Under the pieces are notes generated by a model that worked only from the letters and a program-made list of their open reading frames with translations, ran no database searches and was not told the DNA's origin. A DNA stretch of 64,000 bases from Candidatus Latescibacterota bacterium (GTDB taxonomy: Bacteria > Latescibacterota > UBA2968 > GCA-2709665): positions 512,001-576,000 of the forward strand of contig CAXXXF010000006.1 of assembly GCA_963667175.2 (NCBI GenBank), read 5' to 3'. Positions 1 to 64,000 of this stretch are shown here, piece after piece (the stretch's first letter is position 1; each line of letters opens with the position of its first letter). A program made the position numbers and the translations under genes.

Positions 1-10
1 ACCCATTCAG

Positions 11-1396
11 ATGAATCTCCAGGCGGTCGGGGAACGGCTCGACAAACCGTTCACGTTTGCCGTTGTGGGCGACACCCATTTTCTGCATCCGAAGTTCGGC
101 CGGCAGACAGACGGGTCCGGCGTTTCGTTTCGCCCGTTGCAGGTTGACCAGTATCTCGAAAGCGTCCAATACGTCCTGATGCCGATGATGGCTTCGCTCA
201 AGGAAGCGTCTCCGGCCTTTCTTGTGATCACCGGGGACGTGGTGGAGGGACATCAGGACGTCGAACTCTCCATCGATGAGATTAAGGAAGGGCTGGAATT
301 CTTCGAGGGATATGGAATTCCGCTTCTGTTCGCGTGCGGAAACAGAGACCGCGTCGAGGCATTCGACGGCGTTGTTCGACCGTATCTTGGCCGCTGGCTG
401 GGCAGCACCCCCCACGAGCGGTTTTTCTTTCTGGACATTGCCGGTTGCCGGCTGGTATTCCTCGACACGCCCGCCTGGACGCGGAACGGCACACAACGAA
501 AGTGGCTGGAATGCACGTTGGGTTCGCGGGAGGATGCGGGAATCGACCGGACGTTTCTGTTCGGACACCATCCGGTCTGGCCGATGGCAAGGGCCTTTTT
601 CACCAGCCTCGACCTCCATCTCGATATGCCCGAAATACTGCGCGAGCATCCCGTAGACGCCTTTTTCTGCGGGCATACACACAACCAGAGCGTGTTGCTT
701 CACCGTACGGATGGGCGACCCGTTCTGCAATGCATGTGCGCTTCCATCGGCCTTTCCAGTGAGATGCCGACGCCGCTGGATCGCGTGCAAAACCTGCTGC
801 CCTATCCCCGGGACGTGCTTGGCTGTTGGCCCGGATATCTCGAGAATACGGCGCCTGGATGGTTTATTGTCCACGTCCGCGAAACGTCCGTCGAAGCCGA
901 ATGGCATCACCTCAACCGGGGAGTTGAAACACGACTCGCCTGGCATCGACCCGGGGATCTTTCGACGTTCGAGAAAATGGAACACCCACCCGATGCGCGC
1001 CTGATTTACGATGACCTGAACCATATCCGGCGCGTTTCCCTGCGGTTCTGCGGATGGCATGCCTTGCGCGAGGACAAGCAGGTTTTCCTCAATGGCGAAC
1101 CGATCGGCCGCCTGCCTCCCGCAAACGACTATGCGCCGATCCGGATGGATTTGCCGGCCGGATGTATTGAACGTCTTCGCATGGAGAATCGGATCGAGAT
1201 CCAGGTTGCCCGGAACGATGCATGTACTCTTGGAAATTTCGCGCTCGAAGCGGTCCTGCCCGGTGGACGATTCGTGAGAACCCGGCCCACCGGTGAAATA
1301 TTCACCTGGTCCGACCGGTGGGGCGCGTGGAATTCCAACTGGCTGCAGAAAATGAAACCCGGACGGGCGGCCACGACTCTGCTGTGCTTTCAGTGA
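11..1396 (+). CDS. Calcineurin-like metallophosphoesterase with C-terminal extension (start may lie upstream of window)
   Basis: Motifs GDTH, ITGDVV, GNRD (variant of GNHD), FGHHP, CGHTH; frame is open to the window edge. Confidence 0.8.
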
Positions 1397-1423
1397 ATCC
1401 GCGCCAGGATTTCGGAAGTTGCC

Positions 1424-3502
<2,079 letters not shown>

Positions 3503-3563
3503 GAAACGCGATGGCGCCAGTCGCGGACGCTAACGGCACCAAAATCCCCGACAGGAGGTTGTG

Positions 3564-4109
3564 ATGGCATCGGTACTGGTGGTAGGAGATGGTCCTGGCG
3601 GCTTGAGTGCGGCCCTGTTTCTGGCCAAAAACGGCATGGACGTGGCGGTGTTCGGGCAGGACTCGACGCCCATGCATAAGGCCATGCTCTACAATTATCT
3701 GGGCATTCCGGAGTTGACCGGGAGCGAATTTCAACGCGTTTCACGGGACCAGGTGAAAGCACAGGGGGCTCGCATCGAAGACGTGCAGGTCTCCGGTATC
3801 GAAAAATCCGGAAACGGATTCACGCTGACTACCGAGGGCGGGGCCACCCACGAAGGGGACTATCTGATCCTGGCGGCGGGCGCCAACGTGAAGCTGGGCG
3901 TGAGTATGGGCCTGGAGCGAGGACCGGACGGGCTGGTATGCGACCGGGACGGACGCACGGCGGTTAAAGGCCTGTACGTCGTGGGATGGAGTACGCGTCT
4001 GCGGAAGACACAGGCGATCATTTCCGCCGGTCAGGGAGCCTCCACCGCGCTCGACATTCTATCGGCCGAAGCGGGAGAGGACGTACACGATTTCGACGTG
4101 GTGTCGTGA
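3564..4109 (+). CDS. Short FAD-dependent oxidoreductase (thioredoxin-reductase-like FAD domain)
   Basis: VLVVGDGPGGLSAA Rossmann motif; QAIISAGQG; RBS AGGAGG upstream. Confidence 0.75.
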   Translation: MASVLVVGDGPGGLSAALFLAKNGMDVAVFGQDSTPMHKAMLYNYLGIPELTGSEFQRVSRDQVKAQGARIEDVQVSGIEKSGNGFTLTTEGGATHEGDYLILAAGANVKLGVSMGLERGPDGLVCDRDGRTAVKGLYVVGWSTRLRKTQAIISAGQGASTALDILSAEAGEDVHDFDVVS

Positions 4110-4219
4110 CGCAATCGGGAAACGACCGTTGCACGATTCGGACGCGTCGAAACCGAGGTGGCTCGACCGCCGGTGGTGTAAACGTCACTCCTGGAGGACG
4201 GGCGTCTGTCTCCGGTCGG

Positions 4220-4789
4220 TCAAAAGTACCTGGGCGACCTGCGTGGCGGGGCCGGTCGGGGAGGCGCGTCCTTTTCCGGGATGCCGTGGCTGTCCATGAT
4301 GCCGCGTACCACGTGGACCGGAAGGCCCATCCGGACGGCCAGTGCCATCGAATCACTCGGACGCGCGTCGATTTTGAACGTCGTCCCATCCGGACTCTGC
4401 AAGGTAAGAACGGCAAAATACGTACTCCTCAGCCCCGCTTCTTCCAGCGGGCGAAGTTCGTCGATCACGATGGACCGAAGACGGACTCCGGCCTCCTTCA
4501 TGACGTTGTGAAACAGGTCGTGGGTGAAGGGACGTGGAAACGTCTCATCGTTCAGCTTGCGCCAGATTGCCATCGCTTCGCATGGTCCGATCCAGATGGG
4601 CAGAAGTCTGCCGGTCTCGCTGTCGCGCAGAAAAACGACATACTGATCGTCCGAATCCCGCCCGACCTGATGGACCTCGGCTTTGACGAGGTCCCTTTCC
4701 TCCGGATCTGCCGGCGGCGCGAGGACAGGCCTCGGACACATCCAGAACGCGCAGAGAAACAACACCGAAATACGGCATCTATGGCGCAT
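4220..4789 (-). CDS. Bifunctional nuclease family protein (DUF151) with signal-peptide-like N-terminus
   Basis: LLPIWIGPCEAMAI, RPFTHDL, IDARPSDSMALA. Confidence 0.85.
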   Translation of the reverse strand: MRHRCRISVLFLCAFWMCPRPVLAPPADPEERDLVKAEVHQVGRDSDDQYVVFLRDSETGRLLPIWIGPCEAMAIWRKLNDETFPRPFTHDLFHNVMKEAGVRLRSIVIDELRPLEEAGLRSTYFAVLTLQSPDGTTFKIDARPSDSMALAVRMGLPVHVVRGIMDSHGIPEKDAPPRPAPPRRSPRYF

Positions 4790-4915
4790 CTTGATTCCTT
4801 TCAGTGCGTGAGAGACCGGCGCTGGTTCACATGAATTCTGTGGCTTTTCCGAATATACGCCGGCGCTTTTCCGGTAGCAATTCGAAATTTCCGCAGTGGC
4901 GCCGCGGTTCGCCGG

Positions 4916-4944
4916 TTGACACGCGCCATCCGATATGCTATCTT
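4916..4944 (+). promoter_or_regulatory. Sigma70 promoter of the yicC-gmk-rpoZ-coaBC region
   Basis: TTGACA-N17-TATCTT with extended -10 TG, 52 nt upstream of the yicC ATG. Confidence 0.65.
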
Positions 4945-4996
4945 TATAAGTTTCAGAATTTTACACCATCGGTGCGGCGCAGAGACGGGAGAACGC

Positions 4997-5875
4997 ATGG
5001 TTGTCAGCATGACGGGGTTCGGGAGGGGTGAAGCCGAAACCAACGGATTTCGCGCCACGGTCGAGGTAAAATCGGTCAACGGGCGTTACGGCGAGGTATC
5101 CGTCTATCTGCCCGGACAACTGTCTGCCCTGGAACACCGGATCAAAGACCTCGTGCTTGGGGTTCTTTCACGCGGCCACGTTCGCGTCTCGCTGAACCTG
5201 GACGGCGACGCGCTTGGACAGGGTATACCGGTTCTGAACGAGCGGGTCTTCGAAGGGTATCGGAACGGGCTCGTTCGGCTTCAATCGCGCCTGGGGCTTT
5301 CAGATGCGCCCGATCCCATGCAGGTGGCGCTGATGCCGAACGTATTTGAAATCGAACCCTGGGCGCCGGATCCGGACGCCGTCTGGAAGGTGGTCGCGCC
5401 GGCCTGCGAACAGGCGGTAGCCCAATGTCAGTCGATGCGAACCAGAGAGGGAGGGCGGCTGGCGGAAGATTTCGTCCGGCGGGTTCAACACCTTGAGGAT
5501 ATGATCACGCAGATCCGGAAGCAGGCGCCTCACCAGGTCGAGTCCGCCCGCAGACGGCTCGATGGAAAACTCCGGGAACTCATCGCCCCGGAACTGGTCG
5601 ACCGGAACCGTCTGATTACGGAAATCGCCGTGCTTGCCGAACGAATGGACGTTACCGAGGAAACGGTCCGTTTCCTTAGCCACAATGAACAGTTTCTGAA
5701 AACACTCGACCGCGACGAGCCGATCGGCAGGCGCCTGAATTTTCTGCTCCAGGAGATGCTCAGGGAAGCGAATACGATCGGGTCCAAAACCGGCGACGTG
5801 GAGATCTCGCATCTGGTGGTCGACGTCAAGGAAGAAATCGAGAAGCTTAAAGAGCAGGTTCAGAATATCGAATAA
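4997..5875 (+). CDS. yicC: YicC/YloC family endoribonuclease
   Basis: SMTGFG N-terminus, SVNGRY, GRRLNFLLQEMLREANTIGSK, EQVQNIE C-terminus. Confidence 0.93.
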   Translation: MVVSMTGFGRGEAETNGFRATVEVKSVNGRYGEVSVYLPGQLSALEHRIKDLVLGVLSRGHVRVSLNLDGDALGQGIPVLNERVFEGYRNGLVRLQSRLGLSDAPDPMQVALMPNVFEIEPWAPDPDAVWKVVAPACEQAVAQCQSMRTREGGRLAEDFVRRVQHLEDMITQIRKQAPHQVESARRRLDGKLRELIAPELVDRNRLITEIAVLAERMDVTEETVRFLSHNEQFLKTLDRDEPIGRRLNFLLQEMLREANTIGSKTGDVEISHLVVDVKEEIEKLKEQVQNIE

Positions 5876-5895
5876 CGGCGGGGTCGGTTTCGCAG

Positions 5896-6561
5896 ATGGA
5901 AGAATCGATTGGAATTGACGTCCTTCAGGACCGGCTCGATTGCAATCCCGGCTCGTTCGCCCTGGTGCTTTCAGGTCCTGCCGGCGCCGGAAAGACGTCA
6001 ATCGGCCAGGGACTTCTCTCTCGAGACGCCTCCCTGCAGAGGTGCGTGACCACAACCACCCGCGCGAAGCGTCCCGACGAGACGGACGGCGTGGACTACC
6101 ATTTCGTTTCGGAAGGGGCGTTTCGATCCAGGTTGAAACAGGGGTGTTTTCTCGAATGGGCGGAGGTCTATGGCTGTCTCTATGGGGCGACCTTCGAGGC
6201 GGCTGCGCGTGCAATCGGAAACGGCGGGGTACTGCTGCTCGTCGTAGACGTCCAGGGCGCGGCGGCGTGGAAGCGTGCGCTCGATGAACGTTGCGTAAGC
6301 GTGTTCGTACTGCCTCCTTCGGCCACCGTGCTGGAAGAGCGCCTGCGAGCGCGCCGGTCGGAAGGGGCCGGGGCCCTGTCCTTGAGGCTGAAAAACGCAC
6401 GAACGGAACTTGCCAGGGCCGAGGAGTTTGATTATCTGGTCGTCAATACTGATCTGGATCGTGCCATCGCCGACGTTGAGGGCATGATTCGCGTCGAACG
6501 TCGCAGGCCCCGCCGAACGCCCGATCTTCTCACCGAATTCGAACGAGGGATCGCGCCCTGA
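5896..6561 (+). CDS. gmk: Guanylate kinase
   Basis: SGPAGAGKT, TTTRAKRPDETDGVDYHFV, FLEWAEVYG; synteny. Confidence 0.93.
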   Translation: MEESIGIDVLQDRLDCNPGSFALVLSGPAGAGKTSIGQGLLSRDASLQRCVTTTTRAKRPDETDGVDYHFVSEGAFRSRLKQGCFLEWAEVYGCLYGATFEAAARAIGNGGVLLLVVDVQGAAAWKRALDERCVSVFVLPPSATVLEERLRARRSEGAGALSLRLKNARTELARAEEFDYLVVNTDLDRAIADVEGMIRVERRRPRRTPDLLTEFERGIAP

Positions 6562-6661
6562 CGCCGGATCATATAAGACAGTCACAACAGGATGAATATC
6601 AGAGGATTTTTTTATTTCCCAAGAGACGTTGCGGCACACACGAACGGAGGTTCGTCCATCC

Positions 6662-6922
6662 ATGTCACGGATTTTCTTTCTGGAAGAGATCAGCAACGAC
6701 GAAATGAACCCGTACGAGGCGGTCAGCGCCGCGTCGAGGGAGTCCCGTCGGATCAATCAGGCCCGGATGGCCAGGGACGTGTCCGGAGAGGCGGAAAAAC
6801 CCACAACGCTGTCGCTCGATCGCCTTTCGACGGGAAAAGTGCAGGTTTCGTACGAGGGCGACGCGGAGTTGGAAGCGGAACATGACAGTGCCGGCGAAGA
6901 TGAGGATCCTTCTGGGAATTAG
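6662..6922 (+). CDS. rpoZ: Probable RNA polymerase omega subunit
   Basis: NPYEAVSAASRESRRIN and KPTTLSL resemble omega; lies between gmk and coaBC. Confidence 0.7.
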   Translation: MSRIFFLEEISNDEMNPYEAVSAASRESRRINQARMARDVSGEAEKPTTLSLDRLSTGKVQVSYEGDAELEAEHDSAGEDEDPSGN

Positions 6923-8081
6923 CGGCGGGATTGCCGCCTACAAGGGTGTTGACGTGCTTCGCGGCCTGCAGCGCGAGGGCGCCGAAGTGCGGGTGGTTAT
7001 GACCGCCGCCGCACGGAAATTCATCCAGCCGATGACGTTTGAAGTGCTTTCCGGCCATCGGGTCTACACCCATCTTTTTCCTGAGACGGGTGATCCTGAG
7101 GTTATCCACGTTGCACTGGGCGAGTGGCCGGACCTGATCCTGATTGCGCCGGCAACCGCCAATGTCATCGGCAAGATGGCGAACGGGCTTGCGGACGACC
7201 TGCTCACGTGCACCGTGCTGTCAAGTGAGGCGCCGGTGATGGTTGCGCCCGCAATGGAATCGGCAATGTACCGGCATCCCGCTTCACAGCGCAATCTTCA
7301 GCGACTTGCCGATATGGGGTATCGTCAGATCGGTCCGGAGGAGGGCGTGCTTGCTTCGGGCCGCAGCGGACTGGGGCGGCTATCGGATCCGGAGCGAATC
7401 GTCTCGGAAGCCGTTTCCGCCGCAGCGGCATCCGGTGATCTTTCGGGCCGCAGGATCGTGGTTACCGGCGGACGGACGGAAGAAGACATCGATCCGGTTC
7501 GCTTTATCACAAACCGGTCCACGGGAAAGATGGGGTATGCGGTAGCCCGCCGCGCCAGACAGCGTGGCGCGGAAGTGGTACTGGTAAGCGGCCCGGGCAA
7601 TCTGGATCCGCCCGCGGGCGTCGACCTGATCCCGGTCAGAACGGTGTCCGAAATGCGGGCGGCGACGGAATCGGCATTCGAAGGCGCGGATGCTCTGGTT
7701 ATGACGGCGGCCGTACTGGATTTCAGGCCTCGCGTCGTCTCCGAGGGAAAGATTAAAAAAAGCGTCAACGGACTGACCCTGGATCTGGTCGCGAACGAGG
7801 ATTTTCTGGTGGAACTGGGCGCCCGGAAACGAGGCCGGGTGGTGGTCGGATTCGCTATGGAAACGGAAAATGGGCTGTCGAACGCACGCAAGAAACTGAC
7901 GGAGAAACATCTGGATCTGATTGTCCTGAACAATTTGAAGGAGGCGGGCGCCGGATTCGCTGTGGATACCAACGTGGTCACGCTGATCGACGCGGAGGGC
8001 GCGGCGGAGGCATTGCCCAAAATGGCCAAGATCGAGGTTGCCGACCGAATTCTGGACAGGATAAGTGACCGGTGGACCTAG
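6882..8081 (+). CDS. coaBC: Phosphopantothenoylcysteine decarboxylase/ligase
   Basis: GISGGIAAYK, APATAN, APAM, EDIDPVRFITNRSTGKMG, VGFAMET. Confidence 0.95.
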   Translation: MTVPAKMRILLGISGGIAAYKGVDVLRGLQREGAEVRVVMTAAARKFIQPMTFEVLSGHRVYTHLFPETGDPEVIHVALGEWPDLILIAPATANVIGKMANGLADDLLTCTVLSSEAPVMVAPAMESAMYRHPASQRNLQRLADMGYRQIGPEEGVLASGRSGLGRLSDPERIVSEAVSAAAASGDLSGRRIVVTGGRTEEDIDPVRFITNRSTGKMGYAVARRARQRGAEVVLVSGPGNLDPPAGVDLIPVRTVSEMRAATESAFEGADALVMTAAVLDFRPRVVSEGKIKKSVNGLTLDLVANEDFLVELGARKRGRVVVGFAMETENGLSNARKKLTEKHLDLIVLNNLKEAGAGFAVDTNVVTLIDAEGAAEALPKMAKIEVADRILDRISDRWT

Positions 8082-8743
8082 ACGTCGTGGCGAGAGAGAC
8101 GCTGGAAGCGGTGCGGACGTTCGTACAGTCCCAGGCGGAGTACGGCCTGACCGATTTCAGACTCGTGCGGACGGACGCGGCGGCACAGCTTGCCGATTTT
8201 CACGACGCGATCCGCGACTGCCGGACGTGCGGGCTTTCCGAGGGACGGCGCACCGTGGTCTTCGGCAGCGGAAGCCCGAACGCGGACCTGATGTTTGTCG
8301 GCGAGGCGCCCGGAGCGGACGAAGACAGGACGGGGCTTCCGTTCGTCGGATCTGCCGGCGCATTGCTGACCCGCATGATCGAGGCCATCGGGTTTCGACG
8401 CGAGGACGTCTATATTGCCAATGTCATCAAATGCAGGCCGCCTGGGAACCGGGACCCTCTGCCGGCAGAATTGGATACGTGCAGGCCCTATCTCGAGCGG
8501 CAGATCGCGCTCATACAGCCGGTCGCCATCTGCGCGCTCGGCCGATTCGCCGCGCAGACGCTGCTGGAGACCGATGAACCGTTGGGCGAGTTGCGGGGTC
8601 GGCTGTTTTCGTACCGGGGCATTCATCTCATACCCACGTATCATCCTGCCGCACTGTTGCGAAACCGGCAATGGAAACGCCCCGCATGGCAGGATCTGCA
8701 GCTTCTCAGGCGGGTGTACGACGGCGCGTCCGCGGGTCGGTAG
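8072..8743 (+). CDS. Uracil-DNA glycosylase family 4 (4Fe-4S)
   Basis: [34 protein letters not shown]. Confidence 0.92.
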
Positions 8744-8774
8744 ACGGGACGCAACCCTCTTCAATTGGTATTCA

Positions 8775-10157
8775 ATGGCTTCCCAACCCACCACACAGAC
8801 ACCCGCAGAACGTCCCCATCCCCAGGCACTGGAGGTGGAACGGGCGGTACTGGGCGCCATGTTTATTGACAACGCGGCCATCAGCCGGGTGATCGAGGTC
8901 CTGGGCGACGAGACGGCGTTTTACCAAACCGCAAACCGCAGGGTCTACGCCGCCGTCCTCGCACTTTACGAACGGGGCCTTCCGGTGGACGAAGTCACGG
9001 TTGCGGAGGAATTGAAGCGCCGCCGACAATTCGAAGACGTGGGCGGGTACGCCTATGTCGCGGGTCTGGGCGGCGAGATGGCAACCGGCGCAAACGCGGA
9101 ATACCATGCCAGAATTGTGCTCGAACGCGCGCAACGCCGCAGGTTGATCGACGCGTCCACACAGACGATTGCCGAGTGTTACGACGATGGGAAGGAAGTC
9201 CGCGAGGTGATCGACAGCGCCGAGCAGCGGGTGTTCCGAATTGCCGAGGGTGAACTCGGACAGGGCGTCGTCTCGCTTGAGGCCGAGCTGCACGATACGC
9301 TGGAACTCATCGAAAGGGCACAGAGACAGGATGGCGTCCTGTCCGGCGTTACCACCGGGTATACTGATCTCAATGGAATAACGGCCGGGCTGCAGCCATC
9401 GGATCTGATTATCATTGCCTCTCGTCCGTCAATGGGCAAAACGGCGCTGACACTGTGCATGGCGCGCAATGCCGCCCTGGACGAGGAGACCAGGACGCCT
9501 GTGCTGTATTTCTCTCTGGAAATGAGTATGCAGCAACTCGCGCTGCGTCTGCTATGCGCCGAGGCAAGCGTGTCTTCGCACGGATTGCGCACGGGAAGGC
9601 TGGCGGCCGAGGACTGGCAACGGCTGGCGGCCCAGGCGGAAAAACTCTCGGAGGCGCCTGTTTTTATTGATGACACGCCGGGCATCTCCGCACTGGAACT
9701 TCGGGCCAAAGCGAGGCGCGCGAAGATGGAGCACAAGATCGGCCTGATCTTCGTGGATTACATGCAACTGATGACCACCTCGGCGCGAGTGGACAACCGC
9801 GAGCAGGAAATCGCGAGCATTTCGCGCTCGCTCAAGGCGTTGGCCAAAGAACTGGATCTTCCGGTTGTGGCCTGTGCGCAGTTGTCGCGCGCCGTCGAGT
9901 CCAGGACGGACAAGCGACCGCAGCTTTCCGACTTGCGCGAAAGCGGCAGTATCGAGCAGGACGCCGACGTGGTCGCGTTTCTCTATCGTCCGGGTCACTA
10001 CGGCCTGTTGGATGACGAGGGTCAGCCTATTTCTGAGGGAAAGGCTGAGATCATTATCGGCAAGCACCGGAACGGCCCGACGGGCAGCGTTCCGCTTACA
10101 TTCTTACCCGAAACTCTGCGTTTTGAAAGTAGCCACGTACCTGACGATCCTTTCTAA
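8775..10157 (+). CDS. dnaB: Replicative DNA helicase
   Basis: PQALEVERAVLGA, RPSMGKT, FSLEMS, VDYMQL, SDLRESGSIEQDAD, KHRNGPTG; no intein visible. Confidence 0.97.
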   Translation: MASQPTTQTPAERPHPQALEVERAVLGAMFIDNAAISRVIEVLGDETAFYQTANRRVYAAVLALYERGLPVDEVTVAEELKRRRQFEDVGGYAYVAGLGGEMATGANAEYHARIVLERAQRRRLIDASTQTIAECYDDGKEVREVIDSAEQRVFRIAEGELGQGVVSLEAELHDTLELIERAQRQDGVLSGVTTGYTDLNGITAGLQPSDLIIIASRPSMGKTALTLCMARNAALDEETRTPVLYFSLEMSMQQLALRLLCAEASVSSHGLRTGRLAAEDWQRLAAQAEKLSEAPVFIDDTPGISALELRAKARRAKMEHKIGLIFVDYMQLMTTSARVDNREQEIASISRSLKALAKELDLPVVACAQLSRAVESRTDKRPQLSDLRESGSIEQDADVVAFLYRPGHYGLLDDEGQPISEGKAEIIIGKHRNGPTGSVPLTFLPETLRFESSHVPDDPF

Positions 10158-10271
10158 CGCAAACCGTGCAGCACGTCGCGGCGGGCAGGCAAGCGGCCGG
10201 CCGCCCCACGAGCGACGGTCAAAGACAACGGGTCGATTCAAGTCACCGGAAGTGTCATACCGAGGAAGGAT

Positions 10272-10922
10272 ATGGAACGTCGACGATCTCCCCACGGTTC
10301 ACCCGTAAGGGTCTCCAAGCTGTTGTCTCTGATGCTCCGCCATCGGCCGGAAGAGTTCGGCATTGAGGTCGATGGGTACGGCTATGCGGAATTCGACACC
10401 GTGATATCCGCATTGAAGAAACAAGACGCGCGTATTGAAACCGAAGACGTTGAAGCTCTGGTCTACCGGGCCGCCAAGAAACGATTTGAGATTGTCGACG
10501 GCCGAATCCGGGCGCGCTACGGGCACAGCATTTCCATGGAATTGGGAACCGATCCCGTGGAACCTCCGGAACACTTGTACAAGGGTTCGGGTGCGTCGGA
10601 GGTGGAACAAATCCTGAAATCTGGCTTGAAGCCCGTCGACAGGCAGTACGTCCACCTCTCTTTCGAGGCTTCCGTCGCGCTCAGGCTGGCGGAACACAGG
10701 CAGGAGCCGGGGGCCGTGATACGGGTGGAGGCGCGCAAGGCCGCCGCGGACGGTATTCAATTCTTCGACTGCGGACCCACGATCCTCGCACGGGAGATTC
10801 CGTCCGAGTATCTTTGCGTCGACGACACACCCGCGCCGGCGCCGGATGACGGGTTGACGGTGAAACAGAGCGAGGGACCGGTGACGTACGGCAGGAAACG
10901 TCGATTCGGGTCCCGGAGATAG
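10272..10922 (+). CDS. kptA: RNA 2'-phosphotransferase (Tpt1/KptA family)
   Basis: SKLLSLMLRHRP, KRFE, RIRARYGHS, GLKPVDRQYVHLS. Confidence 0.88.
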   Translation: MERRRSPHGSPVRVSKLLSLMLRHRPEEFGIEVDGYGYAEFDTVISALKKQDARIETEDVEALVYRAAKKRFEIVDGRIRARYGHSISMELGTDPVEPPEHLYKGSGASEVEQILKSGLKPVDRQYVHLSFEASVALRLAEHRQEPGAVIRVEARKAAADGIQFFDCGPTILAREIPSEYLCVDDTPAPAPDDGLTVKQSEGPVTYGRKRRFGSRR

Positions 10923-10937
10923 CACACGGCGGGAGAC

Positions 10938-11837
10938 ATGAATCCGATGGCGAAACAAGATCGGTCCAGAGCACACGCATTACTGAATACGGCCGCCAGT
11001 CTCTCCGGTGCGATCGGCGCTGATCTCGTGTTGCTCGTGGCGGATTCAGGCGTAACCCGGACAGCGGTACAATCCCTGAACGATGCCTGTCCGGTTCTGT
11101 TGGTCACCGGGCGCAATCGGTTTCTTCACGGCATCGAGGGCATCGGAATCCGCCGGTTGAGGCTTGACTTTGACGATGTCTCACATCTGGAACGGGTGCG
11201 GCAGGGGATCCTGCTGGGCATGGAAGCCGGTCACATCAAGAAAGGCAGCCGGCTGATCTGCATCGCGAACGTCCTGGAACACGGTGGCGTGGACACCCTG
11301 ATGACCGTGGACACACGCTGGGAGTTCGAGGACTTCGATCCGGAGAGCCTGGCCGTTCTCGCGGGGGAAATGCCCGTTGAAGTGGTCAAATCGGTGCTGG
11401 ATATCGCCCTTGACATCGGGCGGGAAGGCCGGGAAGGCGAACAGCTCGGCACGCTCTTCGTGCTGGGGGACTCGGACCGCGTCCTGGCCAATTCACGAGT
11501 GATGACGTATGATCCGTTTCGCGGGTATTCAAAACGTGAGCGGAATATCTGTGATCCGGACAACCGCGAGGGCGTAAAGGAAGTCGCACTGATGGACGGC
11601 GCCTTCATCATCGACGAGGATGGCGTAATACGCTCAGGTTGTCGTTATATAACCTCCTTTGTGAGGGGTCTTACCCTTCCCAAGGGACTTGGCGCACGGC
11701 ATGTTGCCGCGGCTGCGGTCACCAAGAACACCGACGCCATCGCGGTGGCGGTTTCGGAGTCGACCGGAACCGTAAGGGCATTCAAACGCGGAGAGATTGT
11801 CCTCCGGCGAGATCCGGGCCGACGCATCGCACGTTGA
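10938..11837 (+). CDS. Diadenylate cyclase, DacZ-like (N-terminal accessory domain + DAC domain)
   Basis: EGREGEQLGTLFVLGD, MDGAFII (DGA motif), GLGARHVAAA (RHx motif), AVSESTGTV. Confidence 0.85.
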   Translation: MNPMAKQDRSRAHALLNTAASLSGAIGADLVLLVADSGVTRTAVQSLNDACPVLLVTGRNRFLHGIEGIGIRRLRLDFDDVSHLERVRQGILLGMEAGHIKKGSRLICIANVLEHGGVDTLMTVDTRWEFEDFDPESLAVLAGEMPVEVVKSVLDIALDIGREGREGEQLGTLFVLGDSDRVLANSRVMTYDPFRGYSKRERNICDPDNREGVKEVALMDGAFIIDEDGVIRSGCRYITSFVRGLTLPKGLGARHVAAAAVTKNTDAIAVAVSESTGTVRAFKRGEIVLRRDPGRRIAR

Positions 11838-11886
11838 GCGGTCCGTTCCCGCTGATGATGTTCTGTCCCGTCGGAACAAAGGCGTG

Positions 11887-12393
11887 ATGAAGATTCGGCT
11901 GATCCGGTGCAAGGACGGTATCAAGGCCGTCATTGGGGACAATGTTCAATCCGTGGCCCGGGTCGCCAGGGCGTTCCCCAGAAGCAATCCGGACCACTTC
12001 GTGGGTCTGATGGGAGACGACGGTCACGAGATCTGCCTCCTCGAAGATCCGATCACACTGGATTCGAAATCCCGCGAAGTATTGAATGCCGCGTTGAAGG
12101 AAGCGTACTACATTCCCCGGATTCGGGAGATCCTTTCGGTGACACCTCGAGGAACGGGCGGCGAGTGGACCGTTGTCACGGAAGACGGTGAACTCGCGTT
12201 CCGAACGCAGGATCGCGAGGCGCTGGATGGATCGGAACCCCCGTCGATCACGATAACCGACGAGAGCGGCAGGCGTTATCTGATTCTTGACTACTGGGCG
12301 TTGGACCGGGACAGTCAAAATACAATCCGCGATCTCGTCCCGGATGACGTCTTGCGACGCCGGTCCAGGATCGTTTCGCTCCGCCGCCGCTAA
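11887..12393 (+). CDS. DUF1854-like protein
   Basis: RAFPRSNPDHFVGL, YYIPRIREI, WTVVTEDG, ITDESGRRYLI. Confidence 0.7.
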   Translation: MKIRLIRCKDGIKAVIGDNVQSVARVARAFPRSNPDHFVGLMGDDGHEICLLEDPITLDSKSREVLNAALKEAYYIPRIREILSVTPRGTGGEWTVVTEDGELAFRTQDREALDGSEPPSITITDESGRRYLILDYWALDRDSQNTIRDLVPDDVLRRRSRIVSLRRR

Positions 12394-12418
12394 GTGCACA
12401 CCGGCAAAGTGGCGCAAT

Positions 12419-13729
12419 ATGGAGGAAGGGCAACGCAGGTTCCTGATCGCAGGTATCCTGATCGGACTGTGCGCGATCGGCATGCTGGCACTGGGCGAAG
12501 CCCGGTACCGGATGCCGCTTTTTTTCGTACTGTTCGGCCTCTGGATGGTTTTTTACCTGGCGGCTGTCTGGCATTGTACTGCCGCCGCACTCAAGACTGT
12601 CGCGCTGTTTGGCATTCTGTTCCGGGTCATCATGCTGTTTTCCCCGCCCGGTCTATCCGATGACGTGTACAGGTACCTGTGGGACGGGCGCGTCCAGGAG
12701 GCGGGGATAAACCCGTACGCCTACCCGCCGGCTTCGGAAGAACTCGCCAACCTCAGAGACGATGCGGTGTTCCCCCAGGTAAACCATCCCGACGTGCCGA
12801 CCATCTATCCGCCGCTGGCTCAGGTTTTGTTCAGGGTATGCAGTCTCGTCCATCCGTCGATCCGGACCATCAAGGCGGCGCTGGTTCTTTTCGATCTGCT
12901 GACGGCATGGTTTCTGCTGGGCCTCATCCGGCTTTACGATCAGCATCCGGGACAGTTGCTCATCTACCTCTGGCATCCTCTGCTGCTTGTAGAGGTGGCC
13001 GGCAATGCCCACGTCGACGCGATGGGCGTCTCGTTCATGGTATTTGCATTCCTGTATCTTCAGATTGGAGGTTACACGCGGGCTTTCGCCGCACTGGCCC
13101 TCTCCGTCTTGAGCAAGTTCTTTGCCATCTGCCTGGTTCCGGTCTTCTGGCGCTGGATCAGCGGGAGGATCTCGGAACGGTCCGATAGGAGGCTGCCGGC
13201 AGCCCTGAGGCCGCAGGCGGTGGTACCTGTACTGATTTTCACCGCCTTGTTAGCGGCCGGGTACCTGCCCTACCGGGAGGCAGGACGAAATCTGTTCGCA
13301 GGCTTCCTGATCTACGCCGAACACTGGAGCTTCAACGCGCCGGTCTTTGGCATCCTGAGTTATCTGCTGGATAGCCCGCTTTGGGCTCGCATGGTCATCG
13401 CGATCGGGTTTGCGGGGGCGCTGATTCTTTTCACGTTCAGCCGGATGCCGCCGATTCAGGCGGGGTTCTTCCTTGTTGGGACCTTTTTGTTCCTCACGCC
13501 GACGTTACACCCCTGGTATGCGATTTGGATCTTACCCTTCATGGTATTTTACAGGCAGCCGGCATGGCTGGTCTTCACCGGGCTTATCGCAATCTCATAT
13601 CACGTGCTGATAAAGTATGCGAACGAAGGAATATGGGAGGAGGCGGTCTGGGTGAAGTTCGTGTTATTCGGCGGATTCGCGCTTGTCTGGGCATTCGAAC
13701 GGCTGAAGCGAAAACGCGTTGAGACTTGA
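12419..13729 (+). CDS. Polytopic membrane glycosyltransferase (GT-C fold, DUF2029/GT87-like)
   Basis: LSDDVYRYLWDG, NPYAYPP, TIYPPLAQ, YLWHPL, NAHVD, HPWY; many TM segments. Confidence 0.8.
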   Translation: MEEGQRRFLIAGILIGLCAIGMLALGEARYRMPLFFVLFGLWMVFYLAAVWHCTAAALKTVALFGILFRVIMLFSPPGLSDDVYRYLWDGRVQEAGINPYAYPPASEELANLRDDAVFPQVNHPDVPTIYPPLAQVLFRVCSLVHPSIRTIKAALVLFDLLTAWFLLGLIRLYDQHPGQLLIYLWHPLLLVEVAGNAHVDAMGVSFMVFAFLYLQIGGYTRAFAALALSVLSKFFAICLVPVFWRWISGRISERSDRRLPAALRPQAVVPVLIFTALLAAGYLPYREAGRNLFAGFLIYAEHWSFNAPVFGILSYLLDSPLWARMVIAIGFAGALILFTFSRMPPIQAGFFLVGTFLFLTPTLHPWYAIWILPFMVFYRQPAWLVFTGLIAISYHVLIKYANEGIWEEAVWVKFVLFGGFALVWAFERLKRKRVET

Positions 13730-13848
13730 GATTCCCTGGCAGACGCCGTCCGGTCCGGACGGCGTCTGCTTCATTTCATGGATCGGGTCACAATGGCTAA
13801 TTCCGTCGGCAAGCGTACGATCAGACCCGTCCGCCCATTGCCCGCATT

Positions 13849-16800
13849 CTAGATCGACTTGCCGAAAAAGAAAGCAAACCGTACGAAGTCGGAGAATGCG
13901 ACCAACCCGTCGTCATCCAGGTCGAACCGGGGATCGGAGGAGCCGAAGGCGTTGGCGAAGAGCAGAAAGTCGGAAAAATCAACCACGCCGCTTCCGTCGA
14001 AGTCCGCGACTGCCGCCGCTGGAGAGATGGTCTGATCGGGGATAAACGTAACATTTCTGTTCCCGGGGGCAAGGGGCACACCTGACGAATCGGCGGCCAT
14101 AGATAGGGTTATGGTGTAGGCGAGACCCGCTTCAAAGGGCATCGCAAACGTCAAAAGGGCACGTTGGCTCGCGCGGTCCAGCACGACTGAGGTCGGGCGT
14201 CCGAGGGCGGGGGCAACCGAGTAGCCATGAGGATCGGCCGTTTCGGCTGCCATCGGTTCGCTGAACGTGAGTGAGAGCCTGCTCTCGCGCAGGACTTCGA
14301 CGCGGTAGAGTTCCGGCGCCGGATTGGGGCGAAGGGCGTGTGGCGCGGAGCGAATTTCGTCTCCACCGGGAAGCGTGGCGACCACCACGTAACGGTATAC
14401 TCTGTTTTCGGTCAGTCCCGTATCGGTGTAGGTATTGGATACCAGGTTATCCCCAATGACCGTAAGTGTGTTTCCGTCGACGCCGCGAAGGATGCGATAG
14501 GTTGCGCCGCCATCCGCAGGCGCCCACGTGAGCCTGGCACTTTCGGGTCCCAGCGGATGGGCATGCACAACTTGCAGGATCCTCGTGAAGCCCGCCTCGG
14601 TACGTTCCATCAGACGCACGGCGCCATCCCGGTTGTACAGAAGTTCGGCGTACCCGTCCTTATCCAGATCCGCGATGAGCGGACGGGACGTCAATGAAAC
14701 GGTCCCGTGCCAGAAGGGCTCGTATGAATTCGGCCCGGTGGCACGGACCAGGTAGAGGTCCGGACGCAGACAGACCGCCAGGTCGGGTGTCCCGTTGCCG
14801 TCCACGTCGCCCGTTGCAACGCCGTTTCCCGTTGATAGTACCCCCGAAATCCGAATCGACCACTCCAGAGCGTAGGAGGACGGCCCGTCCGCGCTGTAGA
14901 TTTCCAGGGTCCAGAACCCGTTGAGCGCGTCGTTACGGTCTTCGGCTGCGCGGGCGACCGCGAATTCCACGTCTCCGTCATTGTCAATATCCGCGCCTCC
15001 GCCGATCCACTGAGTGTTGGTGCTGTCACTTCCCGCGAGTTTCCAGGTCTGCACGAAGCCGCCGCCATGCAGGGCTTCGTACATCCACAGGTCGCCGTCG
15101 TAGTCGCCCGAAAGAATCTCCTTCCTGCCGTTGTCGTTCAGATCCGCGATGACAAACCTGAGGCCGGGCAGGTTGAACCCCTCGGTGGGGTTCGCCAGCC
15201 GGGCGGTTTCCACAAACGCGCCTTCCGGCGTACTCCTCAGAATCAGGATGCCCCCCGCTTCAGCCGATCGGGTTACGATCTCGTTTCGGCCGTCGCCGTC
15301 GATATCGGCGATTTCCCCGCCCTCGGCTTGCGTTATGTCCAGGAGGGTCTCGGACGGAAACGGAGTCCCTCCAAAGAGCAGAACGTGCGGGAACCGGGTG
15401 CCGAGCAGGTCGGTACTCCCATCGTTGTTCGCGTCGCCCAATGCCCATGGAAGGAATGCCTCGGCGGTCCGGAAGACGGTTGTAAAGCTCCCGTCGTCCC
15501 CACGTTCCATGATCAGGTTCGCGTTGTAGGGACGGCCGCGAGCGTAGGGCATCAGGACGATTTCGGGGCGCCCGTCCATATCGAAGTCGGTGGACTCACT
15601 GGCGAGAAACCCGTCGGGCAGGGCGCCGACCTGAACAAGACCGCGACCGGCGATGCGCATCGGGCTTACCGCAACCGTCCTCGATTCGGAGACCTCCGCC
15701 TGTCCGGCAGCGTCCTGCGCCATCACGCGGTACTCCAGCGACCCGGGGTCGAGGTCCGGGGGCAGGGTGACGCGGTGGCGGGTGTAGACAACGTCCGAAA
15801 AGAGGCTGTCTTCGCGCGCGGCTGAAGACGAGCGATAGAGCAGGGCGCCGCGTGTCGGAACTCTGGTGTGCCATTCGGCGCGGTAGGTCTGGCGGCTTCC
15901 AATGAGAATGGGTGAGATTGACGCCTTCGATATAACGGGCGGAGCCCGCCGTATGCCGAGGCGGACCCTGTCTTCGAGGGTCGTGCCGTCGGTCAGCCGG
16001 GCCGTCAGCCGCACGATGGCGGAGGGTCCGGCCTGCGTACCCGGTGTCCATGAATGCCGGATGTCAGTTCCCGGCGGTCCCGCCGAGAGTCGCACCCAGG
16101 ATTGTGGATCCGTACCCGAGCCCCAGAAAAGCTCGTAGCCGGCAACGTCCGGACCGTGGGCCTGCGCGATGAAATCCACGTTCCGCCGGACGTCGTCGTC
16201 CGTTTGAGGCTGGTCGATCCGCACGACGGGGGGATCGGGCCATCGGATGAATTTTTCGAGCAAGTTCCCGGCGTCGATTCGGCCGGCGCCGCCGCTTACG
16301 TCCCAACCCTCCGGTCCGAGGTCGATCACGGACGCGATGAGCAGCGAGCGAACCTGCTCGGCGGAAAGACCGGGACGGCGTGAGAGCAGAAGCGCCGCCA
16401 GTCCGGATATATGGGGCGCCGCGAAGGACGTGCCCGAGGCGCGCCTGTACCCGTTCCCCGGCATCGTCGTGATCGTGCCGGCCCCCGGCGCGACCAGGTC
16501 CAGCGGGACGCCCGTGCTGCTGAATGCGGCAATGCGGTCCAGGGGCGCCGTGGCGCCCACGGCAATGGTTTCATCCATGGCCGCCGGGTAGGACAGGCCG
16601 GCTTCGCCGGTGTTGCCGGCGGAACTGACGAGAACGACGCCACTGGCAGCCGCGTAGCGCACCACGTCCCGGATGAGCAACGCGCTTTCCGGCCCCCCCC
16701 AGCTCATATTGAGGACGTGGGCGCCGTTTTCCACGGCATAGAGAATGGCGGCGGCCAGGTCGTCTTCTTCCAGAAAGGTGAAATCGGACTGCAGCGTCAC

Positions 16801-17607
16801 GCCGGCGCGGAGGGACATCAGCGCAGCGTCGGGGGCAACGCCGGCAATGCCCAGGCCGTTGTCCGTCACCGCCGCCGCAATGCCCGCTACGCGCGTGCCG
16901 TGGCTGGACTCGTCCATGGGATCGTTGTCGGGCGAGAGGTAGTCGCCCTTCGCCGGAAGCGTCGGGGTGTGGGTGAAATCCCAGCCGCGTATATCGTCCA
17001 CGTACCCGTTGTTGTCGTCGTCAACGCCCGGCCTGCCGGATGCTTCGACGGTGTTGATCCAGATATTTCCCGCCAGGTCTTCGTGGGTATAGTCCACGCC
17101 GGAATCGATGATGGCGATGACGACGTTCTGTTCGGCCCGCGGGAGGCCGTCCAGCAGAATCTGCCATCTGATCTGGTCCAGGCCGTACTGATCGCTCAGG
17201 CGGGGGTCGTCGGGCACGTCGTGGTGTGAAAACAGATGAACCGGCTGCGCGTATTGGACGCCAGGGTGCTCCGAATAGGCGGCCGCGGCTTCCACGGGAC
17301 TTGCATCGGTGTCAATCTCCAGGCGGTAAACCTGCGCGAATCCCCGAGCGCGCTTGGACAGCGCCGTACGCGTATGAAACACGGGCTCGGGGACGCCGGC
17401 GCCAAAACGCGCGTGCAGGGTCTCGAGACTTCCGGGAGCCGTTTTGGAAGCCGACGTCTTGAATCTGATAAGAATCTGTCCGGGAGAGTGAGCAGGTTGG
17501 GCGGCGGCGGAACGGAAAGCCAGCAAAGATACCAGAAGTTGAAACGTGACGAATATCGCGCGTGTCCGGTTGGTTCGGTTCAATGTCCGGCTCCCGAGTT
17601 GTGCCAT
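13849..17607 (-). CDS. Secreted S8 subtilase with FG-GAP-like repeats, FN3/Ig-like domains and C-terminal EF-hand/dockerin-like tail
   Basis: Catalytic triad IIDSG, HGTRVAG, GTSFAAP; signal peptide; DFDMDGRPE and DIDGDGRNE repeats; DFDGSGVVDFSDFLLFANAFG. Confidence 0.9.
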   Translation of the reverse strand: MAQLGSRTLNRTNRTRAIFVTFQLLVSLLAFRSAAAQPAHSPGQILIRFKTSASKTAPGSLETLHARFGAGVPEPVFHTRTALSKRARGFAQVYRLEIDTDASPVEAAAAYSEHPGVQYAQPVHLFSHHDVPDDPRLSDQYGLDQIRWQILLDGLPRAEQNVVIAIIDSGVDYTHEDLAGNIWINTVEASGRPGVDDDNNGYVDDIRGWDFTHTPTLPAKGDYLSPDNDPMDESSHGTRVAGIAAAVTDNGLGIAGVAPDAALMSLRAGVTLQSDFTFLEEDDLAAAILYAVENGAHVLNMSWGGPESALLIRDVVRYAAASGVVLVSSAGNTGEAGLSYPAAMDETIAVGATAPLDRIAAFSSTGVPLDLVAPGAGTITTMPGNGYRRASGTSFAAPHISGLAALLLSRRPGLSAEQVRSLLIASVIDLGPEGWDVSGGAGRIDAGNLLEKFIRWPDPPVVRIDQPQTDDDVRRNVDFIAQAHGPDVAGYELFWGSGTDPQSWVRLSAGPPGTDIRHSWTPGTQAGPSAIVRLTARLTDGTTLEDRVRLGIRRAPPVISKASISPILIGSRQTYRAEWHTRVPTRGALLYRSSSAAREDSLFSDVVYTRHRVTLPPDLDPGSLEYRVMAQDAAGQAEVSESRTVAVSPMRIAGRGLVQVGALPDGFLASESTDFDMDGRPEIVLMPYARGRPYNANLIMERGDDGSFTTVFRTAEAFLPWALGDANNDGSTDLLGTRFPHVLLFGGTPFPSETLLDITQAEGGEIADIDGDGRNEIVTRSAEAGGILILRSTPEGAFVETARLANPTEGFNLPGLRFVIADLNDNGRKEILSGDYDGDLWMYEALHGGGFVQTWKLAGSDSTNTQWIGGGADIDNDGDVEFAVARAAEDRNDALNGFWTLEIYSADGPSSYALEWSIRISGVLSTGNGVATGDVDGNGTPDLAVCLRPDLYLVRATGPNSYEPFWHGTVSLTSRPLIADLDKDGYAELLYNRDGAVRLMERTEAGFTRILQVVHAHPLGPESARLTWAPADGGATYRILRGVDGNTLTVIGDNLVSNTYTDTGLTENRVYRYVVVATLPGGDEIRSAPHALRPNPAPELYRVEVLRESRLSLTFSEPMAAETADPHGYSVAPALGRPTSVVLDRASQRALLTFAMPFEAGLAYTITLSMAADSSGVPLAPGNRNVTFIPDQTISPAAAVADFDGSGVVDFSDFLLFANAFGSSDPRFDLDDDGLVAFSDFVRFAFFFGKSI

Positions 17608-17686
17608 TTCGATACCCAGGGATTTCTATTCCGCTCCATTCGTCCGTCTCTTCGTTATGGACGTGAGTTCCGCCGGCAGGTTCCGT

Positions 17687-18883
17687 TTACGTCAATGGCC
17701 GGTCGGGAAGCGTGCCCGCGCTTCGCCGATCCGGCATGCCGGGAAGCGCCGCCACCAGCACGGCGGAAGGGAGCAGGATGAGGGAGACGCAAGCCAGAGC
17801 AAATGCCATGGAAGTGACGTCCGCAAGGAGACCGATGCCGGGAAGCATGAGGCCCGAGACTCCCCACGCAAATCCCATCACCAGTCCGGTGGCCGTGCTG
17901 GCGTGTTGCGGCAGGATGCGCTGCGCCAGCACGATATTGGTGGTGGCGCCGAGGTCGAAGATGAATCCGGCAAACAGAAAACAAATCAGCGAGATGGGCC
18001 CGGAGGTGAAGCAAAAAGCAATGTAGAAGATGGTTGAGAATGCGCAGGACCACCCCAGAAGCCTGCGGGGAGCCACGCGATCCCCGAGATAACCGCCGGC
18101 CAGCCGGCCCAGCGTGGCCGCGATCAGGTACGCGGACAACACCCAGCCGATTTTGGAGATATCCCACGTTCTTTCGTGGCCGAGTATGGAGATGAAACTT
18201 ACGCAGGCCGCGTGTACCAGCGATCGAAATACTGCGATTGCGTAAAGGATCCAGAGCGGACGCATGGCCGCTGTCCTCAGCAACGCGTAGCTGATGCGGG
18301 CGGACGCCCTGGTACTTTCAGCCCGGTTGGCGGCCCTGGACATGCGCAACAGCACCGCCGCAGCCGCAAGACAGGGAAAGACAACGATCCAGAGGGACTC
18401 CAACCCGTAGCGCGAAATCACCTGAGTTCCCGTTACCGGCGCAATTGCCATGCCCAGAGGACCACCGGTCAGGAAAACCGCCATGGCAAGGTTGGATCGT
18501 CCGGGTAACGACGTCGTCACCAGACCGCCGGCAGTCGGATGAAAGAGAGACGAGCCGAGAGAGGCCAGAATCAGAAAGCCGGCGAGCACGGCGGCCGTGG
18601 GCAGGATTCCGATAACCGAAACGCAGAGGCCGCACGCAAGTACGCCGAGCGCAGCGAGACGCACCCGATTGGACCGGTCGCCGATATAGCCCATAAAAGG
18701 TTGCGGGATATTGCCAAAGAGAGAGACGACCATCGGGAGGAGGGACGCTTCCACCAGTGTAAGCCCGAACTTGCCCTTGAAGAGGGCAAGCAGCGGTGGA
18801 AACAGGGTCATGTAGAAATCGACGGTGGTGTGCGCATAGGTGATCAGACAGACACGGAGCAATGGTCGTTTCATCAGGGACAT
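17687..18883 (-). CDS. MFS transporter (Fsr-like)
   Basis: AHTTVDFY, QPFMGYIGDR, SSLFHP, GGYLGDR; about 12 hydrophobic helices. Confidence 0.85.
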   Translation of the reverse strand: MSLMKRPLLRVCLITYAHTTVDFYMTLFPPLLALFKGKFGLTLVEASLLPMVVSLFGNIPQPFMGYIGDRSNRVRLAALGVLACGLCVSVIGILPTAAVLAGFLILASLGSSLFHPTAGGLVTTSLPGRSNLAMAVFLTGGPLGMAIAPVTGTQVISRYGLESLWIVVFPCLAAAAVLLRMSRAANRAESTRASARISYALLRTAAMRPLWILYAIAVFRSLVHAACVSFISILGHERTWDISKIGWVLSAYLIAATLGRLAGGYLGDRVAPRRLLGWSCAFSTIFYIAFCFTSGPISLICFLFAGFIFDLGATTNIVLAQRILPQHASTATGLVMGFAWGVSGLMLPGIGLLADVTSMAFALACVSLILLPSAVLVAALPGMPDRRSAGTLPDRPLT

Positions 18884-18958
18884 CGGTGTTCCTGGCGCCC
18901 GGAAACGGCGCAACTGTGACAAGGGGCTGTCGACCCGTTGACGCGCGACCCCGCAGAC

Positions 18959-19321
18959 TTACGCCAGACCGGCGCGCTCGATGACGACTTCTCCGAGTTT
19001 GTCATGGATGCCCAGCGGGCCGGTGACGCGGAAGGTGACGCGCCGATAACGTACCGCGGCCCGTTCGACCATGGCAGGGACGTCGTGGGTGGCGTGGCGG
19101 CCGGGTGAGAGCATGTAGGGGTGCACGATGACCTCGGTCGCGCCGTCGCGAATACAGGCTTCAACGCCTTCTTCCAGCGTGGGCCGGGCGAGTTCCATAT
19201 GGGCGACGTGCACAAGAAGCCCCGGACGTTTTCGCCGCACGATTTCCGCAACGGCTTCCAGCATGCGGTTGGCTTCGTCCCGGGTAGATCCGTGGTCGAC
19301 AATCAGAAGGGCTTTGGACAT
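18959..19321 (-). CDS. CbiX/SirB-type short chelatase
   Basis: IVDHGS, AHMELARP, HPYMLSPGRHATHDVP, GPLGIH. Confidence 0.88.
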   Translation of the reverse strand: MSKALLIVDHGSTRDEANRMLEAVAEIVRRKRPGLLVHVAHMELARPTLEEGVEACIRDGATEVIVHPYMLSPGRHATHDVPAMVERAAVRYRRVTFRVTGPLGIHDKLGEVVIERAGLA

Positions 19322-19379
19322 AACGGAAACAAGAGCGAAATTTAAAGAACCTGATGGCGCAGCCCGGTCATTCGTGGCA

Positions 19380-20915
19380 TCAGGCCAGGTCCCTGATGAC
19401 TTCCTGCGCGGCGTTGTGGCCTGGAATGCCGCTCACCTCGCCGCCGGGATGCTGCCCGGCCCCGCAGAGGTACAGGCCTCTATGCGGCGCCCGATATTGC
19501 GAGAGTTCCGGAAGCGGCCGATTCCAGAATAGATGCTCGCCCGCGTGCTGCACGTGCCAGATACACCCATCCGTCAGGCCGTTCTCCCGTTCGATGTCCA
19601 GGGGCGTCCGGAAGACGTGGTGTCGGATGGAAGATCTGAAGTTGGGCGCGAACTCCGTGATCTGATCGATGATGCCTTCGGCGATCTCCTCCCGGACGTC
19701 GTCCCAGGAAGCGGTGCGAAGCGTCGCGGGCGCCGGGTATATCCACACGGAGGCAGTGTGATACCCCGGCTGCGTGAGCGTGGGGTCCGCGAACGAGGGC
19801 ATTGAAAAGCTGATCACGGGTTTCCGAACGGGCAGGCCCGCTTCCAGTTCATCGTAGGCCGCGTCGATTTCCGGCCTCGACGCGTGAAGGGTGATGGCGC
19901 CCCGGTAAGGTTGTTCCGGGTCGCCGTCCCAGTACTTCCATTGCGGCGCTTCGCTGACAACGGCTAGCAGCTTGTAGCAACTCACGTGGGTGATAAGCCC
20001 CTCGAGGCGTTTGCGCAGCCGGCCGTCGACCGATTCGGACGGCATGAGCCTGAGGAACGTGCGCTTGGGGTCCAGATTGGAAACCGTGACGCGGCTTCGG
20101 ACTTCCTTCCCGTTTTCCAGTCGGACGCCAATTACCGCGTTGTCTTCCACGAGCAACCCCTGTACGCCCACGTCGAGGTGGATGGTCGCGCCGGCCTCCC
20201 GCGCCGCGTCGGCGATCGCGTCGCTGACGGCGCCCATTCCGCCTTCAACGTAGCCGTAGGGATGGGCTTCCCCGGTCTCGGTGTCGGGACGGTTGATGGA
20301 ACCGTAGGCGAAGTGCAGACCCAGGGGATTCCGACCCACGGCGGCGCCTTCCGAGGCATGCAGATCCTTCAGGTGGTCCGTAGAGAGGAACTCGTCCTGC
20401 AGTTCGCGGATCCGGGTGGTAACGGCCCGGTCGAGCACGCGCGCCGCGGGGGTGCCGGCGATCCGGGAGCGTACTTCGTCCAGCGGCGGGGGCGCCTGGA
20501 ATCTGAACGGGGTCACGATATCGGAGAGGATCCGCTTGAATTCGCCGTATCGGCGAACGTCCTCTCGTTCGGCGCCGGTGAGGCGGCGCCGGTGGGTCCG
20601 GTTTCTCGGAGAATCGTGATCCGGGGGTCCGTGATAGGCACCGTCGGGGCGAATGCGGATATAGCCCTCGCGGGGAAGCATTTTCATTCCGCGTTCGTAG
20701 AGTTTCAGATCCCGGATGATTCTTGGGGGCAGGCCGTGGATCATATGGGCGCACGTCGAGAAGTGAAACCCCGGCCAGAGTTCCTCGGTGATGGAGGCGC
20801 CGCCGACGAAGGAACGACGTTCAAAAACACTGACGTCGAGTCCCGCTCCTGCCAGATAGGCAGCGGCGGTGAGGCCATTGTGGCCGGCGCCGACCACGAC
20901 AACATCCGTATCCAT
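19380..20915 (-). CDS. Phytoene-dehydrogenase-like FAD oxidoreductase
   Basis: VVGAGHNGLTAAAYLA, GGMGAVSDA, LYLCGAGQHPGGEVSGIPGHNAA. Confidence 0.85.
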   Translation of the reverse strand: MDTDVVVVGAGHNGLTAAAYLAGAGLDVSVFERRSFVGGASITEELWPGFHFSTCAHMIHGLPPRIIRDLKLYERGMKMLPREGYIRIRPDGAYHGPPDHDSPRNRTHRRRLTGAEREDVRRYGEFKRILSDIVTPFRFQAPPPLDEVRSRIAGTPAARVLDRAVTTRIRELQDEFLSTDHLKDLHASEGAAVGRNPLGLHFAYGSINRPDTETGEAHPYGYVEGGMGAVSDAIADAAREAGATIHLDVGVQGLLVEDNAVIGVRLENGKEVRSRVTVSNLDPKRTFLRLMPSESVDGRLRKRLEGLITHVSCYKLLAVVSEAPQWKYWDGDPEQPYRGAITLHASRPEIDAAYDELEAGLPVRKPVISFSMPSFADPTLTQPGYHTASVWIYPAPATLRTASWDDVREEIAEGIIDQITEFAPNFRSSIRHHVFRTPLDIERENGLTDGCIWHVQHAGEHLFWNRPLPELSQYRAPHRGLYLCGAGQHPGGEVSGIPGHNAAQEVIRDLA

Positions 20916-20985
20916 AATAGACGTTCCCTTCGATTTGCGACGACCCCGCCCGTGGGACCGCGTCGGGATGGAAAAAAAGCGTTGT

Positions 20986-22446
20986 CTACACACGCGCGGC
21001 TGCGCCGGATGCTTCGACGTAAGCGTTGAGGTGCGCCGCGGCGCGTCCGCTGTCGATTGCGTCTTCGGCACGCTCGACCGCCTGTGTCGTATCCACGTCA
21101 AATCCGAGCAGATGATCCTTGATTGCGGCGTTGAGCACGATCTGGTCGTAGGCCGGGCCTTTTTGTCCCGCAAGAGCGGCGCAACCGGCTTTTGCAAACG
21201 CTTCGGCAGAAACGGTTTCGGGTCTGGGATGCCGGTTGTAACGGAATCCGGCGGCCGCCGGGTCGACGTCGCGATCGTAGGTTTCGGTCCGTCCGTCGCG
21301 GGTCCGGAAGCCCCTCACGTTGTTGATGGCTTTTCGTTCCTCGTCGGAGGGTTTGCCCAGCCGCAGCCCGAAGGAACTGCCGCCTTCCATTCCCTTCACG
21401 ACCAGGCCGGAGTTGAGGCCGCGGTCCACCGCCAGTTGAAGAAACATGTCTTCGTAGCCCGGATGGTAATAGCCGACGACCATGTGGTTTTCGCCGGCAC
21501 ACGCAAAAAGCTGCTGTGCTTTTTCCGTTGCCGCCCAGGGCGGCCGCTTTCCGATATGCGCACGGAGGTCCCTGGCAGCATACGCGGATGCCGAAAAGAT
21601 GCGCTGGCTGACGTAGGCGAAACCAACCCGCGGGTCCTCGATCAGACCGCCGGCCTGTTTCAGCGTGAGATTCACGTTTGCACCCAGCACCTTCAGGATC
21701 CGTTCGTCGGTAACCCCCCATTTCGGCGGCATTCCGTCGACGCCGTGCAGAACCGACGGGCGTCCCATCGAGGCCCTGACGGCCGCGACGAACAGGGCCG
21801 GACGGAAATACCTGCTCGATCCGTCGTACGGTTCTCCGAAATGGGTGAGCGACCCGACGTCGAGTTTCACGACGTTTGACGGATCAAACCCGGCATCCAG
21901 GTATCCCCGCGCCTCGTCGTACGTCTCGCGATTCATCCTCTGGCCGATCAGCGCCGCGCCCTTGAGCGCGTCTCGCGCCTGCCCGTTCAGAATCGCGCCG
22001 CACATCCGGCGGGTCTCCCCGTAGCCGAGGTGCTGCCCGGCGAGGATTTTTTCGAGAGCGGAAATAAGAACGGCTTCCTGCTCGTTCCGCGCTTCGGGTT
22101 TCGCGCGCGCGCCCAGCAGATACAGGATTTCGGGCGGCAGGTCCCGGCGGAGAGCGGCCCGTTTTCTTTGCAAAGCGTCTGTTTCCGCGCAACTCCAACG
22201 CGTCCTCGAAGGAAAGCGGCGTCGAAGGGCCATGGCCACGAAGAACGCGCCCATCTGCACGGACGACACCCGCTGCGCATCAGGCAATTCACCCCTGGCC
22301 GAACCCAGTATCAGGTCCAGAATGCGATCGGGTTGGGGGTCCGAGGGCTTCACACCCAGCGGGCGGGACTGATGGGGTCCGGTGCAGACCCGGGCCTGGG
22401 CCTCCAGCACTTCGGGATTCGGACCCGGATGAACCTCAGTTGGCAT
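20986..22446 (-). CDS. Anthranilate-phosphoribosyltransferase-fold protein (TrpD-like, not canonical TrpD)
   Basis: QMGAFF, IGQRMNRET, FGEPYDG, LHGVDGMPPKWGVT, RAHIGKRPPWA; lacks the canonical TrpD GTGGD motif. Confidence 0.75.
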   Translation of the reverse strand: MPTEVHPGPNPEVLEAQARVCTGPHQSRPLGVKPSDPQPDRILDLILGSARGELPDAQRVSSVQMGAFFVAMALRRRFPSRTRWSCAETDALQRKRAALRRDLPPEILYLLGARAKPEARNEQEAVLISALEKILAGQHLGYGETRRMCGAILNGQARDALKGAALIGQRMNRETYDEARGYLDAGFDPSNVVKLDVGSLTHFGEPYDGSSRYFRPALFVAAVRASMGRPSVLHGVDGMPPKWGVTDERILKVLGANVNLTLKQAGGLIEDPRVGFAYVSQRIFSASAYAARDLRAHIGKRPPWAATEKAQQLFACAGENHMVVGYYHPGYEDMFLQLAVDRGLNSGLVVKGMEGGSSFGLRLGKPSDEERKAINNVRGFRTRDGRTETYDRDVDPAAAGFRYNRHPRPETVSAEAFAKAGCAALAGQKGPAYDQIVLNAAIKDHLLGFDVDTTQAVERAEDAIDSGRAAAHLNAYVEASGAAARV

Positions 22447-22775
22447 GGCTTTGGTATCCGTCGGTGTGGTGGCGTCGGCGATAGTATACATGAAATCGGG
22501 GGCGGCATCAAGCGAGGCGGGCGGCGCCTCTGATCTCGAGACATGAGCGCCGGGGCAATGCCAATTCAGGGCGTGTCGGGATTGAAAAAAACGGTTTGCA
22601 CGAATGGTGTTTTTTGTTAAATAGGATGGAAATCGTCGCATTGCCAGGCTGACGTGCAACATTGTGGTCTTGCGTCTCTTGTGGCGTTTGATTTCAGCCA
22701 CGTATTTTTCGTTTTTTTCGCGGGTTTCGTAGTTTCTGATTTTATTTTCCGAGTCGCTTCTTAACGGCGTATTCG

Positions 22776-23576
22776 ATGTTGGCGATCACTTTACTCCGCC
22801 TGGCATGGTGTCTTGTCAACCTGGGCTGGATGAATACCCGGCTTCAGGCTGAACCTGTCCGGGTTTATGCCGCGATCAGCCTGATCGGTTCAATGAAGCA
22901 GATTGAAGGGACTTTCGAAGAGGAAACCGGCGTGGACGTCCGGTTCTCGTTCGCGGCGTCTTCCACACTGGCCAGGCAGATCGAGCGTGGGGCGCCGGCC
23001 GGGGTCTTCATTTCCGCGAACCCGGCGTGGATGGATTATCTGGAATCGCGGGGACTGATTCACCCTGACAGCAGGGCAGACCTGCTCGGCAACGCGCTGG
23101 TGGTGGTTACGCCGGCGGGAGAGGGCTTTGACGTCAAATGGGAACAGGCGTTCGACTTCGCCGGGGCGTTTGAAGGACCGCTGGCGGTTGCGGACCCCGA
23201 TCTCGTTCCCGCCGGTATATACGCCAGACAGGCGCTCGTCAACCTGGGATGGTGGGCGGATTTGAGCAGGCGCCTCGCCATCGGGCAGGACGTGCGTTCC
23301 GCGCTCGCATTTGTGGAACAGGGCGCCTGCGCCGCGGGAATTGTGTACGCAACCGATGCCGCCTCGAGCGACCGGGTGGACGCGCTGGGCGTGTTTCCGT
23401 CAGGGACGCATGAAGAGATCGTCTATGCCGTCGCGATCGTAAAGGGACGGGTTGCCGGGACGACGCGACGCTTCGTGGAATTCCTGAGGTCCGAGCAGGC
23501 TCTCGACGTATTCAAGCGTGACGGCTTTCTGGTTTGCGTCTCACGTCGAGACCTCGAACCAACGGGACGCGACTGA
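22776..23576 (+). CDS. modA: Molybdate ABC transporter periplasmic binding protein
   Basis: YAAISL, FAASSTLARQIERGAPAGVFISAN, VPAGIYA, GIVYATDA. Confidence 0.9.
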   Translation: MLAITLLRLAWCLVNLGWMNTRLQAEPVRVYAAISLIGSMKQIEGTFEEETGVDVRFSFAASSTLARQIERGAPAGVFISANPAWMDYLESRGLIHPDSRADLLGNALVVVTPAGEGFDVKWEQAFDFAGAFEGPLAVADPDLVPAGIYARQALVNLGWWADLSRRLAIGQDVRSALAFVEQGACAAGIVYATDAASSDRVDALGVFPSGTHEEIVYAVAIVKGRVAGTTRRFVEFLRSEQALDVFKRDGFLVCVSRRDLEPTGRD

Positions 23577-23715
23577 CGCACAGGCCCGCAACCCGTTTTT
23601 CGCGACCCCGGAAAGCGGGCGCCTGCCGATGCGCCGGCGACGTCAGGTGGCAGTGCCGGCACTCTCGACAGACCGCTGGCCGGAGACCTTCATTCGCATT
23701 ACAGGAGCAGAGAAC

Positions 23716-24837
23716 ATGGCCGTTCTGGAGCGGTTGAACGTCGGCGTTGCGGGCGCCGCCGGCAGAGGCGGGAGTTTTCGAGCGGCCTTTGACGCGCATC
23801 CCACGGCCCGCCTGCACGCCGTCTGCGATATCCGCGAAGACATGCTGGACGCGGCGGCCGAAAAGCTGGGCGCCTCGGAAACCTATACGGACTACGAGGA
23901 GATGCTGGAAAGGTCCGAGTTGGATGCCGTGGTCATCGGAACGCCCATGCAGTTTCACGCGCCCCAGGCGATCGCCGCCCTGGAGTCGGGCGTTCACGTG
24001 CTGAGCGAAGTGACAGCGGCGGTTTCCGTCGACGAGTGTAGAAGCCTCGTCGCTGCGGCCACTGCCACTCCCGCGATATATATGATGGCCGAGAACTTCA
24101 CGTATATGAAGCCCAATGTGCTCGTGAAGGAACTCGTGCGGCGCGGTCTGTTCGGGGAGGTCTACTACGCGGAGGGGGAGTACGTCCACGAGTTGAAGGG
24201 ATTGAACGAGAGAACGACGTGGCGCCGGAAGTGGCAGACGGGAATCGACGGCGTCACGTACGGCACGCACAGCCTGGGACCGATTCTTCAGTGGATGGAA
24301 GGCGACCGCGTGGCGCGGGTGTGCTGCGAGGGCAGCGGTCATCACTACGTGGATCCGAGAGGGAACCGATATGAGAATCAGGACTCATGCGTGATGCTGT
24401 GCAAAACCGCGAGAGGGGGGTTGGTCAAGATACGGGTCGACATGCTGTCGGAACGCCCTCATTCCATGGCGAACTACACGCTTCAGGGCACCACCGGTTG
24501 CTATGAGTCGGCCCGCGCGAAGGGGGAGGCGAACCGGATCTGGCTGGCGGATTTGTGCGAAGACGGGAATTCCTGGATGGACCTGTCTGAACTGGAAGAG
24601 GAATATATGCCGGAGATGTGGCGCAACCCGTCCGATGACGCGCTGAAGGCGGGGCACGGGGGAGGGGACTATTTCGAGATTCTGGATTTCGTGAACGCCA
24701 TCGTGGGAACGGCGCCGTGTCCGATCGGCATCCACGACGCCATGGACATGACGCTGCCTGGCCTGATCAGCCAGGCATCCATCTTGCGCGGCGGCGATTG
24801 GCTGGACGTCCCGGATTCGAGAGCCTGGGTGGCGTGA
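23716..24837 (+). CDS. Gfo/Idh/MocA family oxidoreductase
   Basis: LHAVCD, VIGTPMQFH, HVLSEV, YGTHSLGP, GHGGGD. Confidence 0.85.
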   Translation: MAVLERLNVGVAGAAGRGGSFRAAFDAHPTARLHAVCDIREDMLDAAAEKLGASETYTDYEEMLERSELDAVVIGTPMQFHAPQAIAALESGVHVLSEVTAAVSVDECRSLVAAATATPAIYMMAENFTYMKPNVLVKELVRRGLFGEVYYAEGEYVHELKGLNERTTWRRKWQTGIDGVTYGTHSLGPILQWMEGDRVARVCCEGSGHHYVDPRGNRYENQDSCVMLCKTARGGLVKIRVDMLSERPHSMANYTLQGTTGCYESARAKGEANRIWLADLCEDGNSWMDLSELEEEYMPEMWRNPSDDALKAGHGGGDYFEILDFVNAIVGTAPCPIGIHDAMDMTLPGLISQASILRGGDWLDVPDSRAWVA

Positions 24838-24874
24838 AAAAACCGAGGGGCCCCAGACTCGCGGACGATCCGCG

Positions 24875-25663
24875 TTAAGCGCGTCGGGGCGCCAATGCGC
24901 CTTCCCCGAAAATGATCGAAAACGCATGTCCGCGCGCGGAATTGGTTCCCGCGTGCATGTAACACACGCTGAACGCTCTGCGGGGAACGTCGGTACGGTT
25001 GGCGCCGGAGCTGTGTAACAGCCAGTTGTGCAGGAGTACGACTTCGCCGGCCTCGAGCTCCAGATAGACGTGCCTGGCGCGTTGGGTCCGCTCCTCGATC
25101 TGCTCGGGACTCAGAAATCCGCTGGCGTTTTCCGGGTTGACAAGGCCCCATTTGTGGGACCCGGGGATGATTTTGACGCAGCCGTTGTCGACCGTGGACC
25201 GGTCCAACGCCGTCCAGACGGTGATGAGCGGGTCCCGGTCGAGGTCGGTCCAGCGATCCTGGTGCCACGTCAGGTCGTGGCCATGTCCGGCCGGCTTGTT
25301 CATAAACATGGCCCGGAAACAGGCCACCGGGACATCCGGCCCGTAGGTCCTGGCGCAGACGTTGCGAAAGAGCGGATGCTGCATGTATGCAAGGAAGAGG
25401 TCGTCGAGTTCCAGGTCCTGGATCTTCCGATAGTTCAGCGTGGCGCCTTTGTGGCCCCTTGTTTGGGGACCCGGACCGTCCCGTCCTTCAACAACGTCCA
25501 ACTGCATCAGCATGCGACTGTAGTCCAGCGGAGCCCTGCCGAGCATGACGTTGTCAATCCGTCGCCTGAGGGCTTCCACTTCGGCTTCTGCGGCGACCCT
25601 GCCGAGACGCAGAAAACCCGCGGCGCCGAACCGTTCCCATTGTTCGTCCGTAAGAGAGTCCAT
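24875..25663 (-). CDS. Phytanoyl-CoA dioxygenase family (Fe/2OG) protein
   Basis: WHQD, VWTALD, NGCVKIIPGSH, LHSSGAN. Confidence 0.88.
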   Translation of the reverse strand: MDSLTDEQWERFGAAGFLRLGRVAAEAEVEALRRRIDNVMLGRAPLDYSRMLMQLDVVEGRDGPGPQTRGHKGATLNYRKIQDLELDDLFLAYMQHPLFRNVCARTYGPDVPVACFRAMFMNKPAGHGHDLTWHQDRWTDLDRDPLITVWTALDRSTVDNGCVKIIPGSHKWGLVNPENASGFLSPEQIEERTQRARHVYLELEAGEVVLLHNWLLHSSGANRTDVPRRAFSVCYMHAGTNSARGHAFSIIFGEGALAPRRA

Positions 25664-25817
25664 AGACGTTTCCCGGCAGTGAACCCGCGACCCCGACGTC
25701 CGCCGTTCCGGTTCGAAGAATCAGTGTCTGACACAAGAGGATTCGCCGGAAGCGGGATACCGGATGGAAGATAGCAAAGAACGAATCGCACATCAAGTTT
25801 CCCAGGAGGAGCAGACG

Positions 25818-26789
25818 ATGTCGGATACGGTTTTGTATCTCTCGCGCCGGGACGTGGAGGCGGTAAATCTGTCGACGTCGGAAATCATCGATGGTCTGGA
25901 CCGGATGTTCGTGGAAAAAGGAGAAGGCAAAGTGGAGATGCCGCCCAAGCCGGGCATCCATACGCAGCCCGATGCGTTTATCCACGCCATGCCGGCGTAT
26001 ATCCCGAGCCTTGAATCCGCGGGCATGAAGTGGGTATCCGGATACCCGGCGAACCAGGCAAAGGGATTGCCCTACATCAGCGGGCTGTTGATTCTGAATG
26101 ATCCGGAAACCGGCATCCCCACGTGCGTGATGGATTGCGCGTGGATTACCGCGATGCGGACGGGCGCGGCAACCGCGGTGGCAGCGAAATACCTGGCGCG
26201 CACGGACAGCTCGACGGTGGGCATTGTCGCCTGCGGCGTCCAGGGCCGTGGCAATCTCGAAGCGCTGTCGTGTGTTTTCGATATCACGGACGTCAAGGCG
26301 TACGATCTCTACCCGGAACTTGCGGATCGGTTCGCCGCGGAGATGGAGCCCCGGCTAGGGGTGCGCATCGAGCCGGTTCGCGACGTTTCGCAGGCCGTCA
26401 GGGAACTGGACATCGTCGTCACAAGCGGGCCCGTCAGGGACCGGCCGGAACCGGTGGTAGACGCCGGCTGGCTGGCGGAGGGATCTTTCGCCTGTCCGCT
26501 GGATTTCGACGCGTACTTTCGGGCCGATGCTTTCCGTGAAGCGGACAAACTGGCAAGCGACGATACCGAACAGCTGAATTACTATCGGCAGGCCGGTCAT
26601 TTCGTCGATACGCCCGAGCCGTATGCCGACCTGGGTGAAATCGCCGCCGGGCTGAAGCCGGGACGGGAGTCGGACCGGGAACGCACGATTGCGATCAATT
26701 TGGGCCTCGGTCTGGAAGACATGGCCACCGCGATACTGGTTTACCGCCGCGCACTGGCGCGCAAAATCGGGACGGTGCTGCCGCTTTGA
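25818..26789 (+). CDS. Ornithine cyclodeaminase / mu-crystallin family protein
   Basis: HAMPAY, MKWVSGYPANQAKGLP, ITAMRTGAA, GLGLEDMA. Confidence 0.9.
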   Translation: MSDTVLYLSRRDVEAVNLSTSEIIDGLDRMFVEKGEGKVEMPPKPGIHTQPDAFIHAMPAYIPSLESAGMKWVSGYPANQAKGLPYISGLLILNDPETGIPTCVMDCAWITAMRTGAATAVAAKYLARTDSSTVGIVACGVQGRGNLEALSCVFDITDVKAYDLYPELADRFAAEMEPRLGVRIEPVRDVSQAVRELDIVVTSGPVRDRPEPVVDAGWLAEGSFACPLDFDAYFRADAFREADKLASDDTEQLNYYRQAGHFVDTPEPYADLGEIAAGLKPGRESDRERTIAINLGLGLEDMATAILVYRRALARKIGTVLPL

Positions 26790-26825
26790 TCGGGCCCGTT
26801 CAGGCGAAGATGCAGAGGAGGTTTG

Positions 26826-27947
26826 ATGATTCGTCAGACTGACAACCCGGAACAGATCGGGATTTCCATTGAAGGCTTGCAATCGGCTGGCGGAATCCTC
26901 GAGGAGGCGGTGATCCGGGGAGAGTTGATGGGCGCGGCGCTCCAGGTTTCCCGGGGCGGAGTCGCGCTCGCGCCGGCGTGTTTCGGACGCCGGACGCTGG
27001 ACCCCGAAGGTCCTCCGGTGGCGCCGGACACCGTTTTCCTGATCGCGTCCATCACCAAGCCGATCGTGGCGGCGGCGGTGATGTTGCTCGTGGAGCGGGG
27101 CAAGGTCTGCCTGGACGACCCGGTGACGGCGTTGGTACCGGAGTTTGGCCAGGCGGGCAAGGAAGACGTACAGGTGCGGCACCTCCTGACCCACACGTCC
27201 GGGCTGCCGGATATGCTGCCGGAGAACCTGGCATTGCGCGCCGAACACGCGCCGTTGGACGTCTTTATTCAACGCATCTGTAAGGTCAAACTGCGATTCA
27301 GACCCGGCACGAGAATCTCTTACCAGAGCTGTGGAATCGCCATGCTGGGCGAAATCGTCCAACGGCTCGAGGCGACGCCGGTACGGGAATTCATGAGGCG
27401 GTCGTTTTTTGAACCGCTGGGCCTCGTGGATACCTCGCTGGGTCGTCCGGCACGGAATTCGCGGGATTCCGACGTGAAGATACACGGCGGGGAGTACGGC
27501 GCGGCGGACGCCCTGTCCTGGAACTGGAATTCAGATTACTGGCGAGGGTTCGGCGCACCCTGGGGCGGGCTGTTGACCACCACGGCCGAGATGACGGCGC
27601 TCTGTCAGGCCTTTCTATACAAGGGTGCGCTGCACGGGACCCGCATTCTGAGCCCGGCGACGGTTTCCGCAATGACGACGGACCAGACGTCGGCGATGCC
27701 GGACCTGAACCGGGCGGATCGGCGCCGACAGCGTTGGGGGCTGGGATGGCGCGTGCGCGACCGGGTGTGTTCAATCTTCGGAGATCTGACTTCCGACGCC
27801 ACGTTCGGACACGAGGGGGCGACGGGAACCGTGGCCTGGGTGGACCCGGAAACGGAGACGACGTGCGTACTGTTCACCAACGACCCGCGCGGCGCGGCTT
27901 CCCTGCGTCCACGAGTAGGCAATGCCGTTGCCGCCGCCGTCGTTTAA
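26826..27947 (+). CDS. Serine hydrolase, beta-lactamase/CubicO family
   Basis: ASITK (SxxK), HLLTHTSGL, YQS, FGHEGATGT. Confidence 0.88.
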   Translation: MIRQTDNPEQIGISIEGLQSAGGILEEAVIRGELMGAALQVSRGGVALAPACFGRRTLDPEGPPVAPDTVFLIASITKPIVAAAVMLLVERGKVCLDDPVTALVPEFGQAGKEDVQVRHLLTHTSGLPDMLPENLALRAEHAPLDVFIQRICKVKLRFRPGTRISYQSCGIAMLGEIVQRLEATPVREFMRRSFFEPLGLVDTSLGRPARNSRDSDVKIHGGEYGAADALSWNWNSDYWRGFGAPWGGLLTTTAEMTALCQAFLYKGALHGTRILSPATVSAMTTDQTSAMPDLNRADRRRQRWGLGWRVRDRVCSIFGDLTSDATFGHEGATGTVAWVDPETETTCVLFTNDPRGAASLRPRVGNAVAAAVV

Positions 27948-27988
27948 GGCGCATTCCCGGCGGCGCGGACCGCCCGTATCCAGGGACG

Positions 27989-28957
27989 CTATCCTTCGAC
28001 GTGAACGTTGCCGAAGAGTGTGCTGACGGATTCATCGTTGTGGATGCGGCGGATGGCTTCCGCCAGAATGGAGGCCACGGAAAGCACCTTGATTTTTCCA
28101 TTCTGTACCGTTTTCGGCACAGGGATGGAGTTTGACACCACCAATTCGGTGAGAACCGAATTCTCCACGCGTTCGACCGCGGGTCCGGCCAGCACCGGAT
28201 GCACGATTGCCGCACTGATGTCCAGGGCGCCGTGTTCCCTCAGGGCCGCAGCGGCCTCGACAAGCGACCCGCCGGTGGAAATGAGATCGTCGATGATAAC
28301 GACGTTCTTGCCTTCCACGTCGCCGATAACGTTCAGAACTTCGGTCTGCGTGCCGCTCGAACGTCGTTTGTCGACGATGGCCAGCGGAGCGTCGAGCAAC
28401 TCGGAATAAGCGCGTGTCATCTTGATGTTTCCGACGTCAGGCGTAACCGTGACCAGGTTGTGCATCCCCTTTTCTATCAGGTAGTTTCCGAAGACGTTGA
28501 TTGAGTAGAGGTGATCCATGGGGATGTCGAAGAATCCCTGGATCTGGTTGGAGTGCAGATCCAGGGAAAGGACCCTCCTGGCGCCGGCGGTCACGACGAG
28601 GTTTCCGATCAGTTTGGCGGTGATTGGCACACGAGGCCTGTCCTTGCGGTCCTGCCGGGCGTAGCCGTAGTAGGGAAGCACCGCGGTAATGCGCCGTGCG
28701 GAGGCGCGACGTGCCGCATCGATGAGGATAAGAATCTCCATCAGGGCGTCGTTGGGCGTGTATACCCCATTGCCGCAGATAGGCTGAACGATGTAGACGT
28801 CGTTTCCGCGCACGTTTTCGCGAATCTGAACGCCTGTCTCTCCTCCCGGAAAACTTTCGACTTCAGCATCTCCCAGGCTGATGTTGAGGTGTTGGCAGAT
28901 CTCCTCGGCCAGAGGTCTGTTGATGTTGCCTGTGAAAACTTGAAAGTCGTAAGCCAA
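27989..28957 (-). CDS. prs: Ribose-phosphate pyrophosphokinase
   Basis: PYYGYARQDRK, LDLH, PDVG, IIDDLISTGGSL; TTG start with GGAGG RBS. Confidence 0.96.
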   Translation of the reverse strand: MAYDFQVFTGNINRPLAEEICQHLNISLGDAEVESFPGGETGVQIRENVRGNDVYIVQPICGNGVYTPNDALMEILILIDAARRASARRITAVLPYYGYARQDRKDRPRVPITAKLIGNLVVTAGARRVLSLDLHSNQIQGFFDIPMDHLYSINVFGNYLIEKGMHNLVTVTPDVGNIKMTRAYSELLDAPLAIVDKRRSSGTQTEVLNVIGDVEGKNVVIIDDLISTGGSLVEAAAALREHGALDISAAIVHPVLAGPAVERVENSVLTELVVSNSIPVPKTVQNGKIKVLSVASILAEAIRRIHNDESVSTLFGNVHVEG

Positions 28958-29199
28958 AACGTCAGCCTCCCTGGTGGCGTTCGAATCGCGGGGTTGAAGG
29001 TTCGTCTCGGGACTGCGGGTGAAATATATGCCCCGCCTGACGGCGGAGCAATTGAATTTGACGACGCGAAGCGATTCGGGTTGCATTCAGTCCATGGATA
29101 TGGCAAATGTACTGAGAAGCCATCCCTCAGGTGCGGACTTCGGACGCGCGGGCGCCACCGGTCGCCCCTGAAATCTTCGTTCCTTTACGATTGCGTATC

Positions 29200-29928
29200 A
29201 TGTTGACCGTTCTCTACCAGGACGACCATTACGTTGCGGTTGACAAACCGAGCGGCATGTTCGTACATCCCACCCGCCTCGGACCACGGGAACCCAACTG
29301 CATGGCCCGCCTGGGCAGGCAACTGGGTCGTCCCGTCTACACCATTCACAGGCTGGACCGCGCCACCTCGGGCGTGCTTCTCTTCGCCCTGAGTTCCGAA
29401 GCCGCCCGGGAGATGTGCGTCCTGTTCGAAGAGCGCCGCATCCGGAAGGAATACCTTGCCGTGGTTCGGGGGTTTGCGCCCAACGCCGGACGGATCGATC
29501 ATCCCCTGCGTAAACACCGGAAGAAATCAGTCGTAGAAGCGGTTACCGACTTTGTCCGCGTGGGAACGGCCGAACTTCAGGAGCCCGTAGGCAGGCACGA
29601 GACAGCGCGTTTTTCACGGATACAGGCTGTGCCTCGAACCGGCCGCATGCACCAGATCCGAAGACACATGGCCCATATCTCCCATCCCGTACTGGGCGAC
29701 ACCAGGTACGGCGACGGGGCGCAGAACCGGTTCTTTCGCGCCAGATTCGGGTTGTGCCGCCTCGCGCTCATGGCCGCCCGGCTTGCGTTTCTCCACCCTT
29801 ATCGCCAGGAGGAAGTTGCTGTCGTCGCGGCGCCGTCGGAAGATCTCCAGGCGACGTTTGCCGGGTTGGGATGGGACGAGGCGCCGCCCCCCTACCCTCA
29901 TCCGCCCCTCGCCTCCCTGACACGCTGA
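29200..29928 (+). CDS. truC: RluA-family pseudouridine synthase (TruC-like)
   Basis: VDKPSGMFVH, HRLDRATSG, TGRMHQIRRHMAHISHPVLGD.YGDG. Confidence 0.8.
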   Translation: MLTVLYQDDHYVAVDKPSGMFVHPTRLGPREPNCMARLGRQLGRPVYTIHRLDRATSGVLLFALSSEAAREMCVLFEERRIRKEYLAVVRGFAPNAGRIDHPLRKHRKKSVVEAVTDFVRVGTAELQEPVGRHETARFSRIQAVPRTGRMHQIRRHMAHISHPVLGDTRYGDGAQNRFFRARFGLCRLALMAARLAFLHPYRQEEVAVVAAPSEDLQATFAGLGWDEAPPPYPHPPLASLTR

Positions 29929-30070
29929 GACTGGCCCGATACATCCCCGCCGGCCCGCCTGTATTTGCCGGGAAACAGCGATAGCGATCGATCCGTGAAC
30001 GGCAGCCCTACCGGCGCAGTATCCTGCGCGGAAGGCGAACGTCCCATAATCGAAACACTGGTTCATTCGA

Positions 30071-31024
30071 ATGTCCGTCGACCCGGAACACGTTACGATT
30101 GTCAGAAGCGGCGCCATCGGAGATTTCGTCCTGACGCTTCCCGCGGTGAACGCGCTCCAGCTGGCTTACCCCCGCTCTCGTCTTCGACTCATCGGCAACC
30201 CCTCGATCCTGCGCCTTGGGCCGGTGAGAAACCTGATTGACGTCAACAGCGCCGAAATCGCCGGCCTGTACAATCCCGAAGGCGCCGTTCCCGAACGCAC
30301 CCGGGCCCTCTTTTCAGGCGTCGACCTGCTTCTGGCCTACGCCGTCGACCCGGACCGGCGGCTTCAAACGCGCCTCTCGGAGATTGTCCGCGGCCAGGCA
30401 ATCGTTTTCGATCCCCGCCCGAAACGGGACACCCACGTTACAGAACACCTGCTGGCGCCGCTCCACAGGATATCCGTACCCACGTCCGACCCGATCCCCA
30501 GGATCCCGTTGAACGAAATTGAACTGGGTCATTCCCGCGGCATCCTTCAAAGAGAACGTCTGTCTTCGCCCCTGGTCGCCATCCACCCGGGCAGCGGCGG
30601 CCGGGGAAAGCGCTGGCCGTTAGCGTCCTTTCTGAAGCTTGCCCGGGAACTCCGCGCCCGAGGCGCAGGTGTCTTCACGTTATGCGGGCCCGTGGAACGA
30701 CACCTGGTCGATACGCTGCGGGCTCACGTTCCATCCCTGATTCCCGGGGACCTTCGCATCCTGGCCGGCCTGCTGCGCCACGCCGACCTCTTCGTTGGAA
30801 ACGACTCCGGCCCGGGACACGTAGCCGCCGCAGTGGACACCCCTGTGCTGGCTCTGTTCGGGCCCACGGACGCGACAACGTGGGCCCCCCGGCACCCGCT
30901 CTCCCGCGTTTTGAAGGCCCCGGACGGCCACCTCCCGTCCCTTTCGGTCGAAACCGTCCTGCGGGCCGCGCTCGAACGACTCGCAGCGATATCCAACCGG
31001 CCGCCGGATTTGCACCGACCATGA
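30071..31024 (+). CDS. Glycosyltransferase family 9 (heptosyltransferase-like)
   Basis: GAIGDFVLTLP, IHPGSG...KRWP, GNDSGPGHVAAA, LFGPT. Confidence 0.87.
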   Translation: MSVDPEHVTIVRSGAIGDFVLTLPAVNALQLAYPRSRLRLIGNPSILRLGPVRNLIDVNSAEIAGLYNPEGAVPERTRALFSGVDLLLAYAVDPDRRLQTRLSEIVRGQAIVFDPRPKRDTHVTEHLLAPLHRISVPTSDPIPRIPLNEIELGHSRGILQRERLSSPLVAIHPGSGGRGKRWPLASFLKLARELRARGAGVFTLCGPVERHLVDTLRAHVPSLIPGDLRILAGLLRHADLFVGNDSGPGHVAAAVDTPVLALFGPTDATTWAPRHPLSRVLKAPDGHLPSLSVETVLRAALERLAAISNRPPDLHRP

Positions 31025-31170
31025 TCCGTTTTCGATGCGATTTTTCTGCCGTTTCACGGCATTGAGTTTGACAGCCTGAGACGAATGTGGCATATTGAGT
31101 TCCGGTATCGATAGCTTTTGGGTCGTCTTTGCATCACCCAGGTACTGAAACTGAAAACGAGGAGAACCGG

Positions 31171-32133
31171 ATGAGTGCCCTGCTCGACCTGACCTTTCGC
31201 GGGAATCGCCTGGCAGGATGCGTCGACGACGCCGGCGAACTGAGGCGTTCCGACGACATTGCACACGATCCTGCGTCGCTGCACGCCCGCATGGCCGACG
31301 ACGGCTACCTCTACCTGCCGGGGCTTCTCGATCCGGAAGAAGCGCTGGCAGCGCGTCTTGAAGTGATGAAGCGCCTCGCCAGGCTGGGCTCGGTGGATGA
31401 ATCGCTTCCGCTGATCGAAGGGAAATACAAGCCGGGCGGCGGGCTCGGCGCCATGTTCGACTTCACACTCGATAATCCGGCGCTGATGAACGTCCTCTAC
31501 GACGGTCCCATGATCCGGTTCTATGAACGATTCCTGGGCGGGCCCGTCACCCATTTCGATTATACGTGGTTCCGGGTCAAGGCGCCGGGCGCCACGTCTC
31601 CCACCCAGCCCCACTACGACGTGGTCTATATGGGCCGCGGGACCCCCCGGCTCTATACCTCCTGGACGCCGCTGGGGGACGTACCGTTTGAAATGGGAGG
31701 TCTGATCATCCTGGAAGATTCCCACAAGAGCGAACGCCTTCGGCACACCTATGCCCGCACCGACGTCGACAAATACTGCGAGAACGAAAGCGAAGCCAGA
31801 CGGACCGTCGAAGCCGCCAGGGTGCAGGAGCGTGAACTCACCGGCGAGGAACAGTCCCGGATCCACTGGAATTCCACCGGGTCATACGCGTCCGACGCCA
31901 TTCAGGCCCGAAAGGAAATTGGCGGCCGCTGGCTGACTGCGGACTACAAGCTGGGTGACGTGCTCGTTTTCTCCATGCGCACGCTGCATGCCAGTTCCGA
32001 CAACCACACCGACCGGATCCGCATCTCTTCAGACTCAAGATATCAACTCGCCTCCGAACCGCAGGACGAACGCTGGATCGGGACCAGCCCGGTAGCGCAT
32101 GGCATACGCGCGAAACAGGCCATGATCTGTTGA
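31171..32133 (+). CDS. Phytanoyl-CoA dioxygenase family protein
   Basis: DGYLYLPG, PHYD, WTPLGD, GDVLVFSMRTLHAS, RISSDSRYQ. Confidence 0.85.
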   Translation: MSALLDLTFRGNRLAGCVDDAGELRRSDDIAHDPASLHARMADDGYLYLPGLLDPEEALAARLEVMKRLARLGSVDESLPLIEGKYKPGGGLGAMFDFTLDNPALMNVLYDGPMIRFYERFLGGPVTHFDYTWFRVKAPGATSPTQPHYDVVYMGRGTPRLYTSWTPLGDVPFEMGGLIILEDSHKSERLRHTYARTDVDKYCENESEARRTVEAARVQERELTGEEQSRIHWNSTGSYASDAIQARKEIGGRWLTADYKLGDVLVFSMRTLHASSDNHTDRIRISSDSRYQLASEPQDERWIGTSPVAHGIRAKQAMIC

Positions 32134-32158
32134 GGCGCGCGCCGGCATGCCGGCCGGA

Positions 32159-34081
32159 TCAGAACATGCTATCCGTCTCGCGTTCGCGCATCTGCCGCAC
32201 AAACGAATTTCCCGAAAAATCGCCGCGAACGGCCATGAAATCGGCCGCTACGTCCTCTTCCCCGCCGTCGGCGCCGTAACCGATCGTCGCGGCGCCGGAA
32301 AACTCCTTTTCCGCGTCCGCCAGTACCTTTTTCGTGGTCGAGGCGTGCGCCTTCCGGTGCGCTGCCTTCATCTCCTCGACGTCCTCCGCCGTCAGCGCCT
32401 CCACACCGGCGCCGGTACGGTCCCTGTACGCCCGCCGCACCCATGCCCATTCGTCCGCTTCGTACATCCTGCCTGCCGTTTCGAACGCCGCATTGAACGC
32501 CGCCACCGTGTCGATGTTTCCGGACACGATATTCTCTTCAATCTGCGCCAGCCGCGCCCCGGAAAGCAGCAGGCCGCCCACGTCCGCCCAGCGCTCGTGG
32601 TACACCTCGCCTTCATCCGGCGCCAGCGCCTTCCCGCCGGCAACCCGCCGAAGAACCCTTCCAATGAGGTACATATCGATCGCCGCGGCGTAATTCCTGA
32701 TGCCGTGGCGCAAGACGAGGCGCCGGATCCTTACACCGTTGTGGCGCACGTGCGCCACCTCGCGCGGCGTTTTTTCGTAAAGCGCCTTCAGCAGCGCCTC
32801 TCCCCGCGTCATCCGCTCGACCGTATAGGGACTGAACACCTCGTACCGGATCTGGTCCCGTTTGACGGAAGCCGTTCTCCGGTCCCGGTTCGGCCACTTT
32901 TCGCCGTCACGGACGGTACCGACCGTGTGGAGGTTCATCGCAGGCGTGAGGAAACTGACGCCCTTTTCTTCGACGACGTAGGAAAACGGCAAGTCCCGAG
33001 TGTCCAGATTCGTCATGTGTTTACCGATAACAACGCTAAACGGCCCCACGGCGCTCGGCAGCAGCAAATAGGAAGACGATCCCGTCTTGCTGCCGCGTTC
33101 CAGCACACCCTGATGCACGGGACCGAGCTTATACATATGGTTGCTCTGGTTGGTCCCGCTGCCGGCGTTATAGAATGAAAAGAGCCCGGCGATCAGCAAC
33201 GTACTCTTGTGGTGCGTTACCGTGTAGGGGCCGCCGAATACGGAACAGGCTTCACCGTTGAAGCATTCCGAATTGGCGAAGAAGAGAGAATTCTCGGCCG
33301 AAAACTGCTTCCCGATCTCTACTCCCTGACCGATAAAGCATCTGTTGATGATGGCGCCGCCCTCCACGCGGGAGCCTTCGCAAATGATGAAATCCTCGGC
33401 CACAACGGATGCGCCCACCCGTGTCTGCGCGTCCGCCTCGCTCAGGACGGTCCCGTTCTTCAGCATGGCCGCCCCCGCAACGACCGCGCAGGCGCCGATA
33501 TTCACGTCGACAATCTCATTCACGTGCGCAATGACGGCGCGGTCGCCAACCGTTCCCGTATCCGAGGAAATCTCATCCACAAATGCCTTCGCCATTGCCA
33601 GCAGGCGCTCGGTCATCTCCGCTCGATATCGGTGCATGCTGACCAGGTATGCAAACTGGCAGGACATCTCGTTGAACATGGGCGCCTCACGCCCGCCCCC
33701 CTCGTTGACCGGTTCCACGACCACGCCGTTCCCGAACGTGGCGCCGGGATGCGTCGTCAGCTGCCCTACGTCGGTCACGACCGCCCCATTCCCAATCCGG
33801 TAGTTCGCGAGATGACTTCGCACCCGCGTCACCCGCACGTTGTCCCCCAGTTCGCAGTTGATCAGCGTGGCGTCGGAAATTTCCGCCGGTAATTCCACGC
33901 CTGCGAACGATACGGTTCCCTCCAGGACACCCATCCTTACCCGGCCGCAGAAAACCGCGTGCTTCACGCGACGTGGATCGAATCCGTGCTTCACCTCCAC
34001 CATCGACCAATCCGCGGCCGCGCATCCGTTTCGTTGCAGCGCCGCGATCTCAGCCTCGGAAAGCGATCGATAGACGGCCAT
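32159..34081 (-). CDS. DUF4954 family protein (hexapeptide/left-handed beta-helix-like)
   Basis: YRSLSEAEIAALQRNGC, VNEGGGRE, HHKSTLLIAG, NAGSGTNQSNHMYKLGP. Confidence 0.8.
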   Translation of the reverse strand: MAVYRSLSEAEIAALQRNGCAAADWSMVEVKHGFDPRRVKHAVFCGRVRMGVLEGTVSFAGVELPAEISDATLINCELGDNVRVTRVRSHLANYRIGNGAVVTDVGQLTTHPGATFGNGVVVEPVNEGGGREAPMFNEMSCQFAYLVSMHRYRAEMTERLLAMAKAFVDEISSDTGTVGDRAVIAHVNEIVDVNIGACAVVAGAAMLKNGTVLSEADAQTRVGASVVAEDFIICEGSRVEGGAIINRCFIGQGVEIGKQFSAENSLFFANSECFNGEACSVFGGPYTVTHHKSTLLIAGLFSFYNAGSGTNQSNHMYKLGPVHQGVLERGSKTGSSSYLLLPSAVGPFSVVIGKHMTNLDTRDLPFSYVVEEKGVSFLTPAMNLHTVGTVRDGEKWPNRDRRTASVKRDQIRYEVFSPYTVERMTRGEALLKALYEKTPREVAHVRHNGVRIRRLVLRHGIRNYAAAIDMYLIGRVLRRVAGGKALAPDEGEVYHERWADVGGLLLSGARLAQIEENIVSGNIDTVAAFNAAFETAGRMYEADEWAWVRRAYRDRTGAGVEALTAEDVEEMKAAHRKAHASTTKKVLADAEKEFSGAATIGYGADGGEEDVAADFMAVRGDFSGNSFVRQMRERETDSMF

Positions 34082-34430
34082 ATATGATTTTCCTCCTTTT
34101 CCATTCCGATTCCTATCTCCCTGAAAAACCGGTTATTACCGAGATTTACAGGCGGATAAGATATTCAGCTCCGCGCCCGAAGGCAAGCGTTTTCCAGGGA
34201 ATTCCCGGCGCCTTCATCGTCTTCATGTCGAAGGGCAAAACGCTTTACTTCAATCCGACCCTTTGGTATATTGGCTGACCTTCAGAGTCCATCGTCAGGT
34301 CTCGAAACGGCGGTTTTCGGCGGGCGCGTCGACGTCCGGTGTGAAACGTCGTCTCCGGACGGGCAATCTGCACGGATCAATCGCCAAGCACCCGGCACTG
34401 ACCGGATCGACGTCCGGCGAAAGGACGCCA

Positions 34431-35189
34431 ATGGCCGGCGGCATCAAACTCAAAGTATGCGAGACGAGCGCCGAAGTGGCGGTGGAAGCATCGGAAATCA
34501 TCGCAAATCTGGTCCGTGTCCGGTCAGATCCAGTGATCGGGCTGGCGACGGGATCGACGCCGGAACAGACCTACGCCAGACTCGCGGAACTGCACCACAG
34601 CGAAGGTCTCGAATTCCGCCGGGTGACCTCGTTCAACCTGGACGAATACTGGGGCCTGGACGGCGACCACGACCAGAGCTACCGGTACTTCATGAACGAC
34701 CGCCTGTTCCGGAAGATCGACATCCGGCCCTGGAACACGCATGTACTGAACGGCGCCGCCGCCAATCCCGACCTGGAATGCCGGGCCTTCGAAACCAGAA
34801 TCCTCGCGGCGGGCGGGATCGACCTCTGGCTGCTCGGCATCGGCACGAATGGTCACGTCGCGTTCAACGAACCCGGCAGTGCGGTGGACAGCCGTACGCG
34901 CCTCGTGAACCTGGCGCCCAGCACCATCGAGGCGAACAGCGACGGCCGTTTCTTCAAAGATGCCGCAAGCGTCCCGCGATTCGCCCTCTCGGCCGGAATC
35001 GGCACGATCCGGGCGGCGCGGCGCATTCTCCTGCTGGCCACGGGCGCACGGAAGGCCGGCGCCGTCGCACGGGCTCTGGAAGGGCCTCCCACAACGGACT
35101 GCCCCGCCAGCCTGCTGCAGAGCCATCCGGACTGCACGTTTATCGTGGACCGAGAAGCGGCGTCAGAGCTCGCGTCCGGACAGAACTGA
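34431..35189 (+). CDS. nagB: Glucosamine-6-phosphate deaminase
   Basis: IGLATGSTP, FNLDEY, LGIGTNGHVAFNEPGS, CPASLLQ. Confidence 0.94.
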   Translation: MAGGIKLKVCETSAEVAVEASEIIANLVRVRSDPVIGLATGSTPEQTYARLAELHHSEGLEFRRVTSFNLDEYWGLDGDHDQSYRYFMNDRLFRKIDIRPWNTHVLNGAAANPDLECRAFETRILAAGGIDLWLLGIGTNGHVAFNEPGSAVDSRTRLVNLAPSTIEANSDGRFFKDAASVPRFALSAGIGTIRAARRILLLATGARKAGAVARALEGPPTTDCPASLLQSHPDCTFIVDREAASELASGQN

Positions 35190-35269
35190 TCGACGAGAAC
35201 ACCCGTCGCGCCGCACAGCGCCGCGATGGGGTATCCTTCCAACTCTTCTGTAATTTCACGGAGCGTCAA

Positions 35270-35515
35270 ATGGATCGCGAAGAGATCAAGGCAGGCGTGT
35301 GCCGGGTCATCTCCGGCGTTCTCGGAATCGACGCAACCGGGGTCTCGGAAGCGCAGAGCTTCACGGCCGACCTCGGCGCCGAGTCCGTGCAATCCGTAGA
35401 GCTCATGGCCGGCTTCGAGGAGGAATTCGAGATTGAAATGGACGAAGATGAAGCCCTGTCCGTACAGACGGTCGGTGGCGCCATCGACTTCATCGCAAAG
35501 TACGTAAACAGTTGA
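35270..35515 (+). CDS. acpP: Acyl carrier protein
   Basis: FTADLGAESVQSVELMAGFEEEFEIE; Ser attachment site in ESV instead of DSL. Confidence 0.85.
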   Translation: MDREEIKAGVCRVISGVLGIDATGVSEAQSFTADLGAESVQSVELMAGFEEEFEIEMDEDEALSVQTVGGAIDFIAKYVNS

Positions 35516-35555
35516 TTCGGCAACCCTTGTCCCCGGTTTTGCAGGAGCGTATCCC

Positions 35556-36947
35556 ATGAAGACAGCCGACCTGATCGAAGTCGACGAGCCCAATCTCCTC
35601 GACGAGCAATTCGACTATAGTCTGCCGCCCAGGATTCTGTTCGACGGTCCTCTGTACGAAGAAATCGGCGACCGGATCGTCAGATTCGATCCGGAAGAAG
35701 CCCTCGCAAGAGACCTCGTCATCACCGATACCACGTTTCGGGACGGCCAGCAGGCCCGTCCTCCCTATACGGTGGAACAGCAGGTCAGACTCTTCGACAT
35801 GATGGCCAGGCTCGGCGGACCGAACGGCGTGATCCGCCAGACCGAGTTCTTCCTCTACACGAAAAACGACCGGCGCACCCTGGAAGAATGCCGTGCGCTC
35901 GGGCACCGTTTCCCCGAAATCACTTCCTGGATTCGCGCGGACAAGGGCGACTTCCGGCTGGTCAGGGAAGCCGGTGTTCGGGAAACCGGGATGCTTACGC
36001 CCAGTTCCGACTATCATATCTTTTACAAGCTGAAAAAAGATCGCAGGAAAGCGTTCAACGACTACCTGGAAGTCGTCGAGGCCGCCTGGGAAGCCGGCAT
36101 CCGGCCGCGCTGCCATTTGGAGGACGTGACGCGTGCGGACGTCGAAGGCTACGTGCTGCCCTTTGTCCAGGAACTGATGCGCCGTTCCGAGCAGGCGCCG
36201 CCGGAACTCCACGCGAAAATCCGTCTTTGCGACACCATGGGGTTCGGAATCAGCTATCCGGGCGCAGGCCTTCCCCGTTCAATTCCCAAGCTCGTCTATC
36301 TCATGACCAACGACGGCGGGGTACCGCACGATTGCCTTGAATGGCACGGACACAACGACTTCCACAAGGTCCATGTCAACGGGGCGACCGCGTGGTTGTA
36401 CGGATGCAATGCGCTCAACACCACGTTGTTCGGTTTCGGCGAACGGACCGGCAATCCGCCGCTCGAAGGGGCGATACTCGAATACATCGGCCTTCATGGC
36501 GGCCTTTGCGGCATCGATACCATGATGATTCAGGAAATGGCCGATTACATGCGCTCCATCGGGGTGGACATCGCGCCGAACTACCCGTTTGTCGGCAGGG
36601 ACTTCAACACCACGCGGGCCGGCATCCACGCGGGCGGGCTGCGGTCCGATGAACGCATCTACAACATTTTCGATACCACCGCCCTGTTCGGACGCCCGCC
36701 CCGGGTGGCCATTACGGACAAGACCGGCGTGGACGGGGTCGCCCTCTGGGTCAACGAGTTCCTGGGCCTCAAGGGCAACGACCGGCTCAGCAAAATCAGA
36801 GTGCACAAGATCGCCCGCTGGGTTTTGGATCAGTACGAAGTGCACGGCCGAATGAGCGCAATCACCGACGAGGAACTGGAAGAACAGGTCAAGATCAACC
36901 TGCCCGACCGGTACGCAACCTATCAGGCCGGCCGCAAGGCAGGCTGA
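35556..36947 (+). CDS. DRE-TIM metallolyase, Re-citrate-synthase-like (isopropylmalate/homocitrate synthase superfamily)
   Basis: ITDTTFRDGQQARPPYT, LGGPNGVIRQTEFFLY, RCHLED, WHGHNDF, GERTGN. Confidence 0.75.
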   Translation: MKTADLIEVDEPNLLDEQFDYSLPPRILFDGPLYEEIGDRIVRFDPEEALARDLVITDTTFRDGQQARPPYTVEQQVRLFDMMARLGGPNGVIRQTEFFLYTKNDRRTLEECRALGHRFPEITSWIRADKGDFRLVREAGVRETGMLTPSSDYHIFYKLKKDRRKAFNDYLEVVEAAWEAGIRPRCHLEDVTRADVEGYVLPFVQELMRRSEQAPPELHAKIRLCDTMGFGISYPGAGLPRSIPKLVYLMTNDGGVPHDCLEWHGHNDFHKVHVNGATAWLYGCNALNTTLFGFGERTGNPPLEGAILEYIGLHGGLCGIDTMMIQEMADYMRSIGVDIAPNYPFVGRDFNTTRAGIHAGGLRSDERIYNIFDTTALFGRPPRVAITDKTGVDGVALWVNEFLGLKGNDRLSKIRVHKIARWVLDQYEVHGRMSAITDEELEEQVKINLPDRYATYQAGRKAG

Positions 36948-36989
36948 TCGCCCGTTTCACCTAAAATCGCCGGCTTCCGGCGGCAACTC

Positions 36990-38009
36990 GTGACGACCCG
37001 CACCGTCTCCCACACCGCACTCAATGCGTTTTGCGTTGACCTCCTGACAGCGGCGGACGTGCCTGAACCCGACGCCCGAATCACGGCCCGCATCCAGGTC
37101 GAAGCGGACCTCCGCGGCGTACACTCCCATGGCGCGCGCGGGATTGCGGGCTATATCCGCCAGATCCTGAAGGGCGAGATCAACCCCGAAGCCCGTCCCC
37201 GCGTCCTGAGCGAGGGGGCCGCGTACGTCCACGTCGACGCGGATAACGCCCTCGGACAGGTGGCCGCGTACAGCGCGATGAAACGCGCCATCCGGAAAGC
37301 CGAAGGCGCGGGCATCGGGATGGCCGCGGTCCGCAATACCAATCACTATGGCGCCGCGGCCTTCTACGCCAACATGGCGGCCGAAGCCCGTATGGTGGGC
37401 TTCAACACCACCGGCGGACGCAAGAACCGGGGCAACATGGCGCCGTACGGGAGCATCGAACCCGCCATCGGAAACGCGCCGTTCGCGTACGGCATCCCCG
37501 CGGGCCGAGAACGCCCCATCATCCTCGACATGGCCACCGGGGTGGTTGCCGCCGGCAAGATCGCCGTCGCCCGGGACCGCGGCGAGAAGATCCCCATGGG
37601 CTGGGCGCTTGACGCTGCGGGCCGACCGACCGACGACCCGGCGGAGGCGCGTATCGTCCTGCCCCTCGGACCGAAGGGATCGGGCCTCGCCATCGTGATG
37701 CAGTGTATCGGCGGCATCCTGGCCGGCGCCGCCTTTCCGGACGTGGAAAAATTCGGTTATCTGTTCATCGCGATCAGGATTTCCACGTTCGCCGATCCCG
37801 AAGTCTTCGCGACGGAAGTCGACGCGCGCATCCGTACCATCCGTGAGGCCAGACCCGCGCAGGGGGTTGACCGCGTCTACTACCCCGGAGAACCCGAATG
37901 GATCACTCGCGAGCGAAACCTCGAAAACGGCATCCCCATGCTGCTTCCGCATCTGAGCGACCTGGACGCCGTTGCTGCCGAACTGGGCGTGTCGAAGCGA
38001 TTGGGATGA
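36990..38009 (+). CDS. Ldh_2 family (malate/L-lactate/sulfolactate) dehydrogenase
   Basis: EADLRGVHSHG, DADNALG, NHYGAA, LDMATG, GPKGSGL, PGE. Confidence 0.9.
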   Translation: MTTRTVSHTALNAFCVDLLTAADVPEPDARITARIQVEADLRGVHSHGARGIAGYIRQILKGEINPEARPRVLSEGAAYVHVDADNALGQVAAYSAMKRAIRKAEGAGIGMAAVRNTNHYGAAAFYANMAAEARMVGFNTTGGRKNRGNMAPYGSIEPAIGNAPFAYGIPAGRERPIILDMATGVVAAGKIAVARDRGEKIPMGWALDAAGRPTDDPAEARIVLPLGPKGSGLAIVMQCIGGILAGAAFPDVEKFGYLFIAIRISTFADPEVFATEVDARIRTIREARPAQGVDRVYYPGEPEWITRERNLENGIPMLLPHLSDLDAVAAELGVSKRLG

Positions 38010-38085
38010 CGCTCCCGACGTGTGGCCCTGAAGTCAGGTCGACCCGGGCCGTCGTCGATGCCCCTTCCCCCACTGCGAACAACGC

Positions 38086-38820
38086 ATGGACGTCTTCGTC
38101 CTGACAGCCACCGCTCTCGAGCAGGAAACGCTGCGCGGCAGCATTCGGAGTCCGACCACGCGGACGTTCGCCTGCCGCGCGCGCGCAGAGGGCCGACTGG
38201 GGACCCGCCGCGTCGCCCTGATCGAAACCGGAATCGGCGCCGTCAACACCGCCCAGGCGCTGACCGCCGCCCTGGAATCCGTCCGCCCGCGCTTCGTTCT
38301 GCAGGTCGGCATCGGCGGCGCTTACGCGGGCGCACAACTCAACGTGGGCGACCTTGCCGTGGCCACCGAGGAGAACGACGGGGAACTGGGGATCCTCGCC
38401 CCCGGGGGATGGCTTCCGGCGAATCATATCGGCGTCCCCGTCCTCAATAAGAACCGGGACCTCTACAATACCTTTCCGCTCGACGCGGACCTCGCCCGCC
38501 GCGCGACAACCCTGATCCTCGAAGCCGCCTGGCCGTGCGGCGCCCCGGCCGTGCGCTCCGGTCCTTTTGTCACCGTTCAACAGTGCAGCGGCCTCGCCGC
38601 CAGGGGCGCCGAACTCGCCGCGAGGTTCAATGCCATCTGCGAGAACATGGAAGGCGCGGCCGCGGCGCAACTCTGCACGCTGTACGAGGTCCCTTTTGTC
38701 GAGCTGCGAGGCATAAGCAACCTCGTCGAAGACCGGAACACAGGCGCGTGGAAGCTCTCTCTGGCCTCCCGGAATGTACAGCAGGCTGCCCGTGTCCTGA
38801 TGGAAACCCTGGAACCCTGA
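38086..38820 (+). CDS. mqnB: Futalosine hydrolase
   Basis: TGIGAVNTA, QVGIGG, CENMEGAA, ELRGISNLVEDR; adjacent to mqnD. Confidence 0.85.
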   Translation: MDVFVLTATALEQETLRGSIRSPTTRTFACRARAEGRLGTRRVALIETGIGAVNTAQALTAALESVRPRFVLQVGIGGAYAGAQLNVGDLAVATEENDGELGILAPGGWLPANHIGVPVLNKNRDLYNTFPLDADLARRATTLILEAAWPCGAPAVRSGPFVTVQQCSGLAARGAELAARFNAICENMEGAAAAQLCTLYEVPFVELRGISNLVEDRNTGAWKLSLASRNVQQAARVLMETLEP

Positions 38821-38929
38821 GCGGCAAGTCGTATCCCGGCACGGCACGGACCGTCGGTCGGGACAACCCGAAACGACGGCGATCGCATTGCCGCGGCCAT
38901 CGTTCGGTTTCGCGCGTCTCGAGGAACTC

Positions 38930-39763
38930 ATGGCTTCCGTTTCGCTCGGCTACTCACCCAGCCCGAACGACACCTGCATCTTCTACGGGCTCGAACATGG
39001 GTTGATTCCCGGCGCGCCCCGTTTCGAGACGATTCTCGAAGACATCGAAGCCCTCAACCGGTTGGCGCTGGATGGCCGACTGGACGTCACCAAGGTCTCC
39101 TTTCACGCCGTCGGCCACCTTCGGGACCGGTACTGCCTCCTCCATTCGGGCGGCGCCATGGGCCGCGGCTGCGGTCCGCTCGTCGTGGCCGCCAGACCCC
39201 TGAATCCGTCGGAATTGACTGGCGAAACAATCGCGATTCCCGGAAAGCTGACCACCGCGTCGCTGCTGCTGCGCCTGTTCGAGCCGTCCCTCGACAATCT
39301 CGTCGTTCTACCCTACCACCGCATCATGGACGCCGTTCGGTCCGGCGAAGTCGGCGCCGGGCTCATCATCCACGAAAGCCGATTTACCTTTCCGGAATTC
39401 GGACTGCACGAAGTCGTCGACCTGGGCGAATGGTGGGAAGGCGCCACCGGCCACCCCATTGTGCTGGGAGGCATCCTCTCCCGCCGGGACCTCGGCGCCG
39501 ACCGGATCGGGGCTATTGATAGCGCGGTGCGAAAAAGCGTGGAATACGCCCGCGCCCATCCGGAAGAGGTCCGAACGGACGTCATTCGGAACGCCCCGGA
39601 TCTGGATGCGCCTGTTGTTCAGCGATTTATTGACCTGTACGTCAACGCGTACACTCTGGACTACGGTCCGGACGGAGAGGCCGCGATTAGCGATCTCCTC
39701 GCCCGCGCCGAAACCGCGGGCATCATTCCCGCATCGGACAAAACACTCTTTGTCGACCGGTAA
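38930..39763 (+). CDS. mqnD: 1,4-dihydroxy-6-naphthoate synthase
   Basis: GYSPSPNDT, GGAMGRGCGP, AIPGKLTTA, LIIHESRF, DLGEWW, LYVN. Confidence 0.9.
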   Translation: MASVSLGYSPSPNDTCIFYGLEHGLIPGAPRFETILEDIEALNRLALDGRLDVTKVSFHAVGHLRDRYCLLHSGGAMGRGCGPLVVAARPLNPSELTGETIAIPGKLTTASLLLRLFEPSLDNLVVLPYHRIMDAVRSGEVGAGLIIHESRFTFPEFGLHEVVDLGEWWEGATGHPIVLGGILSRRDLGADRIGAIDSAVRKSVEYARAHPEEVRTDVIRNAPDLDAPVVQRFIDLYVNAYTLDYGPDGEAAISDLLARAETAGIIPASDKTLFVDR

Positions 39764-39781
39764 GTGAAAGGAGCCGCACCC

Positions 39782-40687
39782 ATGTCAAAACCCAGAATCG
39801 GATTCATTGGACTCGGGATTATGGGAAAACCCATGTCCAATCACCTGCTCCAGGCCGGATACGCCGTCATTGTACACAACCGCAGCCGGGAACCGGTGGC
39901 AGAACTGGTTGAGGCGGGCGCCGGGGAAGCCCACTCCCCCAGAGAGGTGGCCGAAAACAGCGACGTGGTCATTAGCATGTTGCCCGACTCGCCGGACGTT
40001 CAGGAAGTCGCCCTCGGACCGGGCGGCATCATCGAAGGCGTAAGCCGGGACGACATCTACATTGACATGAGTACCATCGCGCCCAGCGTTGCCCTCGAGG
40101 TTGGCGGGGCGATGGCGAAAAAAGGCGTTCGATGCCTGGATGCGCCCGTGAGCGGAGGCGACGTGGGCGCACGGAATGCCACCCTTTCCATCATGGTGGG
40201 CGGCGAGGAGGAGATATTCGATTCAGTACGACCGATCTTCGCTGCAATGGGTCAGAATATCGTGCTGTGCGGGCCTCTGGGCGCGGGGCAGACCGTGAAG
40301 GCCTGCAACCAGGTTCTGGTTGCCGTCACCATCGCCGGCGTCTCGGAAGCGTTGACACTCGGCGCCAGGGCGGGCGTGGACCCAGCAAACATCGTACAGG
40401 TTCTGAGCGGGGGCCTCGCCCGATGCGGCGTGCTGGAGAACCGGGGCGAGCGCATGGTCAACGGCGACTTCGACCCCGGCTTCCGCATCCGGCTTCACTA
40501 CAAGGACCTCAACATCATCATGAAAACCGGCAGCGACTACAATGTGCCGCTGCCGGTAACGAGCATCGTTCACGAACTGTTCAATCTGGCGATGGCCAAA
40601 GACCGGGGCGAACTGGATCACTCCGGCCTGTTGACCGTGGTCGAAGACCTGGCCGGTGTGAAGGCGCGAACACCTGGGGCGGGATAA
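39782..40687 (+). CDS. 2-hydroxy-3-oxopropionate (tartronate semialdehyde) reductase family
   Basis: IGFIGLGIMGKPM, DAPVSGG, GAGQTVKACNQ, PGFRIRLHYKDL. Confidence 0.88.
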   Translation: MSKPRIGFIGLGIMGKPMSNHLLQAGYAVIVHNRSREPVAELVEAGAGEAHSPREVAENSDVVISMLPDSPDVQEVALGPGGIIEGVSRDDIYIDMSTIAPSVALEVGGAMAKKGVRCLDAPVSGGDVGARNATLSIMVGGEEEIFDSVRPIFAAMGQNIVLCGPLGAGQTVKACNQVLVAVTIAGVSEALTLGARAGVDPANIVQVLSGGLARCGVLENRGERMVNGDFDPGFRIRLHYKDLNIIMKTGSDYNVPLPVTSIVHELFNLAMAKDRGELDHSGLLTVVEDLAGVKARTPGAG

Positions 40688-40723
40688 ATTCCCTCAGGCG
40701 ATCTCAAGGTTGAACGAGACGTA

Positions 40724-40751
40724 AAACGCCCGGGAGATTTCCCGGGCGTTT
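40724..40751. terminator. Intrinsic terminator-like hairpin between convergent genes
   Basis: AAACGCCCGGGA-gatt-TCCCGGGCGTTT perfect 12-bp stem. Confidence 0.7.
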
Positions 40752-40859
40752 CTCATTTCCTGTATGGAGACATGGAATTGATCTGGGGCTGTGGAATTCT
40801 CTCCTCTTTACCTCCACAGGCAGATTTCGCTTTCGGATTTTGTGCCTGCCGGGAAGCAC

Positions 40860-41213
40860 TCATTTTTTCGTTCGATCCCCCTTGTAAATATCCCCTCGGG
40901 TGTCCATATCCGTTATATGGATATTGCCATCTTTTCTCTTATACACAATCCTGCAGTTTCCTGCCCTGATTCTGAACGCAGGATCGTTGGCTGGACGTCC
41001 TTCGATCTTGGAAGATCCTCTTCTATTCAAGGGGTCTTTAAGACCCTCTATCTTTGCGATTGCCACCCGTCCAACATCTGCAGGCAGACGATTCAAGAAT
41101 TCCAAGACTTCATCCCTGAAGACGATTCTTGGTTCCGGCCGATCTGGGAGCTCTTTCTCTGCGGGACTTTTTCTCTTCTTCCGACGCCGTGACTCATTCA
41201 CTCCATTCCCCAT
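40860..41213 (-). CDS. RelE/ParE-superfamily toxin (start may be GTG at 41201)
   Basis: FLNRLP, FRIRAGNCRIVY, DTRGDIYK C-terminus; overlaps the stop of the upstream small gene. Confidence 0.7.
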   Translation of the reverse strand: MGNGVNESRRRKKRKSPAEKELPDRPEPRIVFRDEVLEFLNRLPADVGRVAIAKIEGLKDPLNRRGSSKIEGRPANDPAFRIRAGNCRIVYKRKDGNIHITDMDTRGDIYKGDRTKK

Positions 41214-41434
41214 TTGTGCTTAAGCCTTTTGATGGCGCGATCCGACTCCTCAGCAGACAGCATCCTGCTCTTGCCGGTCCGAAGATCCTCGTCCACCTGC
41301 AACGACCGAGCCAGATCAGAGTCAACGGTCCCGTCATCATCCTCCTCGGAGAGAACGACTCGCCCAAATCGCCGGTTCAGAAATCCCGTTGCAGACACCC
41401 AACCAGCCCTCAGAACATCCGTCGCGTACCCCAT
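41198..41434 (-). CDS. Putative antitoxin (78 aa, acidic centre)
   Basis: RBS GGAGG; translationally coupled directly upstream of the RelE-like ORF; EEDDD acidic patch. Confidence 0.5.
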   Translation of the reverse strand: MGYATDVLRAGWVSATGFLNRRFGRVVLSEEDDDGTVDSDLARSLQVDEDLRTGKSRMLSAEESDRAIKRLKHKWGME

Positions 41435-41485
41435 ATCACCCTCCTTTCTGTAATTTCCCCCATACGCCTGATCTCTGCAGAAACA

Positions 41486-41930
41486 TCAAGCCGGCAGTTG
41501 GTCACATCCTGGCCGTTTACCAATCACGCCTGCCACCACGTCCCGCATCTGGTCAATCGTATCCAAATCGCGATGTTGTGCCGGCCGGTAAAGTCATTGA
41601 CGAACCGGTGCATGTGCTTTACCGTCATCTTGTGATACGTTCCATAATACCCCACTTCAGCATCGACCAGAAGGCTTCAATGCCGTTCGTATGGGCCTGA
41701 CCACGCACATACTCGCCCTCCGAATGCTGGACAGCCTCACGCTCGATATCCCCAGACCATCGAAAACCGATGCCTCATCACGGTAAATATACGGGCGTTC
41801 GTCCGGACTGGCAACTCCAGACAAGAAATTCCTCAACGTCTCCCTGTTGGTACGCTTCGGAACCCGGGCCTTCACCTGCCTGGTCTCCCTGTCTTTCGTA
41901 CCCATGACCGGCGTTTTACCCATCGTCCCA
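41486..41930 (-). mobile_element. IS1595-family transposase remnant (frameshifted, N-terminus missing)
   Basis: Fragments in three frames: GKTPVMGTKDRETRQVKA..YRDEASVF; EAVQHSEGEYVRGQAHTNGIEAFWSMLK.GYYGTYHKM..KHMHRFVNDF.GRHN; RDLDTIDQMRDVVAG. Confidence 0.85.
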
Positions 41931-42002
41931 CTTTGGGAATCAGGTTACTCGGCATGGCCCGGAACGATGCCCTGTGTGCCGCAACACCCAGGGTCAGTTT
42001 TG

Positions 42003-42254
42003 TCAAACTAAATCATTCTCAATTAAGTAACCTCGGCCTTTGTGACTCAAAGAGTATGAGGAATAGCGTCGATTAAGAGTCACAAGTTCAGCGTGCACAA
42101 GTTCTGTTACATAGTATCGAACTCTTGTGTAGCTTATTTCAAGTAATTCTGTTAATTCTTCTATAGAAAAACTTCTTCCATCATGTTCTGCAAGAATATC
42201 TAAAATTTGTTGTTCCTCTTCATCGAGAAGAACACTATCGTTATTTTTTGACAT
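42003..42254 (-). CDS. Small winged-helix DNA-binding-like protein, low GC
   Basis: EQQILDILAE..SIEELTELLEISYTRVRYYVTEL..YSLSHKGRGYL; RBS AGGAG; markedly AT-rich relative to the window. Confidence 0.65.
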   Translation of the reverse strand: MSKNNDSVLLDEEEQQILDILAEHDGRSFSIEELTELLEISYTRVRYYVTELVHAELVTLNRRYSSYSLSHKGRGYLIENDLV

Positions 42255-42571
42255 TATGATATCTCCTTTGTGTTTGTGGTTTTTTATGTATTGTATAGAT
42301 ATCTAATGAATCCTGTTGAATTTGTCAAGCGTTAAAAACCACCCGATTTTTGCAGATTTGGAGTGCCGGGGCCCTGAGAGTGCCTCCGGAATTCACACCC
42401 AACCCAACAAACAAAACAGATCCCCTGGGCAAATCTTGACGATCAGTCAATCCCAAGGGGTTATTTTGGGGGCTTATATACTTAACTTGATGCGCCTATC
42501 GCGGTCGCCAACGTACGCCTGAGGAATGACGAAAAGTCTTGCTTTTCGTTTCGTTTTTTGGTGGAATAAAA

Positions 42572-42656
42572 ACAGCCTCGATAGATGACTCTTTCGAGGC
42601 TGTCCTTGGGTTCCGGCCCGAGGCGGCCCTGAAGGATGACTCCTTCGGGGCTTTTT
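42572..42656. ncRNA. Candidate structured non-coding element: three tandem hairpins, outer two with identical GA-TGAC-TC apex
   Basis: ACAGCCTCGA..TCGAGGCTGT; CCTTGGG..CCCGAGG; GCCCTGAAGGA-tgac-TCCTTCGGGGC; flanked by A5 and T5 tracts. Confidence 0.4.
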
Positions 42657-42668
42657 CGTTCACTGAGA

Positions 42669-42696
42669 AATATACCTACTAAAGTACGGATGTCAA
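42669..42696 (-). promoter_or_regulatory. Sigma70-like promoter overlapped by TCCGTAC direct repeats
   Basis: Minus-strand TTGACA-N16-TATATT; GTACGGA(T) repeated three times plus one GTACAGA in about 42684-42742. Confidence 0.55.
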
Positions 42697-43378
42697 GTAT
42701 AATCGTCGTACAGAAGTCGTGTACGGATGTCAGGTACGGATTCACAGTAGATGGGTGGATTATACTCAGTAGCAGACTCTGAGATGGTATCGATGACGGC
42801 CTCGTTGACCTCTCTCGCCTGGTTCCAGTGCGTCTCGAACCATTCATGGAGCTGAGAAACCTCGCGTGCGCTCTGAATCTGTACATTCAGTTCGACGTTC
42901 CTCGTGAGACCCGGACGCGTGAAATTGCTGGAACCCACCAACGCCTGGGCGCCGACAACCTCAAGCTTTGCGTGGGTGATGTAGGCCTTGGCGTGAATTT
43001 TTCCTTGTCGTACACACGACAATCAATTTGCCCGGAGCGGAGGCCGTCGAGGATCGCAGGGACCCCGTGCAAGAACGGATTCGGTTCCTTGTCGTCCTCG
43101 ATACTGTCGTCCAATCTGTCAATTGCCTGGGTCCGGACCGCTTCGAGAATAGCTTTCCGGGTCCTGAGCGTGGTCTCCGCGCCCATCAGGATCCGGATCC
43201 TGTCGAGCCCCTGCCATCTGCCATTAAGGTCGAGCAGGGCGCCGATCTCGAAGTAACCGGTCGCGACGTCGAACGCCGTCGCGATGCTGGACCACTCCTC
43301 CAGATACCGGAGGCCGGTCCAGCCAGAGACACTGTTATCGACGATGAAGAGGTCGCGGCCTTTTGAGTCAACATTCAT
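42693..43378 (-). pseudogene. Truncated, frameshifted PLD-nuclease domain gene (N-terminus typical of PLD-SNF2 helicase defence/RM-associated proteins)
   Basis: FIVDNS..ATGYFEIG..VYDKEKF, then a 1-nt frameshift near 42995 to HAKAYI..VGSSNFT.PGL..NVELN; homology stops abruptly near 42775. Confidence 0.75.
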
Positions 43379-43387
43379 CACGCGCCC

Positions 43388-43957
43388 TCAGGCGGTCCAG
43401 CGCATGACGTCGTCGAGCGGTTTTCGCCTGGGGGAGGGAATCTCGCTGGGATACCCCATATAGAAGAATCCGATGATATACTCCCGGTCCCGGTCCACGT
43501 CGAGCAATTCGTACGTTTCCTTCTGCATGGTGATCGGACCCGTGCTCCACTGCATTCCAACACCCAGTTCCCAGGCCGCGAGCTGCACGTTCTGCATGGC
43601 GCAGCAGGCCGCCGCGTAGTCCTCCCGACGCCGCTGTTCGTCTCCCTCCTGCACGCAGGAGACCGCGACGATCGTGGGTTTGGACATGAACTTGCCGTAA
43701 CCCGCCTGCCAGAGCACCTTTCGGGCGTCTTCGCCTGCTTTTTCGGACGCCTTGCCCTGCTGGACGTCGCCGTATCGCCGCGCCAGCGTCTCCTTGGTCG
43801 TTTCCCCCAGAACGACAAACCGCCACGGTTCCGTAACATGGTGATTCGGCGCCCACAGGCCGAACTCGAAGATGCGCTTCAGCATCTCGTCAGATACGGG
43901 CCTGGAATTGAACTTGAAGATCGTCCGCCGCGCTTTCAGTACATCGAGTACGTCCAT
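43388..43957 (-). CDS. Nitroreductase family protein
   Basis: ARRTIFKF, APNHHVTEPWRFVV, QNVQLAAWELGVG, YMGYP. Confidence 0.9.
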   Translation of the reverse strand: MDVLDVLKARRTIFKFNSRPVSDEMLKRIFEFGLWAPNHHVTEPWRFVVLGETTKETLARRYGDVQQGKASEKAGEDARKVLWQAGYGKFMSKPTIVAVSCVQEGDEQRRREDYAAACCAMQNVQLAAWELGVGMQWSTGPITMQKETYELLDVDRDREYIIGFFYMGYPSEIPSPRRKPLDDVMRWTA

Positions 43958-44018
43958 CCCGACCCTCCACAAATGAACAGAGCCCCCGCGGATGACGGGG
44001 TCACTGATTGCCGCGTAG

Positions 44019-45287
44019 TCAGTCCCGCCGTCCCGTCAACGCCTCCACGACCTTTCGGACCGCCCGGACAGCGGCGTTTGCCTCGGCCACGGTATTGTGC
44101 TGGGTCATCCGAACCGCCCCCACCAGTTCTCCATAGGTCCTGGCGTTGGGACACGCCTCAAGCGGATACGCCCCCTTTTTCAGCCTGCCGGGCCTGTAGC
44201 TGTTGAACGCCGCGGGATTCCGGTGCAACCTCCGGAACACCTGCCAGCCCACCACGTACTGCTGGGGGTTCCCGAATGCCGGTATCCCCTCCGCGGCGAC
44301 CATCCGGCAAAATTCCGGCGCATTCACCCCCAGGACGTCCGCGTTGACGGAAAACAGCGCCCACCAGTAACTGGGTTTCGCCCCCGCGGGCTGGGGATGC
44401 GGCTTCACCCCCGGCAGCCCGGAGATCCCCTGATCGAACGCCTCGCCGAACGCCTGGCGCCTGGCAATCCACTTCGGTACGCGCTTCAGCTGCACCGCCG
44501 CCAGGGCAGCGTTTACGTCGCTGAGCCGTACGTTCAACGCCGGAAAAGCGGGCGTCGCCGGCGCGCCCGGGAACCTGGGATAGCACTTGTCGGAAAAGAG
44601 GTCCGCCGTTTCGGCCAGTTTCCGACGCCGGGTCAGAACAAACCCGCCTTCGCCCGACTTCATGTGTTTGCTTTCGTTCGTGCTCCACGCGCCGAGCTGT
44701 CCGAACGTGCCGAGATACCTGCCCTTGATGGAGGCGAGATGCGCCTGCGCGCAATCCTCGATCACCATCAGCCGATGGCGGCGGGCGGCCCGCATGACCG
44801 CGGGCATATCCACGGCGTACCCTCCGTTATGGATCGGCATGATCGCACGAGTATGAGGCGTGATCGCGGCTTCCATCGCCTCCACGTCCATCAGCAACCC
44901 GTCCGGCTGCACGTCGGCGAAAACAGGGATCGCGTTCAACTGAAATATCCCCATAATGCTGCCATAGTCGGTCAGCGGACTCAATATCACCTCATCCCCC
45001 GCGCCGATACCCGCCGCGGCCAATGCCACATGGATGGCCGCGCTGCCGGAACTCGTGGGCACGGCATACGACAACCCGTAGAGCTTCTTCAGTCCCTCGC
45101 GATACGCCATAACGGCCCGGCCGCGGGCCAGCGGCAGCGCCGGACCTGAAAGCAGCTTCTCCAGCGCCGCCAGTTCCTCCTTGAAATGGAACGATCCCGA
45201 ACGCCACGGCTTGTTGTGTACCGGCCTGCCGCCGTGAACGGCCAGATCGGACTTCCTCGTAACCTTTGCCAAAATAACCTCCTCCAT
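44019..45287 (-). CDS. DegT/DnrJ/EryC1/StrS PLP-dependent aminotransferase
   Basis: SSGSAAIH, GAGDEVI, PVFADV, IEDCAQAH, SKHMKSGEGG. Confidence 0.9.
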   Translation of the reverse strand: MEEVILAKVTRKSDLAVHGGRPVHNKPWRSGSFHFKEELAALEKLLSGPALPLARGRAVMAYREGLKKLYGLSYAVPTSSGSAAIHVALAAAGIGAGDEVILSPLTDYGSIMGIFQLNAIPVFADVQPDGLLMDVEAMEAAITPHTRAIMPIHNGGYAVDMPAVMRAARRHRLMVIEDCAQAHLASIKGRYLGTFGQLGAWSTNESKHMKSGEGGFVLTRRRKLAETADLFSDKCYPRFPGAPATPAFPALNVRLSDVNAALAAVQLKRVPKWIARRQAFGEAFDQGISGLPGVKPHPQPAGAKPSYWWALFSVNADVLGVNAPEFCRMVAAEGIPAFGNPQQYVVGWQVFRRLHRNPAAFNSYRPGRLKKGAYPLEACPNARTYGELVGAVRMTQHNTVAEANAAVRAVRKVVEALTGRRD

Positions 45288-45319
45288 TGTCCTGTCCCGG
45301 CGCCCCGGACACCCGGCGG

Positions 45320-46414
45320 CTATACCGCGTACGTTTCCAGCACCTCTCTGTCGATCTCGATACCCAGACCCGGACGCTGAATCACCGGCACGTACCCGTC
45401 TACGGCGTGGATCGGCTCCCTGGCGAGTTCGGTTCGGAGACGGTTTTCCGTCATGTCGAATTCAAACAACGACGGGAACGGATGTAACGACTCGGGCGAG
45501 TCCGGCAGTGTCGCCTGCCAGTGTATCGTCGCGGCGAGGCGGATGCTGGTTCCCCACATGTGGGGCAGTACCCGCACGTGGTTGGCGCTTGCCAGCGCGG
45601 CGACTTTCCGGCATTCCGTAAACCCGCCGGCATCGCAGACGTCCGGCTGCACGATATCCAGACCGCGTTCCTGGATGAGATCGCGGAACGCCCACCTCCC
45701 CTGAAGCGCCTCGCCGCCGGCAACCCGCACCCCAAGCGCCTGTCTTACCTCGCGGTAGCCGGCCGCGTCGTCGGTTGAAACCGGTTCCTCGTACCACAAC
45801 AAATCGTTCTCAAGCAACTGACGCCCAACGTGGATCGCTGTCCCGGCATCGTATCCGCAGTTGGCATCCACCGCAAGCAGAACCGAATCGCCGATCGCCC
45901 CGCGCACCGCGGCCACGTTTTTGACGTCGTAATCCACGCCGAATCCGATCTTCATCTTCACGGCCGGGAACCCCAGATCCACGTAGGACGCCGCCTCGTC
46001 GATCAACGACCGGGTCATATCGGTTTTCCGCCGGCAGAACAATCCGCTGGCGTATGCCGGAATGCGTTCCCGGAACGCGCCGCCCAGGAGCCGGTGGATG
46101 GGCATCTCGAGGGCTCTGCCCACAATATCCCAAAGCGCGACGTCCACCGCGCTTACCTCAGAAAAACCGACCCCGCCGCGCAGATGCAGGTCGTTCCAGA
46201 TGACTTCGACGTCGAACGGATCGCGGCCCACCAGGCGGGCGCGCAGCGCCGCTTCGTTCAGATCCGAGACCCCTTCGCCCCAACCCGTTACGCCCGCGTC
46301 CGTGATGACCTCGATCACGCCCGCGGTCCTCGCCGTATTCCATGCGATGGCGTTCGCAAAGGGCTCTTTCAGAGGGTACCGGAGATTGTAGACCCTGATG
46401 TCGGTGATCTTCAT
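45320..46414 (-). CDS. Mandelate racemase / muconate lactonizing enzyme family
   Basis: GWGE, DVALWDI, KMKIG, VDAN, YEEP, GGE, QPD, RPGLGIE. Confidence 0.92.
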   Translation of the reverse strand: MKITDIRVYNLRYPLKEPFANAIAWNTARTAGVIEVITDAGVTGWGEGVSDLNEAALRARLVGRDPFDVEVIWNDLHLRGGVGFSEVSAVDVALWDIVGRALEMPIHRLLGGAFRERIPAYASGLFCRRKTDMTRSLIDEAASYVDLGFPAVKMKIGFGVDYDVKNVAAVRGAIGDSVLLAVDANCGYDAGTAIHVGRQLLENDLLWYEEPVSTDDAAGYREVRQALGVRVAGGEALQGRWAFRDLIQERGLDIVQPDVCDAGGFTECRKVAALASANHVRVLPHMWGTSIRLAATIHWQATLPDSPESLHPFPSLFEFDMTENRLRTELAREPIHAVDGYVPVIQRPGLGIEIDREVLETYAV

Positions 46415-46434
46415 TTCGATTCAAAAACCCTGGC

Positions 46435-47235
46435 TCATACCGAAGTCCGCCGTCGGTTGTAAGCGACCGCCTCCGGAAACAGGTTCGTCAGGTGGTTCAG
46501 CGATTCGCTGACTTCACACTCGCAAGCCGAGCAGGGGAAAGGCAACGTACCTGTGGCGCGGAATCGTCTCCCGTTTCCGACGTGAAAGTCGCCGCGCCGG
46601 TCCATGAACTGGCCCCAATGTCCCATCGTATAGCCGATACGGGGATTCACGACCTCGCTCTCCGCCCAGCGGGTCGGAAACAGAGACCGGAAACGCGGCG
46701 TGGCATTCATCCAACTGCTGCAACGAACCATTGTGACGTCGGGGCGCCGCGCCCGTGAGTCCACAAGCATCCTGACCAGCGACGCCGCGAAAGGCGTGAA
46801 CATCTCGCTCAGCGGAGAATCGGGTCTGTAGACATTATCGACGTGGATGTTCAGCCGGCCCGACGACGTATAGTCGTAAGACCAGCACTCGTACGGCCGG
46901 TCGCCCGACAACCCCTCGTCAGCCACCCTCAAGCGGGCCTCGAGACAGGGCCGCAACAAGGCCAGCCCCGCATTCTCGAATCCCGTCGCCCGGGGATCAT
47001 CCCTATGCCGGATGAAAAGCGACGCCAGCCGGTCGACCAGGTCCGCCCACTCCGGTCCGACGTTGTCACCGGAGGGATGGTGTTTCCCGTCATAGAAGGA
47101 CGTGTTCCGGTAGATGTTCACCCGCTTGTTCACCACGTCGGCGAAGGGTTCCGCCCCGGTTCTGGTCCGGCGCCAGACGTACCACAGGGATAGCTTCGTG
47201 AACCCCTTCACGTAGCTAAGGCGAATCGGATCCAT
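46435..47235 (-). CDS. Hypothetical protein
   Basis: 266-aa ORF co-oriented with neighbours and filling the gap; no family recognised. Confidence 0.6.
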   Translation of the reverse strand: MDPIRLSYVKGFTKLSLWYVWRRTRTGAEPFADVVNKRVNIYRNTSFYDGKHHPSGDNVGPEWADLVDRLASLFIRHRDDPRATGFENAGLALLRPCLEARLRVADEGLSGDRPYECWSYDYTSSGRLNIHVDNVYRPDSPLSEMFTPFAASLVRMLVDSRARRPDVTMVRCSSWMNATPRFRSLFPTRWAESEVVNPRIGYTMGHWGQFMDRRGDFHVGNGRRFRATGTLPFPCSACECEVSESLNHLTNLFPEAVAYNRRRTSV

Positions 47236-47295
47236 ACCCGGTATCGAATTCCAGTGACCAGACGGGAACGCGCGACGAGTCGCGGGTGAGTGCGC

Positions 47296-48186
47296 CTATC
47301 CTCTCCCCGGAAACGTCAATTCGGCAACGCCCGACTTGTCCAGTTCGCCCTTGCCGATTTCAGTCAACCGGTCGTACTGGCGTTTGGCGGCATCCGCGAG
47401 CGGCAGTTGCAAACCGGCGTCGCTCGCCAGATTCAAGGCGATGCCGGAATCCTTGGCCGCGTGCGCCGAGGAGAAATAACACTCGTGATCCCGGGCCACC
47501 ATGTCCTCCCCGTCGGTTTCCAGCACCCGGGAATTTGCGCCCGTCTGCGAAAACACCTGCTGGAGCATCTCCAGATCGAGGCCCAGCGCCGCCCCGAGCC
47601 CCAACCCTTCGGCCAGTCCCGCCGTATTGATGTTCATCACCATATTCACGAGCGCCTTGACCTGCGCCGCCCGTCCGGCCGTTCCGATGTACTTCAGGTC
47701 CGTACTCATCGAGTCCAGGATCGGCCGCACGTCGTCGAATACCTCCCGCTTGCCGCCGCACATCAGATAAAGCGTGCCTTCCCGGGCCTGGGTGATGCTG
47801 CTTGCCATACACCCTTCCAGGCTTCTCGCGCCCGCCTGTTCCGCCAGCGCTTCGACGTCGACGTGTACCTGCGGGGTGATGGTTGCGCAATTGATGAAGA
47901 CTCTCCCGTCCGCGCCGTTCAGCAGACTGTCTCCTCCGGTTGAAAAAACCGCACGCATCGCGTCGTCGTCGGTGACGACCGTAATGATCTGAGCCGCCGC
48001 CGCGGTGACGCCCGCCAGCGTCGCCGATGCCTCACACCCGAGTTCCCGCGCCAGCTCGGAAGCGGCATCGGCTCGGAGGTCGTAGACCGAAGTCACGGAA
48101 AAGCCGTCTTCCTTCAGATGCCTTGCAATATTCGCGCCCATGCGCCCGACGCCCACCACACCGATTCTGAAATCAGAAGTCGCCAT
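47296..48186 (-). CDS. NAD(P)-dependent beta-hydroxyacid dehydrogenase
   Basis: IGVVGVGRMGANIA, AAQVKALVN, AHAAKD. Confidence 0.87.
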   Translation of the reverse strand: MATSDFRIGVVGVGRMGANIARHLKEDGFSVTSVYDLRADAASELARELGCEASATLAGVTAAAAQIITVVTDDDAMRAVFSTGGDSLLNGADGRVFINCATITPQVHVDVEALAEQAGARSLEGCMASSITQAREGTLYLMCGGKREVFDDVRPILDSMSTDLKYIGTAGRAAQVKALVNMVMNINTAGLAEGLGLGAALGLDLEMLQQVFSQTGANSRVLETDGEDMVARDHECYFSSAHAAKDSGIALNLASDAGLQLPLADAAKRQYDRLTEIGKGELDKSGVAELTFPGRG

Positions 48187-48270
48187 GTTGCCCTCCGGCA
48201 TACAAAGAGCGTTCAACAGCCGGCGCATAAACGGATGCGGCCAACGGTCGAACGCTCCGGTCGGAACATG

Positions 48271-48705
48271 CTACAGGTTATTGTGGAATTCCGTCCAATC
48301 GTCCAGATTGTTCAGGTTTACCGCGTCCAGAATCGACCCGTCGTCGGCCACGCCGGCCGCGGACAGGATCGCCCCGCGGGTCTCGTCGTCGTGGTGATAT
48401 CCGTTAATGGCCGCATTGGAAGCGTCGATTTCATCCTGAGGAATGCTGCCGCCGCGCTGATCCACCACCCACTTCTCGAATTCGATATACGTGGGAAGGT
48501 TGCTCTTCACGTAGTCTACCGCCGCGTCACGATCGACTTTCAATCCGTCCAGCACCATCTGGTCGTAACCGGCGCCGCATTCCGGATAGTCGTCCGCCAG
48601 CTGGCCCTTTGCCGAAAGCGTCAGCTTCAACCACAACCTGGGGAGGTGGATGGCGCCCAGAGGACCTGCGACACCGGAACTGATAAGGGGAATCGTGCCT
48701 GCCAT
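48271..48705 (-). CDS. Conserved small protein (DUF5069-like)
   Basis: GPLGAIHLPRLWLK, GYDQMVL, LDDW C-terminus; RBS AGGAG. Confidence 0.6.
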   Translation of the reverse strand: MAGTIPLISSGVAGPLGAIHLPRLWLKLTLSAKGQLADDYPECGAGYDQMVLDGLKVDRDAAVDYVKSNLPTYIEFEKWVVDQRGGSIPQDEIDASNAAINGYHHDDETRGAILSAAGVADDGSILDAVNLNNLDDWTEFHNNL

Positions 48706-48968
48706 GGTGCGTCTCCTTCTGAAGTTGGGGAGTTGAAAGGAAACCGCGTTATGGACACCGCGGCCAATGCGCCCCGTTCATCGGCCCGAGTGACTCATAG
48801 ATGTACAGGATGAAAACCCTGTCAAGTTGAAAAACACCGGACTTGCGCTACGGCCCTCAACAGTCCGTTGAAAAAGCCGCTCTGCAGGCAAGTCGCGATC
48901 TGAATGCCGTACACAAAACGAGCGGATGAGATCGACGCTCATCCGCTCCATTCCCGGGGCCGCCAATT

Positions 48969-49640
48969 TCATGCTTCCCGGCTGTTTTTCAACCGGTCGA
49001 TTTCGTCCCTGAGTCTGCCCGCTTCTTCGTAACGCTCCTGCCTGCTGGCCTGCTCCATCTTTCGACGGAGATCGTTGATCCGTACTTCGACGGAGTCTCC
49101 GGTGTCGGTCGATCCGCTCTTGGGGACTTCGGCCACCGTCATCAGCGCTTCTTCCTTTTCCTCAGAACGTTTGGGCGGGGCCCAGGCTTCGATGGTCTCG
49201 GGTTCCTCGTCTCCCTCGTCCGGCGGGTCGTCGTGTCCGGCCTCGGCGACGACGGCTTCCGAGACGTAGATCGGCGCTTCGTAACGCAATGCCAGGGCAA
49301 CGCAATCGCTCGGGCGGGCGTCGACACGCCAGCGCTTCGCGCCGCGCGCCAGCGACAGTTCCGCGTAAAAGATGCCTTCCTTCAACGCGACGATGTAGAC
49401 GCCTTCGATTGTGGCGCCGAGTTGCCCCAGAATCGACCGGACCAGGTCGTGTGTAAGCGGGCGCTGCGGGCGTTCGTTCGTGAGTTCGGCGTAGATGGCG
49501 CTGGCCTCCATCAGCCCGATCACGATCGGCAGCAGCACCTGTTGCTCGCGGTTGCACAGCCAGATCATGCGCGGTTGGGAAACCTGGACGGGTCGTAACG
49601 CGTTCAGCGTGCGTTCAATGTCGATCTTGACTTCCACCAT
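48969..49640 (-). CDS. Bifunctional nuclease (DUF151) with C-terminal UvrB/UvrC (UVR) motif
   Basis: LPIVIGLMEA, RPLTHDL, DARPSDCVALA, ERYEEAGRLRDEI. Confidence 0.88.
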   Translation of the reverse strand: MVEVKIDIERTLNALRPVQVSQPRMIWLCNREQQVLLPIVIGLMEASAIYAELTNERPQRPLTHDLVRSILGQLGATIEGVYIVALKEGIFYAELSLARGAKRWRVDARPSDCVALALRYEAPIYVSEAVVAEAGHDDPPDEGDEEPETIEAWAPPKRSEEKEEALMTVAEVPKSGSTDTGDSVEVRINDLRRKMEQASRQERYEEAGRLRDEIDRLKNSREA

Positions 49641-49724
49641 CGCCTTCCTCCGGGTTTTCATCGCCGGAAACGCAAATCGCAATATACGAAAGACAGGTTC
49701 GGCGGCAAAGCCAATTTACGCCCC

Positions 49725-51026
49725 TTAGAAGCATTGCGGCGCAAACCGTTCCAACAGGCGAATACACGCCGCCTCCAGCCGTTCCGCGCTTCCCGGCGCG
49801 ACTCGCGACCAGGGACCGGGCCTGACCTCGTATCCCCCCTCTGCATAGGCGCGGTGGATGGGGAAATATCCGATCCATCCATTCGCGTTGCCCGTAACGA
49901 ACCACGCGCCCGCCCGTTTGATCGCAAGCCCCGTCTCCACAAACACCTCCCCCGGAAGCGCGACCCAGCGCAGCCGTCCCAGAGCGATGGCCTGAATCTC
50001 CACGTGAAGGGGTCCCTCGGCGTGCTTGCGCGCGAGGCGCAACGCCAGGCGGTCTTGCGAGGACGGATCCCGCACCGCGTTTTTCTCCGCCTCTTCCAGC
50101 GTCGGGCAGGGCCTCGCGTCAAGTTCCAGTCGATCCGTTATGTGCGCAACTCCGGCGGACGGGAGCGGATCCCCCTTCTTCAGCCGGACGATCTCGTCCA
50201 GTGCCGCGCGACCCAGCGTTCCTCCGATCCGGGACACGTCTTCGAAACTGGTCGTTACGCATATCGAGTTCACATTGCCGCACGCGCCGTTGAGAAAGAG
50301 ACAGGGCGCGCCGTTGAGGCCAACTTCCACCGAGGCCGCGAGCGCGCCGGGATAGTCGGCGGAGACCGGCGGGAGCAGCATGGCCACGACCGGATGCGCG
50401 GCATAGTTCACCATCACGGCCTGCGGTTGTCCGGTCAAGGCTTCCAGATAAAGAACCGACAGCGCCTCGTCGACGGCCCAGGGTCCGGCCGCCTCTTCGC
50501 GCGGAGGCAACGACCCGGCCTGGTTCAGTGTGCCGTCTTTCAGGAGAATCCGCCGATGCCTGGCCACACCCTGGACCTGCGTCGCCCCGGCATACGCCCG
50601 GACCGGGATCCGCGCTTCCCACGCTTCGGCTACGGTGGATGCCAGCGAGTCCAGGTGAGCCTCCAGCCATTCCTGAATCCCTTCGGTTTCGCGGAACGGC
50701 GTCAGGCCCAGGGTTTCCGGCGTGGAGTGCGAGTGGGTGGCCGAGAGCATCACGCCCTCTGCCGGCAAACCCGTCCGCGCGGAAATCCGCGAACGCAGTT
50801 CAGCCGTGAAATTCCGCCCGGGCCCCAGAATCGCGTTGTCGTAACCGACCGCATCCACCGCCAATATCGCGACCGACGTACAGCCGTCGTCGAGCACCAG
50901 GGCCCTGGCGTACAGGTCGTCGTGGACGCCCTCGAACGAGGCGCAAGTGCCGTTTCCGGACGACGTCAGATAGGGAACCCAGGTGGGCGGGGTCACACAC
51001 CGCTTTGCGGCGCCGGCCATCAGCAC
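49725..51026 (-). CDS. Neutral/alkaline ceramidase-like hydrolase
   Basis: HDDLYARALVL, SATHSHS, NYAAHP, SADYPG, GACGNVN, LPGEVF, GGYE. Confidence 0.8.
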   Translation of the reverse strand: MLMAGAAKRCVTPPTWVPYLTSSGNGTCASFEGVHDDLYARALVLDDGCTSVAILAVDAVGYDNAILGPGRNFTAELRSRISARTGLPAEGVMLSATHSHSTPETLGLTPFRETEGIQEWLEAHLDSLASTVAEAWEARIPVRAYAGATQVQGVARHRRILLKDGTLNQAGSLPPREEAAGPWAVDEALSVLYLEALTGQPQAVMVNYAAHPVVAMLLPPVSADYPGALAASVEVGLNGAPCLFLNGACGNVNSICVTTSFEDVSRIGGTLGRAALDEIVRLKKGDPLPSAGVAHITDRLELDARPCPTLEEAEKNAVRDPSSQDRLALRLARKHAEGPLHVEIQAIALGRLRWVALPGEVFVETGLAIKRAGAWFVTGNANGWIGYFPIHRAYAEGGYEVRPGPWSRVAPGSAERLEAACIRLLERFAPQCF

Positions 51027-51086
51027 CTTCGGGTACCTCCATTCACCGCGGGCGCCGGGATGGGCCGCGTGCCATCCGATCCCGGG

Positions 51087-51115
51087 TTGACACGATCGTC
51101 CCGAACGGATAAATT
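51087..51115 (+). promoter_or_regulatory. Sigma70 promoter
   Basis: TTGACA-N17-TAAATT, 28 nt upstream of ATG 51144. Confidence 0.55.
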
Positions 51116-51143
51116 ACGCGCATTCATCAGGAGAGGAGAATCC

Positions 51144-51968
51144 ATGGAACTTTCGCTTTCCGTTCGGGTTGCCGAGAGCTTCAGCAACAAACGGGTCGCG
51201 GACATCGCGCTGCCCGACCTTGCGGGCATCGCAAGACGGGCCGGATATGCCGCGCTGTGCATGCGCGCCTCGGTCGTGGGTGTCCGGAGCGCCCCCGAAA
51301 TCGTGGCTTCCGCGCGCGCACTGCTGAGGCGGGAAGGCCTTGCGGTCTCCATGGTCACCGGCGACTTCGCCGTTCCCGAAAACGGCGACGACGGCCCGGG
51401 CTGCCTGCGGAAAATCACCCCGCACCTGGATCTGGCTCAGGCTCTGGGATGCGATCTCATTCGCGTCTGCATCAAAACAGAAACCGACGTCCCGTTCGCC
51501 CGCGACGCCGCCGATGAAGCCGCGGACCGGAACATCCGCCTCGCCCACCAGAGCCATACCCTCAGCCTGTTTGAGACCGTGGAAGGCTCCCTGGACGTCC
51601 TAAGAAGAATTGGAAGGTCCAACTTCGGACTGATCTACGAGCCGGCCAACCTCGCCCTATGCGGCGAAGACTACGGCCCCGACGCGCTACGAAGATTTCA
51701 ACCGCACCTGTTCAACGTCTACCTGCAGAACCACGCACCCGACCCCAATGGCGATCGGCCGATGACCACCTGGGCGAGAGGGTCCGTAATGTCGATTCTA
51801 CGTCCTCTGGACGCGCCCGGGGGCATCGACTTCGACAGCGTCTTCGAGGGGCTGCACGCCATTTCCTACAACGGCTGCGTCACCGTACACCAGGCGTTCG
51901 GCGGCAGTCTGACCCCGGACGAAGCCGCCGCCCGATCCGCAAGATTCCTCAAGTCCTTCATCGATTAG
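51144..51968 (+). CDS. Sugar phosphate isomerase/epimerase (xylose-isomerase-like TIM barrel)
   Basis: RBS GAGGAG; LAHQSH, NFGLIYEPANL, GGIDF, YNGCVTVH. Confidence 0.75.
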   Translation: MELSLSVRVAESFSNKRVADIALPDLAGIARRAGYAALCMRASVVGVRSAPEIVASARALLRREGLAVSMVTGDFAVPENGDDGPGCLRKITPHLDLAQALGCDLIRVCIKTETDVPFARDAADEAADRNIRLAHQSHTLSLFETVEGSLDVLRRIGRSNFGLIYEPANLALCGEDYGPDALRRFQPHLFNVYLQNHAPDPNGDRPMTTWARGSVMSILRPLDAPGGIDFDSVFEGLHAISYNGCVTVHQAFGGSLTPDEAAARSARFLKSFID

Positions 51969-52019
51969 TGCGCTGTCCGGGGACGGCGTCGGGAGCGGGC
52001 TGTCGCTGCCCGCTGCGAC

Positions 52020-52385
52020 TCAATTCTCTCCCTCCCGCACGTATTCGGCGGTGATCTCGTGTTCGATCCCGCCCCTGACGTTGAACCGGCCGACCACGGT
52101 CATTTCGACCGGCGCGCAGACCTGAACCAGATCTTCCAGAATCCTGTTTGTCACGTCTTCGAAAAAAACGCCCCTGTCGCGAAATGACCTGAAATAGTAC
52201 TTGAGCGACTTGAGCTCCACGCATTGCTCGCCCGGAACGTAGCGCACCGTTATCGTGGCAAAGTCGGGCTGCCCCGTGAGGGGACACAACGACGTGAATT
52301 CCCGGCACGTGAATTCGATCGTGTACCGCCTGCCCGGACGCGGATTCTCGAACACGTCCAGGATTTCGCCAGCCTGACCCTGCAA
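52020..52385 (-). CDS. queF: 7-cyano-7-deazaguanine reductase, unimodular
   Basis: EFTSLCPLTGQPDFA (catalytic Cys and Asp), ELKSLKYY QueF motif, RGGI; TTG start after AGGAGG. Confidence 0.88.
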   Translation of the reverse strand: MQGQAGEILDVFENPRPGRRYTIEFTCREFTSLCPLTGQPDFATITVRYVPGEQCVELKSLKYYFRSFRDRGVFFEDVTNRILEDLVQVCAPVEMTVVGRFNVRGGIEHEITAEYVREGEN

Positions 52386-52423
52386 TCCGGCGCCCCTCCT
52401 GAAATCGGCCGCGCCTGCGGTTA

Positions 52424-52765
52424 TCAGCCCGCCTTCGCCGAATCCGCGGTCACGGTTGCCGCAATTCCTCCCCGTACCGCGAACTCGCCGACCACCTCCA
52501 TCTTCGAGGGGCGGCACGCCGCGACCAGATCATCCAGAATCCCGTTGACCGCGGCCTCGTTGGACACAGCCTGGTTCCGATACGTGCCCAGATACTGTTT
52601 GAGCGATACGGTCTCCAGACACCTGGCGCCCGGCACGTAGCGAATCGTGACCGTTGCGAACACCGGTTCATCGGTCACCGGATACACGGCCGTAAATTCC
52701 GGAAAGACGAACTCAATCGTATACGGCCTCCCCGGCTGAGGGTTTTCCACCGTCGTCAGACCCAC
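52424..52765 (-). CDS. QueF-like T-fold paralog lacking catalytic Cys and Asp
   Basis: PEFTAVYPVTDEPVFATVTIRYVP..ETVSLKQY..NEAAVN..RGGI aligns end to end with the neighbouring QueF. Confidence 0.75.
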   Translation of the reverse strand: MGLTTVENPQPGRPYTIEFVFPEFTAVYPVTDEPVFATVTIRYVPGARCLETVSLKQYLGTYRNQAVSNEAAVNGILDDLVAACRPSKMEVVGEFAVRGGIAATVTADSAKAG

Positions 52766-52836
52766 CTCGACTCTCCATGCTCGCGTTGCGACCCGGCTCG
52801 CGCGCGGATAACACGGATGCTGCGGCGCCAGCGTCA

Positions 52837-53838
52837 TCAAACCCTGGGAACGGCCACCGGTTTTCCGGAGCGCACCGATTCGAAGAGCGCCACGCAGATG
52901 CCCGCCGCGCGGACGGACTGTTCCAGGTTCACCTGCGGCTCCACGTCGTTTTCTATCGCCTGAAGCAGGTCTTCGATCAGCTTCCTCCGGCTGTCGCGAC
53001 CGTCGTCCACAACGTCAATGGGCGCCCATTTTCGGGTGTCCAAATCCGAGACCAGGTGGGCGGGAGGCGCCTGGGCGGTGAGAAACGTCTTGCGCGTGCC
53101 GTATATCTGCACATTGCGAAAACCGGGCCGGGCCGAGCCCATGGTCGTTAACGTCTTTGCCACGCATCCGTTCTCGAACCGGATGATACCCACCACGCAG
53201 TCGGTCACGTCCAGGCCGTTCGATCCGGCGGATATGCCGTTCCCGTATGCCGCTACCTCTGCCGCGGGGGAGTCGACAATCCACTGGATCACATCCACGG
53301 GGTGGATGCTGCCGCCGGCCGCCGCGTTGTAGCGCGGGCCCAGCCCGCCGCGCCATCCCTCCCTGAACAGATCCAGGTGATTCGAAATATAGTCCGCTTC
53401 GGCGTAGAACACCTGCCCGAACGCCTGCGCCTCGACCTGGCGTTTCAGCTCCTGAAACGTTTCGTCGAACCGGATCTGGCACCCGTGCGACACCTTCCGC
53501 CCGGTCCGGCGGGACGTCCGGACGATTCTCTCGATATCCTCAAAGGAGGTGGCCAGCGGCTTTTCCACAAGCACGTGCTTCCCGGAGGCCAGCATGTCAA
53601 CGGCCGGGTCGGCGTGCAGATGGTCCGGCGTGCAGATCGAGACCACGTCGACGTCATGCAGGTCGGCCAGGTCGCGGTAATCCGTAACCCGCCGCCCCAC
53701 GCCGTGCTCATCCCCAACCTGTTTCAGCAACGTCTCGTTGACGTCGCAAATCGCCGTAACCGCCGCGCCGGCTTCGCGGTACGCAACGATATGCCCCGTG
53801 CCCACACCCAGACCGATCACGGCCGCGTTCAGTGCCAC
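52837..53838 (-). CDS. Gfo/Idh/MocA family oxidoreductase
   Basis: AVIGLGVG, ICTPDHLH, GKHVLVEKP, IHPVD. Confidence 0.88.
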   Translation of the reverse strand: MALNAAVIGLGVGTGHIVAYREAGAAVTAICDVNETLLKQVGDEHGVGRRVTDYRDLADLHDVDVVSICTPDHLHADPAVDMLASGKHVLVEKPLATSFEDIERIVRTSRRTGRKVSHGCQIRFDETFQELKRQVEAQAFGQVFYAEADYISNHLDLFREGWRGGLGPRYNAAAGGSIHPVDVIQWIVDSPAAEVAAYGNGISAGSNGLDVTDCVVGIIRFENGCVAKTLTTMGSARPGFRNVQIYGTRKTFLTAQAPPAHLVSDLDTRKWAPIDVVDDGRDSRRKLIEDLLQAIENDVEPQVNLEQSVRAAGICVALFESVRSGKPVAVPRV

Positions 53839-53941
53839 CCGCCAGACCTCCGCTGAGACGATCCTCGTGTGCGAATTCCATAAACCGTACTGCGTACCGG
53901 TACGCGATACAAATGGTCGGATAGGGTCGACCGGCTCGTCC

Positions 53942-55126
53942 TCAACGACGCCCCTCCACAATCGGAACCAGGCTGGCGCCCGACGGTCTTGGCGCGGACG
54001 GTGTGATTGGCGGACGCCGGTACGATCGGTACCGGACGCCGAGGTGCGGCGTCTCAACCCTCTCGTGGCCCCGGTGGCGGGAATCCATCAGCGCATCCAG
54101 CGCCCCGCTCACCAGGAGCGTGCGTTCGACCGGGTACGGCGGTTTGCCGCTAAGGAAAAGTTCGTGGATATTCCGGCCGAGGTAGCTGAAATGGGCATGG
54201 GGATCGTCCGGCAGGAACACCTCCATCCCCCGAACGTTGCCCTCCACGCGGCCGGCGTATCCGAACCCCTGGGTGTACCCGTTCAACATCAGGGTGGCCG
54301 CCTTCAATCCATCGGCGTATTCCAGCAGGAAGACCGCCGGGTCGGCGCAGTGCGCCCTCATGTCTCCCTCGGCCTTTGCCTCGATGTGTTCCCGGGCCGA
54401 ATCGGCAAGATCGAGCGACCAGCGCCCCTCCGCGCCGGCCCGCCACACGGCATCCCCTTCAAGGCACTGCACCGCGGCGATTCCCGTCTCGCCGCCATGC
54501 CTGCGTTCAACCATACACTGCAGCAGTTCGAGCGCGTGGAACCCATACGAATCGAGACCCGAATACCCGATTGACAGCGCTTCCTCCAACGGCGTTTCCA
54601 GATCGTACTCGAGATACGGGTTCCTCCACGCCAGCGGCACCGAAGAGCCGGCCAGATAAGGCGCCCGGAGCATCCGCGCCCGGTCGTACATCCACTTTGA
54701 ATTCACCCAGTCATAGGCCAGGTGTTTGTCATTGAACACCGGAACGGACCGGCCGGACGTGGCGAATACCCCGCATACCTGCTCGAAGAAGAACCGGCGC
54801 GGATACATATGCTGCTGCTTTTCGTTCCAGGCGTAATCGCCGTGCTCGCCGATGATCAACACCCCGTCTACCGCCAGTCTCCCTCCGCCCAGCGTCAATG
54901 CCTTCGGAATGCTGTTGTAGACGGGCACCCCGTGTTCCCGGGCGAGTTCGAGGCCCACGTCCTTCTCGTGCACCTGGTCCATATACAGGGAAACGACTTC
55001 CACCTTCGGCGGGATCAATCCGTCGTCCGAAGGGAATCCCTTCAGAAACTTCGTGACGATGACGTCCGCATGGGACCGCGCGTACCAGGTTGTCACGATT
55101 GCCGCGATTTTCTTTGTCCGGGACAC
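53942..55126 (-). CDS. Conserved hypothetical Rossmann-fold oxidoreductase-like protein
   Basis: SHADVI, VDGVLIIGEHGDY, VPVFNDKHL, AGSS, YGFHALE, PYPVERTLL. Confidence 0.7.
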   Translation of the reverse strand: MSRTKKIAAIVTTWYARSHADVIVTKFLKGFPSDDGLIPPKVEVVSLYMDQVHEKDVGLELAREHGVPVYNSIPKALTLGGGRLAVDGVLIIGEHGDYAWNEKQQHMYPRRFFFEQVCGVFATSGRSVPVFNDKHLAYDWVNSKWMYDRARMLRAPYLAGSSVPLAWRNPYLEYDLETPLEEALSIGYSGLDSYGFHALELLQCMVERRHGGETGIAAVQCLEGDAVWRAGAEGRWSLDLADSAREHIEAKAEGDMRAHCADPAVFLLEYADGLKAATLMLNGYTQGFGYAGRVEGNVRGMEVFLPDDPHAHFSYLGRNIHELFLSGKPPYPVERTLLVSGALDALMDSRHRGHERVETPHLGVRYRSYRRPPITPSAPRPSGASLVPIVEGRR

Positions 55127-55417
55127 GGGACACCCGCCTTTCTGTCCGTCGGTCGAAACCGATGACCGCCTGCTGAACAGCGACTCTTTCAAGATGCGCG
55201 TCGGACAGCCGCGCGAACACGGGCGGGAAAGACCACCCTGGTCCGTCGCCCGATCCGCGAGGCAAATATGGTATTCGCCAAAATCGATGTCAAGGTGAAA
55301 TCAACTCATCGAGCATGCGGCAACAGGCGCTACATGCGGCTTGATTTTCGGACGTGGATCGTCTATTTTGGTGGCGCAAGACCGCATGCTCCTTACCGGC
55401 CCCTCGGGATGATCGAT

Positions 55418-56605
55418 ATGGCCTATGGCGGCATAAAATCCTGGTTGGAAGACGAACTGGACTCCATCCGGGAAAACGGCCTATATAAGACAGAAACGCG
55501 GATCGCCACGCCCCAGCAGACGCTGATCAAGACCCCGGACGGCGAAGCAGTCAACTTCTGCGCCAACAACTACCTTGGGCTGGCCAACCATCCGGAGATC
55601 GCGGAAGCCGCGGCCGAAGGACTGGACGCATATGGATACGGCATGGCGTCCGTGCGATTTATCTGCGGCACGCAGGATCTGCACAAGTCTCTCGAACACC
55701 GCATCTCGGGGTATCTGAAAACAGAAGACACCATCCTTTACACGTCCTGTTTCGACGCCAATGCCGGGCTGTTCGAGACCCTCTTCGGACCCGAAGACGC
55801 CGTGATCAGCGACGCGCTGAATCATGCCAGCATTATCGACGGCATCCGGCTCTGCAAGGCGCGTCGCACTATCTATCGCCACGCCGATATGCCGCATCTG
55901 GAAGACCGGCTCAAGGACGCGGCCGACGCGCGTTTCCGGGTGGTCGCCACCGACGGCGTGTTTTCCATGCACGGCCACGTGGCGCCGCTGAAAGAGATCT
56001 GCCGCCTCGCGGACGCCCACGACGCGCTGGTGATGGTGGACGATTCGCATGCAACCGGTTTTCTGGGCGATAACGGCCGCGGCGCCCCGGAGTTCTGCGG
56101 CGTTGAAGACCGGATCGATATCCTGACCAGCACGCTTGGAAAGGCACTTGGAGGCGCCTCGGGCGGATTCACGACGGGGCGCCGGGAGATCGTCGAGTAC
56201 CTGCGGCAGCGCTCCCGCCCATACCTGTTTTCCAATACGCTGGCGCCGCCGATCGTCGCGGGCGGATTGAAAGCGCTGGAACTCGTACAGACGCGTCCGG
56301 AATTCCGGCGGGCGTTGATGAAAAACACCGGATACTTCAGGAAGACCATGGGTGAACGGGGATTCCTCATACCGGAGGGCGTCCACCCCATCGTCCCGAT
56401 CATGCTCGGCGATGAACAGAAGACGGTGCGCATGGCCCGGGCCATGAACCGGAGCGGCATCTTCGTGGTGGGCTTCAGCTATCCCGTGGTGCCCAAAGGC
56501 GAAGCCCGCATCCGCGTGCAGATCTCCGCCGCCCACACGCGAAATCAGTTGGACCGCGCCATCGATACGTTCGTGGACGTCGGCACGGCCCTCGGTGTCT
56601 TATAA
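55418..56605 (+). CDS. kbl: Glycine C-acetyltransferase (2-amino-3-ketobutyrate CoA ligase)
   Basis: [59 protein letters not shown]. Confidence 0.95.
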
Positions 56606-56658
56606 CCCGTCACATCGGCGCTTTTTCAACGGACTGCTCACGTCAAGAGGACACGAAA

Positions 56659-57426
56659 ATGGACGTCCCCCAGCAGCAACCCCTCCGTGACCGCGTCGCC
56701 ATCGTGACCGGGGCGGGGCAGGGGATCGGCCGGGCCGTCGCCCAGACGTTGGCCAGACACGGCGCCCACCTCGTCGTGAACGACCTCGACGAGTCCAACG
56801 CCGAACGTACGGCCGACGAACTGGGTTCGGCGTTCACCAGGGCCTTCCACTTTCAGGCCGACGTCACGGACGCCCCCGGGGTGCAGGCCATGGTCGACTG
56901 GACGGCGGATACCTTCGGCGCGGTCCACATCCTGGTCAACAACGCGGGCATCCTCTTTCCGACCAGCGTCATCGACATCGACGAAGACGAATGGGACCGC
57001 GTCATCGACGTCAACCTCAAGGGCGCTTTTCTCTGCTCGAAGGCCGTCCTCCCGCAAATGCGCAGCGCGGGATGGGGCCGCATCGTGAATTTCTCGTCAA
57101 CCGCCGGCAAGAACGTCAGCACGGTGGGCGGCGCGCACTACACGGCCGCAAAGGCCGGCGTGCTGGGGTTCACGCGCCACCTCGCCAGGGAAGTCGCGCC
57201 TTACAATATTACGGTAAACGCGGTCTGTCCGGGTCTGATCGATACCGAAATGGTCCGCGGTACCATCGACGAAGAACGGACGCGCGCCTACGCGCGAAGC
57301 TTCCCCATCCCCCGCCTGGGCAGACCGGAGGAAGTCGCCGATCTGGTGGCCTTTCTCGCCTCCGACCAGGCCGCCTATATCACCGGCGCTTCGCTGGACG
57401 TCAACGGCGGCGACCTGATGATATAG
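56659..57426 (+). CDS. Short-chain dehydrogenase/reductase
   Basis: TGAGQGIG, VNNAG, YTAAK, PGLIDT. Confidence 0.92.
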   Translation: MDVPQQQPLRDRVAIVTGAGQGIGRAVAQTLARHGAHLVVNDLDESNAERTADELGSAFTRAFHFQADVTDAPGVQAMVDWTADTFGAVHILVNNAGILFPTSVIDIDEDEWDRVIDVNLKGAFLCSKAVLPQMRSAGWGRIVNFSSTAGKNVSTVGGAHYTAAKAGVLGFTRHLAREVAPYNITVNAVCPGLIDTEMVRGTIDEERTRAYARSFPIPRLGRPEEVADLVAFLASDQAAYITGASLDVNGGDLMI

Positions 57427-57456
57427 TTTCGAACGGCTTCCTGGAGTATCCTGACA

Positions 57457-57705
57457 ATGCAGGTTGTGAGCGTCAAGACGTTCCTGGTTCACCCGGGCAG
57501 CGCGAAGAATACGAGGAACCGGTTTCCTCCCGAGACCTCAACGGGCTGGCGGAAGCAAGACGGAACATCAACGTCCCTGTGGTCACCGGCGAGGAACTCT
57601 ATACGAAGACCGAGTTCCGCGACGCGTTCGAGAAACGCGCCACCGACGTCATCAACCCGGACGTCTGCAATTGCGGCGGGATTCTGGAGCTTCGCGAAAT
57701 CGCGC
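57457..57705 (+). pseudogene. Deleted remnant of a galactonate-dehydratase-like enolase-superfamily gene
   Basis: N-terminal MQVVSVKTFLVHPGSAKN joined out of frame to EEPV..VPVVTGEELYTK..DVINPDVCNCGGILELREIA; the rest is missing. Confidence 0.75.
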
Positions 57706-57833
57706 CCTCCGGCATCCGAGCGACGAAGGGCCGTAGCGATTGCAACTTCCGTGTAACGTACAGCGGCAATTGTCCCCGGTCGATCCAACCCGGATTCCAG
57801 GCAAACCTGTAATTCACGCGAAGGAGGCAGACA

Positions 57834-58871
57834 ATGGATCGTGACGACGTGCGCCAGAGACTGGAAGCGCTCGAAGGCAAACTACGATGGCAGAAACGGG
57901 CGATTGCAGGATTGCTGGTTGTCTTCCTCTTCGGCGCGTCACCGGCGTTGACCCAGGCGTCGAAGTGGCTCGGGAGCAGGCTTCCGGCAGAACTGGCCTC
58001 GTTGAGCCTTCAACACGGCTCGACGACCGGTGACGTGCGGTTTGGCGATATGTCGCCAGGCCGGGCCGAACTTCCGTTGCCGGAGGCCGCTAACGATGGA
58101 CTGAGCAAGATCGATCCGGAGCAGATCATCGATGCAGGCGACACCTTGCGGGTCGGCACCCTTCACGTCGTCAATGCGAGCGGGGAGGTCGTTGCAGCCC
58201 TCGGGTCGGACGAGACGGGAGACGGTTCGCTGGTGATCTTGAACAGAAACGGCTCGGTGGTTTCCGTTGTGGGCGTTGACGCAAACGGACACGGGACCCT
58301 GGGGGTCCTCAATGCGGCCGGGCGAGTCGCGGCCGCCATGGGCGCCGATCCGTCGGAACAGGCCAATGGATGGGTCGACGCCCGGAGCGTGACGGGTTCC
58401 GCGGCCGCACTCGCCTTCGATGGCGCCGGAGACGGCACCGTGCTGGTGTTCAACTCGGATGACAAGCTGGTCTCCGGATTCGGTGTTGACAACAACGGCG
58501 CCGGCGCCCTTCGCATCTCGAATGCGGAGGGTGGAGTCGTTTCCGCCATAGGCGCGAATGAGAATGGACATGGACTTATCGGGTTCTACAATGCGTCCAG
58601 GAGGGTTGTCGCCGGCATGGGCGCGGATTCGACGGGCGTCGGTGGGCTGGGGATTGAGGGAGGCAGGTTCAGGGCTTTTGTCGACGGGAACGGGAACGGC
58701 GTTGCAGAAACTCACGGGCAGGATGGGAATCTTCGATGGTCCTCCGAAGCGCCTGCCGTCGGGGACACCGGCACGACGAGCGGCCTGATCGGGGATTTCG
58801 ACGGGGACGGAGACGTGGATTTCGCCGACTTCCTCACCTTCGCCAGAAATTTCGGCAGAACGAGCGGGTAG
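57834..58871 (+). CDS. Exported or membrane-anchored Gly-rich beta-repeat protein with C-terminal EF-hand/dockerin-like motif
   Basis: RBS AGGAGG; N-terminal coil plus hydrophobic helix; about 22-aa repeats GxDxxGxGxLxxxNxxG; GDFDGDGDVDFADFLTFARNFG. Confidence 0.75.
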   Translation: MDRDDVRQRLEALEGKLRWQKRAIAGLLVVFLFGASPALTQASKWLGSRLPAELASLSLQHGSTTGDVRFGDMSPGRAELPLPEAANDGLSKIDPEQIIDAGDTLRVGTLHVVNASGEVVAALGSDETGDGSLVILNRNGSVVSVVGVDANGHGTLGVLNAAGRVAAAMGADPSEQANGWVDARSVTGSAAALAFDGAGDGTVLVFNSDDKLVSGFGVDNNGAGALRISNAEGGVVSAIGANENGHGLIGFYNASRRVVAGMGADSTGVGGLGIEGGRFRAFVDGNGNGVAETHGQDGNLRWSSEAPAVGDTGTTSGLIGDFDGDGDVDFADFLTFARNFGRTSG

Positions 58872-59042
58872 CAGAACGCCCGCTTCGACAAGATCGAATC
58901 CCGCCTGGACAGGGTCGACGCACGCCTGGATTCATTCGGCGAACGTATTGCAGGAAACGAAGGCAGACTGAACGACAAAGCGTACCCCCCTTCCTATCCC
59001 CATCAATTCATGAAACGGAACAAACATGGATGGACAGGATGA
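58872..59042 (+). pseudogene. Start-less fragment homologous to the C-terminal half of coiled-coil gene 62520-62786
   Basis: ARFDKIESRLDRVDARLDSFGERIAGNEG vs KRFDKIDERLDKIDERLDSFGERIARNEG; in frame after the TAG of the upstream gene. Confidence 0.7.
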
Positions 59043-59098
59043 AAACCAAAAAGCGCGACAAAGGCACGAGAAAATGAACATCAGAAACTACGAAACAC

Positions 59099-59223
59099 GC
59101 GCCTGCCTGCCGCGGGAAGCGAAGCGGCGCAGGCAGGCGGCAGGCAGGCACATGCCGAGCCGGTTCCTGAGCCTGCAGTCCCTGACCCTGTCGAAGGGTC
59201 GAATGGCCGGCGACGGCTGATGC
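59099..59223. repeat. Nested palindromic repeat block, copy 1
   Basis: Near-identical to 62896-63021; contains GCCTGCCTGC..GCAGGCAGGC and CCTGAG/CCCTGA..TCGAAGGG units. Confidence 0.85.
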
Positions 59224-59241
59224 GGAGGGGGGAATTCAATA

Positions 59242-59335
59242 CCTTTCGCCAGGGGATTACACAGAAAGGCGCCATTCGCAAAACACGCGTTCATTTGTTG
59301 TGCGAAGGCAGCGCGGAGCGTGGCAGGGAATTTCG
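59242..59335 (+). repeat. Conserved upstream structured element, copy 1
   Basis: Homologous to 62325-62415 (full) and to 60238-60290 and 63023-63060 (3' part). Confidence 0.8.
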
Positions 59336-59353
59336 TCTCGTAATAAAACCCAC

Positions 59354-59382
59354 TTGACACGAGTACCGCGTTTGTGTACCGT
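59354..59382 (+). promoter_or_regulatory. Sigma70 promoter of coiled-coil gene 1
   Basis: TTGACA-N17-TACCGT, conserved in all three paralogs. Confidence 0.7.
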
Positions 59383-59423
59383 TTCCATCAGAGTACGATC
59401 AGGTACAACCGGGAGCAAGTACT

Positions 59424-59813
59424 ATGGACGCAGAAATCCTCCGCCTGTTTATCTCCATCGTAACACCTATAGTGGCTATCGTTGGTATCGGATGGTTCGG
59501 TCTGGATCGGATGGAACAGAGAATAAAGGCCGATGCCCAACAGATGGAACAGAGAATAAAGGCCGATGCCCAACAGATGGAACAGAGAATAAAGGCCGAT
59601 GCCCAACAGATGGAACAGAGAATAAGAGAGGATGCCCAAAAGGCCCACGGTCAGATTGGCCTGAACATCGAAACATTGCGATCTGAAGTAAGTGGTGTAC
59701 GAACTGAAATGAGCGACATGCGAAAAGAGATTACGGACCTGACGGGCCGAGTAGGGCATATCGAGGGCATGCTCGAAGGTATGCGAGACGCCACAAAATC
59801 CACCCCCGAGTAA
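59424..59813 (+). CDS. Small N-terminally anchored coiled-coil protein, paralog 1 (4 x 11-aa repeat)
   Basis: RBS GGGAG; hydrophobic segment ILRLFISIVTPIVAIVGIGWFGL; (MEQRIKADAQQ)3 + MEQRIREDAQK; RVGHIEG. Confidence 0.85.
   Translation: MDAEILRLFISIVTPIVAIVGIGWFGLDRMEQRIKADAQQMEQRIKADAQQMEQRIKADAQQMEQRIREDAQKAHGQIGLNIETLRSEVSGVRTEMSDMRKEITDLTGRVGHIEGMLEGMRDATKSTPE
59511..59642 (+). repeat. Intragenic 33-bp tandem repeat (3 perfect + 1 variant)
   Basis: ATGGAACAGAGAATAAAGGCCGATGCCCAACAG at 59511, 59544, 59577; variant at 59610. Confidence 0.95.
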
Positions 59814-59986
59814 ATTCCCACCGCTTATCCCCCCGGCTTTTCATCCGCCGCAACCACCATTTAAGTCACGCCTCAATTCCCCTCTTTGACCTGTCCCTCC
59901 ATTCCCGAATTCACCACCGGGGAATCGCCTGCAAACACCGCCCTGGTGACCTCTACCTGCGACCATACAATCCCCCCTCGAATACA
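59814..59986 (+). repeat. Conserved downstream element, copy 1
   Basis: CCACCGCTTATCCCCCC..CCGCAACC..GGGGAATCGCCTGCAAACA..GACCTC; homologs at 60687-60821 and 63484-63530 + 63750-63862. Confidence 0.8.
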
Positions 59987-60313
59987 TATTACGGGGAGCA
60001 CCGTATTGTTTACATCCTCCCACCCTTCTTTGGTGGGCCTGGATGTCGACAATTTGCAATTCATGAAAATAAACGGAAGCTGTCGACTGCTCTTTCTGAC
60101 CACTGGCCACTGTCCACTATTTACTGCTCCTGGTAATAACTACGAAACACGATCAGGATTTACAGGACGAACAGGATTAAGCGAGATTAGAAACCTGGAG
60201 CATGGCAAAAGCACCGAGAAAACGAACAACGGAAACTACGCGTTCGTTTGCTGTGCGTAGGCAGCGCACAGCGTGTCAGGGAATTTCGCCCTGACACGAT
60301 TTAATAAACCCAC

Positions 60314-60342
60314 TTGACACGAGTACCGCGTTTGTGTACCGT
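60314..60342 (+). promoter_or_regulatory. Sigma70 promoter of coiled-coil gene 2
   Basis: TTGACA-N17-TACCGT, identical to copy 1. Confidence 0.7.
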
Positions 60343-60383
60343 TTCCATCAGAGTACGATCAGGTACAACCGGGAGTGAGTACT

Positions 60384-60686
60384 ATGGACGCAGAAATCCT
60401 TCGCCTGCTTATCTCCATCGTAACGCCTATAGCGGCTATTGTTGGTATCGGATGGTTCGGTCTGGATAGAATGGAACAGAGAATCAAAGCCGATGCCCAA
60501 AAGGCCCATGACCTTATTGGACAAAACATCGAAACATTGCGATCTGAGATACGATCTGATATAAGTGAGATACGTTCTGAAGTAAGAGGTATGCGAAGTG
60601 AAATAACGGACCTGACGGGCCGAGTAGGGCATATCGAGGGCATGCTCGAAGTCATGCGAGATGACTCAAGATCCACCCCCGAGTAA
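60384..60686 (+). CDS. Small N-terminally anchored coiled-coil protein, paralog 2 (1 repeat)
   Basis: MDAEILRLLISIVTPIAAIVGIGWFGLDRMEQRIKADAQK..RVGHIEGMLE..STPE. Confidence 0.85.
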   Translation: MDAEILRLLISIVTPIAAIVGIGWFGLDRMEQRIKADAQKAHDLIGQNIETLRSEIRSDISEIRSEVRGMRSEITDLTGRVGHIEGMLEVMRDDSRSTPE

Positions 60687-60890
60687 ATTTCCACCGCTTA
60701 TCCCCCCGCCTTTCAGCCACCGCAACCGCCCTTCAAATTCCCTCATTGACGTATCCTCTTCCTTGCCCGGTTTCACCACTGGGGAATCGCCTGCAAACAA
60801 CGCTCCGGCGACCTCCTCCGGCCTGGCGTTGATACCCACCTCTTGTTCCATCTCCGCTTCCGTAGATTGAGACAGAAATACAGTCTTCTG

Positions 60891-60919
60891 TTGCAAATTG
60901 CGACATAGATGACTATCTT
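60891..60919 (+). promoter_or_regulatory. Second conserved sigma70-like promoter, upstream of the UDG-like cargo gene
   Basis: TTGCAA-N17-TATCTT followed by CGCGTT..AACGCG hairpin; repeated at 63937-64000. Confidence 0.6.
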
Positions 60920-61165
60920 TCCACCGCGTTGAAAACGAACGCGTCGTCTGCGCGACGGCTATTTTTCCGATGCAGCTTGACAATCCGGGCGAACGGGCCA
61001 CGGACGACGTTCGCGTATGAGTCGCCCTGCTTGTTGGGGACTCCGCATACAATGGATCTCAGAAAGGCGCAGGTTGCGTGCGGACGGATTGTACCAATAT
61101 ATATGAGACAATTCCCCCCCCTTTGATTAAGCAACCATGGACAGAGCGAAGGAAGGAGCGCAGGC

Positions 61166-61864
61166 ATGCAAAGCATCCGAAAGCAAAAACGCATTGCGGT
61201 GCTCGCCCATCACCGCCGGGAGAACGTATTTTCCGGATACAGCGGAATCGGCGACTATCATTCCGGCGCCTATGAGTGCGATTTCGTATCGCCCTACACG
61301 AAGTCCGCAGGAAACGTGGACGCCGATATCATGCTCGTGCTGCAGGATTGGTGTTCCGATGAATACTTGCGGCAAAAGAAACGTGCGGATTCTGATCTGG
61401 TCAGGCTTGGACACGACCCGCAGTTGGAAGCCAACAAGAATCTCAAGAGCCTGCTTTTCACTCATTTTGGAATCGGATTGGAGAAAACCTACGCGACAAA
61501 TCTGTTTCCATTCATAAAGCCTGGAACGATGAACGCGAGTGTTCGATTCGCAGATCTGAAGAAGGCAGCAGAGATCTACACCGTACCGGAAATTGAAATT
61601 GTGGCGCCGAGGCTCGTCGTGTGTCTTGGTGCGGTTGTGTATCGTGCAATCCGTAAGACGTGCGGACTGCCGCCAGCCGGCGACCTCGACATGGCCATTA
61701 AGTCGCCGTTTTGTTTCGGGAGCGGGCAAGTTTGGGCTCAATCACATCCGGGTAGACTGGGACAGAATAACCGCAATCGAGGAGGAGTAAATCGCGTCGC
61801 TGGGGACTGGCGACGAATGGCGGAGGCGGTTGCGTGGGACGTTTCTCGGGGTCGGCCGAAGTAG
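61166..61864 (+). CDS. Uracil-DNA glycosylase-like superfamily protein
   Basis: GNVDADIMLVLQDW, YATNLFPFIK, EIEIVAPRLVVCLG, SHPG; RBS AAGGAG. Confidence 0.7.
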   Translation: MQSIRKQKRIAVLAHHRRENVFSGYSGIGDYHSGAYECDFVSPYTKSAGNVDADIMLVLQDWCSDEYLRQKKRADSDLVRLGHDPQLEANKNLKSLLFTHFGIGLEKTYATNLFPFIKPGTMNASVRFADLKKAAEIYTVPEIEIVAPRLVVCLGAVVYRAIRKTCGLPPAGDLDMAIKSPFCFGSGQVWAQSHPGRLGQNNRNRGGVNRVAGDWRRMAEAVAWDVSRGRPK

Positions 61865-62159
61865 AGTGCCTCACGAGGGGCGCGAGCTCCGCCCCTATGT
61901 CTGCCGCTCGTCGGACCCGCCATCGCGACTCGTTCACGAACTTACCCACCGCCAGCCGGCACTGGCGCCCGGGTCTCTCCCGACCCAGCCGAAGATGTTT
62001 CGCATGCCTGTCTGCCGATGATTTTCTGGCAGACAGGACGGCTTCCTCAGCATGACAGTTCGAGCACAAGGGTGACGCACGCATTTCGCGGGTGAATTGG
62101 CCTGCTTGGCACCGACTCCCCCGACACTTATTCCGCGAGGCGTTCGGCAAGCCGTTGTT

Positions 62160-62303
62160 CCGGTTCGGCGGATTGCGGTGGATGCGTCCCGGCGCGATTT
62201 CGGCGGCGTAGACGTCGGCGGATCAAAGACGATTTTTGTAACGGTCACGAATTCCGGAGACGCTCCACTGTCCATTACGGAAATCACCACCAGCGATGAA
62301 CGT
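62160..62303 (+). pseudogene. Isolated fragment of an ASH/choice-of-anchor-D Ig-like domain
   Basis: IAVDASRRDFGGVDVGGSKTIFVTVTNSGDAPLSITEITTSD; no credible start, cut off at the conserved upstream element. Confidence 0.55.
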
Positions 62304-62519
62304 GTGAGCGATTCGCTCCGCCAATTTTCGTCAAGGGATTACACTGAAAGGCGCCATACGCAAAACACGCGTCTGTTCGTTGTGCGTAGGCAGCGTACCG
62401 CGTGCCGGAAATTTGAAAACTTCCCTTGACAAGTCTCAAAAAACCGACTTGACAACTGTCACCCTTTGGCGCAGTCTTTTCAGCAAAGTAAACTCAGAAG
62501 TAAACTGGGAAGGTGCGAC

Positions 62520-62786
62520 GTGGAGACTTCCAGAAGCAAGTTCTTCAGTGGCGACAATTTGAGAATGGCAATCTTTCTGGTGACACTACTAACTGCAGTG
62601 TGGGGCATTGTGTGGTCACTTAATACCAGCCTTGAAAGTAGAATGATCGCTCGCTTTGACAAAGTTGACAAACGCTTTGACAAGATAGATGAACGCCTGG
62701 ATAAGATAGACGAACGCCTGGATTCCTTTGGGGAGCGTATAGCCAGAAACGAAGGCACTATTGATGCGTTAGGATCCTCCAAGTAA
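62520..62786 (+). CDS. Small N-terminally anchored heptad coiled-coil protein (second family)
   Basis: GTG start after GGAAGG; TM MAIFLVTLLTAVWGIVWSL; 21-bp/7-aa repeats RFDKVDK RFDKIDE RLDKIDE; ERIARNEG. Confidence 0.75.
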   Translation: METSRSKFFSGDNLRMAIFLVTLLTAVWGIVWSLNTSLESRMIARFDKVDKRFDKIDERLDKIDERLDSFGERIARNEGTIDALGSSK

Positions 62787-62895
62787 TCCCCTACCGCTTA
62801 TCCCCCCTCGAATACATAACTACGAAACACGCGAATAAAACGAAAGAGCCGCGGCTGCCCCCTTGAGGGGAAGTCGCCTGCCTGCGCCAGGCGGA

Positions 62896-63021
62896 GCGCC
62901 TGCCTGCCGCGGGAAGCGAAGCGGCGCAGGCAGGCGGCAGGCAGGCACATGCCGAGCCGGTTCCTGAGCTTGCAGCGCCCTGACCCTGTCGAAGGGTCGA
63001 ATGGCTGGCGACGGCTGATGC
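62896..63021. repeat. Nested palindromic repeat block, copy 2
   Basis: Near-identical to 59099-59223, preceded by an extra GCCTGCCTGCGCC half-unit. Confidence 0.85.
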
Positions 63022-63077
63022 CGCGCGAAGGCAGCGCGTAGCGTGTCAGGGAATTTCGCCTCGAAAGAGAAACTCGC

Positions 63078-63106
63078 TTGACACGAGTACCGTTTTAAGG
63101 TACCGT
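63078..63106 (+). promoter_or_regulatory. Sigma70 promoter of coiled-coil gene 3
   Basis: TTGACA-N17-TACCGT; spacer diverged but both hexamers and spacing kept. Confidence 0.72.
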
Positions 63107-63147
63107 TTTCATCAGAGTAGCATCAGGAACAACCGGGAGCGAGTACT

Positions 63148-63483
63148 ATGGACACAGAAATCCTCCGCCTGCTTATCTCCATCGTAACACCTATAGCGGC
63201 TATTGTTGGTATCGGATGGTTCGGTCTGGATAGAATGGAACAGAGAATCAAAGCCGATGCCCAACAGATGGAACAGAGAATAAGAGAGGATGCTCAAAAA
63301 GCTCACGATCAGATAGGCCTGAACATCGAAACATTGCGATCTGAGATACGATCTGATACAAGCGGGATACGATCTGAATTGAGCGACATGCGAAAAGAGA
63401 TTACGGACCTGACGGGCCGAGTAGGACGTATCGAGGGCATGCTCGAAGGTATGCGAGATGCCTCGAAATCCACCCCCGAGTAA
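63148..63483 (+). CDS. Small N-terminally anchored coiled-coil protein, paralog 3 (2 repeats)
   Basis: MDTEILRLLISIVTPIAAIVGIGWFGLDR MEQRIKADAQQ MEQRIREDAQK..RVGRIEG..STPE. Confidence 0.85.
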   Translation: MDTEILRLLISIVTPIAAIVGIGWFGLDRMEQRIKADAQQMEQRIREDAQKAHDQIGLNIETLRSEIRSDTSGIRSELSDMRKEITDLTGRVGRIEGMLEGMRDASKSTPE

Positions 63484-63933
63484 ATTCCCACCGCTTATCC
63501 TCCCGCTTTTCATCCGCCGCAACCGCCTATTAACCTCAATTCGAAAAAAGACAACCGAAAAATCGGCCACAAAAGGCACAAAAGACACAAAGGGCATAGC
63601 TGCAAAACGGCGTGTAGAGGTTGTCGAAAGGCATGTTATCACGGTTCACCACCAGTGACCTGAAGGTTCCTGAAAATCCGACGTCAAATCGCCATTATTC
63701 ACCTGCGTTTATTCGAATTCACGTTCCCTGAGAACCACGAATCAAGGTTAAGCCACGCTTCAAATTCCCGCCTTGAGCTGTCCCCCCTTGCCGGTTTCAT
63801 CACCGGGGAATCGCCTGCAAACAGCGCTCCCCCGACCTCTTCCGGCGACCATACAATCCCCCGTTAAATTCGTTAAATAGTGGACGCATGACACCTGTTT
63901 TGTTTTATATTGAAGAAGTGCGAATGCGGCGCT

Positions 63934-64000
63934 CTGTTGCAAATTGCGACATCTTGACTATCTTTCCACCGCGTTGAAACCGAACGCGTGGCCTGCGCGA
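63934..64000 (+). promoter_or_regulatory. Second copy of the TTGCAA-N17-TATCTT promoter and hairpin leader, cut by the window end
   Basis: Homologous to 60888-60956. Confidence 0.6.

Follow-up and report, generated by a model that had tools for sequence, protein, structure and literature searches.

The window analysed here, a 64,000-nt stretch of a Candidatus Latescibacterota genome (G000 below), contains several small genes that arose by duplication and encode predicted membrane-anchored coiled-coil proteins; they occupy a variable gap flanked by two conserved genes and do not constitute a new gene-cassette system. The ORF listing and the sequence agree with the four intact small genes and one fragment, all on the + strand, reported in a preliminary description of this DNA, and the unrelated material that it had noted between the units (a UDG-like ORF and an Ig-domain scrap) is indeed present. 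The features, in window coordinates, are as follows:

57834..58871, + strand: conserved left-flank gene, 345 aa, N-terminal coil and membrane helix, dockerin-like GDFDGDGDVDFADF end
58872..58998 (about), + strand: 3' fragment of a family-2 gene that keeps just the coil and the conserved tip, own stop codon lost
59000..59230: short repeats dispersed across the genome, on average 16-56 further copies per 50-nt bin
59244..59335, + strand: upstream frame, full copy 1 (repeat families D5, D9)
59354..59382, + strand: predicted promoter-like site read from the sequence (TTGACA, 17 nt, TACCGT), 70 nt before the ATG of the 59424 gene
59424..59813, + strand: family-1 gene, 129 aa, about four in-frame 33-nt repeats (QQMEQRIKADA; ORF listing, repeat family D3)
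59814..59985, - strand: 3' flank of the 59424 gene, where the final ~40 codons of a convergent ~70-aa gene persist as a frameshifted relic (sequence comparison)
60000..60200: dispersed short repeats, mean 10-22 other copies per 50-nt bin
60229..60288, + strand: upstream frame, partial copy 2 (repeat map)
60384..60686, + strand: family-1 gene, 100 aa, one 33-nt repeat copy (TTGACA at 60314-60319)
60687..60865, - strand: convergent small-gene relic (...AEMEQEVGINARPEEVAGALFAGDSPVVKPGK..EFEG) by profile match, stop lost (TAG to TGG)
61166..61864, + strand: ORF of 232 aa resembling the UDG superfamily, a passenger between units (PF03167, 23.1 bits, cut-off 24.3)
62112..62329, + strand: Ig-like-domain pseudogene scrap copied from the neighbouring S8 peptidase gene, 81% identical to 67225-67442 in window-equivalent numbering
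62326..62417, + strand: upstream frame, full copy 3, before the family-2 gene (D9, 84% identical to copy 1)
62426-62431 and 62449-62454, + strand: two TTGACA boxes before the 62520 family-2 gene, read from the sequence
62520..62786, + strand: family-2 gene, 88 aa from a GTG start (ORF listing, homolog starts)
62800..63021: dispersed repeats (D7, D12), 62896-63021 being 97% identical to 59099-59223
63019..63058, + strand: upstream frame, partial copy 4 (repeat map)
63148..63483, + strand: family-1 gene, 111 aa, two 33-nt repeat copies (TTGACA at 63078-63083)
63500..63750: dispersed-repeat insertion between the 3' flank of the 63148 gene and the following relic, mean 17-37 other copies per 50-nt bin
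63748..63862, - strand: convergent small-gene relic (PEEVGGALFAGDSPVMKPARGDSSRREFEAWL; G000:C6:575747-575848, E 2e-8)

Comparison with relatives (genomes labelled G006, G009 and so on) placed this 5.3-kb block in a gap between two genes that are both retained there. The left-flank gene, whose product reached no Pfam family cut-off, has orthologs at the same place in G013, G017, G019 and G012. The gap measures just ~107 nt in G019, holds an unrelated 520-aa gene in G017 (~2.1 kb), and in G013 contains a decayed family-2 copy, a relic and merely a 3' piece of the UDG-like ORF, whose NCBIfam matches in the window fall far under the cut-off. The Ig-like scrap derives from a 969-aa gene just right of the window that encodes Peptidase_S8 and Ig-like domains. 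The family-2 fragment adjoins the TAG codon that ends the 345-aa gene and is 85.5% identical to a likewise truncated copy at the same site in G013. The repeat map supports the earlier proposal of duplicated units that were then rearranged. The array is a variable hotspot rather than a dedicated locus, with family 2 dispersed among unrelated neighbours.

The three family-1 proteins of the window are 87-91% identical (alignment A1), as expected of the close paralogs they had been taken for, and their genes differ in the number of in-frame 33-nt repeats (about 4, 1 and 2 for 59424, 60384 and 63148). Synonymous divergence between the copies (dS 0.24-0.36) shows that they are no assembly artefact. 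Their dN/dS was 0.15-0.31, and below 1 in 10/10 family-1 pairs; the same held for 79/79 usable family-2 pairs, 41/120 saturated pairs having been left out. Both families are thus under purifying selection (dN/dS about 0.2-0.3) and represent real genes, and the notion that the locus diversifies its proteins finds no backing at the level of substitutions. Family 1 is rare, with five genes in G000 and a presence in 1/14 other genus genomes. Family 2, whose GTG start at 62520 in the window agrees with the MDTSSSKFFSG beginning of the homologs P0015 and P0018, yielded 19 dispersed matches in G000, 1-9 matches in 13/14 other genomes of the genus, none in seven genomes of other genera in the same family, and one weak match among 31 genomes of the sister family. 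The superfamily to which both belong occurs almost only in this genus.

All 22 proteins (69-129 aa) have one hydrophobic N-terminal segment (KD 1.3-2.4), no Cys, and a tail that is 34-55% charged and strongly periodic (hydrophobic period 3.5-3.67 residues), in agreement with the single N-terminal helix and coiled coil described before; the tail ends in a conserved tip, G-E/R-R-V/I-x-x-N/I-E-G/A. Oligomer state and membrane topology are predictions from sequence, and the charges flanking the hydrophobic segment are ambiguous, above all in family 1. Direct profile comparison of the two families was weak (17.8%). A 69-aa ORF on contig C18 is an intermediate paralog, matching family 1 (hhalign probability 93.9%, E 1.6e-7) as well as family 2 (probability 87%, E 4e-6) over the membrane-proximal GxGW and the tip, and the two families have ~130 nt of 3' flank in common. 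They appear, through this one intermediate sequence, to be two distantly related branches of one superfamily, so that the frame is not shared with a non-paralogous gene, as the preliminary description had held.

The preliminary description is borne out in that the proteins reached no curated cut-off in Pfam or NCBIfam. DUF6779 (PF20570) came closest to its cut-off of 28.1 bits with the 59424 gene (27.5; the other two 17.3 and 16.2); for CCDC90-like/DUF1640 (PF07798, cut-off 33.5) the 63148 gene scored best at 27.1 (others 24.3 and 14.1), and for XhlA (PF10779, cut-off 34.7) the family-2 gene scored 16.3. Members of PF07798 and PF10779 are likewise small, with a coiled coil and one membrane helix, but have their membrane anchor at the C-terminal end, unlike the N-terminal anchor here. 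Borrelia Bdr proteins are lineage-restricted, multi-copy, small repeat-containing coiled-coil membrane proteins with varying repeat number; they are plasmid-borne and C-terminally anchored. Braun lipoprotein (Lpp) differs by its lipobox Cys, as none of the 22 proteins contains Cys.

The conserved DNA around the genes had been read as a cassette-like frame. Its upstream core, GGCAGCG-N4-GCGTG, matched four times in the whole genome, always at this locus and within repeat family D5 (59277-59335, 60230-60288, 62359-62417, 63000-63058), and the upstream frame was found neither in the rest of G000 nor in any of the 14 other genus genomes (0/14). Restriction to four local copies indicates locally duplicated spacer DNA. 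The repetition itself is real, with TTGACA after each upstream copy, while a cassette role is not upheld for a frame confined to these copies, and genome-wide spread does not apply to it either.

The TTGACA element has a wider distribution. It stands at -70 in all three family-1 genes of the window and within 160 nt upstream (53-139 nt before the start) in 21/22 family genes of the genome, 16/22 having TTGACA-N16-18-TAnnnT, a pattern observed 327 times genome-wide versus ~39 expected. A strict sigma-70 site scan returned no + strand promoter in the region. The element is best read as the -35 box of a predicted sigma-70-like promoter common to nearly all family genes genome-wide, an ordinary promoter box rather than part of a cassette frame.

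The downstream pattern, as first written, matched 3/4 window sites and one on contig C10; the fourth window site, near 63489, reads CACCGCTTATCCTCCC, which puts the written pattern off by one position. On the minus strand the frame reads ...EFEAWL...R-stop of a 62-87-aa protein family (alignment A3). The supposed cassette border therefore corresponds, in our reading of the translated strand, to the stop and final codons of a convergent gene of ~70 residues, of which only relics survive here, and not to a recombination site. The relic at 60687..60865 matched the small-gene profile at G000:C6:572720-572869 (E 2e-15, profile positions 20-68 of 70). Near-full copies lie convergent to family-2 genes, ~20 nt away, in G014, G015 and G009; partial copies adjoin family genes in G013 and G006, and N-terminal pieces are found upstream and divergent in G006, G010 and G011.

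Such adjacency, with the stops of the membrane gene and the small gene only a few nt apart in G000, could reflect a two-gene module, in which both genes form a toxin-antitoxin or addiction pair or an antisense-regulated unit that spreads selfishly. The copy number of 0 to 19 among species would fit, as would the context of the only intact G000 small gene, the C10 copy, which follows a ParE-like toxin ORF (PF05016, E 0.0025, sub-cut-off) in an island that also carries AAA_15 and HipA-N genes. Yet 12 of the 13 profile matches in G000 are partial or interrupted, so that the partner beside the family genes is broken or truncated while the membrane genes are intact and under purifying selection, and the G015 copy, which has no stop, may be a relic too. 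Typical type I toxins also differ from these proteins, which are 69-129 aa long and have an extended, conserved soluble tail. We regard such a pair as improbable, and give a similarly low chance to its broader form, an undescribed selfish or protective module that would multiply within the genomes of this genus, which is sponge-associated, leaving half-gene relics behind, the conserved 3' overlap serving as a regulatory or recombination element.

As a separate observation on the 3' flanks, the family-2 and family-1 neighbours on C10 have, by reading of the alignment, a ~95% identical 60-nt flank despite their different coding families, which could stem from gene conversion or from function (terminator, antisense RNA or recombination site). 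Noncoding flanks are in places better conserved than pure relics should be, a point against the relic reading.

Among the dispersed short repeats of 59000..59230, ACTACGAAACACG has 41 sites, whose contexts were compiled. A dispersed-repeat motif lies within 600 nt of 8/23 family genes versus 0.37 expected, so that some repeat-linked mobility is conceivable. The model of the preliminary description, a cassette array in which the conserved frames would serve as borders for recombination or insertion and so shuffle different genes, draws on the single upstream frame and the single 16-nt downstream motif that accompany genes of both families, and on unit borders that coincide with truncations (the S8 peptidase copy at 62329, the family-2 copy at 58872). 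X3 contigs additionally give two variant joints, 60500 to 63234 (61-letter side) and, weakly, 63526 to 63752 without the repeat insertion (one contig, 38-letter side), though these are short metagenome contigs at 90% likeness that may represent a related strain's single gene. The 58872 truncation, with its decayed counterpart in G013, points to deletion, and the frames resolve into spacer, promoter and convergent-gene end: the upstream part is absent elsewhere, the downstream motif is explained as a coding relic, and a promoter-like site stands at every gene. None of the three inverted-repeat pairs in 57500-64000 falls at the frames. The absence of an integrase from the array was confirmed for tyrosine recombinases (PF00589), with three matches in the genome (C15:410068, C6:674348, C12:285282) and none within 98 kb of the array, the nearest being at 98 kb. 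The likeness to integron cassette arrays is thus limited to small same-strand genes with recurring short sequences between them; the array has no PF00589 integrase within 98 kb, its repeats are not attC-like inverted repeats, its 3' motif is a convergent-gene end, and its genes carry their own predicted promoters (TTGACA in 21/22), whereas integron cassettes are mostly promoterless. Cassette shuffling is accordingly a very remote prospect.

A phage origin deserves somewhat more weight, although we still consider it unlikely. The genes would then encode phage-derived membrane proteins (i-spanin-like, or acting in prophage exclusion or defence), retained and multiplied in accessory regions. All three family-2 proteins tested matched the phage-protein profile phrog_12015 as their best library hit (E 1e-11, 7e-11 and 1e-8) over membrane segment and coil, albeit at only ~66-150 of 165 profile positions and with a score that may be composition-driven, as coiled-coil composition inflates scores of this kind; family 1 weakly matched Rz-like spanin PHROGs (best E 3e-5). 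Searches with tblastn returned 16 phage records below 60% identity. In Mannheimia phages the match spans 94% of the query (31-33% identity, E 6e-6 at best), and the gene belongs to the immunity region, two genes downstream of a CI-like repressor and in its orientation. Family genes often adjoin genes for toxin-antitoxin systems, methylases, PIN proteins and group II introns. The predicted architecture of all 22 proteins, a single N-terminal membrane domain followed by a coiled coil, also agrees with the description of lambda Rz-type i-spanins, in which a single N-terminal membrane helix precedes coiled-coil segments and the C-terminal end matters for function (PMC5295617). Against this, no o-spanin lipoprotein gene accompanies the family genes (lipobox ORF embedded or ≤400 nt downstream on the same strand, 0/22), and a Pfam scan (E ≤ 1e-5) of 29 neighbouring ORFs from 13 family-2 loci gave no lysis, phage-structural or integrase family, nor did the window neighbours match a lysis family. 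The proteins are shorter than i-spanins (69-129 versus 153 aa) and have no Cys, and their genes are chromosomal, multi-copy and each provided with a promoter-like site. Among PADLOC defence models, only weak matches arose (best E 8.6e-5), all to coiled-coil stretches within long proteins. Most species of the genus have moreover retained one subfamily, together with an almost identical 3' flank and a terminator-like site (hairpin plus T), so that this subfamily looks like a core cellular gene.

We consider it fairly probable that the cluster is accessory DNA built up in a variable gap, with a duplicated two-branch superfamily whose genes have their own promoters and with no site-specific cassette recombination. 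The two genes that bound these 5.3 kb are conserved, paralogous and code for surface proteins, and the DNA between them would have accumulated as segments were duplicated or deleted and as dispersed short repeats of the genome inserted, with no visible contribution of site-specific recombination. What looked like one frame would combine three origins, namely a locally duplicated upstream spacer, a promoter, and the 3' terminus of a convergent gene of ~70 residues, which travelled as a relic whenever the unit was copied. Each gene would be a standalone unit with a strong predicted sigma-70-like promoter, and each protein would run from a single N-terminal membrane helix through a canonical heptad coiled coil to the conserved C-terminal tip. 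Such proteins may assemble on the cytoplasmic membrane into parallel homo-oligomeric stalks, the length of the family-1 stalk being set by in-frame 11-residue repeats, and their invariant tip may bind a common partner.

Small membrane coiled-coil genes of two groups, families 1 and 2 (together, family genes), fill a gap whose content turns over while its borders stay in place. Relatives keep the gene order of SDR gene, 345-aa gene, 383-aa paralog and S8 peptidase, and the gap from the 345-aa gene to its paralog measures 5.3 kb in the Candidatus Latescibacterota genome under study (G000), ~107 nt in G019, ~2.1 kb in G012, ~2.1 kb in G017, where it contains an unrelated Sel1-like gene, and ~1.9 kb in G013, where it holds a truncated family-2 copy, a relic of a convergent ~70-residue gene, and a UDG 3′ piece. 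The locus is a hotspot of duplication, deletion and repeat insertion in which the family genes themselves are held by purifying selection. Both gap-framing paralogs have a dockerin-like end (GDxDGDGxVD) and neither carries a Pfam family. Downstream of the second comes a 969-aa S8 peptidase that has Ig-like domains and also ends in this way. An Ig scrap inside the gap (62112-62329) duplicates part of this S8 gene, which lies 5 kb rightward. The 232-aa ORF at 61166-61864 scored 23.1 bits against a cut-off of 24.3 for the UDG superfamily, and is intact in the window, with its 3′ piece alone present at the corresponding site of G013.

Features of the variable gap and its borders (positions in the window, G000:C6:512001-576000)
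57834-58871 and window-equivalent 64138-65289 (1138-2289 of extracted stretch L013): gap-framing paralogs, ~350 aa, with XhlA-like N-terminal coil and membrane helix
Immediately 3′ of the TAG that ends the 345-aa gene (57834-58871), + strand: family-2 3′ fragment
59424-59813, 60384-60686 and 63148-63483, + strand: family-1 genes, three close paralogs (from ORFs and alignment)
62520-62786, + strand: family-2 gene, its GTG start backed by homologs beginning MDTSSSKFFSG
59000-59250, 60000-60200, 62800-63020 and 63500-63750: dispersed-repeat stretches, in which 50-nt bins average 10-56 further copies

Repeat search and self-BLAST resolved the cluster into several shared pieces, namely an upstream flank, or frame (4 copies), a family-1 unit of promoter, leader and coding sequence (3 copies), a 16-nt motif 3′ of each stop, and a further block of ~115 nt 3′ of each family-1 gene. 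Together with the ORFs, these pieces confirm the preliminary description of the cluster, except that its downstream pattern, while marking a motif that is present, was written off by one position. Synonymous divergence among the family-1 copies in the window (dS = 0.24-0.36) means that they are not assembly duplicates, which bears out the earlier judgement that an artefact was unlikely. The number of in-frame 33-nt repeats varies within family 1, at about 4, 1 and 2 in the window and 3 in the homologous protein P0003. The suggestion that the locus diversifies its proteins fails as far as substitution is concerned: the family genes are real genes under purifying selection, with dN/dS of 0.15-0.31 in all ten family-1 pairs and a median of 0.27 over the 79 usable of 120 family-2 pairs, the other pairs being saturated and left out.

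It had also been proposed that one conserved frame (upstream flank, TTGACA and downstream flank) encloses each gene in the manner of a cassette. We rate this model lowest, the three parts of the frame having separate readings. A query with the upstream frame (59244-59345) returned four matches, all within the cluster, and matched 0 of the 14 other genomes of the genus; the family-1 genes outside the cluster (C6:668812 and C10:80314) lack it. Identity among its copies (64-85% in repeat family D5, 84% in D9) is close to that predicted from synonymous divergence, and the frame is a spacer duplicated locally, with a possible small hairpin around WAGGCAG. TTGACA lies 53-139 nt 5′ of the start in 21 of the 22 family genes located in G000 (family 1, five; family 2, 17), and is extended to TTGACA-N16-18-TAnnnT in 16 of the 22, a pattern seen 327 times genome-wide versus ~39 expected. 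Family genes account for nine of the 41 sites in G000 with the best promoter consensus (CTTGACA-N16-18-TA.TTT). We infer that TTGACA serves as the -35 box in a strong promoter of housekeeping type; a strict promoter scanner did not call the TTGACA sites of the family genes.

The downstream frame reads differently on the opposite strand. There, the 3′ flank encodes ...PEEVAxALFAGDPPVVKSGKGExSKxEFEAWLxxR-stop, the stop codon of this convergent small gene being contained in the 'CTACCGC' of the frame. The encoded stretch is the C-terminal half of proteins that form a real family, 62-87 aa long (alignment A3: 10 sequences, mean column identity 57%, 0 Pfam matches). The only full-length copy in G000 is at C10:70351-70560 (L041 4348-4560, minus strand; YQPTKAEMEEDVSIDATPEEV..DDPPVVKSGKGEKSKKEFEAWLKRR), the remaining 12 matches to the profile being incomplete or interrupted and mostly located beside family genes. 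A ParE-like ORF directly precedes the full-length copy, and the island that holds them also contains AAA_15 ATPase and HipA-N-like genes. Near-full copies convergent with a family-2 gene, ~20 nt away, occur in G014, G015 and G009, the stop having been lost in G015. Such recurrent adjacency is what a two-gene module of family gene and 70-residue protein would produce, but the partners in G000 are nearly all decayed. Given these origins of spacer, TTGACA and downstream frame, the unit copied therefore comprised a putative promoter, a gene and half of a convergent neighbour. The idea of a unit bounded by direct repeats, in which the 3′ flank motif of family-2 genes would recur upstream of them, was dropped; BLAST of the 22 upstream against the 22 downstream flanks yielded adjacent-gene overlaps and dispersed repeats only. 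Two + strand ORFs rich in proline, which run across the 3′ ends (60661-60870 and 63458-63658), were rejected as o-spanin-like, signal peptide and Cys being absent.

The cassette argument had drawn mainly on the same frame surrounding non-paralogous genes. Direct profile comparison of families 1 and 2 was weak (17.8%), and a 69-aa ORF elsewhere in the genome (C18:13336-13545; L007 1471-1680) bridges them, with alignments to family 1 (93.9%, E 1.6e-7) and family 2 (87%, E 4e-6) that both take in the G-x-G-W near the membrane and the tip at the C-terminus. Some 130 nt of 3′ flank are also common to both. The two families are probably distant paralogs, and because of this the argument falls. The bridging ORF adjoins a dispersed repeat and lies directly 3′ of a 401-aa ORF, with a 4-nt overlap.

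G000 is rich in modular short dispersed repeats genome-wide (...GGATGGACAGGATGAAAACC...ACTACGAAACACGCGAAAAA..., GATCAGGATTTACAGGAT units and a GC-rich palindromic block), with 41 occurrences of ACTACGAAACACG. A dispersed-repeat motif lies within 600 nt of 8 of 23 family genes versus 0.37 expected at random placement, these eight representing only about four independent loci. Of the three tyrosine recombinases in G000, the nearest is 98 kb from the array. Sponge metagenome contigs, short and low-depth, matched up to 0.49 of sampled words, with some pieces identical to the window, and the best-matching sample may be the source sample. Window stretches that such contigs leave uncovered are uninformative, and none of the runs listed as matching was RNA. 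In one other metagenome run (X3), short contigs placed at 90% likeness connect 60500 with 63234 and 63526 with 63752, faintly hinting at related strains with a simpler arrangement. G+C drops to 0.53-0.565 at window positions 40001-44000, against about 0.60-0.65 around it, and this may be another accessory segment. Rfam gave a single sub-threshold match, to ES003 sRNA (61990-62034, minus strand, 27.6 bits versus 37, E 0.03), most likely by chance.

All 22 family proteins carry one hydrophobic segment close to the N-terminus, followed by tails that are 34-55% charged, free of Cys and nearly free of Pro, with a hydrophobic periodicity of 3.5-3.67 residues several-fold over background; read by eye, the tails fit a/d heptads. 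They end in G-E-R-I-A-K-N-E-A-R-L (family 2) or G-R-V-G-R-I-E-G-M-L (family 1). Under the Harbury rules for coiled coils, dimers would be favoured for family 2 (Ile at a, Leu at d) and trimers for family 1 (beta-branched a and d). No Pfam or NCBIfam model reached its cut-off for the window family proteins, the best score being DUF6779 (27.5 versus 28.1), followed by CCDC90-like (27.1 versus 33.5) and XhlA (16.3 versus 34.7). A PDB sequence search gave only weak matches, to trimeric coiled coils from viruses or phages; E reached 2.8e-4 at best with family 2 and 1.5e-3 with family 1, and we took the matches for composition effects. A phage-related role would fit a match to phrog_12015 (E 1e-11), weak spanin matches and a homolog in the immunity region of a Mannheimia prophage, but a lipoprotein partner ORF accompanies 0 of 22 family genes and lysis context is absent at the loci scanned.

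Family 1 yielded 12 clusters at E<=0.001, of 28 candidates, in an index of 5.8 billion proteins. It matched strongly in only one of the 14 other genus genomes, and at any level in 4 of 53 genomes across the order, two of these weakly; scanning genome contigs with its alignment gave no more than two matches, both weak and 26 residues long, in Flavobacteriia MAGs. Family 2 gave 19 matches at E<=1e-6 in G000 and 1-9 in each of 13 of the 14 other genus genomes, with none in seven genomes of the taxonomic family's other genera and one weak match among 31 sister-family genomes. At E<=1e-10, a full profile search of 1.84 billion representatives returned 13 proteins, of which ten are single-stretch (66-91 aa); at E<=0.001 there were 1380 hits, mostly repeated-coil matches within longer proteins. 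The genes beside 13 dispersed family-2 genes are mutually unrelated, among them heparinase, BamB-like, APH, DNA methylase, M16 peptidase, nitrilase, GNAT, group II intron reverse transcriptase and Fe-ADH. A group II intron reverse transcriptase/maturase ORF (L034 753-2123; G000:C6, about 323-324.5 kb) lies ~850 nt upstream of a family-2 gene. At G000:C6:668812-669461 (L014), a family-2 gene comes 107 nt after a family-1 gene, an order opposite to that of the window and C10, with a tyrosine recombinase gene 4.9 kb beyond the pair. The sole family-1 gene of G017 (L019, G017:C2:4872741-4876034) sits, by eye, between RelE/ParE-like and Panacea/DUF4065 antitoxin-like ORFs. A non-exhaustive literature search, with supplementary files outside its scope, found no description of the family genes.

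The family proteins are an undescribed family of familiar architecture, almost confined to one genus, and the locus structure is ordinary: hotspot duplication, a promoter and gene relics replace the candidate cassette system, and the present results do not point to a new mechanism. Each family gene would be transcribed from its own strong promoter, and its product would be anchored in the cytoplasmic membrane as a parallel coiled-coil stalk whose invariant tip may contact a partner common to the family proteins. What emerges is a superfamily restricted to a genus and grown to about two dozen copies, each apparently with its own promoter, in a single sponge-associated genome, and recurring beside an equally uncharacterised 70-residue protein. 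Should the family proteins be abundant in the envelope, they may be of importance to this symbiont lineage's biology.
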